This document shows, one piece after another, positions 1-64,000 of a stretch of DNA of 64,000 bases (its first letter is position 1; each line of letters opens with the position of its first letter). Source of the DNA: an uncultured delta proteobacterium. Lineage in GTDB: Bacteria > Desulfobacterota > Binatia > UBA9968. Under the pieces are notes generated by a model. That model had not been told where the DNA came from and ran no database searches. It saw only the letters and a list, made by a program, of their open reading frames with translations. The DNA is taken from NCBI GenBank assembly GCA_963760795.1, contig CAVXEP010000018.1:32001-96000 (forward strand). The letters are read 5' to 3'. The translations under genes were made by a program, and so were the position numbers.

Positions 1-1141
1 TTTCTCTTGCATGGCGGCTCGAGCGACTTCAAAGGCATCGAGCGCCACGCCAAGCTGCTCGCCAGCAAGTACGGCTGCCGGGTCGTCGCCGGCACATTTC
101 CCGGACGATTCTATTTTCCCGATCCGAGCCGCGACTGGCCCGACGACACGATTCACGCCGACGGCACCGTGCGCACGCCGATCTGGAAACAAGGCGAGCT
201 GATCGGGCCGGATCAGTACGAAGTCGTCAAAGATCCCAGCAAGCGCAACCGCTACGGTACCCGCACGGTGGCGAAGGCCAAAGCGGAAACGACTTTCTGG
301 TATCGCATGGCCGCCTGGCCGGCAGCCTTCGAGGCAGGCATGATCGAAGCCTGCAAGCGCCATTTTCCCGTCGGCGAATTTTCCATCTACGGCCAGGGTC
401 ATTCCACCGGCGGCCCATTCATCTGCATGCTCTCACAACGCGTCGAGAATATGGCCGGCGTCTGCGCAACGGAAAATTCGCCCTTCGGTTATCTCTGCTC
501 CGGCCGCGATGTCTGGGGCGGCGAGATGGGCAAGATCACCGGTTACGAGAAACCGGAGAAGCAAGGCAAACCGCGCAGCGATCCCATTCGACGAACTTTA
601 CATACGCACCTGGCGCGACCTCGCCCGCTATCAAGGGCCGGAAGCACTCGGCCAGGAAGGACCGAGCGCCTTGATGCGCCTGCCGGCGATCATGGAAGAC
701 GTCCTCGACGCCTGGGAGCGCGCGAAAAACCGTCCGCAGTTCAAAGCGGAGTATCTCGTCACCCACGCCATCACCGGCTCGTTAGCCGAAGGCGCGAGAG
801 TCAGCGCGGCGCGATTGAAAATGAATAAAGACGAAACCGAAGCGCTGGTACAACGGTTCATCGGCTACACACGAGAAATGTCGGGACCAAACGTCAAACC
901 GGTACCGCCGTTCCTGTTCGAGATCTCCAAAGACAGCCGCGACCACAGCCCCGAAGTCTACAACGAAGTGATCATCCCCGGCTTCCGTGCCATGAAGCCC
1001 GCACCTAAAACCGGCATCACCCGCTTCGGTGCCGGCGTCCACAGCTTCTGGAAACCGGAAAAAGATTTGCCGGCGGGCATCGTGCCGTCGGTGATCAAGA
1101 GTTGGAAAGAGGCGGTGGTGGGCGGATATTTCGTCGCGTAG
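1..1141 (+). CDS. Alpha/beta-hydrolase-like protein; starts before the window, apparent frameshift near 585
   Basis: ORFs 7..828 and 509..1141 join into one protein (…RSDP/PFDELYIRTW…); GHSTGG nucleophile-elbow motif and a C-terminal GVH. Confidence 0.6.
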
Positions 1142-1199
1142 AAATCACCGGCGGTGAATGGCCGATTCTATGAGAGCGAGCTTGATTGTCATCTCGCCG

Positions 1200-1511
1200 C
1201 TAAAAGTCCAGAGCGAATTGCAAACTCGCATACACCTGTTGCATCTTGCCGGCGCTTAGCGTCGTGATCAGCGAACCGATCTTTCCTTTGGAAACCGTCT
1301 GGAGATGGTCGAGATTGACGGCGCAATCTCTCGGCACACCGTCTGTTTTCGTCAGCAACACTTCCGAGGGGATGTCTCGAATCGTCGATGTGATCGGAGC
1401 AACCGTGACCTCACCGAGAAATTCCAGCGCAGAATTCCGGGTCAGAATCAGAACCGGCCGTTCCTTGTCCGGCCGAGAAAACACGTACCATCGAACCTCG
1501 CCTCGTTTCAT
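1200..1511 (-). CDS. mazF: Type II toxin, PemK/MazF family endoribonuclease
   Basis: MKRGEVRWY…KERPVLILT…VTVAPITSTIR…VNLDHLQTVSK pattern; abuts the upstream antitoxin. Confidence 0.9.
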   Translation of the reverse strand: MKRGEVRWYVFSRPDKERPVLILTRNSALEFLGEVTVAPITSTIRDIPSEVLLTKTDGVPRDCAVNLDHLQTVSKGKIGSLITTLSAGKMQQVYASLQFALDF

Positions 1512-1741
1512 CAATCACCCCAAACTTGCTCCGACTCCCAGCCACTAAATTCGCCGCGCTTAACCGGCTTGCGCTTGTAACCCGCGCGGTGCTTGGACTC
1601 CATGCTCTTCGTCCGAAACCCTTTAAGAGCTGATCGCAAGGCTTCGCGTGCAAAGATCGATCGAGTTGTTCCAAGTTTCTTCGCGGCGCTGTCAACGGCC
1701 TTTACCAGGTTCTCATTTAGGGTAATTTGCACTGTCTTCAT
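1511..1741 (-). CDS. Ribbon-helix-helix (CopG-type) antitoxin
   Basis: MKTVQITLNENLVKAVDSAAKKLGTTRSIFAREAL; directly upstream of the toxin. Confidence 0.85.
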   Translation of the reverse strand: MKTVQITLNENLVKAVDSAAKKLGTTRSIFAREALRSALKGFRTKSMESKHRAGYKRKPVKRGEFSGWESEQVWGD

Positions 1742-1804
1742 ATGGGACACTCCAATTCGCTATATTCCATAATAGTCCACATCAGCGTGTGCACTCAAGC
1801 CTGT

Positions 1805-2155
1805 AGTGATCCTCCCCAGCTTCCGTGCCATGAAACCCGCGCCCAAAATAGGCATCACCCGCTTCGGCCCCGGCGCGCACAGCTTCTGGAAACCAGAGAA
1901 AAAGTTACCGGCCGGCATCGTGCCGTCGGTGAATAAGAGTTGGAAAGAGGCGGTGGTGGGCGGATATTTCGTCGCGTAGAAATCACCGGCGGTGTTTGGC
2001 TGATCCTATGCGAGTTTGAATGCTATCCCGCCGTTAAAGACCCAGAGTGACTTGCAAACTCGTATGCACGCCTTCGTCAGCAATACCTCAGAGTGGATGT
2101 CTCGAATCGTCGATGTAATCGGAGCATGCGGACCTCAGCGGGTAGTTCCAGCGCA
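1805..2155 (+). repeat. Diverged direct repeat of 967-1431: 3' end of the hydrolase gene, the intergenic spacer and part of mazF
   Basis: 967-1141 aligns without gaps to 1805-1979 (offset 838), stop codon included; similarity continues into mazF with a deletion of about 110 bp. Confidence 0.92.
2030..2155 (-). pseudogene. Decayed, internally deleted mazF remnant
   Basis: ttgcaaactcg and gatgtctcgaatcgtcgatgt match mazF at about 1218-1228 and 1371-1391; no start and no intact frame. Confidence 0.8.
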
Positions 2156-2260
2156 AACTTGTAAATCAGCGCCGGAAAGCTGAACGCGTTTTGTTGATAG
2201 TTGGTTTCTTCTCTGGATGAGAACTGTCAATCAGCATCCGTTTATGATTCCTTCATTCAA

Positions 2261-2833
2261 TTAATAAAAAAACCCGCCGTAACGATTTTCTATTCTATGT
2301 GTGCTTTGTCCGCCAGAGGCGAACGCCAAAGGAAACTTTAGAGCCTTACTCTTAAAAAGAGTGTCATTGCCCACTCGCTTTGCAGTGACGGCTGCGTGAA
2401 GAAATTCAATGAGTTCCTCGGTATCTTTTAACGCCCGGTCGGCATTCTCGCGATTCACCATTTTGTAGATCTGTAGGTCCCTAAACATATCCGGGTCCTT
2501 GCCTTTTCCCACGTCCATTTCAAACGCGTATGCATCCAGCTTTCCGTGCGCTAGGAAATCCCTCAACCTGCCAAGGTTTCTTATAGTCTGATATGGCCTT
2601 CTACCATGATCGACTTCAATTCCGATCTTTTCGCATATGCTTCGTAGCTTGCCCTGAGTTCCTTTGTACGGTGCTTTGCTGAAGAACTCTCTTTCGTCTT
2701 TCCACGACTCCGCATCGATCCGCGGGCCAACAAGATTCAAGTAAGCCTCGTATGCAAAGTATGCCATCAACATTCCCGACGTAGCAAAATACCCATCAAC
2801 ACGTGATTTGGTCTCTGTTTGGGACAATAGCAC
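2261..2833 (-). CDS. Low-GC hypothetical protein with a HEPN-like RxxxxH motif; the frame stays open to about 2902
   Basis: 190 aa ORF with YFAYEAYLN and RLRDFLAHGK; AT-richer than its flanks. Confidence 0.6.
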   Translation of the reverse strand: MLLSQTETKSRVDGYFATSGMLMAYFAYEAYLNLVGPRIDAESWKDEREFFSKAPYKGTQGKLRSICEKIGIEVDHGRRPYQTIRNLGRLRDFLAHGKLDAYAFEMDVGKGKDPDMFRDLQIYKMVNRENADRALKDTEELIEFLHAAVTAKRVGNDTLFKSKALKFPLAFASGGQSTHRIENRYGGFFY

Positions 2834-3316
2834 TTCGGCGCAATTCCAAAGATGCTGATGAGTAAAGCCTTGTCCCGCAATCTCATAGATCGTGATAGTA
2901 AATCACACCTAGTTAACGTTGGTTAGATCGATGTTAGTCAACATACTAAGTCACGAATTTGGCATCGGTTTCACATAGGGTCCGGGACACCCCTACTACT
3001 GTCATCAACTCGACTTGCCCTTGCTCCAGCCCTCGTATTCTTTCCAGCTGGCATGGCGCAATCGATCAGCCAATGCTTCTTTCCGATGTGTCAAAACAAA
3101 AGGGCAAGTTTTCACACCCGTGCCGACACGTCCCAAATCTTTTTGCGTCCTTTGCGTTCTTTGCGGCCAATCCTAACCCTTCATCCGAAACAACCGCATC
3201 GCGTTGCCCCCAAGAATCTTCTCTTTGTCTACTTCTGATATCCTCTTCATCGCCATGATCGGTGCTATTGGCCCGACTCAGGCACCACCTTGCGCGCCCA
3301 TGCCTGTAATTTCCCC

Positions 3317-4156
3317 TTAAGCAGTGGAAACCGCGGGCTCAACCGCGGATGCCTCTCGTGGAATTTCCTCGGTCAGTTCCTGAGCCGATACGAATTTCTT
3401 TTTTAAAGTCGCCGCTCCGATGATAGTCGCGAATGGCACATCGGCAGCGTCGCGGCCCATGCCGATGCGTACGAGTCCTGCCAGCGGGGCCAGTCGCGTG
3501 GCATCGAACAGGTACCAGTGATTTCCCAGATAGGCTTCGAAAAAGCCATGAAAGTCAGGCGGATCGAGGGCAACGGCGTAACCTGAAACGTAGCGCGCCG
3601 GAATGCAGAGCGCCCGGCACAAGGCGATCGCCAGATGGGCGTAATCGCGGCACACACCGGAGCGTAGGATGAGCACGTCACAGGCACCGGTCGAAGCGTT
3701 GGTAATGCCGGGTAGATAGTTCAGATGGTCGTACGTCCATTGACAAATGGCAGCGACACGAGAATAACCGCGATCCAAGCGGCCGAACTCCGCCATGGCG
3801 AAATTAGCCAGCCGATCCGACTCACAGTAGCGACTGGGATTGAGATAGGGCAGCACCTCCTCAGGCAATTCTGGATGGTCGATCTCGGGAATTTGCGGCG
3901 GGCTATCGACTGCGGGGTTCAAACTAACGCTCGCCTGATAATGAAGCGTCAGCTCGCCGGGCATGGTCTGGAGGCGAAACACGCGATTGTCCTCAGCGCC
4001 GAGAGAGCAAATGTCGTATTCCTTGGCGGGCTCGACACGAACGTCTTCATGGTGCACCGCCTGATGCTGCGTGTTCGCCGCCGTGACATGAAATAAGAAA
4101 CTGGTCGGCGCTGTGACTTGATATTGCAATTCACAGCCCACTCTAATTAACGACAT
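3317..4156 (-). CDS. Transglutaminase-like family protein
   Basis: YLNPSRYCESD, GVCRDYAHLAIALCRALCIPARYVSGY, DFHGFFEAY, FDAT (Cys-His-Asp triad). Confidence 0.92.
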   Translation of the reverse strand: MSLIRVGCELQYQVTAPTSFLFHVTAANTQHQAVHHEDVRVEPAKEYDICSLGAEDNRVFRLQTMPGELTLHYQASVSLNPAVDSPPQIPEIDHPELPEEVLPYLNPSRYCESDRLANFAMAEFGRLDRGYSRVAAICQWTYDHLNYLPGITNASTGACDVLILRSGVCRDYAHLAIALCRALCIPARYVSGYAVALDPPDFHGFFEAYLGNHWYLFDATRLAPLAGLVRIGMGRDAADVPFATIIGAATLKKKFVSAQELTEEIPREASAVEPAVSTA

Positions 4157-4179
4157 GATTGTACCTTAGTCTGATTTCG

Positions 4180-4905
4180 TTAACGAACATTTGATAAAAG
4201 TGATTTCGCCCAATCCATCGGAAACTCACCTAGAGCGACGCCCAAGCGCTGTTGCCACCACGCAGCGGCGGACGCCAGCGCCGGTTCATCGAAGCGCTGT
4301 TGATGAAGCGAGCGGGTTGACGGATCAAAAACAATAACGTCAATCGGGAAAGCAACATCGATAACACTCGTGCGAGTCGCATCGAAGGCAAGATAAGCCA
4401 ACCCCAAAGCCTGGGTGATCGGGGTGCCGACGGCCAGCAACCGGTCTAGGATCGGCCTGCCATATAGCGTGCGACCGAGGATAAAATAAGGCGAGTCCGA
4501 GGTCGCTTCGATCCAATTGCCTTCCGGATAAATATAAAACAGTGTGGGGGTTGGATCACCGTCGAGCTGCCCGCCAATGATCGCGTGCAGATTAAAACTT
4601 AAGCCACCTTGGGCGAGCGCCGCCTCGTCTTCCTGACGGACTCTGCGCAACTGTTCGCCAAACGACTGGGCGACCTGATAGAGGCGTTCAAAACCTAGGG
4701 CTTCTTCAGCGAGTTTCTCTTCAAGATAAATTACGGTCTTGTCGCGCACCGAGCGCAACCCCGAGGTCATAATAAAAAGCTGCTGCGCACGATGGCGTAC
4801 CAGCGCGAGTTTACCCTTGCTGAGCCGTTCGCCTCCTTTAACGATCTGCGTGTCGGCCAGCGCGACCAAACCCTGCTCAACTTTAATCCCCACGCAAAAT
4901 GTCAT
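4180..4905 (-). CDS. Proteasome-type threonine protease, Anbu-like Ntn hydrolase
   Basis: MTFCVGIKVEQGLVALADT (N-terminal Thr), IIGGQL, LFYIYPEGNWIEAT, YGRPILDR; next to the transglutaminase. Confidence 0.85.
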   Translation of the reverse strand: MTFCVGIKVEQGLVALADTQIVKGGERLSKGKLALVRHRAQQLFIMTSGLRSVRDKTVIYLEEKLAEEALGFERLYQVAQSFGEQLRRVRQEDEAALAQGGLSFNLHAIIGGQLDGDPTPTLFYIYPEGNWIEATSDSPYFILGRTLYGRPILDRLLAVGTPITQALGLAYLAFDATRTSVIDVAFPIDVIVFDPSTRSLHQQRFDEPALASAAAWWQQRLGVALGEFPMDWAKSLLSNVR

Positions 4906-5228
4906 TGTTGCCAATCGACTAGAGTGCCGATCGCGACCGGCAAGCTTATCCGATAATCTTAATAGATTGCAGACGTTATACAAGGAGGAGATCTAGAGCC
5001 CGCACTTATTGCGGTGTCTGGGCTCCGGCCGCGGTACACCAGCACATCGAATAAGTAATACCGAATCCCCGATGCCCTTGCGCGGTGATACTGCAGCAGC
5101 TTGAACGAGTTCTGACCGTCATCGTCGAGCGCGCCGCAACTTTGTAGCGCTTTGCAAGTCTAGAATCTTGCTTTAGAGAAGCCTTGCGCTATCAACTTTG
5201 CGCCCTATGCGTTCTTTGCGGCCAATTC

Positions 5229-6332
5229 CTAACTCTTCATCCCAAACAACCGCATTGCATTGCCGCCTAAAATCTTCTCCTTATCTTCCTCCGATATCCC
5301 CTTCATCGCCTTGATCGGCGCGATCGTATTCGGCCAGGTGGAAATCGCGTCGCCGTGGTCGAAGTCGCTGCCGATAATGATGTTGTGGTTGGGCCAGACT
5401 TCGACGATCTGCGGCAGGTAATCCTCCCAGGCGATGGCGGCGATGTAGAGCTGATCGAAATAATCGCTCGGTGCGCGTTTGAGTTTGTCGCGCTTGCGGA
5501 AAAAGTCGTTCACCGAAGTCGTGCCCGGCGACGCGGATAGGGTGTGGTGGTTGAGGGTCTTCATCAGCCAGGGCACCCAGCCGATGCCGCCTTCGAAAAA
5601 TGAGATACGCAGATCGGGAAAGCGGTCGAGCACGCCGCTCATGATCAAGCGCGCCGCGCTGACCATGTAGGTCAAAGGAAATCCGAGAGCCGTCGCGAGC
5701 ATCTTGAAGCCATCGTAACGGTCGCTGCCGACCAGCCAGGGATGGCAATCCTGCGCTTCGAAGACGCGCGTACCGGGATGAACCAGGATCGGCACATCGA
5801 GCTTGCAGACCTCTTCGTAAAACGGCCACAGCACCTCGGCATCGAGATCGCAATTAGCGTGGCCGCCCATGAGCTTCACGCCCTTGAAACCTAACTCTTT
5901 GACCGCGCGGCGCAGTTCGCGGATCGACTCGTCGACATCAGGCAAGTAAACCCAGGCGATGCCGAGAAAGCGCTCGCGTCCGGCGATATCTTCGGCCACC
6001 GTGTCGTTGTAGGCGCGCGCCATGGCCACGCCGAGATCGCGATCCACTTCGTAGATCAGCGGCCGGTTATCGGCGATCACCACTTGGTAGTCGAAACCTT
6101 CGCGCACCATGACATCGTGGTGCATGTCGAGATTCCAACGGGTCTCGCTGAACGAGTGAATCTTCTTGCCGTCGCGAAAGTAAGTCGCCGCATCGCCGGG
6201 AAAGTCGACGCCGAAGCGGCTCACCGCGCCGGTGCCTTTTTGGAATTCGATATGGCCGCGCCCCGGATGATCTACCTTGTCGATAAAACGCACCGGCCAG
6301 TAATGAGTATCGCCGTCAATGTACATCATCAC
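5229..6332 (-). CDS. Amidohydrolase family protein (Amidohydro_2)
   Basis: IDGDTH, PILVHP, FEGGIGWVP, GSDFDH, KILGGNAMRLF. Confidence 0.9.
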   Translation of the reverse strand: MMMYIDGDTHYWPVRFIDKVDHPGRGHIEFQKGTGAVSRFGVDFPGDAATYFRDGKKIHSFSETRWNLDMHHDVMVREGFDYQVVIADNRPLIYEVDRDLGVAMARAYNDTVAEDIAGRERFLGIAWVYLPDVDESIRELRRAVKELGFKGVKLMGGHANCDLDAEVLWPFYEEVCKLDVPILVHPGTRVFEAQDCHPWLVGSDRYDGFKMLATALGFPLTYMVSAARLIMSGVLDRFPDLRISFFEGGIGWVPWLMKTLNHHTLSASPGTTSVNDFFRKRDKLKRAPSDYFDQLYIAAIAWEDYLPQIVEVWPNHNIIIGSDFDHGDAISTWPNTIAPIKAMKGISEEDKEKILGGNAMRLFGMKS

Positions 6333-6365
6333 ACCTCGTCGTAGTTTAATCGGAGTCGGAAATTA

Positions 6366-6476
6366 CTCCCGCAAAGACACAAAGTCGCCAAGTTCGTGCG
6401 GGAAATATTAAAATTCTTGCGAATGCATTTCACGCGAATTATCCGAACTTTGCGAGCTTAGCGTCTTTGCCGGAGA
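6366..6476. repeat. Intergenic inverted repeat of the cgcaaag/ctttgcg family
   Basis: ctcccgcaaagacacaaagtcgccaag pairs with ctttgcgagcttagcgtctttgccggag; related copies at about 3141, 5196, 7883, 59654 and 62249. Confidence 0.7.
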
Positions 6477-6600
6477 TAATCCGAGATTCGTTGGTCGTGA
6501 TTCTATGGTTTGCTCGCCAAGAGATCAATAACGTTTGACCCACTTTAGTCGAACCGATACATTGGCTGGACTCAGAAACCTTCCGGAGCATAACAACCGA

Positions 6601-7851
6601 GTGAGCGAAGCTTCAGATCATTCCCATCCCGCTGACACCGTAATCCGCCCCTGGTCGTCCCTGCTGATCCGCGATTACCGCTTGATTTTCACGGCGATTC
6701 TTTGCGGCAACACCTCGAACCACATGCGCAGTGTGGCGACGCTGTACCACGTCTACCAACTGTCCGGCTCATCGGTGCAGCTAGGCTTCACCGGCTTCTT
6801 TCAAGCCGCGCCGTTTATTTTTTTCGGCCTGTTCGGCGGCGTGCTCGCCGACACGCTCAATCGCAAGAAACTGATCGCCATCACCCATAGCCTCAGCATT
6901 GTGCCGGGATTGCTGCTGGCGCTGCTAACCGTCAGCGGTTCTATTCAAGTCTGGCATATCAATGTTCTAATGGTGTTTGCCGGCTCCCTCCAGGTGCTCG
7001 GCGGTCCGGCGCGCCTGGCGATCATTCCGAGTTTGATACCGCAGTCCCATCTGCTCAATGCCGTGACCATGTCGACCTTGGTGATGCAGGGAACCCAGCT
7101 CACCGCGCCGGTGATCGCCGGCTTCATGATCGACTTCTACGGCCTCGCCGCTTCCTACATGGTCGACGCATTTTTGCCGCTGCCGTCGGTGCTCGCGGCG
7201 CTGCTGATTCGCGGTTCAGGAATACCGCAGGGGCAACGCCGGCAAATTGGCTGGCACAGCTTGATCGAAGGCGTCGAGTTTATCTGGCACACGCGGATCA
7301 TTCTGTCGCTCTTCGTGCTTGATTTTTTTGCCGTGCTGTTCGGTTTCTATCGGCCGATCCTGCCGATCTTCGCCGATGAAATTTACCATGTCGGCGCGCG
7401 CGGACTCGGCATGCTTTACGCCTCCCCGGCGATCGGCGCGCTGGTCGGTTCGGGCATCCTGCTCGCTTTCGGCGACGTCAAGCGCAAGGGCGCGCTTTCC
7501 GTCATCGCCACACTGTTCTTCGCTTTGAGCTTAGGTCTATTGGGATTGTCCCAATGGTTTTGGATGGGACTGATCGCCGTCGGGCTGCTCGGCATCAGCG
7601 ACGCCATCAGCGTCGCCATGCGCCGCACCGTCGTGCAGATCCTCGCGCCCGACGACATGCGCGGCCGCGCCACCAGTTTTCTCACCGTCTTCGCCCAGAC
7701 CACCAACGCCACCGGCGCGGTCATCGCCGGCGCCGGCGCCGCGCTCATCGGCGCCCCCAACGCCGCGCTGGTCGGCTGCGTGCTCTGCGCCCTTACCGTC
7801 GTTGGCACTTGCTGGGCGATCCCCCAGCTGTGGCACTATCGGTCGGAGTGA
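6601..7851 (+). CDS. MFS transporter (EntS/DHA3-like)
   Basis: Many hydrophobic segments; GGVLADTLNRKKL motif A and APDDMRGR; GTG start at 6601 inferred. Confidence 0.88.
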   Translation: MSEASDHSHPADTVIRPWSSLLIRDYRLIFTAILCGNTSNHMRSVATLYHVYQLSGSSVQLGFTGFFQAAPFIFFGLFGGVLADTLNRKKLIAITHSLSIVPGLLLALLTVSGSIQVWHINVLMVFAGSLQVLGGPARLAIIPSLIPQSHLLNAVTMSTLVMQGTQLTAPVIAGFMIDFYGLAASYMVDAFLPLPSVLAALLIRGSGIPQGQRRQIGWHSLIEGVEFIWHTRIILSLFVLDFFAVLFGFYRPILPIFADEIYHVGARGLGMLYASPAIGALVGSGILLAFGDVKRKGALSVIATLFFALSLGLLGLSQWFWMGLIAVGLLGISDAISVAMRRTVVQILAPDDMRGRATSFLTVFAQTTNATGAVIAGAGAALIGAPNAALVGCVLCALTVVGTCWAIPQLWHYRSE

Positions 7852-7882
7852 AGATCGTTTCGGGTCTAGAGAATCGGGGAAT

Positions 7883-8032
7883 CTCCCGCAAAGGCGCCAA
7901 GGCCGCAAAGGTGACGGGCGATGCCCGTCATCCCGAGAGAACACGAGGGATCTAAGAAAGATTTCTCCCAACGGTCGCAATGACAGTAAGGGCGATTCAT
8001 GAATCGCCCCTACCTTTGCGCCTTAGCGGGAG
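7883..8032. repeat. Nested REP-like palindromes
   Basis: Outer cccgcaaaggcgccaag…ctttgcgccttagcggga encloses gtcatcccgag…aatgac (7927-7984) and gtaagggcgattcatgaatcgccccta (7986-8012). Confidence 0.75.
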
Positions 8033-8047
8033 GAATATCCGAATCAC

Positions 8048-8488
8048 TTATTTTCCGACAATCTCTTCGTAGGTCGGTGTCGGCATGCCCGGCTTCCAGG
8101 TCGGATCGCAAAGTTCGAGCATGTTGCCGCTCGGATCGAGAAAGTACAATTCACGCCCGGTGAAGTGGCCCTTCTCACGATAGACCACTGCTTCGGCGAT
8201 CCTGACGCCCTTCTCATGCAACAGCTTGGCACCGCGATCCCACATGTCGGGGCTGACCATAAACGCATGGTGCAAGCGGTTGTCTTGCTGCGGTGTGCGG
8301 GTCAGCGACTCTTTTCGTTCGCAAAGCAGAATATCGTGGCTGCCGGCTTTGAAGCAGGACATTTTTGAGCCACCCAAACGGCCCTTCGACTCGAGACCGA
8401 GAATCTCGCCGTAAAATTTCTCCGATTCCTCCAAATTGTTCACCGGGATCGACCAGTGGACCACACCTTGAACTTGTAAATCAGCCAT
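8048..8488 (-). CDS. VOC/glyoxalase family protein
   Basis: VVHWSIPVNNLEESEKFYGEILGL; HHAF; YFLDPSGNMLEL. Confidence 0.9.
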   Translation of the reverse strand: MADLQVQGVVHWSIPVNNLEESEKFYGEILGLESKGRLGGSKMSCFKAGSHDILLCERKESLTRTPQQDNRLHHAFMVSPDMWDRGAKLLHEKGVRIAEAVVYREKGHFTGRELYFLDPSGNMLELCDPTWKPGMPTPTYEEIVGK

Positions 8489-8594
8489 CCGCACCTCCAG
8501 TTTTGTTTTGCGCATCAAACCATAGCACCGAGGAAAAACGCAACCGAGCCTGCTGGCTCACTACTTAAACGAACAAATCCCGACATTGATTTTG

Positions 8595-8682
8595 ATCCCC
8601 CCTTTGAAAAGGGGGGAAGGGGGGATTTTCGTATACGCGCTAACTTCAAATCCCCCTCAGTCCCCCTTTTTCAAAGGGGGAT
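8595..8682. repeat. REP-like inverted repeat (cccccttt…aaaggggg type)
   Basis: 8595-8628 is a near reverse complement of 8648-8682, and each arm is itself a hairpin. Confidence 0.8.
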
Positions 8683-8698
8683 GTTCTACGGCCTCGAA

Positions 8699-9934
8699 TC
8701 AAAGCTGCAGCGCTACCACCGTCTCCACCTCCGCGGTCTGCGGAAACATGTCGAAAGGCTGCACCGATTGAATGCGGTAGCCGGCCTGCGCGAGTTTTTC
8801 CAAATCGCGCGCCAAGCTGGTCGGTTCGCAAGAAACATAAATGAGCTTGGGCGCGCGCAATTCCAGAACGGCAGCAAGAGCAGCGGCCTGGAAACCTTTT
8901 CGCGGCGGATTGGCGACGATCAGATCGAGCGGAATCAATTGCCCGCGCAGCTGCTGCACCATCGCCGCGGCGTCGCCGGCGAAGAAGCGGCTGTTACCCA
9001 CGCCGTTGCGCCTGGCATTTTGCTTCGCCGTGGTGATGCCGGCTTCGTTATCATCGATACCCCACACCTGGCGCGCACCTGGAGCAAGATTGAGCGAGAT
9101 CGGCCCGACGCCGCAGTAAAGGTCGAGCACCGACTCTTTACCGGTGAGCTGCGCCAACTCAATCACATGATCGTAGAGTTTTTGCGCGGTGTTGGGATTA
9201 GACTGGGAAAACACCCCGGCGGGATAGACCAACTTGAGTCCGCCAATTTGTTCTAACAGGGTTTCACGCCCGGAGAGCATGCGGTTGACCGCGCCCCAGA
9301 TGACGTTGCCGCGGTTTTCATTGATATTGAGGATTACCCCGGTCACGAAAGAGAATTTTCGCTGCAGCGCCCGCGCCAGCATTTCACCCTCGGGCAATAC
9401 CGGATGGCGGCTAACCAACGTCACACTGACTTCCTGCCGGGCAAAGCTATAACGAAAGTCGACGTAGCGCAGATCACCGCTGTCGTCGCGCTCGTCATAG
9501 GGCACAATCCCCAACTCCAGCGCCCGGCTCTTCAGATAGTCCAACACCTGATTGACCCGGCGCGGATGAACCGGGCATGACGAGATATCCATCACCCGGT
9601 GCGTCTGCGGCACATAGAGTCCGGTAGCGATGGCGCCGCCGCTCTTGCGCACCACCAGCTTGACCCGCGCGCGATAACCCAGTCGGCGCGGCGACGGCAC
9701 CACCTCGGGAATCGCCACCTCCTGCAATGTGGGAAACTTGCCAAAGGCCGCGCCCACCAACCCACGCTTACGCACCAGCTGTTCAGGATAGGGCAGATCG
9801 ATAAACGGACAGCCGATACAGTTTGGATAGTGCCGGCATGGCGCCTGGTAGGGTCCGCGGTCCGCGCCATCCGCCGGCTCGACCCGACCGTGGCGAGCAT
9901 TCTGCGGTCGGGGCTTAAAAAATCGCTTTTCCAT
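8699..9934 (-). CDS. rlmD: 23S rRNA (uracil-1939-C5)-methyltransferase
   Basis: CRHYPNCIGC Fe-S motif, LDLYCGVG, NPPRKG, IYVSCEP, PFDMFPQT. Confidence 0.9.
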   Translation of the reverse strand: MEKRFFKPRPQNARHGRVEPADGADRGPYQAPCRHYPNCIGCPFIDLPYPEQLVRKRGLVGAAFGKFPTLQEVAIPEVVPSPRRLGYRARVKLVVRKSGGAIATGLYVPQTHRVMDISSCPVHPRRVNQVLDYLKSRALELGIVPYDERDDSGDLRYVDFRYSFARQEVSVTLVSRHPVLPEGEMLARALQRKFSFVTGVILNINENRGNVIWGAVNRMLSGRETLLEQIGGLKLVYPAGVFSQSNPNTAQKLYDHVIELAQLTGKESVLDLYCGVGPISLNLAPGARQVWGIDDNEAGITTAKQNARRNGVGNSRFFAGDAAAMVQQLRGQLIPLDLIVANPPRKGFQAAALAAVLELRAPKLIYVSCEPTSLARDLEKLAQAGYRIQSVQPFDMFPQTAEVETVVALQL

Positions 9935-10045
9935 CGGGCTACTCTATCGGTCAACCAGACACCGATCAATTACACCTAAACTAATCACCTGATGTCTGTC
10001 TCGGAAACGGTCGAATTCCCTCGCCATCAAGCGGAGAGTGGATTT

Positions 10046-10126
10046 GTCATGCCGGCGAAGGCCGGCATCCAGGTTCGATTTCAGTTCCAGTACAATAGAC
10101 TGGATTCCGGCCTGCGCCGGAATGAC
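10046..10126. repeat. REP/RPE-like palindromic element
   Basis: gtcatgccggcgaaggccggcatccag … ctggattccggcctgcgccggaatgac. Confidence 0.85.
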
Positions 10127-10192
10127 GGACGAAGAGTTGACTTTCAGTCGACCAATAAAGAACCCATCGGTTCATTGCCGCGGGTCAGCCGG

Positions 10193-10612
10193 TCATTCGC
10201 CGATAATCTTCACCAGCACGCGCTTTTTCCGCCGGCCATCGAATTCGCCGTAGAAAATCTGCTCCCACGGGCCGAAGTCGAGCTTGCCTTCGGTGATCGC
10301 CACCATCACTTCACGGCCCATCACTTGGCGCTTGATATGCGCATCGGCGTTGTCCTCGCCGGTGTCGTTGTGGCGGTATTGCTTGATCGGTTCGTGCGGC
10401 GCGAGATTTTCCAGCCAGGCGGCGTAATCATGGTGCAAGCCGGCCTCATCGTCATTGATAAACACCGAAGCGGTGATATGCATGGCGTTGACCAGCGCCA
10501 GCCCCTCTTTCACCCCACTCTCGCGCAGACAGGAGTCAACCTGCGCCGTGATATTGACGAACGCCATCCGCGTCGGCGTATTGAACCACAACTCTTTACG
10601 AAAGCTCTTCAT
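10193..10612 (-). CDS. yjbQ: YjbQ family protein (UPF0047)
   Basis: [40 protein letters not shown]. Confidence 0.93.
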
Positions 10613-10747
10613 GGATCGTCCTCCCCGTGGTTTGATCTCTAGCCCGATAATTTATACAAACTACTGAAGGCCAAGTCATAGTTCCGAATAGACGATTGCA
10701 ACCTTTGGAACAACTGGAACACTTGGAACGGTTTCTTTGGAGGATCA

Positions 10748-12214
10748 ATGAATAACCAGGTTCGCTTCATCGATACGACAATTCGCGACGGCAACCAAAG
10801 CCTCTGGGCCTTGAACATGAAGATCGGCTCCATGCTGCCGGCGCTGCCGCATATGGACGAAGCCGGTTTCGAGTCCATGGAGTTTTTCTTGAGCGTCATC
10901 TTCAAAAAATATGTCCGCGAGCACAAAGAGAATCCCTGGTATTGGCTCAAGGATGGCACCAGACTGATCAAGAAAACCCGGCTGCGTTACCATGGCGGCA
11001 TGCATAGCGCCTTCGAGAAGACGCCGCATTGTATTCTCAAACTGCTGGTCGAACGGTTGGTTTCCTATGGCCTGACGCTGACGCGCACGTCGAACTGTTG
11101 GAACGACTATGACGCCTTCGGCGAAGAGATCGCCGATTTGAAAAAACATGGCATGGACGCCGTGGCCAATCTTATCTATTCAGTGTCGCCGCGCCATACC
11201 GACGAGTACTACGCCAGGAAGGCCAAGGAGGCCGCGGCGGCCCATCCCTGGCGCATCTGCTTCAAAGACGTCGGCGGCCTGCTCACGCCCGACCGCGCGC
11301 GCACGCTGATCCCGGTCGTCTTGAAAGCCGCCGGCGATATCCCGGTGGAGTTTCATGCCCACTGCAACAGCGGCCAGGCGCCGCTGAATTACTTGGAAGG
11401 CGTCAAGCTCGGCATGCGCATCCTGCACACCGCGATTCCGCCATTGGCCAACGGCTCATCGCAGCCGTCGATCTTTAACATCGCCAGCAATCTGAAAGCG
11501 CTGGGCTACGATCCGCAGATTGACTTGAAGCCGTTGGAGCCGGTGGTGAAACATTTTACCGCGGTCGCCCAACGCGACGGTCTGCCCATCGGCAAGCCGG
11601 TTGAATATGACGAGGGCATGTATCGGCACCAAGTGCCCGGCGGCATGATCTCCAACATGCGCCATCAACTGAAGATCGTCGGCAAAGAGCATTTGATGGA
11701 AGCCGCGCTGGAAGAAGCCGGCCAGGTGCGCAAAGACTTCGGCTATCCGATCATGGTCACGCCGTTGTCGCAATTCGTCGGCACCCAGGCGGCGATCAAC
11801 GTCATCGTCGGCGAGCGCTACAAAGAAGTGCCCGACCAGAATATCCAGTACGCCTTGGGCTTCTGGGGCAAGGAAGCGATCGAAGTGATGGACCCCAGCG
11901 TGCGCGACAAGATACTCAGCCGGCCGCGCGCCAAAGAGTGGACGCATTGGGAACAGCCGGAGCCGACGTTACATGAGATTCGCCAAAAATACGGCGCCCA
12001 GCTGTCCGACGAAGACTTGATTTTGCACTACTTCGCCGGCGAAGAGTACGTCAAAGCGCTGCCCAACCACGGCAAGCCAATTGAATATCTCGACGCCACC
12101 CAACCGCTGGTGAAAATCATCGAGCAGCTAGCGAAGCGCAAAGACTCGAACCAAGTCTATATCAAACAGCCAGGTTTCACGGTGCGCATGGAAAAACGCG
12201 CGACGGTTAGCTAG
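10748..12214 (+). CDS. Pyruvate carboxylase B / oxaloacetate decarboxylase alpha-like carboxyltransferase with no biotinyl domain
   Basis: DTTIRDGNQSL, FKDVGG, HAHC, HQVPGGMISN, GYPIMVTPLSQFVGTQA. Confidence 0.88.
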   Translation: MNNQVRFIDTTIRDGNQSLWALNMKIGSMLPALPHMDEAGFESMEFFLSVIFKKYVREHKENPWYWLKDGTRLIKKTRLRYHGGMHSAFEKTPHCILKLLVERLVSYGLTLTRTSNCWNDYDAFGEEIADLKKHGMDAVANLIYSVSPRHTDEYYARKAKEAAAAHPWRICFKDVGGLLTPDRARTLIPVVLKAAGDIPVEFHAHCNSGQAPLNYLEGVKLGMRILHTAIPPLANGSSQPSIFNIASNLKALGYDPQIDLKPLEPVVKHFTAVAQRDGLPIGKPVEYDEGMYRHQVPGGMISNMRHQLKIVGKEHLMEAALEEAGQVRKDFGYPIMVTPLSQFVGTQAAINVIVGERYKEVPDQNIQYALGFWGKEAIEVMDPSVRDKILSRPRAKEWTHWEQPEPTLHEIRQKYGAQLSDEDLILHYFAGEEYVKALPNHGKPIEYLDATQPLVKIIEQLAKRKDSNQVYIKQPGFTVRMEKRATVS

Positions 12215-12218
12215 GAGA

Positions 12219-12285
12219 GACTTCTGACTTCTGACTTCTGACTTCAAACGATTTGAACGGCTTGAACGAATGGAACGTTTTGCAC
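12219..12285. repeat. Tandem heptamer (gacttct x4) followed by a nonamer array (nnnttgaac x4)
   Basis: Directly visible between two convergent genes. Confidence 0.8.
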
Positions 12286-12304
12286 CGCCGCCGCACAGCG
12301 GCGG

Positions 12305-12955
12305 CTAAGGATCATCCCCCTCGGATGCCGCCCCAGGCGCCAAATGACTGACATCGCCCCAGGTCAGCAGCATCCAATTGCCGTCTTCATGGGCGAAGAC
12401 GTTTAAGCCGGCGTTAACGAACTCGAAGCGGCGCGGCGCTTCGAGAGAAATCTCCAAGGTGTGGCGAAAAAAACCGCTCACCACGCCGCCATGGGTGACC
12501 ACGACGATCTGCTCGCCTACATGTCTGGCCGCGAGGTCGTTGAGGCAAGCCATATTGCGTTCGACCTGCTGCACCATGCTCTCGCCACCGGGAATGACAT
12601 AGCCAGGTCCCTGGCTGCGCATCGCCCGGCGCTCTTCCGGATACTTCGCACTAATTTCCTCGCCGTTGAGTCCTTGGAAAATCCCGAGATGACGCTCGCG
12701 CAAGCGCGCGTCGGTAACGATCGCGTGGCCCGTGACCTTTGAGACCTCTTGCGCCGTCTGCACCGCCCTACCGAGGTCGCTGCTGTACAACGCCGTGAAC
12801 TTCTCCCGCGCCAAACGCTGCCCCAACGCCTTTGCTTGAGCCATTCCCCTGGCCGTCAGCGGACTATCGAGATAGCCCTGGCGAATGCCGCGAATGTTCC
12901 ATTCGGTCTGGCCATGGCGAACGATGATGATTTGCGTGCGGTTCATGGACTCCAT
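12305..12955 (-). CDS. Histidine phosphatase (phosphoglycerate mutase family)
   Basis: VRHGQTEWN, SSDLGRA, LRERHLG, PGGES, VTHGG. Confidence 0.92.
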   Translation of the reverse strand: MESMNRTQIIIVRHGQTEWNIRGIRQGYLDSPLTARGMAQAKALGQRLAREKFTALYSSDLGRAVQTAQEVSKVTGHAIVTDARLRERHLGIFQGLNGEEISAKYPEERRAMRSQGPGYVIPGGESMVQQVERNMACLNDLAARHVGEQIVVVTHGGVVSGFFRHTLEISLEAPRRFEFVNAGLNVFAHEDGNWMLLTWGDVSHLAPGAASEGDDP

Positions 12956-13117
12956 ACCTCGCGATCAATGCTAAATGTCACGGTCTCAGGAATAAAGTCA
13001 AACCCACAGCCGTAAATCTGACATCATAATAGTTCAGTCATAGAAGCTGAGAGTTTGTGCTTGTCGTTATGCCGCCGCTCTGCTATCCAAAGAGCAAATT
13101 TCGCGGTCCGATACCCC

Positions 13118-15433
13118 ATGTCGCAATTCCCTGCTCCGCAACAGTCCGCTCTCCGCGTCGTCGGCCAGTCGGTCACTCGCGTCGACGCCCATAGCAAGAT
13201 CACCGGCGCCGCCGAGTTTTCCGGCGACCGTCTGTCGGTCGAGAATCTGCTGTACGGAAAAACCCTGCGCAGTCCCCATGCTCATGCGCAGATCGTCGCC
13301 ATCGACACCGCGAAAGCCGAGGCGTTACCCGGCGTACGTGCGGTGATCACTTATCGCGATGTGCCGGCAATCCCGTTCGAAGCCGGTGATGATTCAGGGT
13401 CTGACGGAGCGGTGGCGCCGGTTTATTTACTCAATCGAACCTTGCGTCACGTCGGCGACGAAGTCGCGGCCATAGCCGCCGACACCGAAGAGATCGCCGA
13501 AGAAGCACTGCGCTTGATTCAAGTCGACTATCGTTCCCTGCCCTTCGTCTTGAATGAAGAGCGCGCCCTCGAAGCCAATGCGCCGTCGGTGCGCGGCGGC
13601 GCTAACTTGGCCGGCAAAGAAGCGATCGAATTCTCGCGCGGCAATGTCGACGTCGGCATGCGGGAAGCTGCGCAGATCTTCGAGCAAACCTATCGCACGC
13701 AATCCACCAGTCCCCTGGCGCTGGAGCCGCGCTACGCCGTGGCGTCCTGGCAAGGCGATCGGCTCACGGTATGGAAGGCCAGTCGCAACGTCTACGGCGA
13801 TCGCGACAAGCTCGCCAAGACATTCTCACTGCCGCCGGACCGCGTCCGTGTCGTCGCCACCTATCTTGGCGGCGGCTTCGGCAGCAAAGATGAAACCCGA
13901 TTAGGACTCATCACCGCGCTGCTCGCGCGCCGGGCCGGCCGGCCCGTGCGCATGGGCTACAGTCGCGAGGAAGAACTCGGTTATGGCAAATGGCGCCACG
14001 CCACCACGACGCATATTCGCATGGGCATCAAAGCGGACGGCAGCATCGCCGCCATCGACACCACCAGCGCGCTCAACACCGGCCCCTACGCGCCCGGCTA
14101 CGGCGTCGCTTCCCGGCTGGGCCACGGGCTCACTTATCTTTACAGCTGCGCCAACGCGCGCTTCATCGGCAAAGTCGCCTACACCAATAGTCCCGTGGCC
14201 GGCTCCTATCGCGGTCTCGGCGCGCCGCAGGCCCATTTCGCCCTGGAATCCTTCGCCGACGAAGTCGCGGAAAGTCTACGCATCGACCCGCTGGAGTTCC
14301 GCTTGCGCCACTGCGTGGGCCCCGAAGGCCAACCGGGAGAGCGCGTGACAGCACTTGACAGTTTAGTTCCATCACAACCGATCGAAGGCGGCGTGCCCTT
14401 TTCCAGCAATCTCTTGGCGCAATGTCTCAAAGAAGGGGCGAAGCGAATCGGTTGGCAGGCGCGCCCCAACGGTCCGCGCAAACGGCTAGTCAACGGCAAG
14501 TATCGCGGCATGGGTTTGGCCGCGTGCATTTACAAAACCGGGCAATCCCAATCGTCGGCCAGGGTCAAACTATCAGCCGACGGCAGCGCCGAACTTTCGA
14601 TGAGCATCACCGAGATCGGCCAAGGCGCATGGACGATCCTCAGTCAGATCGTCGCCGAAACTCTCGGGATGGATATGGCAAAAGTTCACGCGACCTTTGC
14701 CGACACCGACACCACGCCGTTCGCGCACAGCACTTCCGGCAGCACGACGACGTTCACGTCAGGACTGGCCGCGCAACAAGCCGCCGAAGACGCCAAGCGC
14801 CAGCTACTCGAAAGCGCCGCGAAATTGCTCGAAGCGGAGCCGGCGAAATTGCTGTGGCGCGATGAATTTGTCGTGATCGTCGACACGCCGGAAATAAAAA
14901 TTCCCGTCGGTCACGTCGTCCGGCGCCAGCCTGAACAGACCATCGTCGGCGAGGCCAAACTGCGCGCCGGCAGCACGACCCACATCATCAATTCCTTCGC
15001 CGCCCACTTCGCCGCGGTCGAAGTCGACCCCGACACCGGCGGCGTGCGCGTGCTCAACTACGTCGCCGTGCATGACTCCGGCAGGATCATCCATCCCGAA
15101 GCGGCGCGCGGCCAGATCATCGGCGGCGTCGTCCAAGGCATCGGCTACGCGCTGATGGAAGAGATCCCCATGGACCCTGACACCGGCGCGCCGCTAACGC
15201 TCAACCTGGACTCGTTCAAGATCCCCAACTTGATCGATATCCCACCCATCGAAGCAATATTCATCGAACAGCCCGACCCCATCGGCCCCTACGGCGCAAA
15301 GGCGCTCGGCGAACCGCCCCTCGTGCCCGTAGCCGCAGCGATCGCCAATGCCGTCAACGACGCCACCGGCGTGCGCATCCGTGAGTTGCCAATCACCGCG
15401 GAGAAGGTGCTGCGGGGACTGCACGGAATTTGA
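13118..15433 (+). CDS. Xanthine dehydrogenase family molybdopterin-binding subunit
   Basis: LRSPHAHA, GGGFGSK, YRGLGAPQ, EIGQG, GQIIGGVVQGIG, KALGEPP. Confidence 0.93.
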   Translation: MSQFPAPQQSALRVVGQSVTRVDAHSKITGAAEFSGDRLSVENLLYGKTLRSPHAHAQIVAIDTAKAEALPGVRAVITYRDVPAIPFEAGDDSGSDGAVAPVYLLNRTLRHVGDEVAAIAADTEEIAEEALRLIQVDYRSLPFVLNEERALEANAPSVRGGANLAGKEAIEFSRGNVDVGMREAAQIFEQTYRTQSTSPLALEPRYAVASWQGDRLTVWKASRNVYGDRDKLAKTFSLPPDRVRVVATYLGGGFGSKDETRLGLITALLARRAGRPVRMGYSREEELGYGKWRHATTTHIRMGIKADGSIAAIDTTSALNTGPYAPGYGVASRLGHGLTYLYSCANARFIGKVAYTNSPVAGSYRGLGAPQAHFALESFADEVAESLRIDPLEFRLRHCVGPEGQPGERVTALDSLVPSQPIEGGVPFSSNLLAQCLKEGAKRIGWQARPNGPRKRLVNGKYRGMGLAACIYKTGQSQSSARVKLSADGSAELSMSITEIGQGAWTILSQIVAETLGMDMAKVHATFADTDTTPFAHSTSGSTTTFTSGLAAQQAAEDAKRQLLESAAKLLEAEPAKLLWRDEFVVIVDTPEIKIPVGHVVRRQPEQTIVGEAKLRAGSTTHIINSFAAHFAAVEVDPDTGGVRVLNYVAVHDSGRIIHPEAARGQIIGGVVQGIGYALMEEIPMDPDTGAPLTLNLDSFKIPNLIDIPPIEAIFIEQPDPIGPYGAKALGEPPLVPVAAAIANAVNDATGVRIRELPITAEKVLRGLHGI

Positions 15434-15451
15434 ATCGCGTTAGGACATTTA

Positions 15452-16264
15452 ATGCCCATACTGAAACGCTGCAACGTCGACATTCATTACGAAACCCACG
15501 GCGCCGGCACACCATTGCTATTTTTCTGTGAAACCGCCTGCGCCGGCGACATCTGGCACACCTTTCAGGTCCCGGAATTTTCCCGGGATCACTTGGTCAT
15601 CACCCACGACTATCGCGGCACGGGCAAGTCGAGCCGGCCGATCGAGCAATATTCCTGCGACGATTTCGTCGACGATGCGGTGGCCATACTCGATCAATTG
15701 AACGTCGGTCAAGCCATTCTCCTCGGACATTCGATGGGCGGGCGGGTGGCGCTATTGATGGCGCTGAAATACCCGGACAGAGTTAAGAAAATAATTGCCG
15801 CGTCGGTCGGCGCCGGAGTCGCCAATGCGCCGCCGATCCCGTTCAAGATGTGCAAAGAGATGGTCGCGTGGGGTTATGAGAAATATGTCCGCGAGCATAC
15901 CTTGGAGGTCGGCTGGACACAGGAATATATTGAGCAACACCCCGACCGCGTCGATCAATTTCTGAAGGTTCGCATGAGCAACTTGCCGACGTTGGACGAC
16001 TACCTGCGCCATGTCGTCGCCCGCCAGGCTTGCGACGTCAGTCAGCGTCTTGGCGCGATTAAACAGCCGGCGCTGGTTCTCGTCGGCGACCAAGATCACG
16101 GCTCGGCCACCGGCGCGTCGCATCGGGTGGCGTCCGAAGCCATGGCCAAAGCGCTGCCCAACGGCCAATATGCCGTCATCCCCAATGAAGCGCACAACTA
16201 TTTCATGACCAACCCGGGCCAGGCGCACCGCATCATCAGACAGTTTCTCGCCGCGAATTCCTAG
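15452..16264 (+). CDS. Alpha/beta fold hydrolase
   Basis: DYRGTGKS, GHSMGG, GDQD, EAH. Confidence 0.9.
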   Translation: MPILKRCNVDIHYETHGAGTPLLFFCETACAGDIWHTFQVPEFSRDHLVITHDYRGTGKSSRPIEQYSCDDFVDDAVAILDQLNVGQAILLGHSMGGRVALLMALKYPDRVKKIIAASVGAGVANAPPIPFKMCKEMVAWGYEKYVREHTLEVGWTQEYIEQHPDRVDQFLKVRMSNLPTLDDYLRHVVARQACDVSQRLGAIKQPALVLVGDQDHGSATGASHRVASEAMAKALPNGQYAVIPNEAHNYFMTNPGQAHRIIRQFLAANS

Positions 16265-16413
16265 GGTGCGCTCGCCGCACTGGAGTTCGGACTGGTGCCC
16301 AATGCGCACTCGACCATCTACTACTCCATTGACGCGGCGACCCACTTCAGTGTAACTGAGATTCTGCGAAGCCAAACACTAGACTCCAGACCCTAACCTT
16401 TCGGAGGAACCCC

Positions 16414-17223
16414 ATGCTCGCCAAAATCCGCCATATCGCCATGTACACCCACAACCACGCCGCGGTGGACAATTTTTATCAGCAGGTCTTCGGCATGCGG
16501 CGCATGACCAGCAACACGCTGGATGAAACGGGCAAACAAAATGCCAGCCGCGGCCATATCAGCGACGGCGTCATCGGTCTGGCGGTATTGTCGCGCTACG
16601 CCGGCATGCAGTCCGGAATGGACCACTATGGTTTTGAAGTCGAGGATATCAAAGAGTTTGTCCGACGCATGGAACAGCAGTATCCGAAATCGATGATCGC
16701 CAAGGGATTGGAGTACGTGCCCTTCGCAGGCCTGCGCAGCTACGATCCGGCAGGCACCCAGTTCGACATTGCCCAAGCCCATGTCGCCAACGTCCGCGAA
16801 GGTTACAACGAATCCGGTTGGGAGCAGCCGCGCTGGATCAATCACATCTCGATCCGCGCCAACGACCCCGGTCAGGTCGCCGAATTCTACGAAAAAATAT
16901 TCGAGCTGAAGGAAGCCGAAACCTACAAAGACGACGGCTCCATCTGCATGACCGATGGCAAAGTGAAGCTGCTGCTCCGCCCCCGCGACAACAGCCTGTA
17001 CCGCGGCCTGCGCGAGGGGCTCGATCACTTTGGCTTCAAAGTGGAAAGCTTGGCCAAGACCCAAAACGACCTGGCGGCGCTCGCTGAAAGCGCGCCGCCG
17101 TCCGCGAGCGGCAAATTTGTCGGCGGCAACGGCAAGAAGAACGAGGAAGACTTTCACCGCTGCTGCCTTGGCCAGCATTTTGTCGCCGACCCCGATGGTG
17201 TGTTGATCGATATGGCGGAATAA
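16414..17223 (+). CDS. Two-domain VOC family protein
   Basis: Duplicated RHIA/NHIS…GMDHYGFEV/GLDHFGFKV…DPAG/DPDG modules. Confidence 0.85.
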   Translation: MLAKIRHIAMYTHNHAAVDNFYQQVFGMRRMTSNTLDETGKQNASRGHISDGVIGLAVLSRYAGMQSGMDHYGFEVEDIKEFVRRMEQQYPKSMIAKGLEYVPFAGLRSYDPAGTQFDIAQAHVANVREGYNESGWEQPRWINHISIRANDPGQVAEFYEKIFELKEAETYKDDGSICMTDGKVKLLLRPRDNSLYRGLREGLDHFGFKVESLAKTQNDLAALAESAPPSASGKFVGGNGKKNEEDFHRCCLGQHFVADPDGVLIDMAE

Positions 17224-17281
17224 CAATCTATTAGAAATACGGAGTGAATTTTACTCCTTACTTCCCCGCTGAGGAGCATTC

Positions 17282-18073
17282 ATGCGCGACCTCGGACTTA
17301 CAGATAAAGTCGTTCTGATCACCGGTGGCGGCGGCGTGCTCGGCTCGGCGTTTGCCCGCGGCTTCGCCGATTCCGGCGCAAAGCTCGCTATCGGCGACTT
17401 CGTGCGCGACAAAGCGGCGAAAGTCGCCAACGATCTAATTGCGCGCGGCACCGATGCCATTGGCGTCGGCGCCGACGTGACCAAGGAAGATCAGGTTGCT
17501 AAGATGATCGCCGACGTGGTCGGCCGCTTCGGCACTATCGATATTTTAGTAAATGCCGCCGCGGTGCAAATTTACCCCGGAAAAGAAATTACCGAAGTCG
17601 AGTCCAACGAGTGGGACTTTGTCTTGGGCATAGGCCTCAAGGGGATCTACATGTGTTCCAGGCAAGTTGTGCCGGTGATGAAAAAAGCCGGCCGCGGCAA
17701 GATCGTCAACATCGCTTCCATCGCCGGCCATCGCGGCCTGCCGGGCGGCTCGGCCTACAGCGCAGCTAAAGGCGGCGTCGTCAATCTCACCAGACAGATG
17801 GGCGTCGAGCTCGGCAAGTATCATATCAATGTCAATTCGATCAGCCCCGGCTTCACACCCAACCGTTTGACCAGCGTCAATCAATACGCCGGCAAACCGG
17901 ACGACAGCAGCCAAACTCTGGCCGCCGGTGTCAATCTAACCGTACCGCCGTTGGGCAGAAACGGAGACATCGAAGATTACGTCGGACCGGTGCTCTTTCT
18001 CGCCTCTGCTTGGGCGGACTACATCACCGGCGCAGATATTCCCGTCGAGGGCGGCAGGATGGCAGCGCGATGA
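17282..18073 (+). CDS. SDR family oxidoreductase
   Basis: TGGGGVLG, NIASIAG, YSAAK, VNSISPG. Confidence 0.93.
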   Translation: MRDLGLTDKVVLITGGGGVLGSAFARGFADSGAKLAIGDFVRDKAAKVANDLIARGTDAIGVGADVTKEDQVAKMIADVVGRFGTIDILVNAAAVQIYPGKEITEVESNEWDFVLGIGLKGIYMCSRQVVPVMKKAGRGKIVNIASIAGHRGLPGGSAYSAAKGGVVNLTRQMGVELGKYHINVNSISPGFTPNRLTSVNQYAGKPDDSSQTLAAGVNLTVPPLGRNGDIEDYVGPVLFLASAWADYITGADIPVEGGRMAAR

Positions 18074-18130
18074 CGATGGCTGCGCCCCATTGCACGTCAA
18101 GAAACTGACACCGGCGATATTAATCTTTAG

Positions 18131-18814
18131 TTAGTTGAGGGTTCGCGGCGCGATCTCAATGTCACTGGTGGCCGGGCCGGCGCCGAGCTTCAGCAAATCG
18201 ATGAGCATGTTTTCGCGGTCCTGGAGCGTCGCGGCTTCGAGCAGCGCCTGCTTTTCAGCGGGATGAAAGGGCAGCGACACGCCGAGGAGATTGACCAGCT
18301 CTAGATCCGAGAACTTCGCCGCTTGATCGGCATTGACCTGCATGCCATGGGCGGTGCCAAAGACCGATAGCGCTTCGATAATCGCCGCACGCGCACAGTG
18401 CCAGTCTTGCTCCAGTTCGGCGTCGGCGAATTCATTATAGTGCGCTTTGACCCTGCGGTAACCGCGCTGCAACGGCAACTCTTCGGCAAAGCGAAATCGG
18501 CTAACCCCCTTGAGCTGCACGAAGAACCGTCCATCTGGCAACTTTTCACACGTTTCCATGAAACCGGCGCAGCCGACTTTATAGAGATCCGGCGCGCTGT
18601 TCTCGGCCTCAGGCTGAGGTCCGCGATTATCGTTCTGTGGCGCGTAGGGCTGGATCATGCCGAACATTTTGTCGCCTTGCTGGGCGTCTTCGACCATGGC
18701 GCGATAGCGCGGCTCAAAGATATGCAGCGGCAAAACCGTGCCTGGCAACATCATCACGCCAGTCAATGGAAAAACCGGGAGAATCTCCGGACACTTCATT
18801 TGTGGGATGGTCAT
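18131..18814 (-). CDS. Stand-alone LON peptidase substrate-binding domain protein
   Basis: LPVFPL…PGTVLPLHIFEPRYRAMV…EKQALLEA. Confidence 0.88.
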   Translation of the reverse strand: MTIPQMKCPEILPVFPLTGVMMLPGTVLPLHIFEPRYRAMVEDAQQGDKMFGMIQPYAPQNDNRGPQPEAENSAPDLYKVGCAGFMETCEKLPDGRFFVQLKGVSRFRFAEELPLQRGYRRVKAHYNEFADAELEQDWHCARAAIIEALSVFGTAHGMQVNADQAAKFSDLELVNLLGVSLPFHPAEKQALLEAATLQDRENMLIDLLKLGAGPATSDIEIAPRTLN

Positions 18815-19047
18815 GGTCACAAGCTCGCCCTCTGACTTGGTTATAGGTTATGCGGTGAAATCGGTCAAGACGAAGGCAAATTCAGCGATCCGCGCAATCC
18901 GATTGCGCCATCGGTCATGGGTCGTCGGGCCGATGGTTCACGCCTGATAAGTGAATACTACCCGCGCGCGCTTGCAATCGATCCGGCCGGTATTCTATTT
19001 TGTCGTCCATCCGCTTGAACTCATTCACGGAATAAGGAAATCGCACC

Positions 19048-19480
19048 ATGGCCGAATTCATTCCGGTGGAAACCGGCAGGGCTAAAGAATTTCTCGACGA
19101 ACAATCATCATGGCGTGCTCGCCACCCGGCGCAAAAACGGCGACTTGCAGATGTCGCCGGTAACCTGCGGTCTCGATGGCGCAGGCCGAGCGGTGATCAG
19201 CAGCCGCGAGACCGCGTACAAGGTCAACAATCTGCGCCGCGATCCGCGCGCCGCCCTATGCACGTTCGGCAATACGTTTCACGGCGAAGGCTGGGTCCAA
19301 GTCAGCGGCAAGGCCGAAATCGTTTCGCTACCCGAAGCCCTCGACACTCTGGTCTACTTGCAGCGCCAAGTCTACGGCGAGCACAAGAGCTGGCCGGAAT
19401 TTCACCAACGCATGGCGCGCGAGCAGCGCGTGATCATTCGCATCTCCCTCGAAAGCGTCGGCCCTAAAGTGCGCGGCTAA
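19048..19480 (+). CDS. PPOX-class F420-dependent oxidoreductase; apparent frameshift near 19100
   Basis: MAEFIPVETGRAKEFL joins GVLATRRKNGDLQMSPV…KVNNLRRDPR; aaggaa RBS upstream. Confidence 0.8.
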
Positions 19481-19496
19481 CCGCGCCTATCAAACG

Positions 19497-20141
19497 ATGC
19501 AGTGTCGCGCCCGAACCTTGACAAGAGTGAAGCCGCTAAGACTGCTTTGGCTGGTTGCGTTATTGCTCCTCATTGACGTCGCGAGCGCGGGACTCTCGGG
19601 TCTGGCAGCGCCGGCGAACCGTTTCTTAGCCGGCCAATTGCTCGTCGCCAGCAGCGAAATGAAGGACCCGCGTTTCGCCGAATCGATCATCTACCTGGTA
19701 AAACACGATGACACAGGCGCACTCGGTTTAGTCGTCAACAAGCCGGTTGCCAAGGTGCCCTTCGACGAACTGCTGAAAGGCTTTGGCATCGAGGACAAAG
19801 GCGCCAAGGGCGAAATCGTTGTGCATTACGGCGGGCCGGTAAGCCGCCATCAAGGGTTTGTCCTGCATAGCGATGACTGGGTCCTAGATAGCAGCACCAA
19901 AGTCAAAGACGGCGTCGCCATGACCGCCGACGCCAAAATGGTGCAAGCGCTCGCGGTCGGCAAAGGTCCGCGCCAAGCGTTGCTAATCTTGGGCTACGCC
20001 GGTTGGGCCGCCGGCCAGTTGGAAATGGAACTCAAAGACAATTCATGGTTCGCGATCGCCGCTGACAAGTCGTTAGTCTTCGGCAATGAACCCGAGAAAA
20101 AATGGCGCCGCGCCATGGACAAAAGACAGATACCGCTGTGA
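19497..20141 (+). CDS. YqgE/AlgH family protein
   Basis: GQLLVA…DPRFAESIIYL…GLVVNKP…YGGPV…GYAGWAAGQLEMEL; possible N-terminal signal sequence. Confidence 0.9.
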   Translation: MQCRARTLTRVKPLRLLWLVALLLLIDVASAGLSGLAAPANRFLAGQLLVASSEMKDPRFAESIIYLVKHDDTGALGLVVNKPVAKVPFDELLKGFGIEDKGAKGEIVVHYGGPVSRHQGFVLHSDDWVLDSSTKVKDGVAMTADAKMVQALAVGKGPRQALLILGYAGWAAGQLEMELKDNSWFAIAADKSLVFGNEPEKKWRRAMDKRQIPL

Positions 20142-20207
20142 TATGAAAGAACCGGCAGAGCTCGGAAACGGACACCGGGACACAGCCAACATCATTTGGG
20201 AGAACTT

Positions 20208-20559
20208 ATGAAAATCGTCAGACTCTACAGCGGCAGCGATCAAAAATCGCACTTTGAAGAAATCGAACTAAGATTCGCCGGCAACCAACCGATGCTCAGC
20301 ACCGACATGCGCGCCGCCACCGGCGCGGTGTTTCGCTCCGCTCCCGTGGGACTATTCTTGGAGCGCCATCCCGCGCCGCGACGGCAGTATCTCGTCACCC
20401 TCTCCGGCTCCTGGGAGATCGAAGCGAGCAACGGCGTCAAGCGGGTATTTACAAACCGGCGACGTCATGCTCGCCGACGACACCAGCGGCGAAGGCCACA
20501 CCTCGCGCGTGCTCGGCAGCGAGCCCCATGTGTTCATGACCGTGCCACTGGCGGATTAG
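20208..20559 (+). CDS. Small cupin-domain protein; apparent frameshift near 20452
   Basis: HPAPRRQYLVTLSG…VF joins TGDVMLADDTSGEGHTSR in another frame. Confidence 0.8.
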
Positions 20560-20640
20560 AAGATAATAGGTTCCAGTCGTTCCAAACGTTCAAATCGTTG
20601 CAGTCGTTTGGCACCCGCAATCGAGCATCCCGGAGAAATT

Positions 20641-21573
20641 ATGCTGCGCATCGCCGTACCCGACTTAGTATCGAATTCTTATTTCCCGATCATCGCGGCC
20701 GTCGAGATGGGATTTTTCACGGAAGAAGGCTTCGACGCTTCCGTCGATCTATTATTTCCCATTCCAAAAACCTTCGAAGCGCTGCGCGATGGCGCCCTCG
20801 ACTTCGTCGTCGGCTCGGCCCACGCGACGTTGCTCGCGTTCCCCGAGTGGCAAGGCGCCAAGCTGCTCGCCGCCTGCGGCCAGCATACTTACTGGTTTCT
20901 GGTCATCCGTAGCGATCTCAAACCGCAGCGCGGCGATTTGAGCATCGTTAAAGGCTTGCGCATCGGCGCCGCGCCGGGCGTCAATTTGAGCTTGCAGCGC
21001 CTGTTGGTCGAAGCCGGCATCGATCCCGACAAAAATAATGTTCAGATTATGCCCATTCCTGGCGCGGGAGGGCCAAACGTTTCCTTCGGCCTGTCGGCAG
21101 CCAAAGCACTCGAGGAAGGCACACTGGACGGTTTTTGGGCCAATGGCATGGGTTGCGAAGTGGCCGTGCGGCGCGGCATCGGCACCATGGTCCTCGATGT
21201 CCGCCGCGGCGACGGCCCGACGGCGGCACGTCATTACACGTTCTCTGCACTGGTGGCGACGGACCAGACGATCAAGGACAACCCGGCAGCAGCCCGTGCC
21301 GCGGTGCGCGCGCTGATGAAAGCTCACAAGGCTTTAAAGCAAGATCCCGCGCGCGCTACTGCGGTGGGCCAAAAGCGCTTTCCAGCCTCCGAAGCAGAAC
21401 TGATCGCCGAACTGGTGCGCCGCGATCTGCCCTTTTACGACCCGACGATTGCACCGGAAAAGGTCGAGAGCATGAACCGCTTCGCCCAAGACATCGGCCT
21501 GCTCAAGGCCCCGGCAGCCTATGACCAGGTGGTCGCGATCGAGTACAGCAGCCTTTGGCACGAACCCGTGTAG
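20641..21573 (+). CDS. ABC transporter substrate-binding protein (NMT1/THI5-like)
   Basis: AVEMGFFTEEG, ALRDGALDF, KGLRIG, ALEEGTLDG. Confidence 0.85.
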   Translation: MLRIAVPDLVSNSYFPIIAAVEMGFFTEEGFDASVDLLFPIPKTFEALRDGALDFVVGSAHATLLAFPEWQGAKLLAACGQHTYWFLVIRSDLKPQRGDLSIVKGLRIGAAPGVNLSLQRLLVEAGIDPDKNNVQIMPIPGAGGPNVSFGLSAAKALEEGTLDGFWANGMGCEVAVRRGIGTMVLDVRRGDGPTAARHYTFSALVATDQTIKDNPAAARAAVRALMKAHKALKQDPARATAVGQKRFPASEAELIAELVRRDLPFYDPTIAPEKVESMNRFAQDIGLLKAPAAYDQVVAIEYSSLWHEPV

Positions 21574-21782
21574 GCTGGCCCTGCTCATGAAACCATCCCT
21601 AGCGAATCGATTTGCCCAATGGGATTGAGAAATTGGCCCGCCGCGCGATCACTTGCGAGGACCGCTAAAAGCCTGCGCGCGAAATGATATTAAGGTGCTA
21701 AGTAGCCAAATCTAGAGACTTTACATAGTAAATAAACACCGATAGACTTATCACACAAGCGTCCCATTTATTTTTCACCAAC

Positions 21783-21810
21783 GGAACTTTTTGGTGCAAG
21801 CAAAGTCTAA
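21783..21810 (+). promoter_or_regulatory. ECF (sigmaE/AlgU-type) promoter, probably autoregulatory
   Basis: GAACTT-N16-TCTAA, 13 bp upstream of the ATG at 21824. Confidence 0.7.
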
Positions 21811-21823
21811 CCCCTCTGAAACA

Positions 21824-22402
21824 ATGCAGTCAGACTCGATCAGCGACGCCGAGTATGTCCAAAAGCTACAGAGCGGGCAGGTCGACGCTTTTGAGGCATT
21901 GATCCGGCGCCATGAGAAGACCATTTTCAACCTCGTCTACCGCATGCTAGGCGATTATGACGACGCCGCGGAAACCACCCAAGAGGTGTTTCTTTCGGCT
22001 TACCGGGCCATTGGCCAGTTTCGCGGCGACGCCAATTTTTCCACATGGCTTTATCGCATCGCGCTCAATCATGCGACGACGCGGCGCAAGACCATGAATA
22101 CTCACCATCAACGCCAAGTTCCCATCGAAAACACCGAACCCCTGAGCGATCCCCAACCCGGTCCAGCGGAATCCATGGAAAAAAAAGAAATACGTGAAAC
22201 CGTGCAAAGAGCTCTAAACAGCTTGTCCGCCGATGACGCCACCGTGATCCTTCTGCGCGATCTCCAAGACGTGTCCTACGACGAGGTCGCCCGGGTGCTC
22301 GAAGTGCCGGTGGGAACCGTTAAGTCACGCTTGCATCGCGCCCGGCAAGCACTCAAATCCGAATTAGCATCCTACTTCTACGCCGGAAGGAAGGCAGTAT
22401 GA
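21824..22402 (+). CDS. ECF RNA polymerase sigma-70 factor
   Basis: DAAETTQEVF, FSTWLYRIALN, SYDEVARVLEVPVGTVKSRLHRAR. Confidence 0.94.
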   Translation: MQSDSISDAEYVQKLQSGQVDAFEALIRRHEKTIFNLVYRMLGDYDDAAETTQEVFLSAYRAIGQFRGDANFSTWLYRIALNHATTRRKTMNTHHQRQVPIENTEPLSDPQPGPAESMEKKEIRETVQRALNSLSADDATVILLRDLQDVSYDEVARVLEVPVGTVKSRLHRARQALKSELASYFYAGRKAV

Positions 22403-23508
22403 ACTGCGAAGAGGTCGCCAAGCATCTGACCGAATATCTCGACAAAAACCTCGACATGGCGATGACCACGCGGGTCGCGACCCATGTGATTTCCTGCGCC
22501 CATTGCCGCACCGAATCCAACGAGTTAGCCGATTGCATCCAGCAAGTGGCAACCTTGCCGGTGATGGAACCGCCGCTCGGCTTCGCTCAGCGGGTTATGG
22601 CCCAAGTGCGCGACAGCGAGCCGAAAGCGAGCCTGTGGCAGCGGCTGATTGTGCCGCTGACAGGTGGCATTCCAGTCCAGGCAACCGCCATGGCGGTGAT
22701 CGCGATCTTCGCAGTAGTTTTCTATCAAAATGAACCAGCGTTAAAACAAAATCGTGAGGTCAATCTGGCGTTAAAATCTGCCAGCCCAGCGCCGATTAAA
22801 GAAAATGAACCAGCAGCCCCAACCGCCGCGGGCCAAGCTTCAGAGACGCGCCAAAAAACAGTTGCCCCAGTAAAGGCTCCCGCGGATCTTGCCAAGCGGA
22901 GCAGCGCAGAAACTTCGCCGCGCGCGTCGTCATCGTCACCAGCTGAATCGCCACAGCTTCGACCTGCAACGCCAGCGCCGTCACGAGCCGAATCAGAAAT
23001 TGCCGCGGAAGAAAAGAAAGAAGCTCCCAGACGACCGCCGCTGCGGGTCCAAGAAGTGACCACGGCACGGGATTCCGGTTTTATTTTTGGCGATCGTCGA
23101 AGTTTTACTGGGTCGCAACCCGCGCCGATTGGGTTGGAGCGACCGATTGCGCTCGGCGATCGAGTTGCCGATTTTGAGTTCGTCGTACGCCGGCGCTCGC
23201 CCCAGCGCCGCGATACTATCGAAAATTTGAACAGCACAGAGGTAGAAGACTCGCCGGCTACGGCGCGCCGCCCATCAACCATGCCACAGACAGGGAGAGC
23301 CAGAATAGAATCTATCGCGGAAATAAGATTTTATGACGTCGCCCCCGAACACTTCGAAATTTTCAAAAAAGAGCTAGCCACAGAAGCCAACATAGAGTCA
23401 GAACCGAAGGTCAGCGGCAAGGAAATCGAAGCCGCCAAACAAGCCGACCGCCAGTTATTGGTCAAAGTAACGATTTTACCGGTGGATCGTGCCACGCCAA
23501 CCCGCTAA
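22399..23508 (+). CDS. Zinc-binding (zf-HC2) membrane anti-sigma factor
   Basis: MNCEEV…HVISCAHC, one TM segment, Pro/Ala-rich tail; ATGA overlap with the sigma gene. Confidence 0.85.
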   Translation: MNCEEVAKHLTEYLDKNLDMAMTTRVATHVISCAHCRTESNELADCIQQVATLPVMEPPLGFAQRVMAQVRDSEPKASLWQRLIVPLTGGIPVQATAMAVIAIFAVVFYQNEPALKQNREVNLALKSASPAPIKENEPAAPTAAGQASETRQKTVAPVKAPADLAKRSSAETSPRASSSSPAESPQLRPATPAPSRAESEIAAEEKKEAPRRPPLRVQEVTTARDSGFIFGDRRSFTGSQPAPIGLERPIALGDRVADFEFVVRRRSPQRRDTIENLNSTEVEDSPATARRPSTMPQTGRARIESIAEIRFYDVAPEHFEIFKKELATEANIESEPKVSGKEIEAAKQADRQLLVKVTILPVDRATPTR

Positions 23509-23588
23509 AATTCCAGCCATCTTCTGAGAACTTCCAGTCGAAACTGCAGCTAATTTTTGGTCAAGATCGGGATATCCCGACAACGCGT

Positions 23589-24077
23589 TCAACCGACAAA
23601 GAGAGTATATTTGGCGCCGTTCAGATTGCTGAGGGGCTTAGGATGCAGCAAACGGCGGTCCGGCGCGAGGACCCGTTGGGCGATTTCCCAATTCACCGGC
23701 GGCAGTGGGGTGAGCTTGCCGATCTGTTCCAGCGAGAAAAATTCTGCATGGTCGGTCTCATGGCCGTCGGGACACGGCTCGCCGGCGATGGGACGCAAAA
23801 GCAGGATCACGTAAACGCCATTGCCGCTGTCGGGATCGTAGCGGCTTCGCAAACCCAGGACAGCTTCGACTTCAGCCGTCACCCCCGCTTCTTCTTGAAC
23901 TTCTCGGACCACGGCCTGTTCGATGGTCTCGTCGGGTTCAATAAAACCGCCCGGCAATTGCCAATTACCTCGCCCATGGCGCGACGACCGGCGCACGAAC
24001 AGTAATTTATCGTCGCGCACCACCGCGCCACCGACGCCGATGTTGTAGCCAGTATTGTAGCGTTCAGGAATTGCCAC
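23589..24077 (-). CDS. NUDIX hydrolase
   Basis: Nudix box GGFIEPDETIEQAVVREVQEEAGV. Confidence 0.92.
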   Translation of the reverse strand: MAIPERYNTGYNIGVGGAVVRDDKLLFVRRSSRHGRGNWQLPGGFIEPDETIEQAVVREVQEEAGVTAEVEAVLGLRSRYDPDSGNGVYVILLLRPIAGEPCPDGHETDHAEFFSLEQIGKLTPLPPVNWEIAQRVLAPDRRLLHPKPLSNLNGAKYTLFVG

Positions 24078-24106
24078 TGGGATAAAAACCTTTCTGTTGC
24101 CGTAAT

Positions 24107-25289
24107 TTAACCGGGCAATTGAAACAATCGCTGCGCGTTCTTGTAGCGAATCAACTCTTTCGCGTCCTCGGAGATGTGCTTGTGGTCGCGCAAGAGCCGG
24201 ACATCTTCGAATTTCATCCTGCCGCCGGGATCGTCATGGGGGTAGTCGGTGGCGAAGAGAAACCGCTCGGCGCCGAGAAATTCGATCGCTTCCGAAAGCT
24301 CCGGCTCTTCGGTCTCGATGGTGAATGAGAAATTATTTTTGAAATAGTAACTCGCGGGTTTGATATTCTTTTCGAGAAATAATTGCGCCGGATTGATCGC
24401 CCGCGCGCGCCGCAGCCGCTCGCCGACCTTGGTCAACGGACCGCGGCTGTTGAGCGGATCTTCCTGGTCGTCATAATCCACCGGCGGGCTGTCCAAAATC
24501 TTATCGAGCCATTGAACTAAAGGTTTGATGAACGAAGTGCCGGCTTCGGTAAAAATAAACTGCAACTTCGGAAAGTCATCGAGCAAGCCGCTGGTGATCA
24601 GCGACACCAAACTCATCTGCCCTTCTTGGGGCGCGAAGATATACAACCCGTCGCGCTGGAAGATCGGCAGATTGCTCAACCGGTGGCCATGCTGGACATT
24701 ATGCAGATAGATCGGCATCGACAGTTCTTCGGCACGTTTAAAAAACGGCCAAAGCTCGCGGTGGCTGCCGAGCGGCTCGCCGTAAGGATGATCCTTTACC
24801 GGATAAATTTTGTCGAGGACCACTGCGCAAAAGCCGCGATCCTTGGCCCATTCCATCTCGCCGACCGCCCCGGCCACATCTTGCAGCGGCACCAACGCCA
24901 CACCGAGAATCTTGCCGGAATATTCGCTCATCAAGCGCAGTAATGACTCGTTGTGCGAGCGCGCCATGCGGCAGGCGAGTTCCGCTTCGATCAGGTAAGA
25001 CCACCAGCCGGAAAACTGCGGCAGCACGATCTGCCGATCGATACCCAGCCGGCCGTCATAGTCTTTCATCCGCGCGACCGGATCCCAGAGGCTACGAAAC
25101 ATCGCCCCCGATCCCGGCGCCGGCAGCGGGCTCGTGCCGGTAACTTCCGATGGATAGCCGGGAAAGTCTACGTCAACGTAGAGCTCCTGGGCGTCGAACT
25201 TTGAGCGTCGGCTTAATCGTTTCCAGAACACCGTCGACGCCGTTGAAGGCGTCTCGCGGCATAAGGTGGGTATCGCAATCGATGATCAA
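24107..25289 (-). CDS. Amidohydrolase family protein; apparent frameshift near 25200
   Basis: TTG-start MIIDCDTH joins ORF 24107..25231 (PIYLH, TEAGT, FATDYPH). Confidence 0.85.
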
Positions 25290-25438
25290 TGTAGAGCCTC
25301 CGAAGTATGCATACGCTTCGGTTATAAGGCTCTCCCGCGCACTATGTCAATTAGGCAGACGAGGGCGGACCGGCAAGTCCGCCCTCTAATGAAAAGTTTC
25401 TGTCACCGGTTGCGATCGCGAAGTCTGAAGATATCCGA

Positions 25439-25994
25439 TCAGTCTCGACCGTGGCCCCAACCCCACCGGTCGGCAACGCGCCCGCGGCTACGATCGTCCC
25501 GGCGCCCCCAACCCCAAGCGTTGGTGTCATTACGTCCCAGACGGCTGCGATCGTCCCGGCGGCCCCAGCCCCAACCGAGGGAGTCATTACGGCCCAAACG
25601 GTCGCGTTGCCCAACGTTAGTATCCCGACCGTACCAGCGGTCCCGATTCGAGCTCAACGTCTCAAGATTTTCGCTGATTTCACGATGATCCTGAGCCAGT
25701 TCTTCAAGGTCACGGCGAATCTCTTCACGCTTACGATAGATTTCCTGACGGCTCGCGCCGCTGCGCTGGAGCCGCTCCAATTCGGCGCGATCGCGCTCAA
25801 GCTCGGTTTGATCCCGGCGCAGTTCAGCGTGGTCTCGCTGCAACTCGGTTGCTCTGGAGTTGCGAGCTCGTGCCGCTATCCCGGTCCAAATCCCTTTGCC
25901 GGCTGCGTGCGTCGGCGCTCGCTGAGTCGGGCGTCGCGAAAGCCAACAGCGATACAATCCCGGCGGCAAATAGTCCTTTTGTGGTTATGGTCAT
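25439..25994 (-). CDS. Secreted Arg/Asp-rich coiled-coil protein with C-terminal WGWG repeats; apparent frameshift near 25860-25900
   Basis: aaggagg RBS; signal-like MTITTKGLFAAGIVSLLAFATPDSASA; heptad region; 57-bp tandem repeat at 25491-25604. Confidence 0.6.
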
Positions 25995-26075
25995 TGTAAG
26001 AACCTCCTTGGCCAATTAGACGGCGCGGCCGAGCTAACGTTAACGAGGCCGCTTTAAAAATCCTTCGGCCGCCGT

Positions 26076-26864
26076 TTGCAGCGCGAACCTTCGCCGCACA
26101 ATTCGCTAAAAATCGCCAGACCCCCCACCGGCGAGACCCGGGCGCGCGTCGCCTTTTTCTCTACCTGTTATGTGAACTACAACCAGCCCGAGATCGGCAA
26201 TGACACTCTCGATGTCATGGGGCGCAACAATGTCTATGTCGCGCTGGCCTACGAGCGCTGTTGCGTATGCCGTTATTGCACAACGGCGATATGGACGGCG
26301 CCATCGCTGCCGCCGAACGCAATGTCGCCTACCTGTTAAGCTTTGTCGAGGACGGCAGAACGGTGATCGCGACCAATCCGACCTGCTCGCAGATGCTGCG
26401 CGTCGAGTATCCGCGCCTGCTCGGCAGCGACGCGGCCAAGACGGTCGCCGCGGCGACCATGGATCCGATGGAATTTCTCGCCAAACTAGCGGCGGATGGC
26501 AAACTCAACAAGAAGTTTAAAACTAGCGCGGGAGCGATTAGCTATCATATCCCCTGCCACCTGCGCGCCCAAAACGTCGGCTACAAAACCCGCGATGTCT
26601 TGTCGCTCCTGCCGGATACCCAAGGTAAAGGTCGTCGAAGCGTGCTCCGGTCATGACGGCACTTGGGCCATGAAGAAAGAGAACTTTGAGAGGTCGCTTA
26701 AATATGGCGGCCGGGCGTTTAAGGAAATGGCCGAGAGTGATCCCAAAGTCACCTGCTCCGACTGCCCGCTGGCGGCAATTCAAATCGAACAGGCCAACGG
26801 CAAAAGGCCGCTCAATCCGATGCAGATTTTGGCGATGAGTTATCGCGGCGAATCGATCGCTTAG
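26076..26864 (+). pseudogene. C-terminal CCG-domain fragment of a GlpC/heterodisulfide-reductase-like Fe-S oxidoreductase
   Basis: FSTCYVNYN, RCC/GMPL, NPTCS, YHIPCHLRAQ, CSGHDGTW, SDCPLA spread over three frames; no N-terminal ferredoxin part and no good start. Confidence 0.7.
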
Positions 26865-26903
26865 AATCTCACAAGGCTCACGGGGCGACGACGATATTCC
26901 GGC

Positions 26904-27655
26904 TCAGCTAGCAACCGCGCTGGTGCATGACAAGTCGCTCTCCTGAATGCCGCAAACCAAAGCAACTTCGTCGCGGTAGAGTTGCCAAATTCTGAGCGCA
27001 TCCTCCATCACCCGCACCACGGCGCCCCGGCGCAGCGGCACGACATGATCCAAGATCGCGTTCCAAGCGGCGGCGCGGTGGCAGTCCTTCCACCTGTCGA
27101 TGGGCTTTGGTCAGCGCTAAATGCTCCACCGAGAGTCCGTAATATTTCACCAGGGGATGTTCCTCCAGCGGCGGTGGCGGCTGATTTTTCCTGGCATCGA
27201 GCGCGGCTCTTTCAGCGCTCGATCCTTCGACAAAGATGGTGACGATTGCCGACGCGATATCCCAACCGAAGGACTCTGTCGCGGCGTCGAGAAAATTCAC
27301 GGTAACGCTGCGCCGCCGGCAACAGCTGGATATTTTGAAATCGGCTCAGGTCCATACCGAGGCCGCGGGGATATTCGAGAAAAAGCTCGGGGTGAGGCCG
27401 GCCGGCGACCAGGCCGCCGGTTTCTTCTTCGTAGAGATTCTCCGCCAAGCTGCGGCGAATCTCGGCGATGGGACAGCGAATATAGGATCGCCCAACGAGT
27501 ATCGGAAAGTCGCGCACGTAGGTGCCATATTCTTGCTCGAAATGAAAATGCAGCCGATCTCTGGGCACGCGGCCTGAAGTAAAAGCCGGCCAGGCCCAAT
27601 GATCCTTACGTTCCATCACACCGAGAAGCTGTTCGCGAAAGGTTTCCCGATTCAT
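26904..27655 (-). CDS. PqqC/CADD-like (heme-oxygenase-like diiron) redox enzyme; two apparent frameshifts
   Basis: ENLYEEETG…HPELF, FVEG and HRQVEG/H metal-ligand pattern; joined frames end …SAVAS*; ggagg RBS. Confidence 0.78.
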
Positions 27656-27700
27656 CGAGACCTCCATTACCTATCAGGCTGTTGTCTATTACTACAACGA

Positions 27701-27715
27701 GCAACCTTAGTGCCA
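27701..27715 (-). promoter_or_regulatory. sigma54 (-24/-12) promoter
   Basis: Minus strand reads TGGCAC-TAAGG-TTGC, the exact consensus, 45 bp upstream of the PqqC-like ATG; divergent sigma54 activator adjacent. Confidence 0.8.
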
Positions 27716-28018
27716 GCGAATAATTACGAGAAACACTTGTTTTCGTACCCAACATCCCGGCATCGGCGCGAAGCAATTGGAATGTATCGATGAATCGGGC
27801 CGCAGTGCCACAATGCTTATGGTCTGGCGGTAGCCATGCTGAGCTGTAGTCCGGAAACAAAGCACAATGCAGCCTAGGGGTTCGCCCTGGCTTCACCGTA
27901 GTGACGAACTGAGCGAATTATTGCAGACAATTCGATTCTATTGTTGCCAGTTTAGCACTTTCGGGTGCAATAGGCCTTTCATTGGCAGATTTTTGCCAAC
28001 TGTGTTAGGCAGGAAGAA

Positions 28019-29566
28019 ATGACTTCTAGTTACAGCGAAAAGCCTGCGCCACTGGCGAGCGGCACACCCGAACATGTCGATAAGTTGCGCGTCGTGCTCA
28101 ATATTTGCCGGCGTATGAGTGCGATCACCGACCTGGCCTCGCTCCAGACCTTGATTACCCGCGAAGCCAAGGAGCTGTTGCAGGCCGATCGCGTCAGCGT
28201 TTTTCTTTTCGACCGCGACAACTGCGAGTTGTGGTCAGCGATCTCTGAAGAAGGCAAGATCATGCGCTTCGACGCCCGCCTTGGTATTGCCGGCGCGGTG
28301 GCTATGACCGGGAAAGCCATCAACACGGCAAACGCCTACGAGCATCCGTTGTTTTACAAAGAAGTCGATATTGAAACCGGCTATCGCACCCGCAACCTGC
28401 TGGCCGTGCCGCTTTACAGTCTCGACGGCGCCGTCATCGGTGTCGGCGAAGCGACCAACAAAATCGGCGGCGTGTTTACCGACGCCGACGCCGAGATCCT
28501 GACGACACTGGCGGCCCAGCTCGCCGATGTGATCGAGAACTCGCCGATTGCCAGCGAGCTCAAGACTCATAAGCAGGAACCGCGGAGCTACCCCGCCGCC
28601 GAATTCATCAGCGGCTTCGCCACCCAAAAGATCGTCGGCATGAGTCATCGCATAGAGTCGATCATCCGCTTGATCGACCAGATTCGCCCAAGTTCGGTGG
28701 ACGTCTTGATTCAAGGCGAAAGCGGCACCGGCAAGGAACTGATCGCCAAAGCGCTGCACTTCAACAGCCCGCGAGCCAAGTATCCCTTCGTCGCTCTCAA
28801 CTGCGCGGCACTGCCGGACAACCTGGTAGAAACCGAACTTTTTGGCATCGAAAAAGGCGTCGCCACCGGCGTCGATCGGCGCATCGGAAAATTCGAAGCC
28901 GCCCATGGCGGCACCCTGTTCCTCGATGAAATTGGCGACCTGAGCCTGTCCGCGCAGGCGAAAATTCTCCGGGTGGTGCAAGAACGCTCCATCGATCGCA
29001 TCGGCAGCCGAGCGCCGGTGCCGGTGGACGTGAGGATCGTCGCCGCCACCAATCGCGATCTTGAAACCGCCATGAGAGAAAAACTCTTTCGCGAGGATCT
29101 CTACTACCGGCTGAGCGTCGTGCGCATTCAGACGCCGTCCCTGCGCGAAAGCCCCGAGGACATTCCGATCCTGGCCAATCATTTCTTGCAAAAACATTGC
29201 AGCGCCAACCAGGTGGAACTCAAACAGTTCACGTCCGCGGCCATCGCTAGTTTGATGGCGTACGGTTGGCCAGGGAACGCGCGCCAACTGGAAAACGAAG
29301 TAAAACGCTTAGTCGCATCGGTGCGCAGCGCTGCCATCGATGCCGAGCAACTGGTGCTAGAGAGCCGTAGCAGCCACGCGATTGCCAGACCGGCAGCCGA
29401 ACCGTCGCCGGGGCAAACGCTAAGCCAAGCCATCGATGCATTGGAACGGAAGATGATTCAACAAACCCTCGATGGCTGCAATGGCAACAAAGCCAAAGCC
29501 GCGCAGATACTCGGATTAAGCCGCCAGGGATTGATAAAGAAACTGCGGCGGCTAAAAATGGACTAG
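28019..29566 (+). CDS. GAF-domain sigma54-interacting transcriptional regulator (GAF-AAA-Fis HTH)
   Basis: GESGTGKE, LFLDEIG, FREDLYYRL, WPGNARQL, C-terminal HTH; the GAFTGA loop reads GVATGV. Confidence 0.93.
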   Translation: MTSSYSEKPAPLASGTPEHVDKLRVVLNICRRMSAITDLASLQTLITREAKELLQADRVSVFLFDRDNCELWSAISEEGKIMRFDARLGIAGAVAMTGKAINTANAYEHPLFYKEVDIETGYRTRNLLAVPLYSLDGAVIGVGEATNKIGGVFTDADAEILTTLAAQLADVIENSPIASELKTHKQEPRSYPAAEFISGFATQKIVGMSHRIESIIRLIDQIRPSSVDVLIQGESGTGKELIAKALHFNSPRAKYPFVALNCAALPDNLVETELFGIEKGVATGVDRRIGKFEAAHGGTLFLDEIGDLSLSAQAKILRVVQERSIDRIGSRAPVPVDVRIVAATNRDLETAMREKLFREDLYYRLSVVRIQTPSLRESPEDIPILANHFLQKHCSANQVELKQFTSAAIASLMAYGWPGNARQLENEVKRLVASVRSAAIDAEQLVLESRSSHAIARPAAEPSPGQTLSQAIDALERKMIQQTLDGCNGNKAKAAQILGLSRQGLIKKLRRLKMD

Positions 29567-29689
29567 CAGGTATGATTTTCGCCTCGGGAGACCAAGCGCT
29601 GTCGGCGCACCTGGCTCGCCGACACTTCAGTCATGCTGCGAGAAAGCACCACCCTGTCAATCCGGTGGAGCGCGCGACAACCCGCGCGC

Positions 29690-29929
29690 TTAGCCGGCAA
29701 GCTTCTTGAGGTTTTCTTTAACCGCCGCCCGTAGCAGCGGATTTCGCTTGACCACAGTCGAGTAGGCTTTGCGCGCCGCCGCAGTCTTCGCAGCCGCAGA
29801 TTTAGCCTTTGACGCTTTCAACAGAGCTTGGACCGCGGCATTCAAATCTTTGTTGGAGCTAATCAATTTGCGATTAGCTTTGCGCAATTTCGTCGCCGCC
29901 GCTGCCGATAATTTTACACCTTTGCCCAC
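29690..29929 (-). CDS. Small, very basic Lys/Ala-rich protein
   Basis: 79 aa ORF with GTG start and gaggt RBS; only two acidic residues. Confidence 0.6.
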   Translation of the reverse strand: MGKGVKLSAAAATKLRKANRKLISSNKDLNAAVQALLKASKAKSAAAKTAAARKAYSTVVKRNPLLRAAVKENLKKLAG

Positions 29930-30015
29930 GTTGCACCTCTTTTGCCGTTGACGTTACATCGTCACACAATACTTCAGATCGACTGCCAATGAAATTATTT
30001 TATTCTTTCGCCAAG

Positions 30016-31826
30016 CTAAATTTTCAAATCGGACAACCCGCCCGCCCGCCATCGGGCTCGCGAAATACCGCTTGCAATTTGTCGAGGTCTCGCCGCGACT
30101 CGCTTGTCGCTCCGCAGCTGCGCCACCGGCAGATCCATGAACCTTTCCATGACCACCCGCAACGACTCCGCGTAAACCGTCCGGTCACCGATAAAATTGA
30201 ATGAAGCGGCATACATCGCATGGCCCGTACCGCGAAACTCGATCAGCGCGCGCTCGCCCTTGAGACCATCGCGATAAAAATCCTCGGCTTGGCAGCCGGC
30301 GATCACTGTGTCCCGGGCGCCCTTGAGAATCAGCGTGCGGACCTCATGGCGGATGATTCTTCGGCGTCCAAGGGCAGATCTTTTCCGCTGGAAGGCTCCG
30401 AGTTTCCTGGCTTCGCCGCGTAGCAGTTCTTTGCCGCCGCTGCCGGCGGCGAACGCCGTGACATCTTTGCCGGTGAAGCAGCCGCCGCTGTCGCGCTCGA
30501 TCATGCCCGGCCGCAGTAAAGAACGGGCGACACCATCATACAGGCCGAGCACCTGGTTGGCGCGAATCGATTCCAGTTGCCCGCCGCGTTGGCCGGTCGG
30601 CTTTGCCGGCGCGATGATCTTGCAGTACCCAGTGGCGCATTGGGCGTTTTTTAAAAATGGCGAACTGGCCGCGCACTGGCGCGCCACCGTTGCGTTGCCG
30701 GAGGCGCTTTTCTCCTCGAGAGTTAGATAGTGGCCGATCACCAACGCCGCATCGATTTGCCAGGCGAAGTCACCGGCGTAAGGCTTGACGCCGGATTCCG
30801 GCGCGCCGGTAAACTGCAGCGTTTTAATTGCCGTATAAAATTCCCGCGGGAAGTGCGGACGCGATACGGGCATCAGCCGACTTGAGCAAGTCGTCATAAT
30901 GATCGGTGACGAAATCCACCGAGCCGAACTGTTCCTCGATTTCACTCAGGAGCTTTGCCATCCTATCGCTGAGCAAATTGGCTTGTTCGACATCGATAAA
31001 ACAAAAATTATAGCTGCTGCGAGCGTCCACTAGGGCGCTCACCTCGCCGAGCTTTTCCGTGGCTGTGCCCAAAAACGTTTGCACCGGCACCGGGAGCTTT
31101 CGATCGCGGCAGTCACAAGGCTGCCCGGCCGGCGAACGGTAAGTCGTCAAGATCAATTTCAAGTTTGCCGCGGTCATGTGGGCGCGGGCGGCATGGGTGT
31201 CGCGATCTCGCACCACCGGCGCGGACAAGATCAGCGTCTTGACTTTTTTGGAGCCGAATCTAGCCGCGTACAATTGCGCCGGCAGCGCGCCCCAACTATG
31301 CGAGTAGATCGCGTCCCAGGGTTTGCGGTTGAGCACCGCCTTGCGGATTTTTTCGATGTCGTCGGCGACGTATTCGGCCGCGCAGGAAACGGTCGAACTT
31401 GTTGCTCGCCGGGATCACGCTGCGGCCGCCGCCGCGCAGGTCGAAATAAACTACATTATGATGCGCCTCCAGATGGCCAAGCATACGACCCATCTGGTTG
31501 ACGTTGTCGACCAGCGCGCCGGGCCCGCCGGCAATGAATAAAATATTCTTGCGCTCGGGACGGGCGAGGTTAAACCCCTTGCCGAAAAAATAATACAAGT
31601 CGAACTTACAAGGATCGTCGTGACAATCGATCTCCTTGGGCATCGCCATGTCGTCGGGCAAGAGCCGGACATCGGCGATTTTGCGCATTAGTTGGCCGCT
31701 GCGGCTGGCGGGCCGGGTACTCATCTCCGCCGGTGTCCAATGATAATTCTCGCCGCTCTCGCCGGCGTAGGCGGAACCCGCGACAAGTAAAACTGCGATG
31801 ACACTCAAAGCAAACCGTCGCTGCAT
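30016..31826 (-). CDS. Secreted alpha/beta-hydrolase (S33/TAP-like peptidase); two apparent frameshifts
   Basis: Signal peptide, GGPG, FDLRGGGRS, SHSWG, GARD and GTGH across ORFs 31296..31841, 30824..31336 and 30016..30945; ggaggagg RBS. Confidence 0.75.
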
Positions 31827-31840
31827 TGCATCCTCCTCCA

Positions 31841-34800
31841 TTATGAGCCGTCAGACACCATGTGAAAATTCGCTATATCGCCCTCAGGCCGCGCCACCGC
31901 GGCGCCGAGCATCGCCATGAATCCATCGAGCAACTGTTGGGCGTGGCACTCATCGAACATAGCTGCAGCGGTAGGTGACAGTTACCGTCAACTTAGTTGC
32001 CAGCTCGCGGAACTCGAAACTCAGCTCTGCCGGCGTAAGCGCCACCTCCGGGTCCGCCGCCCGATCCCCGCCATTGGACCAATGCGCAAATCTGACACCA
32101 GCGGCTTCCTCGGATTCGTCAACCATGCGCCGATAGTTGACCATGACCTGATAAAGGGAGATCGGCTCACCGCCCTCGCCCTGCAAACTACGGCTGAGTT
32201 CGGCGATGGGCAGATCTTGATGAGCAAAGGCTTCCTGCGCTACGGATCGGGTCTGTTGCAAAAGATCGTCGAACGACATCCGCGGCGCTACGCGGGTTCG
32301 CAACACCACTGCATTGACGAAGTAGCCGATCAGATTTTCGCGTATGCGGCTGTTGGCGATTTGCCACTAAAGTGCCGATGCAAAGATCGCGGCACCCGGT
32401 CAAACGGTAGAGCCACAAGTTTAACGCCGCCACCAGCACGACAAACGGCGTGGTTTTCCGCGCGCGCGCCAATTCGTGAATTGCCGCGCTGACCGCCGCT
32501 TTCATATCCATCGACAGCCGTCCGCTCCGCAGTGTCAATTTTTTTCGCCGTTTGCCGACCGCAGGAAACTCGATCGTTGGCAACGGACCGGCCAACCGCT
32601 TCTGCCAAAAGTTGAGTTGATCGTCGAATCCGCCGGTATCCAACATGCGCCGCTGCCATCGACTGAAATCGACGAATTGGTACGGCAACGCCGCGACCGC
32701 CGCGGGCTCGCCTTGAGCAAAGGCTTTGTAAAACGCCACAAGCTCGCGGCGAAACAGCCGCATCGACCATTGATCGGCGATCATATGATGCATTGTCACC
32801 AGAAAAATATGTTCCGCCGCGGCCAACCGCACCAAAGTGACCCGGAACGGCGGCCCCTTGTCCAAGTCAAAAATCTCCTGGGCATCCTCGTGGGAGATCC
32901 GCTGCAAGTTCGCTGCTGCGCTTTGGCTCTGGCTTCGCCGCCAAATCGAATCGCCTAAGCGGTACGCGCATTCGGCGCCGGACGACTTGGACGAGCTGGC
33001 CATGGCGCTCGTTTGAAGACCGTGCGCAACACCGCATGGCGCGCCATGATCTTTTCAATGGCACGCCGCAGCGCCGCCTGGTTCAACCGGCCGCTCAGTC
33101 GGTACCCGTACGGGAGGTTCAGAAAATCCGCCCCCGACAACAGGTCATCCATGCGCCAGAAAAGGTCCTGAGCCGATGACACCGGTAACGCACCGCCTTG
33201 TATGGCTCGACGGCAGGATTGGCGGCAGCGCCGCGCGCTCGCCTTTTTCGATCCGAGCAGCGACGCCGGCAACCGTCGGCGCATCGAAAAACTCGCGCAC
33301 GGAGAACTCGGCGCCAAATGCCGCGCGCAGCCGCGCGACTATCTGCATCGCCAATATCGAATGGCCACCGAGCTCGAAGAAGTCATCGTCGACGCCGATC
33401 CAGTCTAAACCCAGCCCTTCGCGCCAGATCGCGGCAACTTTCTCTTCGGTTTCGTTGCGCGGACCCACCAGCTTCGATTCAGCCGCGCGCTGGTGCGCCT
33501 GTGAGCTCCGGCAGCGCGCGTCGATCGATTTTGCCGTTGGGCAGAAGCGGTATGCGCTCCAACCGAACAAACCCCGCCGGTACCATGTAAGCCGGCAGCA
33601 TTTGCTGGAGATATTCGCGCAGCTCACGGTCGGTCGGCGGCATCTGAGGAAACAATGTACGCCACCAACGACTGTCGCCAATTTTGCATTGGTCGCATCG
33701 CACCGCTGGCATCGGTCTGCAGCGGTCACAACACAGTCGTCGATCCTTGGATGACTGCGCAGCGCCGCTTCGATCTCGCCCGGTTCAACCCGCTGGCCGG
33801 CGAATTTGATTTGATTATCCGCGCGGCCGAGATATTCGAGATTGCCATCGGCGCGGTAACGCGCCAAGTCGCCGGTGCGAAACAGCCGGGAGCCCGGATC
33901 GGCGCTGAACGGATTGACGACGAATTTTTCCGCGGTCAGTTCCGGCCGGCGCCAATAGCCCCGCGCCAAGCCGTCGCCGCCGACATACAGTTCGCCGATG
34001 ACGCCGACTGGCACGGGCTGGCGCTGCGCGTCCAGAAGATAACACCGTGGTGTTCGAAATCGGCCGGCCGATGGCCACCGTCTTCCCCGAAGTCCGGCCG
34101 TCATATTCAAAACAGCTTGCGTCGGCGGCGACTTCCGCCGAACCGTAGAGATTGAGCAACACCGCCTTGGGATGACTCTTGCGAAACCGCTCTGCGAGTT
34201 CAGTGCTCAGCGCCTCGCCGCTGCTGGTCCAGAGCTTTAGCCGCGGCAATTTAACCGTCAGATTGACGCCATCGTCGAGAAAGGCTTTTAGCAGCGACGG
34301 CACCAAGACAACACGGCTCACCCGCCGATGGGCGAGAAACTCGATCAGCAAATGGGGATCATGGGCGGTGTCATCGTCAGCGATGGTCAGAGGAACGCCT
34401 TGCAGCAGCGGTCCGAATATTTCCCACACCGAATCGACGAAACTCAATGACGTCTTGCTGCAACAGACCTCGCCAGGACGAAACGGATAGCGCCGCCACA
34501 TCCAGTCACAACGATTGACCACGCCGCGATGAAGCCCGACCACGCCTTTAGGCAAACCGGTGGAACCTGAAGTGTAGATGAGATAAGCGGCGCTTGCCGC
34601 CCTGGACAGTACTGTGGGATTCTCATGACTCTGGCCGGCGAATAGATCGGCATCGTCGAGACAAACCAGCGAAACATTCGCCTGGGAAATTGTGCCGGCG
34701 AGCTCTCGCTGGGTGAGCAAAAGGTCGATTTCAGCGTCAGCGACCATGAATTCCAAGCGCGCGTGCGGATAACTTGGATCGAGTGGCACATAAGCAGCGC

Positions 34801-36609
34801 CGGCTTTGAGAATCCCGAGCATGCCCACGACCATCTCAAGCGACCGCGCGACCAGCAGCCCGACGGGCTTGTCGGCGCCAACGCCACGACCACGTAAAAA
34901 ATGCGCCACGCGATTGGCATGCCGGTTGAGTTCGGCGAAGGTCAACGTTGACGATTGGAACTCTAGGGCAACGGCGTCGGGCGTGCGCGCGACTTGGGCC
35001 TCGAAGAGCTCGTGAATGCAGCTCTGGCTCGGATAAGCTGCCGCGCTGTCGTTCCATTCGACTAAGCATACGCCGCCGCTCGTTGGCACCGAGCAATTCT
35101 AACGCGCCGATAGCGCGATCGGGATTAGTGACAATATCATCGAGCAGCGGCGAAAAATGTCCCGCCATGCGCTCGATGGTCGCGGCGTCGAACAAATCGC
35201 TAGGCGTACTCGAAATAACCGAGCAACCGGCCGCCGCGCTCGCGCAAATAAAGCGAGAGATCGTACTGCGCCGTAGCGTTCTCCACTTCCACCGGGTCGA
35301 TATCTAATCCTTCCGGCACCGCCCAACGGTTCGGCGTGTTCTGCAAAACAAAGAAAGCTTGAAACAACGGCTGGCGATTGAGCTCCCGGCGCGGCTTGAG
35401 TTCCTCGACCAGTTTCTCGAACGGGATAGCCTGGTGCGCGTAAGCATCGAGACAAACTTCGCGCACCCGCCGCAAATAGTCGCGAAAGCTTGGCTGGCCG
35501 CTCAGATCGCCGCGCAGAATCAAAGTGTTGACGAAGAAGCCGATCAGCCCTTCGCATTCGGCGTGAGGACGATGGGTCACCGCGGAACCCACGGCGATAT
35601 CGTCCTGGCCCGAGTAACGATGCAGCAAGAGCTGAAACGCCGCCAACAGCACCATGAACTGCGTCGCTTTCTCCTGCGCAGCCAGGCGATTGAGCGACGC
35701 CGTTAACGATGGTGAAAAATTTATCGGGTAGCGTCCACCGCGAAAACTTTGCCGCACCGGCCGGGGCCGGTCGGTGGGCAGATCGAGGGCTGCCACGCCA
35801 TCCAGCTGTTTACGCCAGTACAGAAGTTGCTCCTGAAGCGGCGCCGTCTCCAAACGGCGGCGCTGCCAAATGGCAAAGTCACCATATTGAATCGGCAATT
35901 CGGCCAAGGGGGATACTTGTCCAGCGGCGAAGGCCACGTAAAGTTGCCAAAGTTCGCCGACGAGAATTCCCATGGACCAGGCATCGGCGACCAAATGATG
36001 GGTAGTTAGAAGCAAAATATGCTCAGCATCGTCGACTTGCAGTAAGCGCGCGCGCAGCAGTCGCCCCGCCGCCAGATCGAAGTAAGTTTCCGCTTCCAGC
36101 TTAATGCGCCGGCGCAGTTCGTTGTCACGTCGGGCGCCGGAAAGCCGACGCAGATCTGTTACCCGCAGCAACCTTGTGGCGTCGGCAACCGGAACTTGCA
36201 TCGGTATGCCGTCGATCGTGCAAAACCTCGACCGGAGCACCTCATGGCGCCGGACAATCTCGTTGAGACTCGCGGCGAGAGTCTGGCGATGGAGCGGACC
36301 GCGTAGGCGGAACCCGCGGCATAAGTTGTAAACCGACCTTTCCGGCTCCAGTTGCGTCAAGAACCACAGACGTTCTTGGGCCAACGACAAAGGTGCCTCT
36401 ACGGCTGTCCTGCGGCGCGGAACGGACGGCGCAACGCTTAAAGCACCGGCGCGAAGCCTCGTTAGCAGCTCGGCTTTTCGCGCGGCGATGGCTGCGCGCA
36501 GCTCATCATGCAGCGCGCCCTTGGGTGCGTTGATGCGCAGCTTATCGCCATCGGCGGATATCGCGATATCGAGCGCACGCAACTGCGCGATGAAGTCCTC
36601 GGTATCTAT
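31841..36609 (-). CDS. NRPS 3: TubC-type docking domain - C - A (beta-Ala-like) - PCP - terminal C; many apparent frameshifts
   Basis: [14 protein letters not shown]; HHLVADA; [11 protein letters not shown]; SFVDSVWE; GGHS; HHMIADQ; start codon uncertain. Confidence 0.85.
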
Positions 36610-39600
36610 ATCTCGATCTCCTCGCGCTCGCCGCCGCCAACCGCCACCGGCTCCACGTTCAAATTCAACGATGTCAGCGAGCGCGCCAACGCCGCCACCG
36701 TCGGCGCCGCGAGAAAGGCGCGTAACTCGATACCGACGCCGAAGTCATTTTTAATCCGCACCGCGGCTTGCGCGGCGAGCAAAGAATGGCCGCCGAGGCG
36801 AAAGAAATTATCCTCGACGCCGATCCGCTCTCGGCCCAATACCTCGGTAAATATCTCGCACAGCTTGGCTTCGACCTCAGAACGCGGCGCGATGGCCGCA
36901 GCGCTCGACTGGGCGCGCGATTCCAGCACCGGCGGCAACGCGTCGTAGTCGAGCTTGCCATTGGGCCCCAGCGGCAGCCGGTCTAGCAGGACGAAATAAC
37001 CCGGCACCATGTAGTCCGGCAGCTTGGCGGCAAGATAGGAACGTAAAACGTCGATCTCGCTTTCCCCTGCTTCGCTGGCGACGACGCAAGCAACTAACCG
37101 TTTATCGAATTTTGGATTTTGGATTTGGGATTTTGGATTGTCGGATTCAGGAGTTGGGAAGTCTCTTGCGATCACCACTGCGTCGAGCACCGTCGAATGT
37201 TGTTTGAGCGCCGTTTCGATTTCCGCCAGCTCGACGCGGAAGCCACGGATGTTGACGCGCCGGTCGGATCGGCCGGCCCACTCGACATTGCCGTCGGGCC
37301 GATAGCGGGCGAGTTCGCCGGTACGATAGAGCCGGTCACGTCCGTCCCCGATGAATGGACTTGCGATAAACATCGCGGCGCTGCGCTCGTCGTCGTCCAG
37401 ATAGCCCAAGGCCAAATGCGGGCTGCGCACATAGAGTTCGCCCAACTCACCGATGCCGCAAAGTCGCCGGCGCTTGTTTAGAACCAGTAACTGCACGTCC
37501 TTGATACCGCGCCCCAACGGCAGCGGCCGCGATGACTGGTCAGCGGCGTCGAGGGTCTCGCCGCCAATCTCATAGTAGCCGACGGCGCGCTGGGTCTCGG
37601 TGGCGCCGTAAAAACTGCCGATCACCGCCTTTGGCGCCAATCGGTGCATGCGCCGCACGTCGTCGCTGGTCAAGACATCGCCGCCGAAAAAGATCCGGCG
37701 CAGCGCCGGCAACGGCCGCTCACCGCCGGCTAAAAGCAACTGGCCCAGCGCCGGCGTGAGATGCAAAACCGTGATGCGATTTTCGTCCAACCATTTTGCC
37801 AGTAAGTCCGGCGCCCGGGCGGTGCGATCGTCGGGAATGTAAAGCGTCGCGCCGAGCGCCAGCGCGGTAAATAGGTCGCGATGCAGATGACTGTAGGCCA
37901 GGCCGGAGAGCATGGCGAAGCGATCGCTCTCACGCAACTCGAAGGCGTCCGCGCTGCCAGGGCAGAAAATGCGTCATCGGCCCATGACCGCAGAGAACGG
38001 CTTTGGGTTCTCCGCTGGAGCCGGATGTAAAGGCGATATAGGCTGGATCGCTGCGCCGCTACCGGCACCGAGACACGGGCCGTTCTCGCTATGCGCCAGT
38101 GCTGCGATAATCGCTGCTTTGCCGCGCGCTAGAGTCATGTGAAATTTGACGTCCAATGCCTTCAGACAGCCGGCCAATTCCGCCGCGAGTTCGGCCGTGC
38201 CATCGAGTTTGATCCAAGCCCTAGGCCGAGCAATTCTCAGGTAATCCAGTGAGCGTGCCGCCGGGTACGCCGGATCGAGAATCAAAAAGCTTGCGCCGGT
38301 TTGAAGAATTCCCAACAGGGCAACGACTAACGACGCATCGCGCGCAGCGTAGATCGCCACCACGTCCTTGGGTTTCACGCCGCCGGCACGGAGCGCGCTG
38401 CTAAGCCGCGCGGCGGCCTGATCAAGCTCGGCGTAGCTCCAACTCTCACCGCCCTGAACTAGCGCAGTTTTTGCCGGCGCATGGCGCGTTTGCTCGGCGA
38501 CCAGTTCATGAATCGCCCCCTCCCAGCGGTCATCGAGCACCGCCGTCGGATCGGGCAGCAACCCCTGCGCCGTTTCGCCAACTAGTGAAAGCTCCTCAAT
38601 CGCCAGCTCAGGACAGCGCAGCGCTTGCGCGAGGATCAGTTCGAATTGTTCGAGCACGGCAGCGATTCGCTCCGGGCGGTAAAGTTCGACATTGTAATCC
38701 ACCGTGAGTTCCACGCTGCCAGCGATTTCCGGCGCCGACAGCACCAAATCGAATTTGGCGCCGGGGGCGCTTGCCATTATCTTGTCGATCTTGCAGCCAG
38801 ACAGCGAAAACCTGCGCTCCGACAGGTCGGCGACATTGAAGAGAATATCGAACAGCGGATTGCGGCTGGGTGCGCGCGCCGGATTGACCTCTTCGACCAA
38901 TTTTTCAAACGGCAACTCTTGATTGCTGTACGCGTCCAAGCAAACTTCGCGAACTCGGCGCAGCAGGCCAACGAAACTCGGATTGTCGCCAAGTTGAAGC
39001 CGAAGCGGCAGGACGTTGATAAAGAAGCCTATGACGCCTTCCATCGCCGCATGATTGCGCCCGCCAACCGTGGAGCCGATGACGACATCGGTCTGGCCGC
39101 CGATCCGCGACAGCAACACGCTGAACGCCGCAAGCAAAGTCATGAACGATGTCACGCCCTGTTGACGAGTGAAACGGTTCAGCGCCGCACTGAGTTCCAC
39201 AGGCAGGCGCCGTACCAATCTGGCGCCGCGGTAGCTGCGCGCCGCCGGACGAGGAAAATCCGTCGGCATCGATACTGGCGTCGGCAAACCGGCGAGATTA
39301 CGCTTCCAGTAATCCAGCTCGGCAGCACAGGCCGGTGAGGCTAGCCACTGCTGCTGCCAAGCAGCGTAATCGGCAAATCGAAGCGGCAATGGTGCGGCTA
39401 ACGCGACTTCCGTACGGCGATAAGACTCATAGCTCAATGAAAGTTCGCGAAAAAAGATCGCCAGAGAGGAACCATCGGCGATGATATGATGAAAGTTCAA
39501 GATCAGCAGATGATCCTGCTCCGCCAGTTTGACCAAGTGAGCACGCCACAGCGGCGCCTGTGCCAAATCATAGGGCGTGCGAGCAACCAGGTCCGCCAGC

Positions 39601-42600
39601 CGACGCCATTCCGATTCCGCTTGGTCCTTGCGGCAAACCGGACAAATCGGTGATCGGCAGCGCAATCGTTATCTCCGCGACAATTTCCTGGCAGGGTTCG
39701 CCGTCAACTTCTTTAATGGCGGTGCGCAGCGCCTCGTGGCGCGCAGTGACCAGATTCAACCCCTGCGCCAATGCTGCAACGTCGAGATCGCCGTCGATGC
39801 GAAATACCGCCGGTATATGGTAAGCAGCGAGATCGCCGTCAAGTTTTTGCAAGAACCACAAACGGCGCTGGGAAAATGACAGCGGCAAATTGCCGCCACG
39901 CGCGATTCGCGCCATCGGCACCACGCCCGTCCCTCTCTGATTACGGCGCAATATGGCAATTTCATCGGCGAGCCCGGCGACGGTGGGCCGTTCAAAGATT
40001 TTCCGCAGCGCCAGATCGACGTTAAAATGGCCGCGCAGGCGCGCCACCACGCGGGTCGCGAGCAGCGAGTGGCCGCCCAGCTGGAAAAAGTTTTCATTGC
40101 ACGCCGAGCCGGTCGCCGTTTCAACACTTCGCGCCAAACCTGCGCCACCAGCTCTTCGATCTCGTCGCGCGGCTCGATAAATTCACTGGGCAGCGCTGGT
40201 TCGCGGTCCATCCGGAGCAGGCAATGCCCGGCGGTCGACTTTACCGTTGGGCGTCAGCGGCAAGGCTGGCAAAGACATGAAAACAGCCGGCACCATGCAG
40301 CTGGGCAACTTAGCGCTCAGGTAGCCACGCAAATCATTTTCCGCCAACGTCACGCCGTCTCGGGGCACCAAGTAGGCGACCAACTCACTCTCGCCCTCGC
40401 CGCCGGTGGCCCCGGCGACGACCGCCGCATCCCGCACCGCTGGATGCAGTCGGAGAACGCTCTCAATCTCGCCCAATTCGATGCGGTAACCGCGCAGCTT
40501 CACCTGGTTATCGGATGCGGCCGAGGTACTCCACGGTGCCGTCGGCCTGATACCGAGCCAGGTCTCCAGTGCGGTAAATCCGTGCACCGGGTTCACGGCT
40601 AAAGGGATTCGCGATAAAGCGCTCCGCGGTCAAGTCCGGCCGATTCAAATAGCCGCGCGCCACGCCGGCGCCGCCGATGTAAAGCTCGCCGACCACGCCG
40701 ATCGGCACCGGCTGCATTACGCCGTCTAGAATATAGAGCTGGGTATTCGCCAGGGGCCGGCCGATGGGAACGGTAGCGCCAACACCCTCGACGCGATGCA
40801 TCGTCGACCAGATGGTGCTCTCGGTGGGGCCATAGAGATTCCACAACTCGCCGCAGCCACGTAAGCGATCGGCCAGAGTCGCGCGGGCAGCGCTTCGCCG
40901 CCGCAGAGAATTTTAAATTCGGCCATCGCCCTGCCAGCCGGCTTCGAGCAGCAGACGCCAGGTCGACGGCGTCGCCTGCATCGTCGTCGCGCCGGAACTC
41001 TTCAACCGTTGCGCCAAACGCTCGCCATCGCGCGCCTCGTCACGGCTGGCGACCACTAATTTGCCGCCCGTGATCAACGGCAACAAGATTTCCGCCGCGG
41101 CGATATCGAAAGAAATCGTCGTCACCGCCAGCCAGACATCGGCTTTGGCTGATTTTCAAATGGCGCTGCATTGAGAGCAGGCAATTGACCAACGAGCGCT
41201 GTTCGATCTCGACGCCTTTAGGATGGCCGGTCGACCCCGAAGTGTAAATTACGTAGGCGAGATCGCGCGGTGAAGACCCGCGCTTAATATTCTCGCTGCT
41301 ATGGGTTTCGATATTTCGTCGCTCACGATCTAATAAGATGACGATGGGGTCGAGAATGGAGGATTGAGGATCGAGGATCGCTATCATCCATTTTCCATCC
41401 TCGATCGTCGGCGATACTCTTCTGGCTAATCAGCACCGACACCTGCGCGTCGTCTAAAATAAATTCCAGCCGTTCTCTCGGATATTCCGGGTCGAGCGGC
41501 AAATAGGCCGCGCCGGCTTTGAGCACGGCGAGCAGTGCAACGACCATGTCGACCGAGCGCTCCAGGCATAGGGCGACGACGCAGTTTCGCCCGACGCCAA
41601 GTTTTGTTAAATAGCGCGCCAAGCGGTTGGCGCGGCGATTCAGTCGGCCGTAGGTCAAACGCTCCGGGCCGCACTCAAGCGCCAGCGCGCTCGGCGTGCG
41701 CTGCGCTTGGCGTTCGAACAATTGATGCACACAAGCCTTCGGTACAACCGCGCGCGTTCGGTTCCACTCGATCAACAAACGGCGGCGCTCCTTTTCGCCC
41801 ATCATCGGCAGTCGGGCAATCGACCGATCTGGCTCGGCGACGATCGCGTTCAGCAGCGTGAGGAAATGTTGCAGCATGCGCGCGATGGTGTCGTCGGCGA
41901 ATAGTGACCTGCGATATTCAACAAAGCCGCTGAGCCGGCCGTCGCGTTCGCCCAACGCCAGACTGAGATCGTATTTGGCCCCGCCGCTGTCGCAGTCGAT
42001 GGCCTCGCTGCGAATGCCGTGCAGGCTCAATTCGGCGGGCAACTGGTTTTGAAACGTGAACAGCGTCTGGAAAATCGGCGTGCGGCTGGGATCGCGCGAT
42101 TGCTTCAACTCATCGACCAGCCGCTCGAACGGCAGCTCCTGATGCGCCAGCGCCTCTTGCAAGTTAGTCGCGCAGCCTTGCCAGCAGTTGGGTAAATGTC
42201 GGATCGCCGGCGAGATCGCTGCGCAGCGCCAGGGTATTGACGAACGAGCCGATGAGATTCTCCAGCGCTGGATGGTCGCGATTGGCCACCGGGAAACCGA
42301 CAACGAGATCGTCCTGCCGCGTGTAGCGCCAGAGCAGGACGTTGAACGCCGCCATCAAGGTGACGAACAGCGTGTTCGACGCCCTGGCGCTCAGTTCTTT
42401 GAGCCCGGCGGTGAGCGCTTTGTCGAGTATGATTTTCTGCCGCGCGCCTTTTAAGCTCGCGGCTGCCGCCCGCGGCTTATCCGCCGGCAGATCGAGAACC
42501 GGCAACACGCCGCCCAACTGTTTTTTCCAATAGGCCAGTGGCGCCGCCAAGGCTGCATCGTCGAACCCCCGGCGCTGCCAAAGCGCGTAGTCGCCATACT

Positions 42601-43256
42601 GCACCGGCAACTCGGCGAGGGAAGCGGCTTCGGCTGCGCCGCCGTTGGCGTAAAGCGCTTCGAGTTCACGGTAAAACAGATCGAGCGAGCGGCCATCGCA
42701 CACCGCCTGGTGCGCGACAAAAACGAAAACATGGTCTTGGCGATCGAGTTGAAGCAGCGTAACGCGCAGCAGCGGTTCGGCGCTAAGATTGAAACAATGG
42801 CCAGCTTCGGCGCCCACCCGCAGGCCGATTTCCTCGTCACGGAGATTGACGCGCGATATGGCGCAAATCGAACATTTGCAGCGCCGGCGCGGTCAACGGC
42901 AAGACCTGCTGCAGCGGCCGATCGCCGTCATTCGCCAACACTGTGCGCAGCACTTCGTGGCGCTGCACGATACGCTGCACGCAACGGCTGAGCAGCGTGA
43001 CGTCGAGCGCCCCCTTGAGACGCCAAGCGCGGGCGACGTTGTAAACCGCACTGGCCGGCTCCCACTGCTGCAAAAACCACAAGCGCTCCTGAGCGAATGA
43101 CAGCGGCACGACTGCGCCGCTGGGGCGCGGCGTGATTGCGCTCGCAGCACCAGCGTCTGAATCAGTACTTTTGTCCCGCAGCCGCGCCAGTAAACGCAGC
43201 TTGGCCGCGCCCAGCGCGGCGCCGGACTGGGGCTTGGAGTGGCGAGTCGTGTTCAT
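36606..43256 (-). CDS. NRPS 2: C - A (Gly-like) - PCP - C - A (Lys2/aminoadipate-like) - PCP; many apparent frameshifts
   Basis: [11 protein letters not shown]; HQAVCDG; SFDIA; NLYGPTESTIW; GGHS; HHIIADG; YGATETQRA; GGHS; ends EREEIEI. Confidence 0.87.
37109..37147. repeat. Heptamer array (attttgg-like, four units plus a degenerate fifth) in frame inside an NRPS A domain
   Basis: Encodes SDNPKSQIQNPKF on the minus strand. Confidence 0.8.
41352..41409. repeat. Inverted pair of heptamer arrays (gaggatc x4 / catcctc-like x4) inside an NRPS A domain
   Basis: Directly visible; coincides with a +1 frame change. Confidence 0.75.
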
Positions 43257-43260
43257 TCTA

Positions 43261-45192
43261 TTAATCGTCACCCAGCGCCCGGTAAATCTGCTCGGGCGCC
43301 ATGCCATCGATCTCGAGCATGAGTCGCGCGCTTTCCGCCGCTGCGCCTGGGCAACGTTCTTGAGCCGTGATCCATGCCGCGAGCTGCGCCACGGTCGGCG
43401 TGGCAAATAGTGTTTTCAATGGCTGGGTCAAGGCAAACAGTTGGTTCACCCGTGCGACAATTGCGTTGGCCAGGAGCGAGTCGCCGCCAAGGGCGAAGAA
43501 ATCGTCAGCGCTGCCCAATTCCTCCAACTGCAAGACCTCGCGCCAAAGCTGCACCAGGACGGTCTCCAGTTGGTTCCGCGGCGCGGCATAAGGAACATCG
43601 AGGGCGGCGCGCGAATGGCGCGCCTCCGGCAATCCACGCCGGTCGATCTTGCCGCTGCGGGTCATCGGCAGGCGGGCCAATTGAACAAACGCGGCGGGAA
43701 TCATGTAATCGGGTAATTTTTCTTGCAACGCGCCGCGGATTTGACTCACGTTCATGGCGGTACCGGCCCGCAAGACGACGTAGGCCAATAACCGCGCGCC
43801 GCCATCGCGCTGCTGCCGTGCCACCACCGCCGCTTGTACGATGCCGACGATCTCGAGCAAGGCGATTTCAACTTCGGCAAGCTCGACCCGGTGGCCTCTA
43901 ATTTTGGCTTGCAAATCTTTTCTGCCGACATGAACCAGACAACCATCCGGCCGCAAATAACCTAGGTCGCCGGAAAGAAATATGCGCGCGTCGCTGCCGG
44001 CGGGATCGGTTAAGAACTTGGCTTGGGTCAATTCCGGACGACGCCAATAGCCGCTGGCGAGAAAGCGGCTCTTTACCGCGATTTCACCGACAGTGTTTGC
44101 CGCCACCGGCTTTCCCGCTTCGTCCAGCACGGCGATTTCGTAACCGTCCAAGGCAAAGCCAACCGGCACCACCGGTTCTTCGACGATGCTATTCTTGTCG
44201 ATGAAAAAATAGCTGGCGGTCTTGGTCTCGCTGATGCCAAGCCGGTTGACCAACCGGCAGCCGTCGATGAAGTGTTGCTTGAACAACTCGATGTCGGATT
44301 GAAACAGCGCCTCGCCGCCGAGATGAACCAAGCGAACACTAGGGAAAGTGGCGTGGTGGTCGACGTTGCGCAGCGCGTGGCGAAACACACTGGCGACACA
44401 AGTGAAGAACCGTGATCTCATCACCGATCAGCCAGTCGGCCAAACCGGCCAGTCCCTCTTCCTTGAGTTCCAACAGACACAGCGCCGCGCCATTGAGCAA
44501 TCCCAGGAGCGCATCGGAAGTGGCGCCGACGTTGTGCGAGCGCAGCAGGCTGATGCGATCCGACGGTGTAATTGCCAACGCTTTGGCCTTGACCAGAATG
44601 CTATGCAACTCGCTGCCATGGTCCGACATGACGCCTTTGGGCTCGCCGGTGGAGCCGGAAGTGTAGTTGATATAGGCGATGGCGCTGGGCGCGATCGCCA
44701 ACCCGAGATTGCTGTCGGCGAGATCGTCCTTGAGCGCGTCGAGATTGATCACGATAACATCGCCCCCGGCAAGCTCACGGGCGCAGCGATAGTGCTCGCT
44801 GTCGGTGACGATCGCGCGCGCGCCCTGCGTCTTCAATCAGCCGGGCGGCCCGCGCTTGCGGTAGTTTGTCGTCGATCTGGACAAACGGCCGGCCGGTCTT
44901 GAGCACCGCCAGGTTCGCTGTGATCAGCGCGCTTCCGTGTTTGAAGAGCAACGCGATCGGTTCGTCGCCTGCCGGCGATGCAGTCAAGATCGCACGGCCC
45001 AGCCGGTTCGCCGCGCGATTCAGTTGATCGTAGGTCAGCGCCTGATTCAAAGTTTTCAGGGCGAGGCGCGCGCCATGGAGCGCCACCTGCTGTTCGAAGC
45101 GGCCGGTGAGCGATTGCGCTGCCCCAGAGATACCGCGGGAACAGATTCTCAGACGATCGTTTTCGCTGTGGTTTGGCCAGCCGTCGAGTCAT
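43261..45192 (-). CDS. NRPS 1: stand-alone A-PCP loading module with an atypical substrate pocket; three apparent frameshifts
   Basis: LTYDQLN, YTSGSTGEPKG, LGGE, SGDLG, KIRGHRVELAEVE, SGKIDR, FFALGGDSL. Confidence 0.87.
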
Positions 45193-45234
45193 GAGCGCTA
45201 AAAAACTTTCGGGGATTTTTTCCGGCGGCGACGG

Positions 45235-48200
45235 CTAACGAAACCGAGTTGAATCACTTTCGCCCATAGTCAGGAAGCCAGTCATCGCCAGAGCGGCGAA
45301 AAGTTCCCGCGCGGCGCTCGACTCTTGGCGCGCCTGCTCAAGGTTTCCCGCCACCCCATAGACTTGGGCAAGCGCCGCATGACAATGCGCCTGGAGCGGC
45401 CGCATCGCCATATCACTGGCAAGACTCAACGCTTCGCGATAGTGCCCCTCGGCCTGCTCGATTTGTTTAACGGTGAGGCGCATGGCGATATCGCCGCGCA
45501 GCTTGAGCGCCAAAGCGCCATGACCCGGCTCTTTGTGTTGTTTGGATAACTCACAGGCACGATCCGCCAAGACCATCGCTTCGTCGATGCGATTGGCGCT
45601 CAAGTAGGCGTCGCTCAGCCAAGCGAGATTAAGCGCCAAGAACCCAGCCCGGCCCACCGCGGCGGAATCTTCGATGCTTTGCTCGAGTAGCCGCAACCCT
45701 TCAGCCTGACGGCCGGCACGGACATAAGCGTAACCCAGTCGCGGCGCAACCAAGGGCACATAAATCGCGATATGTTTCTCCTCGCACAGAGTCATCGCCC
45801 GCTCCAAGACTGGTATCGCTTCGTGAAAGTCACCCTTGAAAAGATACAGAAAACCGAGACTGGCGTTGACGTGAATCTGACTCACCGGATGATTCGCCTC
45901 ATCGGCGATCTGCACGCCCTCGGCGCCGCGCTCCAGCCCTTCGGCAAAATCCCCGGTCATCGCCAAGGATTGCAACAAATGGCTGCGAAAGATCACCGAA
46001 AGAATCACCGTGGTGCCGAAACGTTGGTGGCGCAAAGCCCCCTCGACGCTTTGCATGCCGCTGCGCAGCACCGTCGCGGCGCGCCCATACTGGGCGACTT
46101 TGTTGTAAGCCACTCCGGTGTAGTAACTGGCCACCGCCCGCAATGCGGTGTCCTCTTGGGTGGCCGGCATCGCCAAGGCACGCTGGCCGGCTGCGATCGC
46201 CCGCTCGGGATCGCCGATCAAACCGTAATAACTATTTTGAAAATTGAGCACCCGCGCCAAGCGCCGGCTGTCGCCGATCCGTTCGGCGAGCGTCTCGGCT
46301 TGCGTCAGATGGTCACCGACCCGCGGTAAATCGCCGCGCAGAAACAGCACGTTGCGGCAGTCCAGGTGCAGATCGATGCGCTGCTCAAGTCGCGCCGCGG
46401 TTTCCGGCAGATGGCCGAGCGCTTCAAAGGCGCGGGTATAGTTATCAAAGGCCTCGCCGAAAGCCGAATGGCTCATCGCCTTGGCGCCCGCTTGGCTCAT
46501 ATAGTCGGCGGCTTTTTCCCATAACTCGCCGCGAAACGCGTGGTCCGCGAGCGCTTCAATCTCGTCGAGCGGATTGCCGCCGCTTAGCCGCTCGATCGCC
46601 GCCGCAGTCTGCGCATGCAGCGCTGTCTTGCGCTCGTGCAATAATGCGCCGTACACCACTTCGTTGATCAACGCGTGGGTAAATTTGTATTCCAACTTGG
46701 GATATAAGTTGCTTTCATAAAGAAACTCGCCGGTTTGTAAATGGCTCAAGGCGCCGCGCAGTTCTTCTTCCGGCAATCCCGTGATGCCATGGAGCAGCCG
46801 CTCGGGAACGATCATGCCGATGACCGCGGCGCTTTGCAGTAGTTGTTTCTCCAGCGCCGGCAAGCGATCGATGCGATCGGCGAGAACCGTTTGCACGGTG
46901 TTGGGAATACGAATGTTCTCGACCTGCACCCCCGGGCGATAGTTTCCCTTCGCGCCAATCAGAATGCCCGAAGCGGTCAAAGAGCGCACGCTCTCTTCGA
47001 CGAAGAACGGGTTACCATCCGTCCGGCTGATCAGCAGCTGTTTGACCGTCGCCAGATCGCCATGAGCGCCCATCAGCGCATCGAGCAACTCTTCCGCGCC
47101 TGCCGCCGTTAATGGATTGAGACGTAAACGGCTGTAGTGCTCTTTATTGGCCCATGCGTGGCTGTAGCCCGGCCGGTAATTGACCACTAAGCAGATCCGC
47201 CCGCTCGGCAGCCGATCGACTAAAGCGTCGAGAAACGCTTGGGTCTCGCTGTCGATCCAGTGCAAGTCTTCAAAAACTAAAAGCAGCGGTTTCACGCCAC
47301 TCGCTTGTAAGAGCACGCGCACTAAAGCCGCCAGGGTCGATGCACGCCGATCCGGCAAATCCATGGCGCGGTAGTTCGCCGCCGCGACCGCGACCGCCGG
47401 GAACGTTTCGCTCCAGCGCGACAGCAAATCGCCCGGCTCGGTCGATGCATCCGGCAGCGCATCCAGCAGCGCCAGTATCGGCGCCACCGCCTCGCTCAGA
47501 TTTACGTCAAGTGTCTGCATCTCTTCGGCGACCCGCGAGCGCACAGCATCGGCGTCGTCAGTTTCGTGCAGGTTAAAAAATGTCCGCAGCAATTCGATCA
47601 CCGGGAAATAGGGCGTCGCCTTGCCATAGGACACCGACGGCGCTTCAAGCACGCGCCACTCGGAGGAGACGTGATGATCGAGAAACTGGCGCAGTAAACG
47701 GGACTTGCCCATGCCGGCTTCGCCGACCACTGCCAAGATCCGGCCATGACCGGCGGCAGTTTGCGCCAACATTTGCTGGGCAAACGCAATCTCGGTCCGG
47801 CGTCCGACGAAGGGTGATAGTCCACGCGCCTCCGCCGCTTGCAAGCGATTACGCGCCGCGGTGGCTCCGGTCAGTTCAAAGGCATCGATGGCAGTGGAAA
47901 AGCCCTTGACTTGGAGCGCGCCCAACGGCCGCACCACGACGAAACCTTCTACTTCGCGCAAGGTGTCGGCGGTGATCGCGATCGATCCCGGCCCCGCCAG
48001 GGATTCCATGCGCGCGGCGAGATGCGTCGTTTGCCCGAGCGCCGAGTAGTCGATGTTGAGATCGTTGGTCAGCGAGCGGACGACCACCTCGCCGGAGTTG
48101 ATGCCGATGCCGATCTGCAGCGGCGTCGGCTGGGGCAACGGGCCATCCGTGCCGCCACCACGGCGCAATTCCGCTTGCATCGCCAGCGCCGCGTAGCATG

Positions 48201-48687
48201 CCCGCAGGGCGTGATCTTCATGCGCCAGGGGCGCGCCAAACAGCGCCATGATGCCATCGCCCAAAACTTGATTGACCGTGCCGTCGTAACGATGCACCGC
48301 GGCCATCATGACCCGCAGCACTGGATCGAAATGTTTACGCACCTCCTCCGGATCGAGTTTCTCGATGAAACTGGTCGAACCGCGGATGTCGGCGAACAAG
48401 ACCGTCACTCTTTTACGTTCGCCTTCCATGAAGCGGCGCGACGCGAGCATGCGATCCGCGACGTTATCGGTTGTAACGGCTGCAGCCGCAGCAGCCGGCG
48501 CCGCCGCGTTGACTGCATCACCAAGCCGGGCGCCGCACTTTTTGCAGAATTTCGCGCCTCTGCGATTGCTTTCGCCGCATTGCCCGCAGTTGGCATCGAG
48601 CGGCGCGCCGCATGCGTCGCAAAACTGCGCATCCGCCGCGTTGCCATTCTGACAAGCGCGGCAAATTATTCTTGGCTCCTCCGCCAT
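45235..48687 (-). CDS. Double zinc ribbon - class III nucleotide cyclase - AAA ATPase - TPR protein
   Basis: Four CxxC pairs; VLFADIRGST, LGDGIMALFG; GEAGMGKS, FEDLHW, GNPFFVEE; helical repeats at the C-terminus. Confidence 0.92.
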   Translation of the reverse strand: MAEEPRIICRACQNGNAADAQFCDACGAPLDANCGQCGESNRRGAKFCKKCGARLGDAVNAAAPAAAAAAVTTDNVADRMLASRRFMEGERKRVTVLFADIRGSTSFIEKLDPEEVRKHFDPVLRVMMAAVHRYDGTVNQVLGDGIMALFGAPLAHEDHALRACYAALAMQAELRRGGGTDGPLPQPTPLQIGIGINSGEVVVRSLTNDLNIDYSALGQTTHLAARMESLAGPGSIAITADTLREVEGFVVVRPLGALQVKGFSTAIDAFELTGATAARNRLQAAEARGLSPFVGRRTEIAFAQQMLAQTAAGHGRILAVVGEAGMGKSRLLRQFLDHHVSSEWRVLEAPSVSYGKATPYFPVIELLRTFFNLHETDDADAVRSRVAEEMQTLDVNLSEAVAPILALLDALPDASTEPGDLLSRWSETFPAVAVAAANYRAMDLPDRRASTLAALVRVLLQASGVKPLLLVFEDLHWIDSETQAFLDALVDRLPSGRICLVVNYRPGYSHAWANKEHYSRLRLNPLTAAGAEELLDALMGAHGDLATVKQLLISRTDGNPFFVEESVRSLTASGILIGAKGNYRPGVQVENIRIPNTVQTVLADRIDRLPALEKQLLQSAAVIGMIVPERLLHGITGLPEEELRGALSHLQTGEFLYESNLYPKLEYKFTHALINEVVYGALLHERKTALHAQTAAAIERLSGGNPLDEIEALADHAFRGELWEKAADYMSQAGAKAMSHSAFGEAFDNYTRAFEALGHLPETAARLEQRIDLHLDCRNVLFLRGDLPRVGDHLTQAETLAERIGDSRRLARVLNFQNSYYGLIGDPERAIAAGQRALAMPATQEDTALRAVASYYTGVAYNKVAQYGRAATVLRSGMQSVEGALRHQRFGTTVILSVIFRSHLLQSLAMTGDFAEGLERGAEGVQIADEANHPVSQIHVNASLGFLYLFKGDFHEAIPVLERAMTLCEEKHIAIYVPLVAPRLGYAYVRAGRQAEGLRLLEQSIEDSAAVGRAGFLALNLAWLSDAYLSANRIDEAMVLADRACELSKQHKEPGHGALALKLRGDIAMRLTVKQIEQAEGHYREALSLASDMAMRPLQAHCHAALAQVYGVAGNLEQARQESSAARELFAALAMTGFLTMGESDSTRFR

Positions 48688-48758
48688 CTTTGCGTATTTA
48701 ACGCAATTCCAGCGACGGCGCAAAGAGATTGGCCGGTAATAAGAGATTCGCCGCGAAT

Positions 48759-49820
48759 TTAGGATTCTTCGCGATACAGCCGCAAGGCATCGAACAAAGG
48801 CCGGTCGGAGACGGAGAAAAGAATCGTGTCCTCGGAACTGGATGTGTTGAGAAAACGGTGCCAGTGCCAAGTCGGCACATTGAAGCAATCGCGCTCCTGC
48901 CACGTCAAGTCGCTGGCAACGGCGCGCTGCTTGCCGATCATGGCCACTCCCTGACCGCGCACCACGTGATAAACGGTATTGCCGGTGTGGCGATGCGGCT
49001 GCGTCTGTTCGCCGGGACCGAGCAGTTGCATGCGGCAGCTCATCGTCGCCGTAGTCGGACCACCGTCCTGCGGATTGCGGAACTCCAACACGGCGCCGTC
49101 GAATGGATCGCGCTCTCCCGACAGCGCCAGATCTTTCAATGCGTTATAAGTTTCCGCCCAGCGGTATTTCACCGGAAACGGCCCCGGCCCATCGAGCACG
49201 CCCTGCGCCCGCAGCGGTCCCAGTTGCTTCATGTGAAAGCCGTCAGGTTTGGTGATCGGCTGCGAAAAACTTTCTGGATACCGCTGGTTTTCCCAATTAT
49301 CGAGATACTGCATCAGTGCGGTGTCCATGGCGGTAAACCAAATCGCCGGCTCCGATCCGGTATTGGTCGTGCCATGCCAAGTCCAACTCGGCTGCGTCAG
49401 CAAATCCCCCGGCTCCATGAACTGCTGCTCGCCCTCCGCGGTGGTATAAATGCCGCTGCCTTGAATCGCCAAGTAGACTGAAGTCGCCGTATGGCGGTGC
49501 GAGTCGGTCACTTCACCGCCGTTGACATGCTGCAACATGGCGGCAAAAGTGCGCGACACCCCGAGCGGAAGGATATCGGCAGAGTTGGTCATATGCAGGG
49601 TGCGCATGCGCATGACTTCATCGAGCGGCGCCAGTTCCCCGGCTTCGAGCAACAGCGGCGCCATCTCGCTCCAGCGCCATACCGATGGGCGAATTTCTTC
49701 CTGCTTCACCGCGCCCCGTTCGCGCTGCCATGCGCCGCGCAGAGAGCTTTGCTGGACTCTAGAGTTTAGGGTTTCGAGTCGATCGATAAGGACCTTAGAA
49801 TTAGAAATGGTATCGGCCAT
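48759..49820 (-). CDS. Bicupin, gentisate 1,2-dioxygenase-like
   Basis: SHRHTAT…PSWTWHG; PHRHTG…PTWHWH; FSVSDRP. Confidence 0.88.
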   Translation of the reverse strand: MADTISNSKVLIDRLETLNSRVQQSSLRGAWQRERGAVKQEEIRPSVWRWSEMAPLLLEAGELAPLDEVMRMRTLHMTNSADILPLGVSRTFAAMLQHVNGGEVTDSHRHTATSVYLAIQGSGIYTTAEGEQQFMEPGDLLTQPSWTWHGTTNTGSEPAIWFTAMDTALMQYLDNWENQRYPESFSQPITKPDGFHMKQLGPLRAQGVLDGPGPFPVKYRWAETYNALKDLALSGERDPFDGAVLEFRNPQDGGPTTATMSCRMQLLGPGEQTQPHRHTGNTVYHVVRGQGVAMIGKQRAVASDLTWQERDCFNVPTWHWHRFLNTSSSEDTILFSVSDRPLFDALRLYREES

Positions 49821-49897
49821 GATAAACTCCCCGCGAAAAGCGAAACGGCGAACAATTTTTCGCCTGTCGTGAAACCGATCGTTCGCGAGATTCGCCG

Positions 49898-51043
49898 CTA
49901 ATTCAAATGAAAAAAGTTCACCGCGTTATCGACCAGCATCTTCTGCTTCTCGTCTTCCGGCACGCCGGAAAAGATGTCGGCGATGACCCGCTTGGAATTG
50001 GGCCAGTCGCCGGCCGAGTGCGGGAAGTCATTGCCCCACATGATCTTATCGACCCCAACGTCGTAGCGCATGCGCAGACCGATGCGGTCATAGATAAATC
50101 CCCAATAAAAGTGTTCGCGGAAATAGGCGCTCGGCTCTTTGGCCAACGGTTTCAGGTCAAAGTAACGCTGCATCCAGTGCTTGCTGCGTTTGTAAACATC
50201 GTCGAGCTGATCGTAGTAGTAAGGCAGCCAGCCCATCTGCGTCTCCGCCCAATAGATTCTCAGGTTGGGAAAGCGGTCGAAGACACCGGATAGCAATAAC
50301 TGCACGGCATTCAAACCGCTATTGCCGCCGAAGCGCGTCAGTACCCGGATCGGGTCGCCGCCGAAGGCAACCTCGCCTGGGTCTTTGTCGTACTTGAACA
50401 ACGGCCCATCCGGCAGTCCCATCGCCACATGCACCGACAGCGGCATGTTCAGATCCAGCGCCGCGGCGTAGAATCGGTCGTCCTCCAACGTGGGATAGGA
50501 CTTGCCGCTCGGAAACGTGTTGAGCATCATGCCTTTCAGTCCGGCCTTGGCGCAGTACTCTAACTCCTTAACCGCAGCATCGACGGAATGAGTCGGCAGC
50601 GCGCCCAACGCAATCAACCGATCGCGGTTCGCTGCGCAGTATTCTTCGGCCAAGAAGGTATTGTAGGCGTGAACCGTTGCCAGATAGGCGTCGTCATTTT
50701 TGATGCCGCGCCAAAAACTCAGGTTGCCAGCCGATGTGTAAAGAATCTCACCGTCGACGCCGTCCTTGTCCTGCTCTTTTAAACGTTGCTCCGGCGATCC
50801 CGCCCCTTCCGACCCTTCGTAGCTAACCCCCCTAAGCTCATGCCGCTCATAGGGCTTACCGGCAATCGCCAAACCGACCACGTAAAGCGGCCGCCCTTCG
50901 ATGATGATGCCGTCCCCACCGTTGGCGAGTTTGACCAGCCTGGGCGCGCGATCGCGATACTTCGCCGGTATGCGATCAGTCCAACGCGACGGTGCAATTT
51001 CTAAATGTGAGTCGGCTGAGAACAAGCGATACTTACTGGGCAT
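49898..51043 (-). CDS. Amidohydrolase family protein
   Basis: SADSH, GVFDRFPNLRIYWAETQMGW, WGNDFPH. Confidence 0.92.
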   Translation of the reverse strand: MPSKYRLFSADSHLEIAPSRWTDRIPAKYRDRAPRLVKLANGGDGIIIEGRPLYVVGLAIAGKPYERHELRGVSYEGSEGAGSPEQRLKEQDKDGVDGEILYTSAGNLSFWRGIKNDDAYLATVHAYNTFLAEEYCAANRDRLIALGALPTHSVDAAVKELEYCAKAGLKGMMLNTFPSGKSYPTLEDDRFYAAALDLNMPLSVHVAMGLPDGPLFKYDKDPGEVAFGGDPIRVLTRFGGNSGLNAVQLLLSGVFDRFPNLRIYWAETQMGWLPYYYDQLDDVYKRSKHWMQRYFDLKPLAKEPSAYFREHFYWGFIYDRIGLRMRYDVGVDKIMWGNDFPHSAGDWPNSKRVIADIFSGVPEDEKQKMLVDNAVNFFHLN

Positions 51044-51104
51044 GATCTATCTCCCTATGGCTTTGAGAAAACCTTGAACCGTTGAACCTTGAACTTTGAA
51101 CGAG

Positions 51105-52292
51105 TCAGCGCGGCGTCTGCAACCATTTCTCCGGCTCCAGCCCCGGCCGATCTTTATACTTCGCGGCGATCGCGCGCACTTTCGGATGATCCGCCGCGGT
51201 TATTCTCCCGTCCTTGTAGACGTAGTTCTCGCCGATCTTAAGATTGCCGCCGCGCAATTCTGCAGAGATATGCATCAAGTAGGGAAACGTCTTGCTGCGC
51301 CGGCTGTTGCCCATGTGGAAGTGGAAACTGCTCCAGTGATGGTGCTCGATGAAGTGGCGGTACGGCGCGTTGGGGCACTGGTGCGGCTCCAGGATCGCCG
51401 ACGGATGGACGCCGCCGTGAAAACCGCGCACTTCGTAGGCCGCGTCGTCTAAGTATTTTGAAATGAATTGGTAGAAGCGCGTCAGAGTTTCTGCTTCGGC
51501 GCCGCCTTCGAATTTTTTGATCTGGCCTTTTTCGATGAACACTTTCACCGGCTGCTTGAACGGACAAGGCACGCCGATATGGCGCGCCCAGATCACGCCG
51601 ATCTCGTTGATGATGCCGACCCCCTCTGCGTCTCGCGCTCGGATCGACGACCAGACGCCTTCGGGAAATGGCCGGTAGACGCCGATGTCGCGATAGTGCG
51701 CGTAGTCGTCCATGTCTTCCGGTTTGACGACATAACCTTCGATGTGCGAACCGTTGGGATGGGTCATCACCCACTTGGCGCCCGGCACCGCCAGCGCATT
51801 AGCCTGGACCCGGATCTCAGAGACCAATTCGTAAGGCGTCAAGCCCCAGTTGCTCGTCAGCAGCGAGCCGGTCGTCGCCATGTTGCGCGCGTATGGGATG
51901 TTGTGCTCTTCGAGAATATCGGCGGTCTCGCGCAGCTCTTCTTCGAAGGTCAGATCGACGGCGTTGCTGATGATGCAGTCGGCGCCCTTCATGGCGGCGG
52001 CGACGATCTTCGGCACACGCCACGCTTTGCCGGGATCGGCGCCCTCGCCCCAAAGCACCATCGGCCGATAAGGAATATCACACCACACCACCGTCGCATC
52101 GGCGCCGCGCTGGACGATCGCCGAGTGCAGCCACGAGATGGTTTCCGAGTCGACGATATTGACGCCGCCATACATGCCATCGTTGCCCGCGACCAGCAGC
52201 ACATTCATCCCCGGCTTCACTTTGGCGCAGTTGTCGACCATGTCGCCGACGGCGATCGCCGCTTGTTTGGGAATCAACGGAACAGAGCTCAT
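51105..52292 (-). CDS. Hypothetical protein, possibly of the M29 aminopeptidase/NicX-like fold
   Basis: NCAKVKPGMNVLL, PFPEG, KGQIKKFEGGAEA, His-rich C-terminus, YKDGRI. Confidence 0.55.
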   Translation of the reverse strand: MSSVPLIPKQAAIAVGDMVDNCAKVKPGMNVLLVAGNDGMYGGVNIVDSETISWLHSAIVQRGADATVVWCDIPYRPMVLWGEGADPGKAWRVPKIVAAAMKGADCIISNAVDLTFEEELRETADILEEHNIPYARNMATTGSLLTSNWGLTPYELVSEIRVQANALAVPGAKWVMTHPNGSHIEGYVVKPEDMDDYAHYRDIGVYRPFPEGVWSSIRARDAEGVGIINEIGVIWARHIGVPCPFKQPVKVFIEKGQIKKFEGGAEAETLTRFYQFISKYLDDAAYEVRGFHGGVHPSAILEPHQCPNAPYRHFIEHHHWSSFHFHMGNSRRSKTFPYLMHISAELRGGNLKIGENYVYKDGRITAADHPKVRAIAAKYKDRPGLEPEKWLQTPR

Positions 52293-52311
52293 GAATATCT
52301 CCAAAACACTT

Positions 52312-52394
52312 GTTCAAAAGTTCAAGGTTCAAGGGTTCAAGGTCAGATCGGACTCGGACACCGATTGAACCTTGGAACTCTTGAACCATTGAAC
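52312..52394. repeat. Inverted pair of gttcaag/cttgaac arrays
   Basis: Four gttcaa units, a spacer, then four ttgaac-like units. Confidence 0.75.
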
Positions 52395-52400
52395 GAAATT

Positions 52401-53372
52401 TTATGCAACTTTCGCTTGCACCCTTGCTGCCTCGACCAACGGTTTATACTTGGCGCACAGCCCCTTCCAGCTCTCGGCCTTTTTCTTCGCCCGTTCGATG
52501 GCGGTGTCGGAAAATTTCACGATCGGCGTGCGTGCCGGACCGGGATTGACATAGCCGGCGAATTCAATGGGCAGCTTGGCCGTGGCGCCTTCGTTGCCGC
52601 CTGGTCGCTCGCCGCCGGCGGCGCTCATGATGTCGCCGATGACCGCGATCGCCTCTTGATCCTTGCCGGCGCGAACCAAATTGCGCAGGTGTAGCACCGG
52701 CCACGGTCCCATCCAGGCGTCGATCGACCAGCAGCCCGCCGAGCCCATACGATAGTAGGGAACCATCTGCGCCTGATTGGTCATGACGCTGATCTTGCCG
52801 CGGATGATTTCCATCAGCCGGAGGAACTCGCGGGTGTCGCGATGGCTGTCCTTCATGCCGACGATGTTCGAACATTTCACCAAGCGCGGAAACACCGACA
52901 CGGGAATCTTGACCTTGTGGTTGACCGGATTGTGATAGATCAAAAACGCCAGCTTGGGAAACATCTCGGCGATCTGGCTGTAGAAGTCCGCCATGAACTC
53001 CGGCGACTGCGCGTCATAATAGGGCACGCCGAGCAGCGACCCATCGGCGCCGATGTCCTGGACGAATTTCAAGCGCTCGACGACTTCGCGCGCGTTCGGG
53101 CTGGTGGCGCCGACGAACAAGGGCACGCGCTTCTTCACCGCGTCGACGGCGGCCGCCGCCAGGGTCTTGTACTCGTCCCAGCTCAGGTTGTAACACTCGC
53201 CAAAACTTCCCGTGGTGGTAATGACGTCGATGCCGTCGCCGATCATCTTGTCGACACCGGCTTTCAAATTATCCACGTCGATGGTATTTTTCGCCGTCAA
53301 GTCGCCGGCATCTTTGGTTGAAAACGACGGCATCATCGCCATCACGCCTTGGACATCCTTCGCTGTAACCAT
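52401..53372 (-). CDS. DHDPS/NAL-family hydratase-aldolase, NahE/PhdJ-like
   Basis: TGSFGEC (GxxGE), LGVPYY, IYHNP, GMKDS; ggagg RBS before 53372. Confidence 0.85.
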   Translation of the reverse strand: MVTAKDVQGVMAMMPSFSTKDAGDLTAKNTIDVDNLKAGVDKMIGDGIDVITTTGSFGECYNLSWDEYKTLAAAAVDAVKKRVPLFVGATSPNAREVVERLKFVQDIGADGSLLGVPYYDAQSPEFMADFYSQIAEMFPKLAFLIYHNPVNHKVKIPVSVFPRLVKCSNIVGMKDSHRDTREFLRLMEIIRGKISVMTNQAQMVPYYRMGSAGCWSIDAWMGPWPVLHLRNLVRAGKDQEAIAVIGDIMSAAGGERPGGNEGATAKLPIEFAGYVNPGPARTPIVKFSDTAIERAKKKAESWKGLCAKYKPLVEAARVQAKVA

Positions 53373-53540
53373 AATGAACCTCCGTAAAAGTGGGGAATAT
53401 TTTCTTAACTCATAGCTGGAAACAGTTGCCATTGTAAAGCCCAAGTTGCGCCGGGATTCGACGAATTTGCTACAACCACATTGAGTTAACGTTATGAACG
53501 ACTTAAACGGTTTGAACGATTCGAACCCCGGAGGATAAAA

Positions 53541-54564
53541 ATGTCCAAGCCCGCTATGAAAGAACCGATGGACCGCACACAACTGCACAAAAAATTTGCC
53601 GAGTTGGGGCTGCGCGGCTACTGGCAGAACGAGCGCAATGAGCAGCGCATGGAGCCGCGGCTGTGGCGTTGGAAAGAAATTTATCCGGCATTGATGGAAG
53701 CCAGCGAGGTCATCAGAATCGGCCCCGACTCTTTTCGCCGCAACGTCGGCTTGCAAACCGGCAGCAAGACATTGGCCATGGGCTTTCAGATCGTCCTGCC
53801 GGGGGAGGCCGCCGCGGCGCATCGTCACACCAACACCGCGCTGCGCTTCGTCGTTTCCGGCGGCGGCGCCTACACGACGTCCAACGGCGAACCGATGGTG
53901 ATGGCACCCGGCGATTTGCTGATCCAGCCCAACTGGGTGTGGCACGATCATGTGAATACTTCCAAGGAACCGATCATCTGGATCGATGCCTTGGACGCCG
54001 GCCTGGTCAATTATCTCGACGCCCATATCTTTCGCGAAGAATGGGCCGAGGGCAAACAGCAGCCATTGACCCGCGGCCACGGCGCCGCCCGGCGACTCTA
54101 CGGCCCGGCGCGCCAGCCGAAGGTGGACTACGAAGGCGCCGCCGGCGTTCCCTATCACTACAAATGGCAGGAAGCGTTGGACGCATTGAAAGAACTCGGC
54201 GAGCAAGGCCTCCAAGACCCCTATGACGGCTTGTACATCGAGTACAAGAATCCCATCGACGGCGGCCACACCTTTCTCACCATGACTTGCTACTTGCAGC
54301 TGCTCCAACCGGGACAAGAAACCCGCTTCCACCGCCACACCGGCACGGCCATGTACCACGCCGTCCAAGGCCGCGGCGTCACCATCGTCGACAAAACCGA
54401 ATCCAGTCGACCTCCAATGGGACGACCACGACAGCTACACCGTCCCTCCCTGGCGCTGGCACGCGCACAAAAATCTGTCAAAAACCGAGCCGGCGATCCT
54501 GTTCTCGTTCACCGACAGGCCGCTGCTGGAGATGACGGGACTGGATCGGGAGGAGAATGGCTAG
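53541..54564 (+). CDS. Bicupin, gentisate / 1-hydroxy-2-naphthoate 1,2-dioxygenase-like; apparent frameshift near 54405
   Basis: HRHTNTALRF…PNWVWHDH; HRHTG; alternate frame VPPWRWHAH…FSFTDRP…*. Confidence 0.87.
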
Positions 54565-54773
54565 GCGACCTACCGAAATCTGATCCTTCAAGCCGCGGCA
54601 GCTTGGCACACAGGAACTCCTTGCATTGGAATCGGCGCTAGCCTAGCCACGTCGGCTTTCGATTCTCGCTCATCGGCCACGCGACCTTGGAACTGTTTCT
54701 TGTCCTCAACGGGCACGACATTGGCGCATCCGATACTTCGCTCGAACCGTACTAAGACCTCCCAAAGATTGAT

Positions 54774-55058
54774 ATGACAAATATGAATCCTCACATTATC
54801 GACGTTGCCGGCTGGCTCCCAGCGATCATTTTCCCCGTCGCAACATTGATCCAGCTCATCGCCCTTTTGCGAAGTAACAGCCTTAAAGCTATAAGTCCGA
54901 TGACCTGGACGGTGTTCGGCATCGCGAACATCTCGGTCTACATTTACACCGAGAAATATCTCGCGGTTCAAACGATTGTCGGCTTCTTAGGCACGGCGCT
55001 GTTGGATTTCATGATCGCCGCGATGGCAATCAAAGGACGCGCGCCAGAGAAGACATGA
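54774..55058 (+). CDS. Small three-TM membrane protein (PQ-loop/SemiSWEET-like)
   Basis: GWLPAIIFPVATLIQLIALLRSNSLKAISPMTW; three hydrophobic segments. Confidence 0.55.
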   Translation: MTNMNPHIIDVAGWLPAIIFPVATLIQLIALLRSNSLKAISPMTWTVFGIANISVYIYTEKYLAVQTIVGFLGTALLDFMIAAMAIKGRAPEKT

Positions 55059-55128
55059 TTCGACTGAGTCAGGGTGCGAAAGATTTGAACTTTTTGAAGG
55101 CCTTGAACGATTTGAACGCCCCATGGCT

Positions 55129-56895
55129 TTATTGCGCCAGGGTCGCGCCGATCCACTTCCGCCCGGCGATGACGAATATCAAATTGAATGCGATCAAAAC
55201 CACTAGCATCGCCGCGGAGGAATTGAAGTGTCCGCCAACAAAGGACTCGTAGATGACATTGGCCACAACGACGCTGCCGGCCGACGCCAACATCAAGGCC
55301 ACCGAGAAGTCTTTCGCCGCGTGCACGAGCACCCATAGCCAGCCGTTCATGAAGGCGGGAAAGAGCAAGCGCAGGGTAATCCGCCAGAAGGTTTGAAAAC
55401 TTCCGGCGCCGCTGGTGTGGGATACTTCTTCCAGTTCTTTGTGAATCTGTAAAACCGCTGAGTGCATTAGACGGGTGCCGAAAGCCAGGTAGCGCGCCAG
55501 GAACGCCAGCGTGATCAGCGCCAAGGTGCCATGCAACGGCGTGCCGACGAACATCAGGAACAACGCCAAGGTCGAGATCACCCCGGGAATCGCCAGCGGC
55601 ATGAAGGCCACCAGATTGATCGCCTTGCTCAACGGCGACGGATGGCGCACCACCAGCCAGCCGATGAAACTCACTAGCAGCATGGTCAACGTCGCCGCCA
55701 GCAAGGCGACGATCAATGTGTTGACGAAAAACCTGCCAAAAAAACGATAGTCGAACAGCCGCTCGTAATGAATCAAGGTCCACTTGATGTCGGGCAGATA
55801 CTCGGCGATAGGCGGCACATAGAAGCGGAGAAAGCTTGCGTAGAGCAGCACGGCGAAGGGCAGGACAACTTTGATAATAACGAACAAACCGATGGCGCCC
55901 AGAGCCAAGTACTTCCACCGTCCGAGCTCGATGATTCGCGGCCGATACCCCTTACCGGTTACAACCGCGAAGTCCGATGCTCGGCGGACCAGATGGTGAT
56001 AAAGAAATGTCCCGGCCACGCCCATTAGAAGTCCGAGGAGTCCGAACGCTGCCGGAATTCCGTAGTTCACGCCGAGATCCGCGGTCGGCGCCAGGCTGAA
56101 AAAGATTTTCGTTGCCAACACCTCAATGCCCGCCGTCGGTCCTAAAGCGAGCGGCAACTCCAGACTTTCGAGACCGCTCAAAAAAAAGTATATCGCCACC
56201 GCCGCAACGCCGGGACGCATGAGCGGCGCGGTGATTGTTCGTAGAGTACGCCAGCGCCCGGCACCGGCGGCCGACGCCGCCTCTTCGAGCACCGGGTCCA
56301 TGCGCCGCAAAACAGCCGTCAAAAACAGCCACATGGTCGGCACCATGCCGAGGACGTGAACAAAGATCAGCCCCGGCAGGCTATAAATATTGAACGGCCC
56401 CTCCGCGGCCTCGCTGCCGGTCATCGCGCGTAGATAAACGTTGATGGTGCCGCCGCGCGGACCCAATAATAGAACCCAGCCCAGGGCGGTGGCGAACACC
56501 GGCGTGCTCATGGGAATGAACATGAGTACGTACATGGCGTTGCGCAACGGCATGTCGGTGCGCTCGGTGAGAAAAGCGAAACCGAACGCGATCGGCAGCG
56601 CGAATACGACGCCAAGCCCGGCGTAGATCAAAGTGTTGCGGATGATCGGCAGCAGATCGCTGCCGCCGTAGGCCTGCGCGTAACCTTGAAAAGTAAACAC
56701 GCTCGACGCAAACGGCATCACCCCAGCGGGACGAACGCTGGCGAGCAACATGATTAACAGCGGTACGATGACGAGAACCGTGAGGACGATGAGAACTAAG
56801 ATCGAACCGGTAGATTGGAAATCAAGCCAACGAACTAAGAAGTCACGCGGACGCCCGATCACGCCCCGCGTAGCGAGTTGTTGCGTTGCATCCAC
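55129..56895 (-). CDS. ABC transporter permease, FbpB/ThiP type (two EAA modules)
   Basis: DPVLEEAASAAGAG and HKELEEVSHTSGAG loops. Confidence 0.92.
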   Translation of the reverse strand: MDATQQLATRGVIGRPRDFLVRWLDFQSTGSILVLIVLTVLVIVPLLIMLLASVRPAGVMPFASSVFTFQGYAQAYGGSDLLPIIRNTLIYAGLGVVFALPIAFGFAFLTERTDMPLRNAMYVLMFIPMSTPVFATALGWVLLLGPRGGTINVYLRAMTGSEAAEGPFNIYSLPGLIFVHVLGMVPTMWLFLTAVLRRMDPVLEEAASAAGAGRWRTLRTITAPLMRPGVAAVAIYFFLSGLESLELPLALGPTAGIEVLATKIFFSLAPTADLGVNYGIPAAFGLLGLLMGVAGTFLYHHLVRRASDFAVVTGKGYRPRIIELGRWKYLALGAIGLFVIIKVVLPFAVLLYASFLRFYVPPIAEYLPDIKWTLIHYERLFDYRFFGRFFVNTLIVALLAATLTMLLVSFIGWLVVRHPSPLSKAINLVAFMPLAIPGVISTLALFLMFVGTPLHGTLALITLAFLARYLAFGTRLMHSAVLQIHKELEEVSHTSGAGSFQTFWRITLRLLFPAFMNGWLWVLVHAAKDFSVALMLASAGSVVVANVIYESFVGGHFNSSAAMLVVLIAFNLIFVIAGRKWIGATLAQ

Positions 56896-57005
56896 CTTTC
56901 ACCGCCGACAAGAAATATATCGTTGCTTTAAAGAGTTGCCAGCATCACGGGTTTCACTCTATGCCTGCTACACTTGAACGGCTTGAATCCTGCAGGACAA
57001 GCGCT

Positions 57006-58161
57006 TTATCTCGTGATCTTCTTCTTACTGGCAATGCCATCCTTCAACGCCTGGATGGCGATCTTGCGATATTCGCTTGCCTTCTCCGCGTCTTCTTCCG
57101 TCTTGGGCCCAACCACCTGTTCCATCTTGGTGACGCCGTTCTGGCGCGCCAGACGCGTCAGTGGGAGAAACTTCTCTTCCTCGGCAAACAACCGAAACGC
57201 ACCGGCGCCGGAGATCTGCGCTTCCGTGTAGGTGCCGTCGAATGCGTCCCAAGCCCAGTACAGCGCGGTCATGTGAGCATCATTCACCGGCGGCTTGATC
57301 AAACAAGTGACCGTCGAATTGCCTAGGACAAACTCGGCAAACGCGATGTCCAGCGGCGCGCCGAGCTTTTTCTGCGGCAACACCCAGCTCATCGACACCA
57401 TGCTGACATCACCTTCGCCCTGGATCAGCGACTGGATCAAATTCATGCTGCCGCCGGCGACCATCTTGGTGCCGTTGGCGCCCAAGTTGTGCGCGAATGT
57501 TTTCATGCGCTCGACATCCCACCCCGGCGCGAAGGGCAAAGCGAACAACCCCAACGCCTGGGCGTCCCATAGCACGCGATTGCGCCAGCGTTCGCCGGTC
57601 AGATCTTCCAACTTAACGCCCTTGAGCTCCGCCGCTTTGACCCGCCGTGTATTGTAAACCAGCGACCAGTTACCCATTTGCGCGTGCATGCAATGATCGC
57701 TCAACACCGTGCCGTCCGGCCCGCCACCGATCTGCGGCACCACCGAGCGCAATTTTTTCGCCAGCGGCCATCCCTCGTAAATCGCGTCCCAGGGCGGCCG
57801 GCGCGTGTTGCCGGCGCGGAACATGCCAAGGATCAGCGGCGTTCCTCCGTCCCACGAGTCGATCACACCGCGCCCCGACTTCGCTGACTCGATGACTTTC
57901 ACCGGCATGTCGCGATGATGGCCGGGCTGGGATTCGAGTTTCACCGGAAAGCCGAATTTCTTTTCGAAGGCTTTTTCCTTACCGCGAACTACGTCCGGCT
58001 CGGTGGCCTCGAGCGCCAGCGTTACCGTCCGGCTCGACGCCTTAGCCTTGGCGATCAGATCTTTCAAATTCGCCGAATCGCCCGGCGCGCCCTGAGCGGC
58101 AAGAATCAGCGTGGGCGCCACCAGATAGAAACAGAGCTACAAAATAATATTTCATCTTCAT
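57006..58161 (-). CDS. ABC transporter substrate-binding protein; apparent frameshift in the signal peptide near 58125
   Basis: MKMKYYFVALFL signal; FEKKFG, VYNTRRVK, GEGDV; upstream of the permease. Confidence 0.75.
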
Positions 58162-58374
58162 GGCAGGTCTCCCATTCTTTCCCCCGTTTACGGTCTCGCT
58201 CCTTCGGTGATGAGACACGAGTCCCGTCATGCTCGGACAATCGGCCATCCAGACCATCACCACCTGGATACCGTTTTTCAACGGTATGACGGACGCTGTC
58301 CGTCATCTGGATTCCGCATCCGCGGGATGACGAAAAATTTCCCGCATCAACAACGGTTAGAATCACCAGCTTGT

Positions 58375-59622
58375 TTATCCCGACAGCCGCGCATCGAACT
58401 TTTCGATGCTCATCCCCTGCATCGCCTGGCCATAGCGGTCGAGATCGGCGCTGGCGTCCAGGTGAAAATATTTAACCGCGTTGTCGAGCACCATCTTTTG
58501 TCGTTCGAGGGCGGCCACGCCGACGAAGGTTTCAGCGAGCATCCGTTGCGAGTTAGGCCAGTCGCCGGTGGCATGGGCGAAGTCGCTGCCCCAAAGCAGA
58601 ATATCGACGCCGATCTCGTGGCGGCATTTGATGCCCCAGGCATCGCGCATAAAACCCCACAGGCAGTGCTCCTTCAAATACTCGCTCGGCCGCCGCTTCG
58701 GCCCTGTGAAAGCGAAATCGCGCTCACCCCAATAGCGGTTGCGCTCGTAGTTGTCGTCGATCTGATCGAAGCTGTAGGGCAGCCAGCCGCACTGGCTCTC
58801 GGCCCAGTAGATTTTCAGGCGAGGAAAGCGGTCGAAGACGCCCGCCATCGCCATCTGCAACGGCGCCATGGGCTGCTCGCCGGCGAAGCGAAACAACAGC
58901 GACACTGGATCGCGTTCGCCGCCGCCGGGCTTGACCAACGTGCGCGGGTACTGAAAGACGCCATCGTTTTTCGCTCCGAGCCGGGTCGTGCCGCCGTTGG
59001 TATGGGAAGTCACGCAGATGTCGAGATCGAGGGCAGCGGACCAGAACTTGTCGTCGTCGGCCGTGACGTAACCTTTGCCGTTCGGGAAACGGTGGAGATT
59101 GACGCCCTTCAATCCAGCCGTGGCACAGTAGGTCATCTCGGCGATGGCGTCGTCGACGCCGGTGTCGGGGATCACGCCCATGCCGAGCAAACGATGGGGA
59201 TTGTAGGCGCAGTATTCTTCGGCAAGCCATTCGTTATAGGCGCGGATCATCGCCTTGTAGGCATCATCGTCAGCGATGCCGCGCCAAAACTCGGCGTAAC
59301 TGCCGTGCGAGTAGAGAACCTCCGCATCGACACCGTCTTGATCCTGCTCCCATAGCCGTTGCTCGGGCGCGCCAGTCCCGGGTCCTTCGAACCAATATTT
59401 TTGCAGGCCGTGCTTTTCGTAGGGCAGTCCCGTAATGGTGGTCGCCCCCGGACTACGCGGCGGCCGGTTCTCGACGAGAATCCCCTCGTTGCCGTTGGCG
59501 AGGATCACCGTGCGCGGCGCCCGTTCGCGCCAGCGCTTCGGCACCCGCGGCGTCCAGCGCTCGGGGCGAATGTCGAGATGGGAATCACTGGAAATACATT
59601 GGTAATGGCGGGGCATTGACAT
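58375..59622 (-). CDS. Amidohydrolase family protein
   Basis: SSDSH, GVFDRFPRLKIYWAESQCGW, WGSDFAH; paralogue of 49898..51043. Confidence 0.92.
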   Translation of the reverse strand: MSMPRHYQCISSDSHLDIRPERWTPRVPKRWRERAPRTVILANGNEGILVENRPPRSPGATTITGLPYEKHGLQKYWFEGPGTGAPEQRLWEQDQDGVDAEVLYSHGSYAEFWRGIADDDAYKAMIRAYNEWLAEEYCAYNPHRLLGMGVIPDTGVDDAIAEMTYCATAGLKGVNLHRFPNGKGYVTADDDKFWSAALDLDICVTSHTNGGTTRLGAKNDGVFQYPRTLVKPGGGERDPVSLLFRFAGEQPMAPLQMAMAGVFDRFPRLKIYWAESQCGWLPYSFDQIDDNYERNRYWGERDFAFTGPKRRPSEYLKEHCLWGFMRDAWGIKCRHEIGVDILLWGSDFAHATGDWPNSQRMLAETFVGVAALERQKMVLDNAVKYFHLDASADLDRYGQAMQGMSIEKFDARLSG

Positions 59623-60045
59623 TACCTCCTCCTCAGTGCTCTCGGATAATTATCCCGCAAAGGCGCAAAGACGTTAAGTGACCGGGCACCACCCGTCATC
59701 CCGAGTGGAGCCGGAATTCGTCTTGGGATTTTTTTTTGCGTCCCTTATTGCGTTCTTTGCGGCCATTCTCCTTTTCGGTTGCGGCTTCGCCGCGCTAGGC
59801 TCTTTGCGGTTAATGTTTCCTAATCCGAATGTTTGTCTAACCGTCCAAATGGAAAACCCTTATCACGTTACGGCCGGCATCGCGTAGCACTCATCTTCCG
59901 GCACGCCGGCACCCGATGGGTCCAGCGATCCGGCGGCAGATCCAAATGCGCATCGCCGGAAATAATCTTGTACGTCACCGCCATTACATCTCTCTCCGAA
60001 TCCTCAACGATTTGAACGGCTTGAACGTTTTGAACCCATTAAATT

Positions 60046-62241
60046 CTAAGTCGTCAGTTTCTTATAAAGCTGCGGCAAGCGCCGCGGCAACAAACTCACA
60101 TCGGCCAATACTTCGTAACTGAAGTCATCCATCATGGTGCGCAAATAATCGTTGCCGTCCTTATCCACAGTCAGACAAAATGGATGAATGCCCTCGCGCC
60201 GCGCCTCGATCATCGCCATGCGCGTATCCTGCACCGCGTGAGCCTTCTCGGCGCCCTCTTGAGAATAGCCGCGATCCTGCGGCCGGCCGTCGCTGATCAA
60301 GAACAGAAATTTCGAATGGCTCTGCTGTTTGCGCAGCTTCGCCGTGGTATGGCGGATCGCCGGACCCATACGCGTGGCGTGGAGCGGACCGATGCGGCCG
60401 AAGCGTTTGGCGATGTCCATGGAAAACGACTCTTCTATATCCTTGATCACGTAGAACTCGACGTTGTCGCGGCCATGGCCGGAGAAACCGTAAACCCCGT
60501 AGCGGTCGCCGATCGCCTCGAGGGAATCCATCATCAAAACAATCGCCTCTTTCTCGACGTCGATGATGCGCCGCTGCGAGCGCTCCGCGCCTGGCGCGTT
60601 GCCGGGGAGCGGTTTGTCGCTGGCGGTCTTGATCGCCTCACCCGTCGAGCCGCTCATGTCGATCAAGAAAGCCACCGCGACATCGCGCTCGATCTTATGA
60701 TGGCGCCAGAAGATTTTTTCCGAAGGACTGATGCCGATACGGAAGTCGGTCAGCGCCTCGATGGCCAGGTCGAGATCGTGATCCGAACCTTCCGGCAAGC
60801 GTTTTTCCTTGTGATAGAGTTCCGGCACCACCTGCTCGAACTCGCGGCGAATCTGCTGCGACAAACCGGCGTGGCTCAACAACGTCTCGCGGTAAAAGGT
60901 CAGATCGCCGCTGCCCAGGCTTTTCTCGTAAACCTTGCACCAGCGTTCGCGATATTTACGCGCCGCGGCGTCCCATTCGTCGTAGATAAAAGTATTCGGC
61001 TGAGTCGCCGACAACGGCCCGGAGTCGTCATCGTTACTGGGCGACGGCCGGCGCGTCACGCTCTGCATGCGCGGATCGCGCTGGTCGAGTTCCTTCAAGA
61101 GGTTCTGCACCATCTGGCTGGTCTGGGGATCCTGCTCGTCGCCGTTATCTTCGCCGTCGCGCGGTTTGGGCGCGCGCTGGCTGCGCAGCAAATCCGCCAG
61201 CTCTTCCGGCGTCAGAGATTTGCGCTGCTCGCGCGAATTGGCCTGCGCCTTGGTCAGCAACTGCGCCAGCTCCGGGCGAAACTCGCCGCGGTAATCGACC
61301 CCCTGCGGCGCCAGATATTCTCGCTCACGCCCAGTCAATTCCGGCAGCACCGCGATTTCTTCTTTATCCTCCCAACGGTTTGAACGACTTGAACGTTTTG
61401 AACGGCTTGAACTCTTATCTGCCAGCTCCAGAAAGATGAACTGCTCTTCAGCCAAGTAGTCGTTTTTGACCCGCGCCAAGCGCGCATAGATCCGTAATGT
61501 CGCTTCCGCGGCGTCTTCCACCGTGGCGGTTTTGCCGCCGACGAGCCGCATCATCGCCCGGATATCGCGGGCAACGGCCGCCTGCTTCTTGGGGACTTTG
61601 ATGCCATCGGCGCGGCCTAGACTGAGCCGAATCATAAATTCCAACAGCGCTTCGCGGGCCGGCAGATAGATCGATTCCTGGCGTAGCGCCAGCGTGCGCC
61701 CACGCATCGCGCTGTAAGCGACGGCGATGCCGCGGTATTCCAGCATAATGCGCGCTTCGACGCGCGCGCTCTCGACGATGGAGAAAATGTCCAGCGCCAG
61801 CCGCTTATTGGGGAATAGGCGAAAAAACCGCGTCAGCTCGGTGACCGCGGCCTGCTCGTGATGCCCTTCATGGCCATGATCGTGGTCGTGATATTCCGCC
61901 GGCGCTTTAAACTGCGGCCGCAGATCGGTGAATTGCGTCGACGGCCGCTCGAACTCGAACTCAAAGCTGCCGAACTCGAGATGGCCGGCCTGCTGGGTGA
62001 GCATGACTTTGAGATAATCATAGTTCTCAGCCTGGGCGTCGAAGCGCTCGACGACAGCAGGTAGAAAAATCGCCGCCCCGTCGCTGGTGGCGACATCGCT
62101 CTTCGACCAACCGATGTTCTTATCGACAAGCTGCTGCAGATCCTGCAGCTCGACGCGCCGCTCGGTCAACGCATGGCAATAAAACCCCAACATCTCACGG
62201 ATCGGCGCCAGCTCAACGGCAGGTGAAATGATCGCAGACAT
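60046..62241 (-). CDS. NorD/CbbO-like VWA-domain protein
   Basis: FIYDEWD, MIDAS DMSGS, TRMGPAIRH, LISDGRPQD, PFCLTVD. Confidence 0.9.
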   Translation of the reverse strand: MSAIISPAVELAPIREMLGFYCHALTERRVELQDLQQLVDKNIGWSKSDVATSDGAAIFLPAVVERFDAQAENYDYLKVMLTQQAGHLEFGSFEFEFERPSTQFTDLRPQFKAPAEYHDHDHGHEGHHEQAAVTELTRFFRLFPNKRLALDIFSIVESARVEARIMLEYRGIAVAYSAMRGRTLALRQESIYLPAREALLEFMIRLSLGRADGIKVPKKQAAVARDIRAMMRLVGGKTATVEDAAEATLRIYARLARVKNDYLAEEQFIFLELADKSSSRSKRSSRSNRWEDKEEIAVLPELTGREREYLAPQGVDYRGEFRPELAQLLTKAQANSREQRKSLTPEELADLLRSQRAPKPRDGEDNGDEQDPQTSQMVQNLLKELDQRDPRMQSVTRRPSPSNDDDSGPLSATQPNTFIYDEWDAAARKYRERWCKVYEKSLGSGDLTFYRETLLSHAGLSQQIRREFEQVVPELYHKEKRLPEGSDHDLDLAIEALTDFRIGISPSEKIFWRHHKIERDVAVAFLIDMSGSTGEAIKTASDKPLPGNAPGAERSQRRIIDVEKEAIVLMMDSLEAIGDRYGVYGFSGHGRDNVEFYVIKDIEESFSMDIAKRFGRIGPLHATRMGPAIRHTTAKLRKQQSHSKFLFLISDGRPQDRGYSQEGAEKAHAVQDTRMAMIEARREGIHPFCLTVDKDGNDYLRTMMDDFSYEVLADVSLLPRRLPQLYKKLTT
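61377..61412. repeat. Nonamer array (gnnttgaac x4) in frame inside the NorD-like gene
   Basis: ggtttgaac gacttgaac gttttgaac ggcttgaac; encodes SSRSKRSSRSNR. Confidence 0.85.
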
Positions 62242-62444
62242 GGGAGGATTGGCCGCAAAGAACGCAAAGTTCGCAAACTATGAATTGCTAACAACCTTCG
62301 CGCTCAATCTCGTCCTCGTGCTCTTCGCGTCCTTCATGTTGAATAGCAAGTCTCTGTTGGATCTCTAATTGCCGGTTTGCCGCTTATTAAGATTCTTCGT
62401 TTGCGAGCTTTGCGTTCTTTGCGGCCATTCTGTCTTTGGTATTC

Positions 62445-63341
62445 TCACGGGAAGATTGCCGTGACGACTTCTTCTAAACTTCGCTGCACTTGCGGGTCGT
62501 CGGTGATGCCCCAGGTGACCGCCACCTGGCAGGCGCGGCGCGGCGCGATGCCTTCCTTGATCAAGCGGCCGGCGTAGATCAATACGCGCGTGCTCGCGCC
62601 CTCTTTCAAACCATGCTCGCGCAAGTTGCGCACCTTGTGGCCGAGCTTGGCCAGTTGCACGGCATTCTGCTCGTCGACGCCCGATTCATGCTCGATAATT
62701 TTCGCCTCGCGCACGCTATCCGGGAACTGAAAGTCGAGAGCGACGAAGCGCTGGCGCGTGCTATGTTTCAAATCCTTGAGCACGTTCTGATAGCCGGGGT
62801 TGTACGACACCACCAGCAAGAAATTATCCGCCGCTTCAATGACTTCGCCCAACTTATCGATCGTCAACAGCCGGCGATGATCGGTCAACGGATGAATGAT
62901 CACGGTCGTGTCTTTGCGCGCCTCGACGATTTCGTCGAGATAGCAAATCCCGCCGACCCGAACCGCCCGCGTCAGCGGCCCGTCGATCCAGCGCGTGCCC
63001 TTGGCGTCGAGCAAATAGCGCCCGACCAGATCGCTGGCGGTCAAGTCTTCATGGCAGGCCACGGTGACCAGAGGCACCGCGCCGTTGCCAGCGACGTCGC
63101 CATTCTTCGCACCTTTGGCGCCGTCTTTGACGATGCTCAACGGCTGGCCCAGTTTCCACGCCATGTATTCGACGAAGCGTGTCTTGCCGGTGCCGGTGGG
63201 GCCTTTGAGTAGTACCGGCACGCGCTGGCGGTACGCCGCTTCGAAGATCTCCACCTCATCGGAGCTCGCCACATAAAACGGCTGCTCCTTGACGATATAC
63301 TCTTCAATCCGGTACTGCTGCGCTGATGGCTGGGTCGACAT
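62445..63341 (-). CDS. CbbQ/NirQ/NorQ family MoxR AAA+ ATPase
   Basis: KGPTGTGKTRFVEYMA, CHEDLTASDLVGRY, YLDEIVEARKDT, SYNPGYQ, STRQRF. Confidence 0.94.
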   Translation of the reverse strand: MSTQPSAQQYRIEEYIVKEQPFYVASSDEVEIFEAAYRQRVPVLLKGPTGTGKTRFVEYMAWKLGQPLSIVKDGAKGAKNGDVAGNGAVPLVTVACHEDLTASDLVGRYLLDAKGTRWIDGPLTRAVRVGGICYLDEIVEARKDTTVIIHPLTDHRRLLTIDKLGEVIEAADNFLLVVSYNPGYQNVLKDLKHSTRQRFVALDFQFPDSVREAKIIEHESGVDEQNAVQLAKLGHKVRNLREHGLKEGASTRVLIYAGRLIKEGIAPRRACQVAVTWGITDDPQVQRSLEEVVTAIFP

Positions 63342-63522
63342 TCGATGGTTTCACTCTCAAAAAATTGATTTCAAAAACCGTAACCGATGGCCCAAGCCGT
63401 GTCAAACCAGTGGTTGGCGTGACAGCCAAGGCGCCGCCCCCTAGACAAGATCAATGCGGCGCGTTGACACTCCGCTCGTTCTAACGATAGATTAGCCAAC
63501 AAATTCGCTCGAGGAGAAAAAC

Positions 63523-64000
63523 ATGGCCGACTCACATGCCGTCCCGGAAACACCCGAAGTCATCGCCCTACACAATCGATTGGCGGAATATTCCCTGGGC
63601 GGCCACTGGCAGCCGCGCGAGAAGAATCCCGATTTGGTGCCGCATCTGTGGCCCTGGTCGATCATCCATTCCTGCCTGATGGAGTCCGGCGAAGTGATCA
63701 AGTTGGGCGGCATCGATGACGCCGCCAAACGGCGCACCGTGCAATTGGTCAATCCGTCGTTGACAAATAAGAAGGCGACAACGCGCACGTTGCAGATGTC
63801 GATTCAACTGGTCAAGCCCGGCGAGCGCGCCGAATGCCACCGCCACACCGCGGCGGCGCTGCGCTTTGTCGTCGAAGGCGACGGCACCGGCTACACCAAC
63901 GTCGAAGGCGAGCAGATGCTGATGGAGCCCGGCGATCTCGTGCTTACGCCCCACTGGACCTGGCATGACCATTTTAACTGTGGCGAGAAAAATCTCGTCT
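63523..64000 (+). CDS. Gentisate 1,2-dioxygenase-like cupin; runs off the end of the window
   Basis: Translated by hand: MADSHAVPETPEV…HLWPWS…HRHTAAALRFVVEG…PHWTWHDH; gaggag RBS. Confidence 0.87.
   Translation, partial: MADSHAVPETPEVIALHNRLAEYSLGGHWQPREKNPDLVPHLWPWSIIHSCLMESGEVIKLGGIDDAAKRRTVQLVNPSLTNKKATTRTLQMSIQLVKPGERAECHRHTAAALRFVVEGDGTGYTNVEGEQMLMEPGDLVLTPHWTWHDHFNCGEKNLV

Follow-up and report, generated by a model that had tools for sequence, protein, structure and literature searches.

A Lys2-like adenylation domain with Ser or Asn at the Asp235 position in nonribosomal peptide synthetases of an uncultured bacterial genus

The window, a stretch of 64,000 nucleotides from an uncultured delta proteobacterium, contains a nonribosomal peptide synthetase (NRPS) cluster in which one adenylation (A) domain shows Ser-His at the positions where Lys2 and its bacterial HDP relatives show Asp-Pro, and the question is whether this domain works and which kind of acid it loads. 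In the assembly that holds the window (G000) the cluster is split over many reading frames, as judged from Pfam matches on the ORF pieces, and its intact orthologs are ORFs of 668, 2221 and 1601 amino acids with the same domain content. The domain under study, here called AM3, is part of module 3 of the four in the cluster, which is an elongation module of the C-A-T type (Table 1). On this stretch Pfam shows Condensation and then AMP-binding, AMP-binding_C and PP-binding, and tblastn gives a single HSP in frame -3 with each of two orthologs (39620-36666 for G023 and 39626-36675 for G011, 55-56% identity). Pfam scans of the window pieces and the intact orthologs show neither a KR domain nor a reductase domain with AM3: past the C-A-T module the gene stops, and the docking domain of the following subunit comes next. 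Regulators and a secreted hydrolase were found beside the cluster, and no precursor-supply or tailoring gene adjoining it is evident.

Table 1. Features of the NRPS cluster and of AM3 in the window, numbered from its first nucleotide.
Feature	Position	Strand	Evidence
Whole NRPS cluster, [A-T] / [C-A-T-C-AM3-T] / [TubC_N dock-C-A-T-C]	31950..45190	-	Pfam on ORF pieces
Module 3, C-AM3-T, essentially a single frame	36606..39620	-	tblastn with G023 and G011 orthologs
Active-site motif HHIIADG of the upstream condensation domain	39471..39491	-	
Adenylation domain AM3, from LPDPTAVLDDRWEGAIHEL to the A10 motif PNGKLDY	36945..38558	-	Pfam, tblastn; best NCBIfam family TIGR03443
Out-of-frame stretch, extra single bases at 38079, 38050 and 37951	37951..38079	-	Three-frame translation; DNA alignment with G019 and G022
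FAMLSGLAYSHLHRDLFT	37866-37919	-	
Codons of Tyr234-Ser235-His236 (PheA numbering), Ser = AGT	37887..37895	-	
VLHLTPALGQLL	37734-37769	-	
FFGGDVLT	37668-37691	-	
A5 motif FYGATETQRAVGY, with code positions F322, R330 and A331 inside	37575..37613	-	
A7 motif YRTGE, ribose-binding Asp413 replaced by Glu	37314..37328	-	
A8 motif GRSDRRVNIRG, Lys434 replaced by Asn and Gln432 by Arg	37242..37274	-	
Carrier (T) domain motif LGGHSLL, phosphopantetheine attachment site	36777..36797	-	Pfam and motif location
Gene end, stop codon	36606-36608	-	
Beginning of the following NRPS gene, with TubC_N docking and condensation domains	35200..36744	-	Pfam

AM3 is an A domain by profile, since PF00501 matches both window pieces and the intact G023 ortholog scores 368 bits with TIGR01733 (cut-off 317 bits). 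The four strings quoted in the preliminary description are all located on the minus strand at 37575-37919, within the single ORF piece 36606-37973. In the HMMER alignment to LgrA, Y-S-H-L-H-R-D of AM3 stands opposite F-D-G-S-A-L-D, which places Ser at the Asp235 equivalent, His at 236 and Arg at 239 and bears out the exchange of Asp-Pro for Ser-His described earlier; ordinary A domains show Phe-Asp-x here, and the Asp or Glu at 235 typical of amino-acid-type A domains is absent. The complete specificity code is S-H-R-H-F-G-F-R-A-K, with no other acidic residue besides the lost Asp235. Against the reference motifs (A3 TSGSTGxPKG, A5 YGxTE, A7 YxTGD, A8 GRxDxQVKIRG, A10 PxxxxGKxDR), A3, A5 and the A10 Lys are present, with A3 out of frame in G000, and A7, A8 and A10 (GKLDY) are altered; in the orthologs A3 reads FTSGSTGEPKG and A5 YGATE, and both the A8 Arg and the A10 Lys are kept. 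PDB sequence searches gave only ordinary A domains among the best 60 matches (LgrA, PvdL, SrfA-C, GrsA and others) and no Lys2-like structure, and the ESM Atlas gave only generic 'adenylation domain' clusters.

The G000 copy of AM3 is not an intact reading frame. Its A3 P-loop motif, DPAYIAFTSGSSGEPKAV…, is readable only in another frame by three-frame translation, and an in-frame TGA at 37974-37976 results from the frame shift caused by the three extra bases. Compared with G019, G000 shows 51 indels, which are confined to 45303-31379 and absent from the 3.9 kb upstream of it; 33 are extra single bases in G000. In close relatives at least one of the extra bases is absent, as seen in contigs from public runs, which come from relatives 90-99% identical and not from the source sample and whose uncovered bins are uninformative: base 38050 is missing from X1 and X5, and three gaps occur in the X1 contig that spans 37762-38810. 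The single-base indels that break the G000 copy are probably for the most part assembly errors. The G000 lineage also shows 15 unique amino-acid changes against eight in G019, with a G000-G019 dN/dS of 0.29, and because of these values some real decay may have occurred in G000. The indel load and the scrambled A3 motif are what would favour Ser235 as a sequencing artefact or as a quirk of a decaying pseudogene present in G000 alone. This explanation is hardly credible, since G019 and G022 have the same AGT codon with the same DNA around it, orthologous ORFs occur intact at lengths of 2221, 2236 and 2840 amino acids, and Ser (AGY) or Asn (AAY) occupies position 235 in 24 related loci, with Ser or Asn also found in 69 of the 120 top-ranking database matches. 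Ser235 is no read error, and the restoration of Asp that the preliminary description had proposed to look for in corrected reads is not seen: the codons at 235 in the named loci are GAY for Asp in 55, AAY for Asn in 16 and AGY for Ser in eight.

The likeness to the fungal aminoadipate reductase Lys2, claimed earlier by comparison with Lys2 strings, is supported here by NCBIfam profile scores. TIGR03443 (Lys2) is the top family for AM3, both in the intact ortholog (458 bits, against the TIGR01733 score given above) and in the window piece (350 bits, against 233 for TIGR01733), and these scores are far under the TIGR03443 equivalog cut-off of 1030 bits. As controls, A1, A2 and A4 of the orthologous cluster were scored as well, and TIGR03443 is best for none of them: it scores 250 bits in A2 (465 for TIGR01733; 11th of 11 families), 228 bits in A4 (427; 9th of 11) and 169 bits in A1 (293; 11th of the listed families). 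Lys2 itself carries R239, H278 and TETQRAV, class traits that AM3 has in common with it. Lys2 also has Asp-Pro at 235-236, as do 41 of 41 bacterial relatives, where AM3 and its clade have Ser/Asn-His, and it has Asp in A7 and Lys in A8 where AM3 has Glu and Asn. The domain order differs too, Lys2 being A-T-R as described in PMC2823734 and AM3 lying in a C-A-T module with no reductase domain.

The Tyr-Ser/Asn-His feature is shared by all nine relatives' loci compared (Y-S-H in four, Y-N-H in five) and, judging from this recurrence, is beyond chance. Elsewhere in the genus a match at E<=1e-60 occurs in at least 13 of the 24 genomes sampled, a tally that includes the unpublished G004. The 120 best matches in a collection of 5.8 billion proteins comprise 69 with Y/F-S/N-H/L/Y and 41 with HDP. 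In a phylum-wide search, in which only three candidates per genome were scored, none of 400 other genomes gave a match at E<=1e-200, which is weak evidence that the clade may be restricted to the genus. A carrier-domain motif lies about 2475 nucleotides upstream of AM3 in 23 of the 24 loci, the adjoining A domains differ among loci, and the ORF ends 405-451 amino acids past position 235 in 19 of 24; the subclass always lies in an elongation C-A-T module.

In a tree of 66 rows, built without authentic Lys2, ACVS module 1, McyE or Ebony sequences, the 19 clade domains form a single group, supported by a branch with SH-aLRT 100 and nested among HDP domains, and a branch with the same value parts the HDP class from four other A domains. 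The clade has a single origin inside a bacterial 'HDP…TETQRAV' class, the path running from D235 (GAY) through Asn (AAY) to Ser (AGY). This class occurs in multimodular NRPSs of Acidobacteriota, Chloroflexota, Gemmatimonadota and Binatia-titled MAGs. AM3 belongs to it by placement, by TETQRAV in A5 and by R239, R330 and A331, and further shares K517, LSGL…RD, HLTPA, RSPHLA and the C-A-T kind of module. We know of no characterised substrate for the HDP class or the clade, and no description of the clade was found in open-access full texts on Binatia-type NRPS, Asn235 or hydroxy acids.

The clade (n = 19) differs from the HDP class (n = 41) by a set of linked changes: Tyr 19 against His 41 at position 234, Asn 13 and Ser 6 against Asp 41 at 235, His 18 against Pro 41 at 236, Gly 18 against Val 36 at 301, Glu 18 against Asp 41 at 413, and Asn 13 and Ser 6 against Lys 39 at 434. 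D235N/S co-occurs with H234Y, P236H, A277L, V301G and N321S in the substrate pocket, and with D413E (A7), Q432R and K434N/S (A8) and GKxDR->GKxDY (A10) on the catalytic and hinge surface. D413E is not obligatory, since TGD is kept in six of 54 clade-type database proteins with a readable A7. Background frequencies were taken from 150 large NRPSs, the best matches of a HMMER whole-library search with a 350-amino-acid piece, in which giant multimodular NRPSs rank by summed domain scores. Their 789 A7-A8 units contain no true case of Glu at A7, the 14 regex 'E' matches all being an upstream F.[ST]GE motif and the 775 others showing none, and only four have Asn or Ser at 434. Four ortholog pairs show dN/dS of 0.15-0.23, a fifth being saturated at synonymous sites, and the clade domains are under purifying selection. 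AM3 is therefore read as very probably a working member of a real, functional and specialised Lys2-like A-domain subclass.

The preliminary description had also pointed to the Arg/His/Arg residues of the pocket. These are present in AM3, R239 and R330 in 19 of 19 clade domains and in 39 and 41 of 41 HDP domains, respectively, and H278 in 19 of 19 and 27 of 41; being near-invariant or invariant across the whole class, R239 and R330 carry little information on the AM3 substrate, and that part of the argument is weakened. The AM3 pocket appears to have lost its sole acidic residue and gained a His, and would now be lined by H236, R239, H278, R330 and K517. This change points to an anionic acid without a free ammonium at the Asp235 site, and a non-α-amino anionic acid is accordingly a serious candidate for the substrate, held tentatively; perhaps it is a hydroxy-substituted dicarboxylic acid. 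A substrate without an α-amino group agrees with the generalisation, given in 10.1101/559534, that among the A domains characterised so far those lacking D235 load for the most part aryl, keto or hydroxy acids. After adenylating the candidate acid, AM3 would transfer it to the carrier domain of its module. There the upstream C domain would attach the growing chain to the acid, through an ester where a hydroxyl is the nucleophile; a β-Ala-like unit would then be added by the next subunit, and the terminal C domain would release a four-unit product. The preliminary description had gone on from such a substrate to an ester bond, a branch or non-linear assembly; for AM3, which lies in an ordinary C-A-T module, this step is conjectural. 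A bolder form, which we regard as unlikely, is that the clade would be a new NRPS selector class with a wholly basic pocket (S/N235, H236, R239, H278, R330) and retuned nucleotide and hinge contacts (D413E, K434N/S and Arg to Tyr after the A10 Lys), inserting a polyanionic non-amino acid (for example a hydroxy-di- or tricarboxylate, or a phospho- or sulfo-acid) mid-chain through an ester.

Several observations count against a non-amino substrate. The class-wide presence of R239 and R330 weakens the basic-pocket argument, and known keto-acid A domains, as described in PMC10949194 and PMC13643306, have an aliphatic or hydrophobic 235 and a KR, where AM3 has a polar 235 and no KR. An amine-free substrate needs another nucleophile for the upstream C domain, which nothing marks as ester-forming, and the cluster shows no evident precursor-supply or tailoring gene beside it. 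There is some room, at rather low probability, for AM3 still loading an amino acid. This would likely be of the acidic kind (Asp, Glu, aminoadipate or a hydroxylated relative), activated at its α- or side-chain carboxyl; Ser/Asn235, His236 and backbone carbonyls would bind the amine in place of Asp235, and a normal or iso-peptide bond would result. Such a substrate would suit the context, an elongation module of the ordinary kind whose upstream C domain is intact (HHIIADG), with an upstream carrier domain in 23 of 24 loci and with neither a hydroxy-acid supply nor a KR gene nearby. It would also suit a domain nested in a class with D235 in 41 of 41 members, whose closest curated family is an aminoadipate-activating enzyme. 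It fits less well with the code, which has no acidic residue left, and with the loss of D235, fixed clade-wide together with pocket changes at 234, 236, 277, 301 and 321; in amino-acid A domains D235 is conserved as the residue that pairs with the α-amino group, according to PMC11355689.

D413E and K434N/S touch catalytic contacts and could also mean lowered activity, a further point against the non-amino substrate and the basis for another reading, in which AM3 has reduced or no catalytic activity and acts chiefly as a scaffold, with its carrier domain loaded in trans or skipped. The residues altered are near-universal, as the background counts for A7 and A8 show, but this explanation is improbable: the A3, A5, A8-Arg and A10-Lys motifs are fully conserved, the dN/dS values are low, Asp to Glu is a conservative replacement, and the changes are identical throughout the clade and not scattered. 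A working domain that loads a non-α-amino anionic acid remains our preferred reading.

Rules and prediction tools for A domains assume amino acids where 235 is Asp, keto acids where it is hydrophobic and aryl acids where it is Asn. The clade fits none of the three, it is conserved and under selection, and in it Asp235 is lost together with alterations of two catalytic residues that are otherwise near-universal. The identity of the substrate would add an NRPS building block, possibly with a new recognition mode, and would be the first handle on a large Lys2-like class of Acidobacteriota, Chloroflexota and Binatia-titled genomes. If the polyanionic selector were real, the products would be short anionic depsipeptides from an uncultured soil genus; if AM3 simply loads an acidic amino acid, the finding becomes a modest footnote on code degeneracy.

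Two known groups of A domains without Asp235 were considered and rejected. In aryl-acid A domains of the DhbE/EntE type, Asn235 hydrogen-bonds the substrate hydroxyl, and most clade members have Asn235 as well, but they belong to a different lineage and act as stand-alone or loading enzymes; AM3 lies in an internal elongation module, and its ortholog scores 99 bits with TIGR02275 against a cut-off of 724 bits. α-Keto-acid A domains (StsA, cereulide and cryptophycin type) resemble AM3 in having no Asp235, and they give rise to ester bonds in the NRPS lines that contain them. They show an aliphatic or hydrophobic 235 and a KR in the module, as described in PMC10949194, PMC13643306 and PMC11355689, and AM3 is ruled out as such a domain by its polar Ser/Asn235 and by the absence of KR in the window pieces and intact orthologs; its Lys2-like lineage also differs. 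The missing D235 of the fungal glycine betaine reductase ATRR correctly signalled a non-standard substrate, according to 10.1101/559534; ATRR has an A-T-R-R architecture and holds a cationic substrate through cation-π contacts, in contrast to the strongly basic pocket of AM3. Two exact codes attributed to McyE and Lys2 gave no match in open-access full texts, and the DPRH-type codes found in that literature, DPRHLALLAK and DPRHVSLLAK, are both without R330.

The NRPS locus contains three genes, which Pfam searches of the ORF pieces and of intact orthologs resolve as A-T, C-A-T-C-A*-T and TubC_N-dock-C-A-T-C, where A* is the Lys2-like adenylation domain lacking Asp235 (PheA numbering). All four strings quoted in the preliminary description are within ORF piece 36606-37973. 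The NRPS terminus is a C domain, with no TE domain. The large regulator adjoins the cluster in G000, the genome holding the window, and in the related genomes G014, G019 and G011 (L019:6586-10089; L022:2498-5980). The secreted hydrolase has about 600 aa where intact, is spread across three frames in G000, and shows a conserved placement in G014.

Features of the NRPS region, in window positions
Feature	Position	Strand	Remarks
STAND-type regulator: double zinc ribbon, adenylate/guanylate cyclase domain, AAA_16, MalT-like TPR repeats	45235-48903	minus	upstream of NRPS
NRPS locus, 13 kb	~45190-31950	minus	Pfam on ORF pieces and intact orthologs
Stand-alone loading A-T, also without Asp235	43264-45190	minus	ortholog L020:5993-7996
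A*, module 3	~38558-36945	minus	
Simple-repeat-like short stretch, variable loop between A8 and A9 (…NPKSQIQNPKFDKR…)	37107-37154	minus	
Module-4 A domain, Val-Asp at 235-236 (SFVDSVWE)	33818-35098	minus	ortholog L020:16234-17823
Secreted α/β-hydrolase, S33/proline-iminopeptidase-like	30016-31850	minus	directly downstream of NRPS; also L018:11526-13325

In NCBIfam, the top family is TIGR03443 (Lys2) both for an intact A* ortholog (458 bits, the generic A-domain model giving 368) and for the A* window piece (350 and 233), and two His-Asp-Pro sister domains score 524 and 556 bits. Since the other A domains of the G011 cluster (L020) favour the generic model (A1, 169 vs 293 bits; A2, 250 vs 465; A4, 228 vs 427), A* is, by its profile scores, specifically Lys2-like among the A domains of the cluster, as had been proposed. 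A true Lys2 was ruled out: A* lacks a reductase domain and scores far under the 1030-bit cut-off.

HMMER aligned the A* segments Y-S-H-L-H-R-D, L-H-L-T-P, F-F-G-G-D and F-Y-G-A-T-E-T-Q-R-A with F-D-G-S-A-L-D, S-Y-L-P-T, I-T-G-G-D and G-Y-G-P-T-E-C-T-I-M of LgrA. The GrsA code is tabulated as D-A-W-T-I-A-A-I-C-K for positions 235 to 517 (PMC11355689). These alignments and that table give the A* code S235 H236 R239 H278 F299 G301 F322 R330 A331 K517. Position 278 is presumably the His of LHLTPA, a placing that leans partly on PheA numbering. The pocket retains no acidic residue and has gained one His.

The loss of Asp235 was borne out and is not an error: G019 and G022 have the same DNA around the Ser235 codon (AGT), and all nine loci of relatives show Y-S-H (four) or Y-N-H (five). 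Within the genus, 13 of 24 further genomes have a match at E<=1e-60, a tally that includes G004; in the order's two remaining families, none of 16 genomes does. A motif scan of 80 named loci gave HDP in 43, YNH in 15, YSH in six and YSL in one, with five unread. Codons at position 235 across the named loci are GAY (55), AAY (16) and AGY (eight), which fits a single-transition path from Asp through Asn to Ser.

From the 80 loci, 62 complete stop-free domains were taken (18 loci were left out because of contig ends or stops): 19 belong to the clade of A* and its relatives with Asn or Ser235, 41 to the related HDP class (His234-Asp235-Pro236), and two were unclassified. In a 66-row tree (quick search, no bootstrap), the 19 clade domains form one side of an SH-aLRT 100 branch nested among HDP domains. 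These domains point to a coherent A*-type subclass, of which no description was found in open-access literature texts.

Residues in the 19 clade and 41 HDP-class domains
Position	Clade	HDP class
234	Y 19/19	H 41/41
235	N/S	D 41/41
236	H 18/19	P 41/41
277	L 19/19	A 29/41
301	G 18/19	V 36/41
321	S 14/19	N 38/41
413	E 18/19	D 41/41
432	R 16/19	Q 41/41
434	N/S 19/19	K 39/41
Residue after GKxD	Y 16/19	R 37/41

Among 789 A7-A8 units of 150 large NRPSs, none shows a true Glu at A7 and only four have Asn or Ser at 434. The best 120 matches in a 5.8-billion-protein collection, mainly soil metagenome fragments labelled only "amino acid adenylation domain-containing protein", include 69 clade-type and 41 HDP sequences, with F-N-L, Y-N-Y, T-N-K and S-N-P as rarer variants at 234-236. 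A7 in the 69 reads TGE in 48, TGD in six and is unread in 15; because of the six, D413E is usual in the clade, not obligatory.

Compared with its closest relative G019, G000 shows 51 indels, all in 45303-31379 and only within the NRPS and hydrolase genes, with none in the 3.9-kb upstream regulator gene; this distribution could reflect either local decay or an unusual pattern of errors. In 33 cases G000 has a single additional base outside homopolymer runs. Three of these bases (38079, 38050 and 37951) displace the A3 motif from its reading frame, and this displacement also accounts for the apparent TGA at 37974-37976. Base 38050 is missing from short contigs of the public soil runs X1 and X5 (95-99% identity), and the contig from X1 spanning 37762-38810 shows exactly three gaps. 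Relatives assembled in many short contigs show intact ORFs of 2221-2236 aa; among assemblies of few contigs, G014 is intact at 2840 aa, and G000 and G019 have the ORF broken up. Consensus error is quite probably the cause, rather than decay. The A8-A9 loop differs in length among orthologs, and unrelated metagenome contigs stack on it to a summed depth of up to 130.

The A3, A5, A8-Arg and A10-Lys motifs are conserved in the clade, and dN/dS ranges from 0.15 to 0.23 across four ortholog pairs, a fifth being synonymously saturated. Clade domains invariably belong to elongation modules, and a carrier motif lies about 2475 nt upstream of them in 23 of 24 loci (the contig of the remaining locus ends too soon); this module is the last of its protein, the ORF ending 405-451 aa past position 235 in 19 of 24. 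The function of the domain is very probably retained, and a weakened scaffold domain, ranked third among the readings, is improbable. Characterised A domains without D235 mostly accept aryl, keto or hydroxy acids according to 10.1101/559534, and the keto-acid domains described in PMC10949194 and PMC13643306 combine a hydrophobic 235 residue with a KR domain. Both features are absent from A*. In aryl-acid A domains a polar residue at 235, Asn or Ser, hydrogen-bonds a hydroxyl. Because the clade has these same residues, in a pocket without acidic residues and with an extra His, an anionic hydroxy acid joined via an ester bond is, by analogy, tentatively favoured. The main rival, loading of an acidic amino acid, is somewhat less likely. 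The preliminary description had also argued for its substrate from a basic pocket being kept; R239 and R330 are indeed present, but they are near-invariant and invariant, respectively, in clade and HDP class alike, and the argument is therefore undercut.

The loading A-T shows a code of about A-G-S-T-R-G-V-T-R-K, its A5 reads SSTETNTYR, and its TIGR01733 score of 293 falls short of the 317 cut-off; a starter unit other than an amino acid is probable. G000 holds several paralogs (L005-L008) whose A4 motifs are similarly non-FD and whose open frames measure 646-966 aa. In G011 the code of the module-4 A domain is VDWSSSLADK, which resembles the β-alanine/β-amino-acid code. The A4 motif of the upstream neighbour varies (FDIAALE, FDVSVWE, FDLSVFE or FVDSVWE), and that of the downstream neighbour is FVDS[VI]WE, carrying Val-Asp, in 12 of the 18 readable clade loci and FD-type in six; with neighbours varying in this way, the A*-type unit serves in several related peptides. 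The module-2 A domain has the code DILSLGLI-K in G011 (L020) and DVWSFSLIDK in the orthologous cluster of G023 (L021), Gly-like and Ser-like respectively, and with these codes differing the cluster family makes product variants.
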